From: Nitrososphaeraceae archaeon
GTDB taxonomy: Archaea > Thermoproteota > Nitrososphaeria > Nitrososphaerales > Nitrososphaeraceae
DNA: 24,369 bases
NCBI GenBank assembly: GCA_035297365.1
Contig: DATGZA010000080.1
Location: 1 to 24,369, forward strand
Direction of reading: 5' to 3'
Made by a program: the position numbers and the translations under genes. The notes under the pieces were generated by a model that was given only the letters and a program-made list of their open reading frames with translations, did no database searches and had not been told where the DNA came from. This document shows, one piece after another, positions 1-24,369 of this stretch; position 1 is the stretch's first letter; each line of letters starts with the position of its first letter.

Positions 1-158
1 ATGAATACATAGCAAAATATCCTACACCTGAAGAAGCATCAAAACACACCATGGAAGCCAAGGTCACAATGCGTCACTTTGAAGACGCAGTAAGAAAGGT
101 AAAGAATCAAAGAGAGATGAAACCTGGAACAAAGAGTGGACATGTACAATATGGATAA
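1..158 (+). CDS. cdc48: 3' end of CDC48/VCP-family AAA+ ATPase (truncated by window edge)
   Basis: Frame starting at nt 3 reads EYIAKYPTPEEASKHTMEAKVTMRHFEDAVRKVKNQREMKPGTKSGHVQYG*, stop TAA 156-158. VTMRHFEDAVRKV resembles the C-terminal lid helix of archaeal CDC48. Not in the ORF track. Confidence 0.7.
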   Translation, partial: EYIAKYPTPEEASKHTMEAKVTMRHFEDAVRKVKNQREMKPGTKSGHVQYG

Positions 159-184
159 CACGTCTAAATCAAAGCAAATAATTA

Positions 185-222
185 TCGATATTTTTTTATT
201 TCAAATGATTTTTTTTATATTT
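185..222 (+). terminator. probable oligo-T archaeal terminator after cdc48
   Basis: Two long T runs (around 191-197 and 209-216) 30-60 nt after the stop codon. Confidence 0.4.
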
Positions 223-290
223 CAAGTCAAATTCTAATATATTTCATTTTTTTATTACTTACCTAATCACCTTATTATTTATATTATTAT

Positions 291-302
291 CTTTATATAT
301 TA
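291..302 (+). promoter_or_regulatory. putative TATA box for tes
   Basis: CTTTATATAT about 40-50 nt upstream of ATG 341. The AT-rich context limits specificity. Confidence 0.35.
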
Positions 303-340
303 AGAGAATTTAGATCAATCGATTTATAGGAAGATAGATT

Positions 341-2047
341 ATGGAATTAATACAGATATCTAATGTTACGAAAAAGGTTTCTACAACTAAAAAAACCATC
401 AGATATACCCAAAGTATATGTCCAGATTGTAATATGATCTTAGATGCAGAAGTATTTGAAAGGGATGGTAAAGTCTTCATGACAAAGACGTGTCAATCAC
501 ATGGTGAATGCGAAGAATTGTACTTTGGTTCTGTTGATATGTACAAAAAGTTTAGTACTTATTGGAAAGATGGTAAAGGTGCTCATGCTCCCAATGTTAT
601 GGTAGATAAATGTGCATGTCCAACAAATTGTGGATTATGTACCAATCATTTATCACATTCTGGATTATCTAACATGATAGTCACCAACAGATGTGATTTG
701 ACATGTTGGTATTGTTTCTTTTATGTAAAAAAGGGCCTTGAAGGTGCATATCTCTATGAACCTAACTATGAACAAATTAGAGCCATGATGAAAACCCTTA
801 AAGCAGAAAGACCAATAGCAGGAAATTCAATTCAAATCACTGGTGGTGAACCAATGTTACGTGATGATATAACCGAAGTAATAAAAATTATGAAGGAAGA
901 AGGAGTAGATCATGTTCAATTAAATACTAATGGTATAAAGTTAGCAATGTCTCCAGAAACAATGCGTCAGGTAAGAACAGCTGGTGTAAGCAATCTTTAC
1001 CTTTCTTTTGATGGTGTTACCCCGCGAACTAATCCTAAAAACCATTGGGAGATACCATATACTCTTGAATCTGCACGAAAGTGTGGAATGACCGTGGTTT
1101 TTGTCCCAACTGTAATAAAATCTATAAACGATCATGAATTGGGGGGAATAATTAGGTATGCTCAGAAGAACATGGATGTTGTTCATGCAGTCAACTTCCA
1201 ACCTGTATCACTGACTGGTAGAATGAACAAAAAGGAACGAGAAAAATATAGGATAACAATCCCTGATTGTATTGAACGAATCGAAGAACAAACCAATGGT
1301 GAAATTTCAATAGATTCTTGGTTCCCAGTTCCATCTTGTATGCCAATGACTGATGTAATTGAAGCATTCAGTAAAAAACCAAAATACGAGTTATCTATTC
1401 ACTTTGCTTGTGGTGCAGGTACATATGTATTCGAAGATGTCCAAACTAAAAAATTAACTCCACTAACCTCTTTTGTAGATATTAAGGGCTTATTGGAATA
1501 CTTTGAAGAAAAGGCCGACGAAATACGTTCCGGTGCTAATAGATACTGGACAACGCTAGAAGTTGTACGTAAATTAAATCAATTTGTAGATAAAACAAAG
1601 CAACCTCATGGATTGAATTTAGCAAGGATGTTTTCTAGCATATTACTAAAACGTAATTTTGATGCAGTGGGTTCATGGCATGTTAGATCACTTTTCCTTG
1701 GAATGATGCATTTCCAAGATAAATATAATGAAGATTTAGAAAGATTACAAAGATGCGATATTCATTATTTGACACCCGATCTTAGAATAGTACCTTTCTG
1801 TGCATTCAATGTTATTCCAGAGTGGTATAGAGATAGAATTCAAAAGAAATATAGTATTCCAGTCGAAGAGTGGGAAAAAGCTCACGGTCAAACGTTAGAA
1901 GCTGGACTGTATCGAGGATTAATGAGACGTGGTAAACCAGAGGCACAAATGGGTTGCGCATTATCTGAAATGCACAAGGCCGCTGCAGAAAGTGAAATAG
2001 AAGATCATAAGGCGGTAGAATTAAGAAGCGGTATGGCCGGAGCATGA
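341..2047 (+). CDS. tes: Tetraether lipid synthase / GDGT macrocyclic archaeol synthase (radical SAM, MJ0619 family)
   Basis: N-terminal CPDC...CQSHG metal site, CPTNCGLC..H cluster motif, radical SAM CxxxCxxC (CDLTCWYC), TGGEP, HFACG, GMMHFQD and C-terminal CDIHY...VPFCAFN. This arrangement is typical of Tes. Confidence 0.88.
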   Translation: MELIQISNVTKKVSTTKKTIRYTQSICPDCNMILDAEVFERDGKVFMTKTCQSHGECEELYFGSVDMYKKFSTYWKDGKGAHAPNVMVDKCACPTNCGLCTNHLSHSGLSNMIVTNRCDLTCWYCFFYVKKGLEGAYLYEPNYEQIRAMMKTLKAERPIAGNSIQITGGEPMLRDDITEVIKIMKEEGVDHVQLNTNGIKLAMSPETMRQVRTAGVSNLYLSFDGVTPRTNPKNHWEIPYTLESARKCGMTVVFVPTVIKSINDHELGGIIRYAQKNMDVVHAVNFQPVSLTGRMNKKEREKYRITIPDCIERIEEQTNGEISIDSWFPVPSCMPMTDVIEAFSKKPKYELSIHFACGAGTYVFEDVQTKKLTPLTSFVDIKGLLEYFEEKADEIRSGANRYWTTLEVVRKLNQFVDKTKQPHGLNLARMFSSILLKRNFDAVGSWHVRSLFLGMMHFQDKYNEDLERLQRCDIHYLTPDLRIVPFCAFNVIPEWYRDRIQKKYSIPVEEWEKAHGQTLEAGLYRGLMRRGKPEAQMGCALSEMHKAAAESEIEDHKAVELRSGMAGA

Positions 2048-2179
2048 TATCATTTTAATCATTTTTTTTGAAGATTATCTCACAGCTATTGATTTTGTAC
2101 GTTTGATTCTCTAATTTATCTAATTTAATCATTTTTTATTCAATAAACTTTAATTTATGTATTATAATCGAATAATATT

Positions 2180-3043
2180 ATGTCTACCATGAAATATGTT
2201 CTTCTGGAACCTATGGGTGAAATTGCAATTATTAAGATCAACAGACCTGATGCATTAAATTCCATGAATCTTGATGTAATATGGGAATTATCTAAAACTA
2301 TTGATATTGTTGGGGCAGATGAGTCTATTAAGGCAGTTATTATAACAGGCTCTGGAGAAAGATCATTTTGTGCTGGAGCCGATATCGCTTATATGGTTAA
2401 TATCAATCCTGTAGAGGCAGAAAGGTATGCATCTTCTGCTCAATCAGTGTTGAACAAGATTGAAAAATTAGAAAAACCAGTAATCGCTGCTGTAAATGGT
2501 TTTGCTTTGGGTGGCGGATGTGAGTTAGCTCTCGTTTGTGATATTCGAATCGCTTCATCTAATGCAAAAATAGGACAACCAGAAGTAACAATAGGCATAC
2601 CCCCTGGCTGGGGTGGTACTCAAAGACTACTAAGAATAGTGGGACCATCCAAAGCGAAAGAATTGATTTTTACTGGAAAGATGATTAGTGCAGAAGAGGC
2701 TTATGAAATAGGATTAGTAAACATTTTAGTAAAATTAACTCATGAAGACACTATCCCAGATGAAGTACCTCAAAATGATGTAGTTAAGGTAAAGGAAAGA
2801 GAAAAAGAAATCGCAAAAGTTCTAAATACCAAGTTACTTAATCAAGCTATTTCTCTAACAAAGGAAATCACAAAGAACAGTTATAATGCTATCAAAGCTA
2901 GCAAGTTGCTAATTAACAAGGGTATGGACATGGATATTGATTCAGGCCTAAGAATGGAAATATATGCATGGGCACTATGTTTTGCACACGAAGATAGACA
3001 AAAACTTATGTCAGCATTTTTAAATAAAAGTAAAAAGAAGTAA
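2180..3043 (+). CDS. Enoyl-CoA hydratase (crotonase); probable 3-hydroxypropionyl-CoA dehydratase/crotonyl-CoA hydratase of the HP/HB cycle
   Basis: INRPDALN, FCAGADI, AVNGFALGGGCEL (first catalytic Glu), GQPEVTIG (second catalytic Glu), PGWGGTQRL. Pathway role inferred from the taxon. Confidence 0.85.
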   Translation: MSTMKYVLLEPMGEIAIIKINRPDALNSMNLDVIWELSKTIDIVGADESIKAVIITGSGERSFCAGADIAYMVNINPVEAERYASSAQSVLNKIEKLEKPVIAAVNGFALGGGCELALVCDIRIASSNAKIGQPEVTIGIPPGWGGTQRLLRIVGPSKAKELIFTGKMISAEEAYEIGLVNILVKLTHEDTIPDEVPQNDVVKVKEREKEIAKVLNTKLLNQAISLTKEITKNSYNAIKASKLLINKGMDMDIDSGLRMEIYAWALCFAHEDRQKLMSAFLNKSKKK

Positions 3044-3112
3044 AATTAGAACTAATGAATGATTAGCGATAATAGTCACTAATAAAAGATTCTAAATACA
3101 AAATAATCACTA

Positions 3113-4078
3113 TCAATATTCATTTGTTTGTATAACCTTTGCACCATCACTAGGTTTACATAGGTAAACCTCGCTTTTTATATTTGAATCATTAAATCCT
3201 TTTTCAATCGCATTAATGATCTTATCTGAATTTTTGTCCGTTTTTAGTATTGCTACAATTGATGGACCCGCACCACTAATGGTGAAAGCTAATGCACCTG
3301 CATTAAGAGCATATTGTTTCACAACATCATATCCTGGAATCAGTTTGTTTCTCACAGGCTCTACTATCGTATCTTCCATACCTCTAGAAATCATTTCTAC
3401 ATCCTTTAAAGCAAATCCCGCAACTATGGTGCTAGCATTAGCTATGTTTTTAATAACATTTTCTAATGGCACATTTTGTGGAAGTATATTTCTTGCAGCT
3501 TCTGTCTTTTTTTTTGGTACTGGTATCTTTGGTATTCCTACTACAATATTGAGATCATTTGGTGGTTCAATTTTTATTAAATCAATTTTTGGAAAAGTTC
3601 TTACTATTACAAATCCCCCTAGCAATGAGCATGCAACATTGTCATAATGTTTGGTACCTGCAGAAGCGATCTCTCCTTCGGCCGCGTACTCCACCAACCT
3701 CTTCTTGTCAAGTTGTAGAGCAAATAATTTATTAAATGCATATGCCGCGGCAACTGAAGAAGCAGCACTACTACCAATTCCATAACCTGCTGGCACACAT
3801 TTTTTAATCTCTATTTCTATATCATTTTGTATCCTAAAATCTTCCGCCATTTTTTTAACTACAATGCTAGAAGAATTATGTTCTATTTCTATGGGAATTT
3901 TTGGTTCTGATTGTATAATCTTATTTATTATAATTTTCTGATTCTTTGATTGTTTCTTTATCACTTTAATCTCATCTTCAAATAGGTTTAAGGCCAATCC
4001 AAAAGTATCAAATCCCGGACCAAGATTAGCTGTGGAAGAAGGTGCAGTAGCAATACAGAAACTTTCTGTCATGGTCAA
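3113..4078 (-). CDS. thrB: Homoserine kinase (GHMP family)
   Basis: PSSTANLGPGFD, VPAGYGIGSSAAS, HYDNVA, ISGAGPS. The real start may be the ATG at 4072. Confidence 0.93.
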   Translation of the reverse strand: MTMTESFCIATAPSSTANLGPGFDTFGLALNLFEDEIKVIKKQSKNQKIIINKIIQSEPKIPIEIEHNSSSIVVKKMAEDFRIQNDIEIEIKKCVPAGYGIGSSAASSVAAAYAFNKLFALQLDKKRLVEYAAEGEIASAGTKHYDNVACSLLGGFVIVRTFPKIDLIKIEPPNDLNIVVGIPKIPVPKKKTEAARNILPQNVPLENVIKNIANASTIVAGFALKDVEMISRGMEDTIVEPVRNKLIPGYDVVKQYALNAGALAFTISGAGPSIVAILKTDKNSDKIINAIEKGFNDSNIKSEVYLCKPSDGAKVIQTNEY

Positions 4079-4833
4079 TATTGAATTTCTTCCCCTTGAT
4101 TAAGTATTCTTGATAATGTGGCAGATAGATCTATAAATCCATTCATGGTTAAATTTGAGACTGCAATCAACTCATTACCCAGAGCATTTTCAGAAAGATT
4201 TCTAATAATATCCTTGCTAAGTAATGAAAACTCATAATCATTTTCTTTATCTAATGCTTCCCTTAGAGCTGAATCAGAAGATGACCATTCTAAAATATTC
4301 TCTAAATCATTCAAAATTAAATCTTTTTTTGATAATACGTTAATCTGAGGTGTTCTTAATCTTAGATTAATTGATGCAGATAAAAGTGATAGCGATACAA
4401 AATTTATTGGTGAGGAAACCAAAACCCCATCCATCAAAAATACTGTTGCCTTATTTTCTGAATTAATATTAGCAACAATATAAGGTCCACTGGATCGATA
4501 GGAAAAAAGTTCGATTTGACCAGGAGTATCGACTAATACGTAATCTGGACTTAATCTGTCTATCTCTGTTTGCATCTCTCCGATCTTTGTCGCAGCCAAA
4601 TCATATGCCATGATTATCGAGCCATTTGGTCCCAAACTATATGTCTCTTTTATCTCATTGATATCTATGTAATCTCGAATGTCTATATCTGGATTGTATG
4701 GTAAATTTTCTACTGCCGGATCCAAATTCAGTGTAATCGATAAATTGTCACGATCTTTATACCATTGGTCAAGTCTAGAAGTTAATAATGACTTTCCAGA
4801 GCCAGCAGTTCCAGTAATAAAAATCGTATTCAT
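4075..4833 (-). CDS. GPN-loop GTPase
   Basis: Walker A GTAGSGKS, NLDPA, LGPNG signature, DTPGQIE, SKKD G4-like motif. Abuts thrB. Confidence 0.92.
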   Translation of the reverse strand: MNTIFITGTAGSGKSLLTSRLDQWYKDRDNLSITLNLDPAVENLPYNPDIDIRDYIDINEIKETYSLGPNGSIIMAYDLAATKIGEMQTEIDRLSPDYVLVDTPGQIELFSYRSSGPYIVANINSENKATVFLMDGVLVSSPINFVSLSLLSASINLRLRTPQINVLSKKDLILNDLENILEWSSSDSALREALDKENDYEFSLLSKDIIRNLSENALGNELIAVSNLTMNGFIDLSATLSRILNQGEEIQY

Positions 4834-4989
4834 ATGAAATTATTCTTTAATTTTCAAATATCAGCATTTTAATTAATATCTTCCTATAGGATATTTTGTA
4901 TGATGTAATAGTAAAATCAATTAATCAAAAATTATATTATTAAATTGATTGATTATTATATACCTAAATTAGTTTACTGATTAGAGATA

Positions 4990-6027
4990 TTGAACTGGCG
5001 GTTCATAGCGATTATTGTTAGTCTTCTTCCTGTGATTTTATTGTTCATTTTCTCTCCGATATCAATAAATGACATCTTTAGTGTTGGATTGATTCCTTTT
5101 ATCCTTTCGGTCATCTTTAGTTTAGGGAAGATATTTTTACAATCATATAGATTTAAATATTTTGTGGACAATTTTTTAGGATATAAAATCTCTTCTACCT
5201 CCAAACTTATGTCAATAAGAGTAGGCAGTGAATTCGTTACCAACACAACTCCTTCATATGTTGGTGGAGAAATTATTAGAATTGCTTGGTTGACTCGAAA
5301 TAATGTTCCTGCTGGTATATCTGCATGGATTGCTACAATGGAAATAATTGCTGATGTATTTGTTGGAACGACTCTTGCATTGATTGCAGGAATAATCGCC
5401 CTCTATCATGGGGCAACATTGATAGGTCTTATCACAATTTTCGTCTCTCTTTTAGTTTTAGGTTTTTGGTTACTGGTAGTTATTTTTTCAGCCAAATATA
5501 ACATTCAATTACCTAATTTTGTTACAAAATTAATTAAAAGGTTTTTGTCTCAGGAAAGATCAGATAAAATTATCAATTACACAAATTCTGCTATCGGCGA
5601 CCTCTGTACTATGAGCAAAGAAAATTTTAACTCCTCAAAAACATTCAAGATTTTCTTTGTTGGTATTTTTCTTACATTTTTAGCATTTGTATGTCACGGA
5701 GCGTCCTTTTTGATTTTAGGAGAATTGGTAGAATCCAATTTGGGATTATTTGATTCAATACTAGCGACTGCTGCTTCGACCCAGCTAGGCAGTTTACCAA
5801 TAACTGTTGGAGGTTCAGGGATAACAGAATTGGGTCTTTGGGCGTATGTTTCTGGTCTTAATCATATACCATCATTAAATGATGTTTTAGGAGATTCCCA
5901 TTTAAAAGTAATAATATCTTGGAGGATTGCCTCTTATCATATTCCATTGATTATAATGTGGATTTTCTTGATGAGAATAACAGTCGATAAGGGGATTACA
6001 TCTAAAAAAAGGAAATTATCTGAATGA
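4990..6027 (+). CDS. UPF0104 / lysylphosphatidylglycerol-synthase-TM (flippase-like) membrane protein
   Basis: Multiple hydrophobic segments; NTTPSYVGGEIIR, LPITVGGSGITE and WRIASY are typical of this family. Confidence 0.8.
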   Translation: MNWRFIAIIVSLLPVILLFIFSPISINDIFSVGLIPFILSVIFSLGKIFLQSYRFKYFVDNFLGYKISSTSKLMSIRVGSEFVTNTTPSYVGGEIIRIAWLTRNNVPAGISAWIATMEIIADVFVGTTLALIAGIIALYHGATLIGLITIFVSLLVLGFWLLVVIFSAKYNIQLPNFVTKLIKRFLSQERSDKIINYTNSAIGDLCTMSKENFNSSKTFKIFFVGIFLTFLAFVCHGASFLILGELVESNLGLFDSILATAASTQLGSLPITVGGSGITELGLWAYVSGLNHIPSLNDVLGDSHLKVIISWRIASYHIPLIIMWIFLMRITVDKGITSKKRKLSE

Positions 6028-6147
6028 GTATTAAACCAGGAAAATAGTTTCTAGTTTCAAAAGAAAATGAAAAAAAACAAAATTTGAAATACAAAATAAT
6101 TTTTAAAGTATTGAATTTTATATATCCATATTGAACTATTACATTCC

Positions 6148-6585
6148 CTAAGCTTCATCATCAATATCTGTAGGCTCTTTAATTGCTTCTTCAGATTCAA
6201 CATCCATCAGTTGTAATTCAATTAATTCAAATTGATAAATGTGATCCATTTCTAACATATATTGCATCTTAAGAAATTCTCTAGTCTTTTCACTAAGTTT
6301 TCCCTTTGACATTTTTATCTTAAATTCATAAACAAATCCTTTCATACAATCGGAAATATCTTGAGATTTTGGAATCTCAATTCCCTCAATAATGGTTCGA
6401 CCATCAGGTATTGATTCATATAATTGTATGTCTAATTTATTATCATTGTAATATGTTTCTAGTATATATCCAGTCCTATTTAGTATTTCAGATTCAGCTA
6501 ATTCGATAGATCTTATTTCATCCTCCACCCATTGAGGAATTCCTTCTCTTTCTGATGTTTTGCTTGAGCTTTTGGTTCTCGGCAT
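6148..6585 (-). CDS. Acidic hypothetical protein (145 aa)
   Basis: ATG start, protein-like composition, acidic C-terminal tail. No recognisable motif. Confidence 0.75.
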   Translation of the reverse strand: MPRTKSSSKTSEREGIPQWVEDEIRSIELAESEILNRTGYILETYYNDNKLDIQLYESIPDGRTIIEGIEIPKSQDISDCMKGFVYEFKIKMSKGKLSEKTREFLKMQYMLEMDHIYQFELIELQLMDVESEEAIKEPTDIDDEA

Positions 6586-6639
6586 TTTATTTATTATTAG
6601 AATATTTAACTAGATAAAAGTTTTCCATATGATAATCAA

Positions 6640-7320
6640 GTTTCTCAAGAGTAAATCTTAGAATATTCTTCTAATAGCCTATTTTCTTATATTTTGCTAA
6701 TATACCTATAATTTAATCTTGTTCTTGTCTAATTAAAATAATTGCTTATCAGCCGTGATATATTGTTCAATTTTATTTGATAAATATCTCATATTTCTTG
6801 TCTAAGAAATTCACTTATATTTGTGTGAAATAATCTGCATTTCTACTTATTTCTCTGAGAATCCATTTTATATTCTGATTTTCAAATTTCTCTACTAATT
6901 TGCTACATATTTCATAGAAGATTCTAAATTTTTCAGATCCGCTTTATATTTTCCAATCAACTGAATAATAATTAATTAAAGTCTCATCTGATTCGTATGA
7001 ATGTTTTATCGTATTTTTTATTTAGCATAACTCTACTAATTTTACTACTTGTGTATACTCTTCAACATTATTGAAGCCTTTGAAAAATGTTCGTAAGCAA
7101 TGTACGCTTTCTCATAAACAATAGAAAAATTTTTGTTATTTTTTAGCATTATAAAACCATACCAGAATGTCTGTTCGGAGTTATAAGAATTGCACCTCCC
7201 ATCAAAATAGTCTACAAAATACTCGATTAGATCCATAGAATAACACATCGAAAATTTTCAAGGATATTTTCAATGATGAATATAAATTTCATTTTTAAAA
7301 ACTTCCTTGGAGAAACGCAT
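6640..7320 (-). pseudogene. Possible eroded gene remnant
   Basis: The minus strand carries successive short protein-like fragments: MRFSKEVFKNEIYIHH*, the 67-aa ORF 7045-7248, and FYEICSKLVEKFENQNIKWILREISRNADYFTQI*. No family recognised. Confidence 0.25.
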
Positions 7321-7338
7321 ATTATCTTTTGCTGATTC

Positions 7339-7902
7339 TTACTTCTTGTTTATAATTTCGGCTAAATGCTTAATATCATTTTCAAAATCCAAAATCAGAT
7401 TTCTATTATAAATTGTAGCTGCAGGATGGTATGTTATAAAATAATCTATCCCATTCTTTCTTAAAATTTTTCCTCTATGTTGACTTATTGATTTGATATC
7501 TAGAATATAAGAGCCTGCAACGTTTCCCAATATACATATTATTTTTGGTTTTAAAAGATTGATTTGTCTAGCAAGATATTTTGAACATGTATCTTTCTCA
7601 TTATTCTTAGGTTGTCTGTTATTTGGAGGTTTACATTTTACAATATTTGTAATAAATACATCTTCAATATCAATACCACATTTCATTAAAGTTTTTCTCA
7701 GGATCATTCCTGCCATACCCACAAATGGTCTTCCACTTTGATCTTCATTAAATCCTGGAGCTTCCCCTATGATCATTAACTTTTTTCTAAATTCTCCTTC
7801 GCCGGGTACTGCATTCTTTCTAGTATCTGAAAGTGTACATAAGGTACATATTTTAATCTCATTTGCTATTTTATCCATTGTATCAGTATTAACATAATCC
7901 AT
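7339..7902 (-). CDS. udg: Uracil-DNA glycosylase family 4 (Fe-S)
   Basis: CTLC, GEAPGFNED..GRPFVG, NIVKCKPPNNR, C-terminal YHPAA motif. Confidence 0.93.
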   Translation of the reverse strand: MDYVNTDTMDKIANEIKICTLCTLSDTRKNAVPGEGEFRKKLMIIGEAPGFNEDQSGRPFVGMAGMILRKTLMKCGIDIEDVFITNIVKCKPPNNRQPKNNEKDTCSKYLARQINLLKPKIICILGNVAGSYILDIKSISQHRGKILRKNGIDYFITYHPAATIYNRNLILDFENDIKHLAEIINKK

Positions 7903-8273
7903 TATATCTTTTAGAAATTAGAATATCTCTTTAATGTTATATTAAATATTCTTTTTACTATCTTTTAGATTTATATCAAAATCGAAAACTATTAGACATG
8001 TAATTCCTTATGTTACACAACTTGGACAAATGGCGACCTTGATAATATGGTGTTATTTTAGCATAGATATTTTTGTAATGGATTATTGAGATTTATGATT
8101 AGACTTGTAATAGATAAATCGATCATAAATCATATTTAAACCGTAGCAATAAATAGAATATTTTCTACACAGTCACGTGAATCTTACATAAATATTATTC
8201 TTATTTGCATATAGCATCCTCTAGATATCTGTTCCTATTTTAGAATATTTCGCAATGGATATAAAGACTCAAA

Positions 8274-8969
8274 TTGGTTCGAGAATTACATCGAAATGTG
8301 ATTATAGATAATTGTTTTTTTCCAGATGATCTTCTCTATGATATGGAAAATTTTGTCTGGGTTGATATTTCTAATAAAAACTCCATAAAGTTAGGTATAA
8401 CTCAAATAATGTCGTCTATATCTGGCAGAGTGTTCTCTGTTAAATTAAAAGAAAAAAATGTCATTATTGCAAAGGGAAAAAGTGTCGGATCAATTGAAAG
8501 TTTAAAATATTTTGGAATAATAAGATCTCCAATTTCTGGGAAAATAGAAACTGGGAATAACAGAATCATTGAAAAACCGAAATTAGTGAATGATAGTCCT
8601 TACGAACAAGGTTGGTTTGTAACAATTTATCCTACAAATTTAGAAAATGAATTAAAATATCTAAATAACGCAAACGAATGTCGTGAACAATTCAAAATAA
8701 TAATAAAAGATCTGAATGTTCGTTGTTTCAAGTATTTTCCAGACTACGAATTATATGAAATCGGATCGGAATGCGTCGCGACACTCATGAAATTAGATGA
8801 TTTGTTATTAAGAATTAAGGTTGGTGAAATAGTATATTTAGTTTCAGATGATGTGACAGCAGATATTGAGGTTGAAAGATGGTCATTGGAAAATTCCCAA
8901 TCCGTTGTTGACATCAGAAAAGAGAAAAATCTTTTTCATTTTTTGATACGAAAAGAAAAAGATATTTAA
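8274..8969 (+). CDS. Lipoyl-carrier (GcvH/LbpA-like) domain fused to a C-terminal TusA/SirA-like domain
   Basis: aa ~9-150: CFFPDDLLYD..FVW, LGIT, IESLK (lipoyl Lys78), SPISG, VNDSPYEQGW. aa ~155-231: LYEIGSEC...GEIVYLVSDD...ERW...FHFLIRK, matching the TusA pattern. The start is possibly GTG 8298. Confidence 0.8.
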   Translation: MVRELHRNVIIDNCFFPDDLLYDMENFVWVDISNKNSIKLGITQIMSSISGRVFSVKLKEKNVIIAKGKSVGSIESLKYFGIIRSPISGKIETGNNRIIEKPKLVNDSPYEQGWFVTIYPTNLENELKYLNNANECREQFKIIIKDLNVRCFKYFPDYELYEIGSECVATLMKLDDLLLRIKVGEIVYLVSDDVTADIEVERWSLENSQSVVDIRKEKNLFHFLIRKEKDI

Positions 8970-8984
8970 AACTTCTATTGTATT

Positions 8985-9827
8985 TTATTTTTCTATTGGA
9001 TTTGCTATCATATTTCCCCATTCTGTCCAAGACCCGTCATAATTCTTTACATCTTTATAACCCAACAAATGTTTTAAAACGAACCATGTATGAGATGAAC
9101 GTTCTCCTATTCTACAATATGTAATTACTTCTTTGTCCGGCGGAATTCCAGCTGATTGATATAGATTTAAAAGATCATCGGCAGATTTGAATGTTCCATC
9201 CTCGTTTACTGCCTTAGCCCATGGAATATTTACAGCACCGGGGATATGACCTCCTCTTTGTGCATGTTCAGTTGGGTATTCGGGAGGTGCAGTGATCTCA
9301 CCACTAAATTCTGCGGGACTCCTTACATCAATTCTTACAGTCTTTTCAGATTGTAAAGAGTCTTTAACCTGATTTAAAAAAGACCTTAAATTTAAGTTAG
9401 GTTCACCAGGGACTATATTTCCAATAGTAAATGTAGGAATCTCTTTTGAAATTTGTCTGTCTTCTTCTAGCCATTTTTTCCTACCTCCATTCATTATTTT
9501 AAGGTTTTTCAAACCGTAATATTCAAACACCCAAAAAGCGAAAGCAGCGAACCAATTGTTAAAATCACCGTATAAAACTAAAGTGGTATCGTCATTTATT
9601 CCAGCTTTTTGTAGCAAGTTCAAACAATCTTCCTTTGAAATAATGTTTCTTGTATCCGGATCATTGATATCATTCTTCCAATCAAATAATACAGAATTTG
9701 GTATGTGGCCAAGAAAATAATTTGTCTTTGGATCATAATCCACCTCAGCTATACGTACTTTGTCATCATTAAGGTGTTCTTCTACCCACTTTGTATCTAC
9801 AAGTACATTAGGATTAGAGTACTCCAT
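8985..9827 (-). CDS. Two-domain rhodanese / thiosulfate sulfurtransferase (CysA/SseA type)
   Basis: GHIPNSV, NGGRKKW, DVRSPAEFSG, GGHIPGA, active-site loop YCRIGERS, C-terminal YDGSWTEWG. Confidence 0.93.
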   Translation of the reverse strand: MEYSNPNVLVDTKWVEEHLNDDKVRIAEVDYDPKTNYFLGHIPNSVLFDWKNDINDPDTRNIISKEDCLNLLQKAGINDDTTLVLYGDFNNWFAAFAFWVFEYYGLKNLKIMNGGRKKWLEEDRQISKEIPTFTIGNIVPGEPNLNLRSFLNQVKDSLQSEKTVRIDVRSPAEFSGEITAPPEYPTEHAQRGGHIPGAVNIPWAKAVNEDGTFKSADDLLNLYQSAGIPPDKEVITYCRIGERSSHTWFVLKHLLGYKDVKNYDGSWTEWGNMIANPIEK

Positions 9828-9923
9828 TAGTAATATAATTAAAACGCTGTTATAAAAATTAAATCTTCTAAAATCCTTTCTGTAGTTAAATTAAGTTAAA
9901 TATCTGAAATTTACATTTACAAT

Positions 9924-10253
9924 ATGGATAAATTAGATTATATTTTTCAAATGCAAAAGGATCTAGAAAAATATGTTACTATTTCTAGATATCCTAAAAA
10001 ACTAGAGGATAGAATTTCAGCTTTGTCTGTAGCAATAATTCATGAAGCAGTAGAGCTTCAAAGATTAACAAATTGGAAATGGTGGAAAACACCATTAGAT
10101 TTTGATCTTAAACTTGCAAAAGAGGAATTGATAGATATACTACATTTCGTTATACAAGTTTCAATAGAACTAGGAATGAGTCCTTCCGAAATATTACAAG
10201 AATTTTCAAGAAAACATTCTGTAAATATGAAGCGACAAAAAACTAACTACTAA
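9924..10253 (+). CDS. All-alpha dimeric dUTPase / MazG-like NTP pyrophosphatase
   Basis: HEAVEL...WKWWK...EELIDILHF...K..VN..RQ..NY motifs. Confidence 0.8.
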   Translation: MDKLDYIFQMQKDLEKYVTISRYPKKLEDRISALSVAIIHEAVELQRLTNWKWWKTPLDFDLKLAKEELIDILHFVIQVSIELGMSPSEILQEFSRKHSVNMKRQKTNY

Positions 10254-10743
10254 CTACTATCGATTTTATTTTTCTAAAGTCTGTTAATCCGATTTTGTCT
10301 ATTAATTCTATTTTATTTCTAAAATTTTCGATCTGTTCTTCTGTGCAGGATAAAATAGGATATGGACCTTTAGCACCAATTATTCTCTTTTGTCTATTAA
10401 TTCCATTTTTTTTCAGAGAAATCAGAGCCTGACCTGAGAAATGTCCTCTAACGTCTTTACCACACATTAAAATAGTGTGTATTTTTTTATTTTCTTCCGT
10501 AAATTTTATGATCTGATCTATTCCTCTATTCTCCGAAAGTAGTCTCCCGACTATTGATATTTTATTCATAATTTCACGATCTTTTCCAATTTTTTCTAGT
10601 AGTTTCAAACTAGATAAAGTACAAATTGCAATATGACTCCCGTTTCCAAGAAAATACTGTTTTTTAATTGGAATTAAATAATAACAACAAATTCCAAGTA
10701 TTTTGTCGAATTCAGATCTTATTGAGGATCTTTCTTTACTCAT
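10243..10743 (-). CDS. Stand-alone MtrA-like corrinoid-binding protein
   Basis: AICTLSS, GRLLSENRGIDQII, CGKDVRGHFSGQAL (conserved cobalt-ligand His of MtrA), NGI..KRIIGAKGPYP. No C-terminal membrane anchor. Confidence 0.82.
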   Translation of the reverse strand: MSKERSSIRSEFDKILGICCYYLIPIKKQYFLGNGSHIAICTLSSLKLLEKIGKDREIMNKISIVGRLLSENRGIDQIIKFTEENKKIHTILMCGKDVRGHFSGQALISLKKNGINRQKRIIGAKGPYPILSCTEEQIENFRNKIELIDKIGLTDFRKIKSIVVSS

Positions 10744-10772
10744 ATTTTCAGAGTTTGTGTCGCATGAAATTG

Positions 10773-11738
10773 TTAATTGTTCTTGATTTCCTGCTTTCTT
10801 CTTTTTGATTGAATTATTCCCATCAACTGAAAACCATATTCTATGTTATGTTTAACATGATTTATACCATGTTTTCCCTTAGGGGCAAAACCTCCATCTA
10901 ATACTTTTTCCAAGTATAATTTTGTTTTCTTTATAGAATTGGCAGCGTGTTGTAATTGACTTTCGGATAATTTTCTTCCTGCTTCTCTTTCAATAGCATC
11001 ACTAAATTTCTCTGTTTCAATTAATTTATTGAATTCCTGAATCTTTTGATAGTTATTGCATAACTCCATTACTTTTTTCTGGTCAGATTCTTGTAAATTT
11101 GAATATGAATTCTGTAAATCCTTTTCATTTCTTTCAGTTACTTGTTCTAATATTTTGATTATTTGATTCTTAATAGAAACACCACGGGCACCTTGTAAAT
11201 CAAACGACCTTATCTTCAGGAGCTGTTGTTCCAAGTTAGACTTTGAATTTTGATAATAGTTATTTATTGAAAATAAATTGACAGAGTTTCCTTCTATATC
11301 TTTTCCATATTTAATAATGTGCATAAGATTTACAATAATTACAGGGAAAATCAGTTTTAGATTTTCATCAAGTTTATAATGATTCTCCATAACATCTCTA
11401 TAAACATTAAAAGTTACAGTATTTACAACATCCTTCTTCTTCTCATCAATTATCCTTGAGAATATTGTTAACAAGTCATAAATTTGTGATTGTGAAAAAG
11501 TGAAATTATTCTTCACAGAATATATTGATATTATCTTTAGAGCATCAAACCATTTGTCAGATGGATTAGACTTTTGATTATTTCTTAGTATTTCTGTAAT
11601 TTCGCTTTTAATATTATTATCGTGAAAATTGAGCAAGTTAAATATATTGGTAATTATATCAGTCATCAAGACCTTTTGGTCATTCCAATTTTGTAAAATT
11701 ACATGTTTATTCCGCACTGGTAGAGAATCACTGTTCAT
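10773..11738 (-). CDS. Hypothetical helical protein (321 aa)
   Basis: Long ORF with ATG start, rich in N/Q/K/I. C-terminal KHGINHVKH His cluster. Confidence 0.7.
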   Translation of the reverse strand: MNSDSLPVRNKHVILQNWNDQKVLMTDIITNIFNLLNFHDNNIKSEITEILRNNQKSNPSDKWFDALKIISIYSVKNNFTFSQSQIYDLLTIFSRIIDEKKKDVVNTVTFNVYRDVMENHYKLDENLKLIFPVIIVNLMHIIKYGKDIEGNSVNLFSINNYYQNSKSNLEQQLLKIRSFDLQGARGVSIKNQIIKILEQVTERNEKDLQNSYSNLQESDQKKVMELCNNYQKIQEFNKLIETEKFSDAIEREAGRKLSESQLQHAANSIKKTKLYLEKVLDGGFAPKGKHGINHVKHNIEYGFQLMGIIQSKRRKQEIKNN

Positions 11739-11885
11739 AATAATCCTTAAGATCTACCTTTTTATACTAAAGATTTCTTTAAAAACCTATTGGAAATTTT
11801 GAGATAATCTAGAAAAAAAGTATTAATTTAAATCAACACCATAATTATATACTAATATTTCGATAGATGATACGATATCCTCAAA

Positions 11886-12419
11886 ATGAAAACAAATGGA
11901 CTTGTATTGATCTATACTGGAAAAGGCAAAGGAAAAACTACTGCCGCATTAGGAATAGTATTAAGAGCTCTAGGACATGGTTTGAAAGTATTAATGGTTC
12001 AATTCATTAAAGGAGAATGGTACTATGGTGAGCTTTCTAGTTCTAAAAGACTGGAACCAGAATTCGAGCTAATAGCAGCTGGGCGAGGATTTATAGGAAT
12101 ATTGGATGATGATCATGAATTTGAAGAGCACAAAAGGGCTGCAACAGACGCAATCGTTCTAGCCAAGGAAAAGATATTGTCGAGAGCATTCGATATAGTT
12201 ATCCTTGATGAAATCAATTATGCCATTAAACTGAATCTCATAACAATTGATGATGTTCTGGAACTCATCGATGTAAAACCCAAAGAGACTTCACTAGTTT
12301 TGACAGGTAATTATGCTCCCAAGGAAATTATACAAGTAGCAGATTTGGTTACTGAAATGAAAGAAATAAAACATCCATATAGATTAGGTGTAAAGGCTAA
12401 GGAAGGGATAGATTACTAA
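11886..12419 (+). CDS. cobO: Cob(I)alamin adenosyltransferase (CobO/BtuR/CobA family)
   Basis: YTGKGKGKTTAALG...RALGHG, VQFIKG, ILDEIN, LTG, ADLVTEM..IKHPY..G..A..GIDY. Confidence 0.94.
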   Translation: MKTNGLVLIYTGKGKGKTTAALGIVLRALGHGLKVLMVQFIKGEWYYGELSSSKRLEPEFELIAAGRGFIGILDDDHEFEEHKRAATDAIVLAKEKILSRAFDIVILDEINYAIKLNLITIDDVLELIDVKPKETSLVLTGNYAPKEIIQVADLVTEMKEIKHPYRLGVKAKEGIDY

Positions 12420-13063
12420 ATATTATTAATCCGTCATTTTCAAAATGTGAAGTTCTATCATAATTCTTGTATTGTCATAGAGAGATCGTCTATTGGAGTA
12501 TAATATTTGTGAAAATTACTAGCAAACGAATTAGCACAAAATATATCTCATTATGCGTTCAACTGCAAAACAAGACCATCCCTAGTTTGATGTTGGAAGT
12601 AATTTTACCTATTTATGATAATTAGTATAAATATACTGTAATTAAAAGTATAATTTAAGTCTAGTTTTGTGATTAGCATTCATGTTAATTCTTGTTTAAT
12701 GGAACTAGTCAATTTGTACTTCATCTAGTTTGAAACTACAAGAAAAAATTGGTTTTATCCTTGTCATCAGAAATTGAAAATATACAAAAACGGCTGAGTA
12801 TACAAATGTAATATCAAAATAATTATTGTTTAGATTTCTATTAAAATAGACTGTTATTGCTTTTAATATGATATCTGATATACGAGTTGCTCTATATGAT
12901 AGCTATATTATAAGTACAAAGCTAACAGAACAATTCGACTAATCAAATTCAAATATATGTTAGATATTAAATTGCATTACAATAGTAGTATTCATTCACT
13001 GAATTATGACCCAGCCTAAAGTAAGTACATAATTAATATGTCGTTTATTAGGGTTAATAAAAG

Positions 13064-13873
13064 ATGGAAGAATTAAAAGATATCCCAGAAGAGGGCGATA
13101 TAGTTTTTGCTAACGTTAAACAAGTTACTAACCATGGTGCCTATGTTTCCTTAGAAGAATACGGCAATATGACTGGATTTTTACATATTTCTGAGATCGC
13201 AACAGGATGGATTAGAAATATCGAAAGATACGTTAGACCTAACCAAAAGATCGTTCTAAAGGTAATTCGAGTAAACAAGACCAGATCTGAAGTTGACTTG
13301 TCCCTAAAACAAGTTTCGGGGGAGGAAAAGAAGTCCAAGATTATTGAAGTGAAGAAAAATGAGAAAGCAAATGCTTTTATGAAAATAATTCAAGATAAGG
13401 CCAATCTCTCAGATGAGCAAATCAGACAAATTGAAGACAAAATATTGACTAAATACGATTATATCTACGACCTTTTTGAAGCAGTCGCAAAAAAAGGAAT
13501 AGAAATACTTACACAATTTGAACTATCTGAAGAAATCATTAAAACGATCGAGGAAGAAAGCAATAAAATCTCCCTCCCTCACGTTGAAATTAGAGGTATA
13601 GTAGAAATTTCCTCTCAGAAACCGAATGGAGTGGAAATCGTCAAATCGATCTTGAGTAGCGTGGAAACAACTAAAGGAAATGTCAAGATATTGATCAGTT
13701 ATATTGCTGCCCCCAAGTATAGACTTGTTGTAGCTGCGGATAATTTCAAGTTGGCCGAAAAAGCTCTTAATACCTGCATAGAAAAAATACAATCAGCTGT
13801 TGAAATGGATGACGGTCACTTTAATTTTACTAGACAAGAGTCTAAAAAAACTCAACAACAATTAATCCATTAA
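13064..13873 (+). CDS. eif2a: Translation initiation factor aIF-2 alpha subunit
   Basis: PEEGDIV S1 domain, GAYVSLEEY, LHISEIATGWIRNI, VDLSLK, APKYR. Confidence 0.95.
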   Translation: MEELKDIPEEGDIVFANVKQVTNHGAYVSLEEYGNMTGFLHISEIATGWIRNIERYVRPNQKIVLKVIRVNKTRSEVDLSLKQVSGEEKKSKIIEVKKNEKANAFMKIIQDKANLSDEQIRQIEDKILTKYDYIYDLFEAVAKKGIEILTQFELSEEIIKTIEEESNKISLPHVEIRGIVEISSQKPNGVEIVKSILSSVETTKGNVKILISYIAAPKYRLVVAADNFKLAEKALNTCIEKIQSAVEMDDGHFNFTRQESKKTQQQLIH

Positions 13874-13874
13874 G

Positions 13875-14036
13875 ATGAAACATATTCTTAGAAAATGTAT
13901 AGCGTGTAATCGTTATTCTCTAAAAATTCAATGTCCTTTATGCTCAAATCCTACAATTGATCCAAATCCCCCAAAGTTCTCTCCGGATGATAAATATTTA
14001 AAATATAGAGTTTCAGCTTATCATTCAGAAAACTGA
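13875..14036 (+). CDS. nop10: H/ACA RNP protein Nop10 (53 aa)
   Basis: Hand translation MKHILRKCIACNRYSLKIQCPLCSNPTIDPNPPKFSPDDKYLKYRVSAYHSEN*: two CxxC pairs plus PPKFSPDDKY. Sits in its usual position after aIF2alpha. Below the ORF-track cutoff. Confidence 0.93.
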   Translation: MKHILRKCIACNRYSLKIQCPLCSNPTIDPNPPKFSPDDKYLKYRVSAYHSEN

Positions 14037-14237
14037 TTATATCTAAACCTTGATTTTCTTATTTTTTTTAATAAACTATTAATATTTTCTTAACAAATTA
14101 TTAAAAATTATAATGGATAAATATTTTCCAATTTATTTTTAATGTTTGTTTGGTATGTTTGTTTGTAAATTCACTGTAAATTCTAACTTTTTAATTTTTA
14201 AACTAACTCAAAAAAAAGGATTGGATGTATTTTTATT

Positions 14238-15071
14238 TTATTTTCCGATGCATATACCACTTGGGTTAGATGTCATACAGTTGTTTTGATCGTATTGGTT
14301 GTTATTAGTGTTGACTGGTAAGCCATTAGCATTGTTTACATCGATAGTATTCATTAGGACGTTGTTAAAGAATACGAAGTTATCGTTACTTTGATTATCT
14401 ACGTAGATTCCATTTTGTGATTCTGTTATAGAATTCAAAGATATGCGTGCATTATCTGAGTTCACTAATGTTATTCCTGCTAAATCATTGTTGAACACGA
14501 TGTTGTTAGCAATTTCGCTTTGTTGCGTAGAGTGTCCTGCAAAACCTATTTGGTTATTCATTATTGTTGACAGTTTTGTTTTAATTACTGAGGCACCAGT
14601 ACTGAATATTCCTATTTGATTGTCCTTTGAAGTTATTTCAGATATTTCGAGATTCTGACATCCTGTACATAACACACCTGCTTGGAATCCTTGGATTGTA
14701 CCATCTACAATCTGCACATTGTTGTGATTAGGAACCATAATACCGACTTTACTAGAATCCTTTACTGCTGGTGTTGTTGCATCGTCTGGTGTTACGTCTG
14801 GTCCTGTAATTGTATGTCCATTAAGGTCTATTTTAATAGAATCAGCTCCTACTATAATACCATCGGTTTCAGTACAAATCAGGTTTGCTGTTAAAACTAC
14901 ATTTGTTGTAACTACCTGACCACATGAAGGACTTGTTGCTAAAGGTGCTGTTTGTTGTGGGGTAACTGATTGGGTCTGAGCACTCAAAGGTATTGGCTGC
15001 ATTGTTATTCCTGCTACTGCAGAAAAAGAGACTATCGCTGCCAACATATATGCCATTAGTGTTCTATTCAT
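14238..15071 (-). CDS. Secreted right-handed parallel beta-helix protein (NosD/CASH-like repeats)
   Basis: N-terminal signal peptide, Q/T/P-rich linker, CGQVVT..VVLTANLIC, IDLNGHTITG, repeated NN..GI.. units, C-terminal Cys pair. Confidence 0.8.
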   Translation of the reverse strand: MNRTLMAYMLAAIVSFSAVAGITMQPIPLSAQTQSVTPQQTAPLATSPSCGQVVTTNVVLTANLICTETDGIIVGADSIKIDLNGHTITGPDVTPDDATTPAVKDSSKVGIMVPNHNNVQIVDGTIQGFQAGVLCTGCQNLEISEITSKDNQIGIFSTGASVIKTKLSTIMNNQIGFAGHSTQQSEIANNIVFNNDLAGITLVNSDNARISLNSITESQNGIYVDNQSNDNFVFFNNVLMNTIDVNNANGLPVNTNNNQYDQNNCMTSNPSGICIGK

Positions 15072-15422
15072 TTAGTAGATGGTTTGGTATTGAGATATTT
15101 ATGTTAATCTATTATTTTTATTATAACTAAGTAAGTACGATATTTAATGTAACTATTTATTAGTACAATTGTTACTTATTATATAACAAAATTACATTGA
15201 GATATGATATATATGTGATATATTTACATTTTAAAAACAAAAATTATGATGCATTATTTTTTTAGTAAACCTTAATAAAAAACCTTTAAAGATTGTGAAG
15301 TCAATTCTTTTTGATATCTTAGATAATTATCTTCTAGATCAGAATCTGAATATTTTCATTTCCTCTTTAGAACTTAATCCAATTCAAAGAATTATAAAGT
15401 AAAATAAGGCTATCGATATCAT

Positions 15423-16454
15423 ATGAAAATAGCCATTGCAGGTGCAGGTGTAGCTGGAAGCTATTTGGGGTTCTCATTGCAGAAAAAAGGACATGATGTT
15501 ACTATTTTCGAATCATCAAAAAAAGAAAATCATTGGGCAGTATGTGCCTGGGGTGCATCAAAAAACGTTCTTGGAATTTTTTCAGAGAAAGTTGGATTAA
15601 ACTTTGACGACTATATTTTTCATATAGGAAAAAAATTACGTATGGATTTGCCAAATAACAAAACAGAATTTTTAGAACTTGATGGACTTGTTACTTACAA
15701 TAAACAAAAATGGGAACAAGATATTTTAAAAAGTATGAATGTAATATATGATCATAAATGTATACTATCATCTTTTCCTTTATCAAGTTATGATTATGTT
15801 CTAGACTGTACAGGATTACATCGATCCTTGTTGCCAAAATCTAAAGAAGACTTTATTATACCTGCGTATGAATTTCTAGTGGAAAATATCGAGAGCGATG
15901 ATGAGTTCTATGTTATAGGTTACAAGGGCGCTAGAGGTTACTTTTGGTATTTTCCTCTAGAGAAGGGTAAAGGTTTTGTTGGAGCTGGAGATATTGATAG
16001 AAAATATTATGGAATAAAGGAATTTTTTCAACGTAACCCTTCCGCAAGAATATTGAAAAAGATAGGAAGACCAATTCGTTTGTCTCCACCAAAGCGAATG
16101 GAACCTTTTTTTCAAAACAATGTGATTGGAATAGGTGAATCAATTGGATGTGTTTTTCCAATGTTGGGCGAAGGGATTATTCCATCGTTGTTTTGTTGCG
16201 AAATATTTCTTAATGTTTTTAATAAGCACCCAGTTAAATTCAATTATAATTCCTATAGGGATCTAGTCTTAAAGAAATTTGACTACTATGATAGCGTATA
16301 CAGGATTGTGAGACTAAAAATGGATAATAAATTAAGTACAATTAAACATTTTCATTTAATGATGAAAATGTATAAACATATGAAAAAGGATGAGAAAAGA
16401 TTTGGATTCGAGATAAATCTTGATAAAATGAATAAACTAGTCAATGCCCTTTAG
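15423..16454 (+). CDS. Geranylgeranyl-reductase-family FAD-dependent oxidoreductase
   Basis: Rossmann GAGVAG, CAWG, DCTG, GYFWYFP (YxWxFP motif), IGESIG.V.P..GEGI. Confidence 0.78.
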   Translation: MKIAIAGAGVAGSYLGFSLQKKGHDVTIFESSKKENHWAVCAWGASKNVLGIFSEKVGLNFDDYIFHIGKKLRMDLPNNKTEFLELDGLVTYNKQKWEQDILKSMNVIYDHKCILSSFPLSSYDYVLDCTGLHRSLLPKSKEDFIIPAYEFLVENIESDDEFYVIGYKGARGYFWYFPLEKGKGFVGAGDIDRKYYGIKEFFQRNPSARILKKIGRPIRLSPPKRMEPFFQNNVIGIGESIGCVFPMLGEGIIPSLFCCEIFLNVFNKHPVKFNYNSYRDLVLKKFDYYDSVYRIVRLKMDNKLSTIKHFHLMMKMYKHMKKDEKRFGFEINLDKMNKLVNAL

Positions 16455-16623
16455 GTTCATGCAATTTAGAGATGCTTAAATTATCCTTGAATAAATATAC
16501 TTTTTATTATTATAGTTTTAAAGTTTTATATTGAATTGATTACTAATATATTGGTCAATATTAAGGTCTGAAAAGATACAGATTTCCAAAAATTTGAGCT
16601 CTTCCAAGAATACTTCTAATACA

Positions 16624-16643
16624 TACACTGGCTAACATAAATT
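16624..16643 (+). repeat. Putative left terminal inverted repeat of the IS630 remnant
   Basis: TACACTGGCTAACATAAATT versus the reverse complement of 17698-17717 (TATACTAAATATTATAAATT): 14/20 identities by manual alignment. Confidence 0.45.
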
Positions 16644-16783
16644 CATAATGTAATGCAATTGTTTTACTACAACTAATTGAGCTGGGTAATTTACAGTCTG
16701 TTTTATTGTGTCCATAACCTCTCCTAAACAATGAGCATATAAAAGAAAAGATCCAAGTATAAAAGAAGAAGCCTCTTTGCGAC

Positions 16784-16811
16784 AAGTGTTATAAAAGAAG
16801 TGTTATAAAAG
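16784..16811 (+). repeat. 14-bp perfect tandem duplication inside the transposase remnant
   Basis: AAGTGTTATAAAAG at 16784-16797 and again at 16798-16811. Confidence 0.9.
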
Positions 16812-17697
16812 AAGAAAAAGCGTTTTAGGTGACATAAAATGAATTAAACAAGTAAAGATGATGAGCTTAAAAGTGGTCCTCAGATTTAATGAAGATAGAC
16901 CAGGTTGATTGAGAGATTATCCACGGGACGGTAGACCTCCATCAGTACCAAAGAATGTAATTGTAAAGATAAATAAGAATTAGACGAGAGTAACACCGGA
17001 ATGAATTTCAGACAGCTAATGGATCAAATATACAGAAAGAACGGAGTTAGATATCAAAAAGTACACATATATCGACTATTAAACAATGAGCTTTTAGTAC
17101 AAAAGTACAACAGAAAAATTTGTCAAAATTGGATCAAACAAGAACAAAATAAAATTCAAAAAGGAGTAAAAAGATTCTGAATTTAAAATCGGACTGCACT
17201 ATCCATCTGCAGGCTGAATCAATATTTCTATAAGATTGTGTAGGTAGTAGAATGAAGAAATAGAATTCCAAAAAATACCTATAGTGACGGTAACAAGCTC
17301 ATGCAAAATAACAATTATGTTTGGTTTTCTATCAATAGATGGTAGAAGTTATTCATAGAATGGGACGAATTCAATAGTATTGTATCTATATATTACCTAA
17401 ATCAGATACAGACAGAAGGATTTAGTAAATTTGTAATGTTTGTTGATAGAGTAACTTACCACTACTCTAAAATCATTAGAAAGTTTCTTGATGAAAATAA
17501 ACATATTAAACTGGATTATATTCCAGTAGGACCACTCCAGTTTAATGCCGTATAAGGATGCTGGACGCAAGGAAAATAGAATACACCTCTTATTATCCTG
17601 TATATGATGATATCAAAATTGCTATTTCTTTCTATTAGAGAACTACAAGATTCAATCTGGATACAGTAAAGTATCTAATAACAACTATAGACTAGCA

Positions 17698-17717
17698 AAT
17701 TTATAATATTTAGTATA
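17698..17717 (-). repeat. Putative right terminal inverted repeat of the IS630 remnant
   Basis: AATTTATAATATTTAGTATA lies just after the transposase C-terminal fragment and ends in TA. Confidence 0.45.
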
Positions 17718-17936
17718 AGTATGTTTCATGTGCTAAAAAAATATGATAGTTTAAAAACAAAAATATTATGGGACTAATATAAATTAAGGCTAGATTTTAT
17801 TTTTTTTAAATATGTTCAAATAATTGGTATTATAAATAAAAATTATTACAAATTTATTAGGAGGAAATAAATTTGTATTTTATTTTTTGAAAACAAAAAA
17901 TTTTTTAATGCTTTCTTAGAATATTGTATGTAACTA

Positions 17937-18767
17937 TTGACAAATGGAACCAGATATAAAATTTCAACTATAATTCCTGCTAGAAATGAAGAAAAATTCA
18001 TTAGTGAGACTCTTTCATCTTTACTTAAACAGGATATAATAGAAAATAGAATCATAGTAGTTAATGATGGTTCTGAAGATAACACCAAAAAAATTGTTTC
18101 AAGCTTCAAGCAAGTTGAAATTATCGATATTAAAAACAGAGGATTTAACGCCCAGGGAACACCAATTCTTGCAAAGGTAATTAATACTGGATTAGATAAA
18201 TTACGAGGCGACACCAGTGAATATGTTATGATTTTGGGAGCAGACCATATTTTGCCTCCCAATTATATATCTCTAATCCTCAAACACATGGATAAAGATC
18301 ATGAATTAGCTATTTGCTCTGGACAAATTAGAGGTGAAAATAGTGTTGTTCCACGGGGGTCGGGAAGAATAGTACGTCTTGATTTCTGGAGTAAAATAGG
18401 ATTACAATATCCGACCAATTATGGTTTTGAAACTTATTTGTTAATAAAAGCTCAACAACTAGGGTACAAAATTCAAATATTAAGTAATTTAATAAGCTCT
18501 ACTAAGAGACCAACTAGAACATCTTATAAAAAAGAAAATTATATTTCTTATGGAAAATCACTTAAAGCCTTAGGATATAGCACATTATATTCATTGGCTA
18601 GGATAGGTTTGATATCATTAAAAAACCCCAAGGGTGCATTCTATATGGTTCAAGGTTATGGAAGCAAAGATTTAAACTTGTATGAAGATGATTTTAGGGA
18701 ATTTCTAAAGACAATACAACATAAAAGAATAAAGAGATACCTAAAACTAATGATTAGAAATAATTGA
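17937..18767 (+). CDS. Glycosyltransferase family 2
   Basis: IIPARNEE..I..TL.SL..Q, VVNDGSEDNT. The DxD position reads GAD. Confidence 0.88.
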   Translation: MTNGTRYKISTIIPARNEEKFISETLSSLLKQDIIENRIIVVNDGSEDNTKKIVSSFKQVEIIDIKNRGFNAQGTPILAKVINTGLDKLRGDTSEYVMILGADHILPPNYISLILKHMDKDHELAICSGQIRGENSVVPRGSGRIVRLDFWSKIGLQYPTNYGFETYLLIKAQQLGYKIQILSNLISSTKRPTRTSYKKENYISYGKSLKALGYSTLYSLARIGLISLKNPKGAFYMVQGYGSKDLNLYEDDFREFLKTIQHKRIKRYLKLMIRNN

Positions 18768-18835
18768 ATAGATCAATTTTCAATATTCAATCATGGATAT
18801 TTTTAATATTTTTTTAACATTTTAGGAATTTACGT

Positions 18836-19647
18836 ATGAATATATTGCATGTGTGGGATCAAGCTGGCGTAGCTTGTATATTATCGAAGTTCCAAAGAAG
18901 AATAGGTCATAATGTTTCAATATTAACGACAGGTTATGATCGATTCAAAATTTTTTCATTTTATGATGAACCACTGCTGGATCTAGTTGGTAAGAAATTT
19001 ATTGATTTTGTTCTTGAGGAATATTCACAATATGACATAATTCACGTTCATCCTTATATAAAATTGTGCCTCTAATACGGAAAAAAAATAAAAACAAATT
19101 TATTATTTTATATTATCATGGGTCAGAATTACGTAATGGGGTTTCTAACAAGTCTTTAAAAAACGTAATATTAAGAGCTGAGAATAATTCAAATCTGATA
19201 CTTGTTTCTACTCCTGATCTATTAAAATATTCTCAAATGGCAATTTATTTAAACAATCCAATTGATCGTGAACCCTTCAAACCCGTTAGATATAGAAAGT
19301 AATGATATCTTACTATGAAAACAGATAACTTGAATATTGGCTTACTAAAAAATTATTTAAAATCAAATAATCTTGAATTTATTTTACAAATTCATGATAG
19401 AAAAGCTAATCCCATTTTCTACAATGACATGTCGTATTTACTTAATAAATTTGATTCCTATGTGGATATTCATTTTATTAATAATCGTTTGCTTGAAAAT
19501 TTTAGTAGAACACCATTGAAATGTTTTGCTTACAACCTCAAAGTTTTAACCTATGATTTAAAAATAATTAATAATTTTCCTCAGAAACATGATGGATATG
19601 GTATAACAGCAAAACTTATGTCCATAATAATAAAATCTAATTCTTAA
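18836..19647 (+). pseudogene. Fragmented GT-B (GT4-like) glycosyltransferase
   Basis: Three consecutive ORFs. MNILHVWD...YDIIHVH is followed by a frameshift near 19051, then YHGSELR...VSTPDL...NPID, tandem in-frame TAA TGA at 19300-19305, then a C-terminal half in the same frame. Confidence 0.72.
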
Positions 19648-19714
19648 GTTACTATTTTATTTAATACCCTTTATTCAAGGGTTATATTTATACTTAAATA
19701 CTAAATGTTAATAA

Positions 19715-20329
19715 GTGTCTTACAATCTCTTCGACTATTGGAAAGAACGTGCAAAGATATATAAAAAAATTTCGTTACGATAAATATAAAATTTAAGAGG
19801 AATTTCTTCTAGATCACCTTGACGCCCTCAATAACTTTCATTCTGTATTGGAGTTGGGATGTGAATTTTGTCGAATCACCAAATTATTGTTAACTAGGTA
19901 TTCTGAAATTCAAGAATATTTGGCAGTAGATCTATCTGTCCATCAAATAGAAAATACGAAAACTTATTTAGATTCAATAATTTTCTTGCATAAAGGACTT
20001 GACTTTCAAGTATATAATATACAGTCATTTAAATCAGAAAAGAAATATGATTTGGTAATTCTTTCTGAAGTATTGATGCATATATTACCTTCTGAAATAG
20101 ACTCGATAATAGGAACATTAGTATCTTTGTCAAATAAACACATAATTAATATTTATTGGTTCGAGGAAACACTACCAGAAAAAATTGCTACACATAATTT
20201 TATTCATCCTTATGAACTACTAAGAAATATTCTGATGTGTCATCGGTTCAACGGATTCCTGTTAGACAAAAAAAAATATTCGGATCCATCGATACCAGAC
20301 AATCGATTTTCCACATTAGATTAGATTAA
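19715..20329 (+). pseudogene. Disrupted class I SAM-dependent methyltransferase
   Basis: GTG 19715 SYNLFDYWKERAKIY, frameshift in the A7 run 19763-19769, in-frame TAA 19794, motif I SVLELGCEFCR, AVDLS, YDLVILSEVLMHI. A second frameshift near 20220 would restore a tail ending DTRQSIFHIRLD* at 20329. Confidence 0.72.
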
Positions 20330-20365
20330 TTTATTAAATCTTCTTGAATAAATTATCTTTCATTT

Positions 20366-20803
20366 TTAATTGTCATCATTATCTCTTTTTTCATCTTTTA
20401 TCCTTTCTTTTCCTTTGGTTATTTTTAGTAACATTTCTCTCATTTCCTTTTTTTCTTGGTCTGAAACTTTACCATCAATTAGATCAATTACAAATAACCA
20501 CATAGTAGCTCCGATTTTATTTTCTTTGAATAGTGCTTCAGCTTCTATCTTCCATTGACTTTTTCTATGCCAATAGCCTATTAGTATTCCTATTGGTACG
20601 TACAAAGCAACGAACACTACTGCGAATCCAATAATGTTACCCCCTGTAATTACGTCTACAGAAGGAATTTTATCCAATAGTAATTTGTATTGGATGGTTA
20701 TAAAATTTGCGAAAGTCATAATAAAAATTAAATATATACTATGTCCTTGCCTAAAATCTAACCAACGTCTTCTAAACCAATTATTATCTTTTTTATATTT
20801 CAA
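20366..20803 (-). CDS. Small hypothetical membrane protein (2 TM)
   Basis: WFRRRWLDFRQGHSIYLIF, two hydrophobic stretches, charged C-terminus. ORF-track start is TTG. Confidence 0.78.
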   Translation of the reverse strand: MKYKKDNNWFRRRWLDFRQGHSIYLIFIMTFANFITIQYKLLLDKIPSVDVITGGNIIGFAVVFVALYVPIGILIGYWHRKSQWKIEAEALFKENKIGATMWLFVIDLIDGKVSDQEKKEMREMLLKITKGKERIKDEKRDNDDN

Positions 20804-20852
20804 TACTGTTGTTATTATTTTATTTTAGTTAAATTGTTTACGTTGTTTCAAA

Positions 20853-22298
20853 CTATTGATTCAATATAATGTCGAAATTTCCTTTTGAGAATAAGATTGT
20901 AAATGATTGATTAATATTCATAATATCATTATGGTTACCAATGTAAATACCTTTTTTCATCCACATGTGGTTTTTAAAATCAAAAGTCCTGTTGTCTTTT
21001 AATAAAATTTTCATCCACCCTTTCAAGTAAACATTGCCATATATTTTGGCGTCTGTGTGCGTGTTTTTATTTATCCATTCCGTTGTAGTTATTAAGTCTC
21101 TGTTGTCTTTTATATCAATCGAATTAAATTGCATTGACGGAGGCATAAAGAAGTCAGTATGCTCTCTGAATATGCCATATATTGGAAGTGGTTGGTCATA
21201 AGGGAGTATCATATATCCTAATCCTATTATCACAAAGAATGAAAGCACAATACCAAAAACTAAATTATTTCTATTTAAATGTCTATATTGATATAATAAA
21301 TAGTTCATACCAGCAAAAGAAATGATCGAAATAAAAATACCAGAAAGTATAATCCATCTATCCGGAAGTAACAGGTTGGTATTAGGTAAAACAATCCAAC
21401 TAAAAGATCCGACCAGTACCAATATTGTGGGAATATAAAGGATATTTGTTTTAAGATATCTCAATCCGAACAAAAAGGTTGGAAGTATTAATATGTTAAC
21501 CTTTAAAAATAACAATAGCATATTAATTTGACTGTAACTCTGGTCAATTGTAATATCACCTTCAAGTAATTTATTAATATTACTTACTATTGGATAATTA
21601 TCGATTCTATTAATAGTGGAGAATGTGATTAATATTATCATTCCTATTGCTATTATCGAGTATAAGTATTTCCAGTTTTTCTTTATCGCAAAATATAATA
21701 TTAAAGAGAGAAAAGCCAGGAAAGATAACATTATATCAACAAAAAAAATAAGGGTTAATAAAGAAAAAATTAATAATATTTGAAACTTCCTATATCCTTT
21801 TTTACCATCAACTATATAAAGTACAACAAAAAATAAAATCAAACCAAGTACGTCCTTATGTAAATCCCATCCTGTTCTCAATACTGATATTTGGAATATA
21901 ATAAATAAAGTCATACAAAGTCCTTTAGTTTGAGAAAGTTGAAATTTTCGAGACCATAAGTAAATAACTATTGAGAAAATACCGTAACATATAACCGATA
22001 AAACAATAACAGAATTATGGGGGTTTAAACCGAAAGTTGTATGAAAAAAGTGTAACAGAATTGGATAAATTTGCAATTTTTGGATATACAAATTATTTTC
22101 AATATCAGAAATCGAAGGAATATAGTAATTAATTGTATCATATCCTATAGGAAAAGGGTATGAAATCAATTCAGGGACAATCCTAGTTACAACTCCAATA
22201 AAAAATATATAAAAAATAATCTTGTGTCTCTTTATGATTTGGAGAAAATTAATAGAATTTACTTGAATGATTATAAAAATACTTTTTGCAATAGGCAA
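20853..22298 (-). CDS. Polytopic membrane protein, GT-C-fold glycosyltransferase-like
   Basis: About 11-13 hydrophobic segments, first loop PIGYDTINYY, WDLHKD, LPDRW, soluble C-terminal domain with EWINKNT. Family assignment is tentative. Confidence 0.6.
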   Translation of the reverse strand: MPIAKSIFIIIQVNSINFLQIIKRHKIIFYIFFIGVVTRIVPELISYPFPIGYDTINYYIPSISDIENNLYIQKLQIYPILLHFFHTTFGLNPHNSVIVLSVICYGIFSIVIYLWSRKFQLSQTKGLCMTLFIIFQISVLRTGWDLHKDVLGLILFFVVLYIVDGKKGYRKFQILLIFSLLTLIFFVDIMLSFLAFLSLILYFAIKKNWKYLYSIIAIGMIILITFSTINRIDNYPIVSNINKLLEGDITIDQSYSQINMLLLFLKVNILILPTFLFGLRYLKTNILYIPTILVLVGSFSWIVLPNTNLLLPDRWIILSGIFISIISFAGMNYLLYQYRHLNRNNLVFGIVLSFFVIIGLGYMILPYDQPLPIYGIFREHTDFFMPPSMQFNSIDIKDNRDLITTTEWINKNTHTDAKIYGNVYLKGWMKILLKDNRTFDFKNHMWMKKGIYIGNHNDIMNINQSFTILFSKGNFDIILNQ

Positions 22299-22300
22299 TT

Positions 22301-23635
22301 TTATAGTATTTTAGATTCAACAATTGATCTGGTAGCATCAACTAAATTTGTTGCATCAATTTTATTATGTACGTATGATATCGCTCCCATTTTATTAGGT
22401 AAAAAGAATATTTTGTATTTTGCCATTAACGCAAAATGAAAATTTTTAAGCATCTCTGTATTACATAAAGCAACATCATTCGCGTTTCTTATCTTTATAT
22501 CCTTGTTAACCAAAAAATGTATATGAAATAATGATCCCATTCCGGTAACAATCGCTTTTACGTTATTCTCGTAGAAAACTTTCTGAATTTCAGTCCGTAT
22601 ATAATTTCCTAACTCATTTATCTTTCTATAAACATCTATTTCATTTCTCTGTAGAAATTTTAATGTCTGTAAACCTGAAACCATGGTAACAGGATTTGAA
22701 GAAAAGGTTCCTCCTCCAATTGAGCAATAAGATTCTCTATTCAATTTCCTTGTAGGGTTAGCCATTGATAATATTTCACTTTCACCACAAACTATTCCTA
22801 TAGGCATACCTCCTCCAGCTATTTTTCCTAATGTGAACAAATTTGGTTCCAATTTAAACATCTTATAAGCTCCATGGATTGATACTCTGAAGCCAGTAAC
22901 AATTTCATCTAATATAAAAATAATATTATTCTTCTTAGCGAATTCCTGCAGGCCTAGCAAATAGTCATGTTCTGGCATTATACATCCAGCCCCTGCAAGA
23001 ATTGGTTCAACGATAATACAAGCTAGATCATTCTTTAGAGGAGTTAAAATTTTCAAGGAATTTTCAAGATTATTAAATGGTATCGATTTGATGTATTTTT
23101 CTTCAGGATTAAATCCCATTCCTTCTTTCGAGTCAAATGGATAATTTACACTTTTTAAAAGAGTTGAATTAAAACCATGCCATCCACCAATAATTTTTGC
23201 TACAAATTTCTTCATAGTCTTTGCACGAGCCAACCGGACAGCATACATTGTAGCCTCAGAACCAGTTGAAGCAAATCGCATCTTTTCTGCCCTTGGCATT
23301 AATTTTTGAATCATTTCAGCTAACTCAACACTTACATTATTTACAGTTCCAAATAATATTCCATTCTTTACTTGATTTATGACTGATCTTGAAACGGCAT
23401 CAGGCGAATGCCCCAATATTAACGCCCAATGGCCCATCCAATAATCTACATAGATATTATTGTCTACATCTGTGAGAATTTTTCCCTTAGCTTTTTTTAC
23501 AAAAAAAGGATAGGGAGCAAAATACCTAATATTATGACTAATTCCCCCAGGAAAAATTTTATCAGATTTTTTATAAAGATAATTTGATTTTATAGTATTT
23601 CTTTCATATGTTCGCTGATATTCAGGTAATTGCAT
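22301..23635 (-). CDS. Class III PLP aminotransferase, glutamate-1-semialdehyde 2,1-aminomutase-like
   Basis: DVDNNIYVDY, LILGH, STGSEAT, WHG, IIVEP, ILDEIVTGFR, LGKIAGGGMPIG (PLP Lys), GGTFSSNP. Confidence 0.85.
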   Translation of the reverse strand: MQLPEYQRTYERNTIKSNYLYKKSDKIFPGGISHNIRYFAPYPFFVKKAKGKILTDVDNNIYVDYWMGHWALILGHSPDAVSRSVINQVKNGILFGTVNNVSVELAEMIQKLMPRAEKMRFASTGSEATMYAVRLARAKTMKKFVAKIIGGWHGFNSTLLKSVNYPFDSKEGMGFNPEEKYIKSIPFNNLENSLKILTPLKNDLACIIVEPILAGAGCIMPEHDYLLGLQEFAKKNNIIFILDEIVTGFRVSIHGAYKMFKLEPNLFTLGKIAGGGMPIGIVCGESEILSMANPTRKLNRESYCSIGGGTFSSNPVTMVSGLQTLKFLQRNEIDVYRKINELGNYIRTEIQKVFYENNVKAIVTGMGSLFHIHFLVNKDIKIRNANDVALCNTEMLKNFHFALMAKYKIFFLPNKMGAISYVHNKIDATNLVDATRSIVESKIL

Positions 23636-23736
23636 AATTGAGATGTTGAAAAGAAATAAAGAACTAATTTATATGTTATCGGAAAAAATTGTTAATTTTT
23701 ATTAAAATTGATACAAAAAAATATCAAATTTATAGA

Positions 23737-23751
23737 CCGAAGATTTATATG
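23737..23751 (+). promoter_or_regulatory. rRNA operon promoter (BRE + TATA box)
   Basis: CCGAAGA followed by TTTATAT (23744-23750). GC content rises about 25 nt downstream, consistent with a transcription start near 23775. Confidence 0.65.
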
Positions 23752-23774
23752 ATATTGTGGAAGATGGAATTTAG

Positions 23775-23957
23775 AACGCAAGGCATAGGCGGCATCAATA
23801 ATGATGTTGGTCATGGACCAAAAAGTGACTTATTGATCTCCATTTGCGCTCATATTATGAGGATTTAATAAATCTGATTAAATCTGATATGGTTACAAAC
23901 CCGCACAATTCATAGTTGTCCGACCGTACTCTTATATTTATTATTAAAAAAGGATTG
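23775..23957 (+). other. 5' external transcribed spacer of the pre-rRNA
   Basis: Lies between promoter and 16S. Short hairpins: GCATCA/TGATGT, GGTC/GACC, CTCATA/TATGAG, GATTT/AAATC. Confidence 0.55.

Positions 23958-24369
<412 letters not shown>

Follow-up and report, generated by a model that had tools for sequence, protein, structure and literature searches.

Do an archaeal gene that fuses a GcvH-fold domain to a TusA-fold domain and the rhodanese gene that converges on it encode parts of one sulfur relay, or are they neighbors by chance? The question is raised by a window of 24,369 nt, i.e., the whole stretch of DNA that was analyzed, from a Nitrososphaeraceae archaeon (GCA_035297365.1, contig DATGZA010000080.1, positions 1 to 24,369, forward strand) whose genome is 97.1% complete. 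Sulfur acquisition and movement in ammonia-oxidising archaea are poorly known, and literature searches for TusA-GcvH/LbpA fusions and for archaeal rhodanese/thiosulfate sulfurtransferase pairing returned no paper describing the module.

The two genes and their products

The layout of the locus is as follows.

8260-8266, + strand: TATAAAG, possible archaeal TATA box, ~ 35 nt 5' of GTG 8298
8274-8969, + strand: fusion gene, 231 aa from TTG 8274, LbpA-type GcvH-fold domain plus TusA-fold domain
8337-8693, + strand: GcvH-fold (LbpA-like) domain, PF01597, 96.1 bits
8763-8954, + strand: TusA-fold domain, found by Pfam, Foldseek and a genome profile search
8970-8984, no strand: spacer of 15 bp between the convergent stop codons
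8985-9827, - strand: tandem-domain rhodanese gene, 280 aa, active-site loop C238-R-I-G-E-R-S
9114-9116, - strand: Cys238 codon of the rhodanese, read from the sequence

The open reading frame list and the sequence confirmed what an earlier reading of the sequence alone (the sequence-only reading) had described, namely, a fusion gene and a CRIGERS-type tandem rhodanese gene converging with their stop codons 15 bp apart. Translation of the fusion probably begins at GTG 8298, giving 223 aa, because the aligned M/V-I-I-D/N-x-C stretch forms the first residues in 23/28 sequences of alignment A1 and the AF2 pLDDT is below 50 for residues 1-5. TATAAAG is a possible promoter element judging by its sequence, and the T-rich runs inside the 3' coding end of each gene could act as terminators. 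Contigs from four soil RNA libraries cover both genes, and the spacer is crossed by X15 (8896-9740) and X17 (8860-9079); such contigs carry no strand, transcript ends or expression level, and the uncovered stretches 5' of both genes are uninterpretable.

The source genome has a single GCV_H match, the N-terminal part of the fusion protein (Pfam E 4.8e-27, residues 22-140). The C-terminal part (residues 164-227) matched Pfam TusA with E 4.4e-06 and 26.9 bits in hmmscan, just short of the 28.6-bit cut-off, and with 29.2 bits in the six-frame genome search. The AF2 model (pLDDT 91.5, pTM 0.81) retrieved H-proteins in Foldseek (E ~ 1e-12, TMt 0.85-0.93) as well as E. coli TusA (3lvj_C, E 1.8e-5, TMt 0.85). 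As in E. coli TusA (3lvj) and Metallosphaera DsrE3A-TusA, the TusA-fold domain has a two-layer alpha/beta fold with a cysteine at the N-terminus of helix 1 (Cys167; DSSP helix 167-178), and a rhodanese is again a likely upstream donor. It differs from these carriers in its motif, G-x-E-C-(A/S)-A-T in place of CPxP, in a Pfam score at the threshold and in never being free-standing here. The resemblance to GcvH comprises the fold, the ES-x-K hairpin of the window's copy and the good Pfam match, while the NCBIfam GcvH equivalog scores of 69-86 bits fall far below the cut-offs of 116-117 (TIGR00527: 69.1 bits, cut-off 115.85). A role in glycine cleavage was rejected since neither GcvT nor GcvP is found in the source genome.

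The rhodanese shows two Pfam Rhodanese stretches (E 2.4e-35). Its closest solved structure is Thermus thermophilus 1uar (E 1.2e-101), followed by structures that include the mycobacterial CysA/SseA-type entries 3aax, 3hwi and 3hzu, deposited as thiosulfate sulfurtransferases (overall range E 1e-101 to 1e-80). Like these tandem-domain enzymes, the protein of 280 aa has two rhodanese domains and carries its catalytic cysteine in the second, C-terminal one, where C238-R-I-G-E-R is invariant in 27 orthologues. The NCBIfam 3-MST equivalog gave 117 bits and requires 250. Thiosulfate is the most likely, putative sulfur donor, an assignment of activity that follows the names of the related PDB entries. 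The enzyme itself has no notable difference from tandem-domain thiosulfate sulfurtransferases; the novelty lies in its conserved partner.

Linkage of the pair and predicted complex

The convergent arrangement had left room for the concern that the linkage might be due to chance. A survey of gene order dispels it. In 30 loci, mostly from the window's genus, the rhodanese gene adjoins the fusion gene convergently in 29, and the remaining one (L028) ends 133 bp 3' of the fusion. Among 35 Nitrososphaeraceae loci hand-picked from 14 other genera, adjacency was found in 23; it is absent from all sampled loci of two genera (0/3 in g3 and 0/5 in g16) and from 2/3 loci of g12. When 36 Nitrososphaeraceae loci with 4-kb flanks were compared, the rhodanese was the only true neighbor family extending beyond one genus (24/36; any other ≤ 8). 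The rhodanese also occurs on its own: orthologues of 59-73% identity were found in genomes lacking the fusion (G014, G003) and unlinked to it in three others (G002, G016, G011).

The pair is also present in two families of Caldarchaeales, where the fusions share only 21-30% identity with that of the window and the rhodanese orthologues 55-61%. There, the rhodanese gene lies immediately upstream of the fusion gene on the same strand, in an operon-like order, in 17/20 loci (8/8 named records). Synteny is therefore retained both in Nitrososphaeraceae and in Caldarchaeales, and the module extends beyond the ammonia oxidisers, with which the sequence-only reading had associated it. Of 44 genomes from the sister family in the same order, only two were matched, in each case weakly (E 1e-15 to 1e-17) and by a protein the size of a single domain. 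The A1 profile detected archaeal two-cysteine single-domain proteins at ~ 1e-34; in most other families, it found GCV_H-type matches of a single domain that were weaker (~ 1e-15 to 1e-20). With the rhodanese gene kept next to the fusion gene in three archaeal families and in two relative orientations, the linkage is beyond chance.

One additional piece of evidence was provided by structure prediction of the two proteins together. The fusion-rhodanese complex scored 0.70 (individual runs 0.71, 0.68 and 0.70). Three controls, two with an unrelated partner and one with an unrelated protein replacing the rhodanese, all failed, the best of them reaching 0.02. The runs share at least 93% of contacts, with a partner pLDDT of 88 or more. 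Of 80 solved complexes, 58 reached the pass mark, as did 2 of 110 mismatched pairs; these rates are only approximate here since the alignments were self-supplied. Because no PDB entry is common to the structure-match lists of the two proteins, the pass is unlikely to be the recall of a solved rhodanese/H-protein complex.

In the model, the interface consists of residues 49, 69-70, 73, 76-82, 146-147 and 159 of the fusion and of residues 34-35, 88, 116-117, 120-121, 123 and 181-183 of the rhodanese, of which D88, R116 and E183 are invariant in the 27 orthologues. The tip of the fusion hairpin (77-78) is placed against rhodanese 181-183. The confident interface includes none of C14, C151 and C167 of the fusion, nor Cys238 of the rhodanese, and the model thus supports docking but not a transfer geometry.

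Cysteines, hairpin lysine and lipoate genes

Which residues of the fusion could carry sulfur? The candidate positions are listed below.

8313-8315, + strand: Cys14 codon, counterpart of the LbpA N-terminal signature cysteine
8499-8519, + strand: beta-hairpin S76-L-K-Y-F-G-I82, the former lipoyl hairpin, predicted rhodanese docking surface
8505-8507, + strand: Lys78 codon, aligned with the lipoyl lysine of pea H-protein
8724-8726, + strand: Cys151 codon, counterpart of the LbpA C-terminal signature cysteine, in the linker
8772-8774, + strand: Cys167 codon, aligned with the TusA carrier cysteine
8937-8939, + strand: His222 codon, in the TusA-fold domain

C14, C151 and C167 are cysteines in 65/65 fusion orthologues, and E75 and F80 are equally invariant (65/65 each). 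His222 is kept in 58/65 orthologues, being replaced by Asn in six and by a gap in one. At the lipoyl-lysine position, 38 of the 65 have K, as does the window's copy, 19 have R and eight have S, I, N or V, with K/R switches even within the window's genus (L005). In 13 Caldarchaeales fusions, the three cysteines and the His are likewise invariant, and the lipoyl-lysine position varies among Caldarchaeales fusions too.

According to two studies of LbpA (Cao et al. 2018, PMC6067878; bioRxiv 10.64898/2026.10.01.755906), a cysteine pair that is LbpA-specific and not found in GcvH lies at disulfide-range spacing in models; the latter describes what these two cysteines do as an open question. In alignment A5, C14 matches the N-terminal cysteine and C151 the C-terminal cysteine of 12/13 two-cysteine single-domain proteins (for example, Cys7 and Cys145 of the 145-aa P0113), P0114 having neither. 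The plain GcvH rows and the single LbpA1-like row of this alignment have no counterpart of C14.

The fusion shares with LbpA the GcvH fold, the aromatic residue after the hairpin lysine position, the N- and C-terminal cysteine pair and the occurrence alongside sulfur transferases of the rhodanese and TusA types. It differs in that the lipoyl lysine, termed 'strictly conserved' in LbpA, is present in only 38/65 members, in that its genome lacks shdr genes (no CCG domain) and DsrE while most fusion genomes lack a lipoate ligase, and in its covalent connection to a TusA-fold domain. A tree of the GcvH-fold domain also gave no evident LbpA descent. In this tree of 39 hand-chosen rows, the Nitrososphaeraceae fusions did not group with the two-cysteine LbpA-like proteins and stood beside six plain GcvH sequences (support 82/92, unstarred), which were the plain GcvH rows most similar to the query, a possible placement bias. 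All fusions formed a single clade in 6% of bootstrap trees, and an AU test does not reject such a clade (p 0.33), so that LbpA descent of the fusion is no more than a possibility.

Is the hairpin lysine nevertheless lipoylated where it is present? The sequence-only reading spoke of a lipoyl domain; on this view, in lysine-bearing lineages, dihydrolipoyl-Lys78 would swing into the rhodanese active site and take the sulfane sulfur, as proposed for LbpA in sHdr systems. The alignment of Lys78 with the lipoyl lysine of pea H-protein, its presence in 38/65 orthologues and the contact of the modelled hairpin tip with rhodanese 181-183 are in keeping with this, and the discussion of PMC6067878 mentions dihydrolipoate as a known in vitro rhodanese acceptor. 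Yet 27/65 orthologues could not be lipoylated there while keeping all other invariant residues, and the replacement of K by R within one genus argues in the same direction.

Searches for lipoate genes bear on the same question. No match to GcvT, GcvP, PF03099 or LipA was obtained in the source genome. BirA, present in 58/60 relatives, is missing from it as well, which indicates that the assembly has gaps where a ligase could hide. G069, the nearest relative with an almost complete genome (99%; its fusion is 94% identical), has BirA as its sole PF03099 match. The fusion type occurs in 53 of 61 genomes with a completeness of 90% or more and has been lost from one whole genus; plain GcvH, GcvT and an LplA-type ligase are found in ten each of the 61, partly clustered together. 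An LplA-type hit is absent from 43 of the 53 fusion-bearing genomes, and eight of the ten ligase-bearing genomes also have gcvT or plain gcvH, some on the same contig. Relatives with a glycine cleavage system possess a separate plain GcvH. Taken with the variable lysine, these data make a true lipoyl carrier unlikely. Of the three carrier domains claimed for the pair, the rhodanese, TusA-like and GcvH/LbpA-like domains are indeed present, but a working lipoate carrier is not borne out.

Membership in an sHdr system was likewise rejected: DsrE and CCG (Hdr) domains were found neither among the conserved neighbors of the fusion nor anywhere in the source genome, which extends to the whole genome the earlier remark that hdr and dsrE are not nearby.

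It is also conceivable that the three cysteines, along with His222, are ligands of a metal or Fe-S cluster or that they sense redox state or sulfane sulfur, with the rhodanese as cluster sulfur donor or regulated target and no relay to third parties. A Cys3(+His) pattern with little or no variation across three families would suit such a site, as would the pTM of 0.81, which suggests a fixed two-domain arrangement that could gather the residues. However, His222 is Asn in 6/65 orthologues, C14 and C151 correspond to a pair positioned for a disulfide rather than a metal in the LbpA models of bioRxiv 10.64898/2026.10.01.755906, and C167 occupies the persulfide-bearing position of TusA. We therefore regard metal binding or sensing as improbable.

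A possible cofactor-free persulfide relay

The weakest explanation, and a very improbable one, is an inherited gene order with no functional link, the fusion working instead with, for example, a cysteine desulfurase or the canonical TusA pathway. In its favor, the convergent genes cannot share a transcript here, the rhodanese belongs to the core genes and is also encoded where the fusion is not, and some genera no longer have the two side by side. Against it, the adjacency has outlasted both the turnover of every other neighbor and an inversion of orientation between families whose fusions are 21-30% identical, and the complex prediction passed where all three controls failed.

We consider it somewhat more probable than otherwise that the pair constitutes a lipoate-independent, cysteine-based persulfide relay, in which the fusion works with the rhodanese to assimilate or traffic sulfur and not in sHdr sulfur oxidation. 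The tandem rhodanese would load sulfane sulfur as a Cys238 persulfide, most likely from thiosulfate with the release of sulfite. Its partner would be a single chain combining an LbpA-type GcvH-fold domain (C14 and C151) and a TusA-fold domain whose carrier cysteine is C167, and would dock through the beta-hairpin that bears lipoate in GcvH and LbpA. If this hairpin serves the fusion as a contact surface, its lysine would be free to vary. The sulfur, once accepted, would be moved along C14, C151 and C167 without lipoate and finally passed to biosynthetic acceptors, or released as sulfide with formation of a disulfide. The purpose would be sulfur assimilation or trafficking rather than energy-yielding sHdr sulfur oxidation.

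A more specific version is put forward tentatively: the ex-lipoate hairpin may now be the rhodanese dock, and the LbpA cysteine pair together with the TusA cysteine may form a self-contained, cofactor-free persulfide relay or a persulfide-resolving triad. If so, the fusion would be a natural experiment that reveals the function of the conserved LbpA cysteines, and the module would represent a lipoate-independent archaeal branch of sulfur trafficking that provides assimilatory sulfur to soil ammonia oxidisers and hot-spring Caldarchaeales. The fusion is natural and widely conserved, keeps the LbpA cysteines, varies the lipoyl lysine, adds a TusA cysteine and has a rhodanese beside it; these features put the LbpA-cysteine question within direct experimental reach, since both proteins are small and soluble.

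The source genome also encodes a separate canonical TusA (90 bits), whose gene adjoins that of a PLP enzyme, and a NIR_SIR-family reductase, which could be the user of the released sulfite. The fusion genes are at present labelled 'glycine cleavage system H protein', a label to be treated with caution, as most of the carrier genomes are without GcvT (GcvT in 10/61).

The convergent gene pair

The sequence-only reading had described a fusion gene and a tandem rhodanese gene converging with 15 bp between their stop codons, an arrangement confirmed by the ORFs and by Pfam.

Features of the gene pair and its flanks (window coordinates, strand, description)
7339-7902, minus: family-4-type uracil-DNA glycosylase (UDG; PF03167)
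8260-8266: TATAAAG, putative promoter element (sequence)
8274..8969, plus: fusion ORF, 231 aa (ORF listing)
Fusion residues 22-140: GCV_H domain (Pfam, E 4.8e-27)
Fusion residues 164-227: TusA domain (Pfam, 26.9 bits; cut-off 28.6 bits)
8970-8984: 15-bp spacer between the stop codons of the convergent pair (sequence read)
8985..9827, minus: rhodanese ORF, 280 aa (ORF listing)
9924-10253, plus: dUTPase_2 protein (PF08761)
10243-10743, minus: MtrA-like protein (PF04208, tetrahydromethanopterin S-methyltransferase subunit A, E 7.3e-23)

The TusA stretch scored 29.2 bits in a six-frame search of the genome. The AF2 model of the fusion is confident (pLDDT 91.5, pTM 0.81) and resembles H-proteins in structure comparison (E ~1e-12), with its second half matching E. 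coli TusA (3lvj_C, E 1.8e-5). Translation of the fusion probably begins at GTG 8298 and yields 223 aa, because 23 of the 28 aligned fusions begin at the corresponding M/V-I-I-D/N-x-C motif and residues 1-5 are modelled with pLDDT <50. The rhodanese carries two rhodanese domains (Pfam, E 2.4e-35) and the active-site loop C238-R-I-G-E-R-S; among solved structures it comes nearest to 1uar, a Thermus rhodanese (E 1.2e-101), and to entries from mycobacteria that were deposited under the name thiosulfate sulfurtransferase. Both genes are covered by contigs from four soil RNA libraries at ≥95% likeness, and the spacer is bridged by two such contigs, which carry no strand, level or transcript-end information.

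The flanking UDG and dUTPase genes are uracil-avoidance genes, and the end of the latter overlaps the MtrA-like gene, found here in a non-methanogen, by 11 bp. In a first set of 30 Nitrososphaeraceae loci, UDG occurs in 23, dUTPase in six and the MtrA-like gene, no more than 1.5 kb away from the pair, in 26, almost all from the window's genus. Beyond this set, dUTPase was seen at locus L043 and UDG at L036 and L038.

Lipoyl position, cysteines and lipoate-related genes

Lys78 of the fusion aligned with the lipoyl lysine of pea H-protein; one rival reading is a true lipoyl carrier in Lys-bearing lineages. Among 65 genome-derived orthologues, 38 have K at position 78, 19 have R and eight have S, I, N or V, while E75, F80, C14, C151 and C167 are each kept in all 65 and H222 in 58. 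The lysine position is also variable in Caldarchaeales fusions, 13 of which have the three cysteines and the histidine invariant.

Gene content bears on the same question. In the window genome (97.1% complete), the fusion is the sole GCV_H match, and GcvT, GcvP, a PF03099-family enzyme and LipA were not found. These absences are soft: BirA, the biotin protein ligase of PF03099 present in 58 of 60 relatives, is also missing and most likely lies within an assembly gap. A family survey covered 61 genomes, each ≥90% complete. The fusion type occurs in 53, whereas plain GcvH, GcvT and a second, weaker PF03099 match are found in ten each; the weaker match is LplA-type in 4/4 tested and the stronger one BirA in 2/2. 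Accordingly, 43 of the 53 fusion-bearing genomes have no lipoate-ligase-type match. One of them, G069 (99% complete, fusion 94% identical), has BirA only, and the window's copy, which has the lysine, shares its lipoate-free setting with Lys-less copies. Lipoyl carriage by the Lys-bearing fusions is thus improbable. The PF03099, GcvH and GcvT tallies, like the 201-genome distribution below, include four genomes flagged as unpublished (G035, G077, G099 and G168), G035 counting towards both the plain GcvH tally and that of LplA-type matches. The remaining results do not depend on these four genomes.

Plain GcvH, GcvT and LplA-type genes partly share contigs (e.g. G016:C230, G062:C86 and G085:C468), and together with G041:C20 these outline an island in ~10/61 genomes that looks like an accessory glycine-cleavage/lipoylation gene set in Nitrososphaeraceae. 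Genome G034 has two LplA-type matches and neither GcvT nor plain GcvH; four of four sampled fusions of its genus, its own not among them, have Arg at the lipoyl position.

The invariant cysteines and the largely conserved histidine could also form a metal, Fe-S or sensor site. In an alignment of GcvH-fold domains, C14 and C151 matched the N- and the C-terminal cysteine, respectively, of two-cysteine single-domain proteins (~145-158 aa) found by profile. This holds for 12 of 13, including P0113 (Cys7, Cys145) and archaeal family-f19 proteins; the exception, P0114, lacks both cysteines, as do the rows for plain GcvH and the single LbpA1-like row. Papers on LbpA, the lipoate-binding protein of the sHdr sulfur-oxidation system, describe exactly the cysteine pair seen in the fusion. 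According to one preprint, the pair in LbpA2 of Thioalkalivibrio sp. K90mix is Cys7 and Cys145, which are near enough for a disulfide in models and dispensable for the ligase, their role being called open (bioRxiv 10.64898/2026.10.01.755906). We regard a metal, Fe-S or sensor site as unlikely.

In the domain tree, Nitrososphaeraceae fusions group beside six plain GcvH (unstarred support 82/92); a single clade of all fusions appears in only 6% of bootstrap trees and is not rejected by the AU test (p 0.33). Because the tree leaves descent unsettled, the first domain is called LbpA-like by its sequence signature, its ancestry from LbpA being unproven by the tree.

Distribution and linkage

A word-indexed search for the fusion returned 48 proteins, ~37 of them near full length (208-231 aa, 43-94% identical); they bear the JGI label 'glycine cleavage system H protein', and all four NCBI-named ones are 'Nitrososphaeraceae archaeon'. 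When 1.84 billion representatives were searched with a profile, 59 proteins matched at E ≤1e-30, further distant fusions among them. Matches occur in 157/201 genomes of the window's family (91/114 of high quality) and in 17/18 genera, genus g14 having weak matches only, in 8/37 genomes. Across 301 genomes sampled phylum-wide, the sister family of the same order gave two weak matches in 44 genomes, and full-length matches to both domains outside the window's family were confined to two families: f29, with a two-domain match listed for 12/12 genomes, and f10, with a match in 12/12 and a two-domain match listed for 11. Records of the f29 type are titled Candidatus Calditenuaceae, Caldarchaeales, Nitrososphaerota or Thermoproteota archaeon, and one f10-type relative is named Candidatus Caldarchaeum sp.

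A key question is whether the rhodanese and the fusion are neighbours by chance, as the sequence-only reading allowed, or merely by inheritance. Of the 30 first-set loci, which are mostly from the window's genus, 29 have the rhodanese next to the fusion in convergent orientation; the sole miss, L028, stops 133 bp past the fusion. In a second set of 35 further chosen loci (one to eight per genus, 14 other genera), 23 have a full convergent rhodanese, L052 (G015) retains only a C-terminal remnant (last 36 residues) beside the fusion, L059 is uninformative at a contig end, and ten lack an adjacent rhodanese (3/3 in g3, 5/5 in g16, 2/3 in g12). When every ORF in 36 loci, each taken with 4-kb flanks, was clustered, the rhodanese was the only true neighbour common to more than one genus (24/36 loci; any other family ≤8), two larger clusters being shadow ORFs opposite the fusion and rhodanese. 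At L045 (G111), the match to the rhodanese beside the fusion is split into two segments (residues 1-219 and 222-280), perhaps through a frameshift or an assembly error.

Fusions of two Caldarchaeales families are only 21-30% identical to the window's. In 17/20 of their loci an orthologue of the rhodanese (55-61% identical) is the gene immediately upstream, in the same orientation, and 8/8 named records show this layout too; the gap measures 6-25 bp at L121 and L123, the two of these loci examined. The surroundings there comprise STT3, PAC2, a SIS-domain protein and an MFS transporter, with neither hdr nor dsrE among them. Against a link, the rhodanese is a core gene also found without the fusion: orthologues of 59-73% identity occur in 5/5 genomes with no fusion or an unlinked one. 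That the pair persists while every other neighbour changes and relative orientation flips argues strongly, on comparative grounds, for a functional link; chance no longer fits, and mere inheritance is very unlikely.

Predicted docking and a possible sulfur relay

The complex was predicted from author-built alignments of 27 rhodaneses and 28 fusions. It scored 0.70 (runs 0.71, 0.68 and 0.70) versus 0.02 for the best control, with ≥93% contact agreement between runs and partner pLDDT ≥88; the pass mark was reached by 58/80 solved complexes and 2/110 mismatched pairs, counts that apply only roughly to such alignments. The structure match lists of the two proteins have no PDB entry in common. The confident interface comprises fusion residues 49, 69-70, 73, 76-82, 146-147 and 159 and rhodanese residues K34-T35, D88, R116-K117, L120-E121, D123 and P181-E183, of which D88, R116 and E183 are invariant in 27 orthologues. 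In this prediction, docking is by the former lipoyl hairpin, a role that would account for the conservation of E75, S76, Y79, F80 and G81 and for a position 78 that is in most cases simply basic (K or R in 57/65). None of C14, C151, C167 and rhodanese C238 falls in this interface.

On balance, we lean towards a two-protein, lipoate-independent, cysteine-based sulfur relay serving assimilation or trafficking and not sHdr-type oxidation. A persulfide would form on rhodanese Cys238, the fusion would dock via its hairpin, and sulfur would pass to the Cys14/Cys151 pair and Cys167, then be delivered onward or freed as sulfide. This chemistry is modelled on known or proposed roles of rhodanese, TusA and LbpA; the observations on the pair itself comprise only its parts list, conservation, linkage and predicted binding. 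The earlier claim that hdr and dsrE are not nearby agrees with the window genome, where neither of the sHdr markers, the CCG domain and DsrE, was found. In the literature searched, supplements aside, neither an LbpA/GcvH-TusA fusion nor its pairing with rhodanese was found described.

The window genome also encodes one NIR_SIR-family reductase and a separate canonical TusA (90 bits). At locus L067 (G000:C15:50810-54019), the TusA ORF (1492-1734, minus strand) lies 4 bp directly upstream of a PLP-dependent PALP-family enzyme resembling cysteine synthase (486-1487, minus strand). These two may be another pair, distinct from the fusion and its rhodanese, that delivers sulfur for cysteine synthesis; the gene that follows encodes F420-0:gamma-glutamyl ligase.
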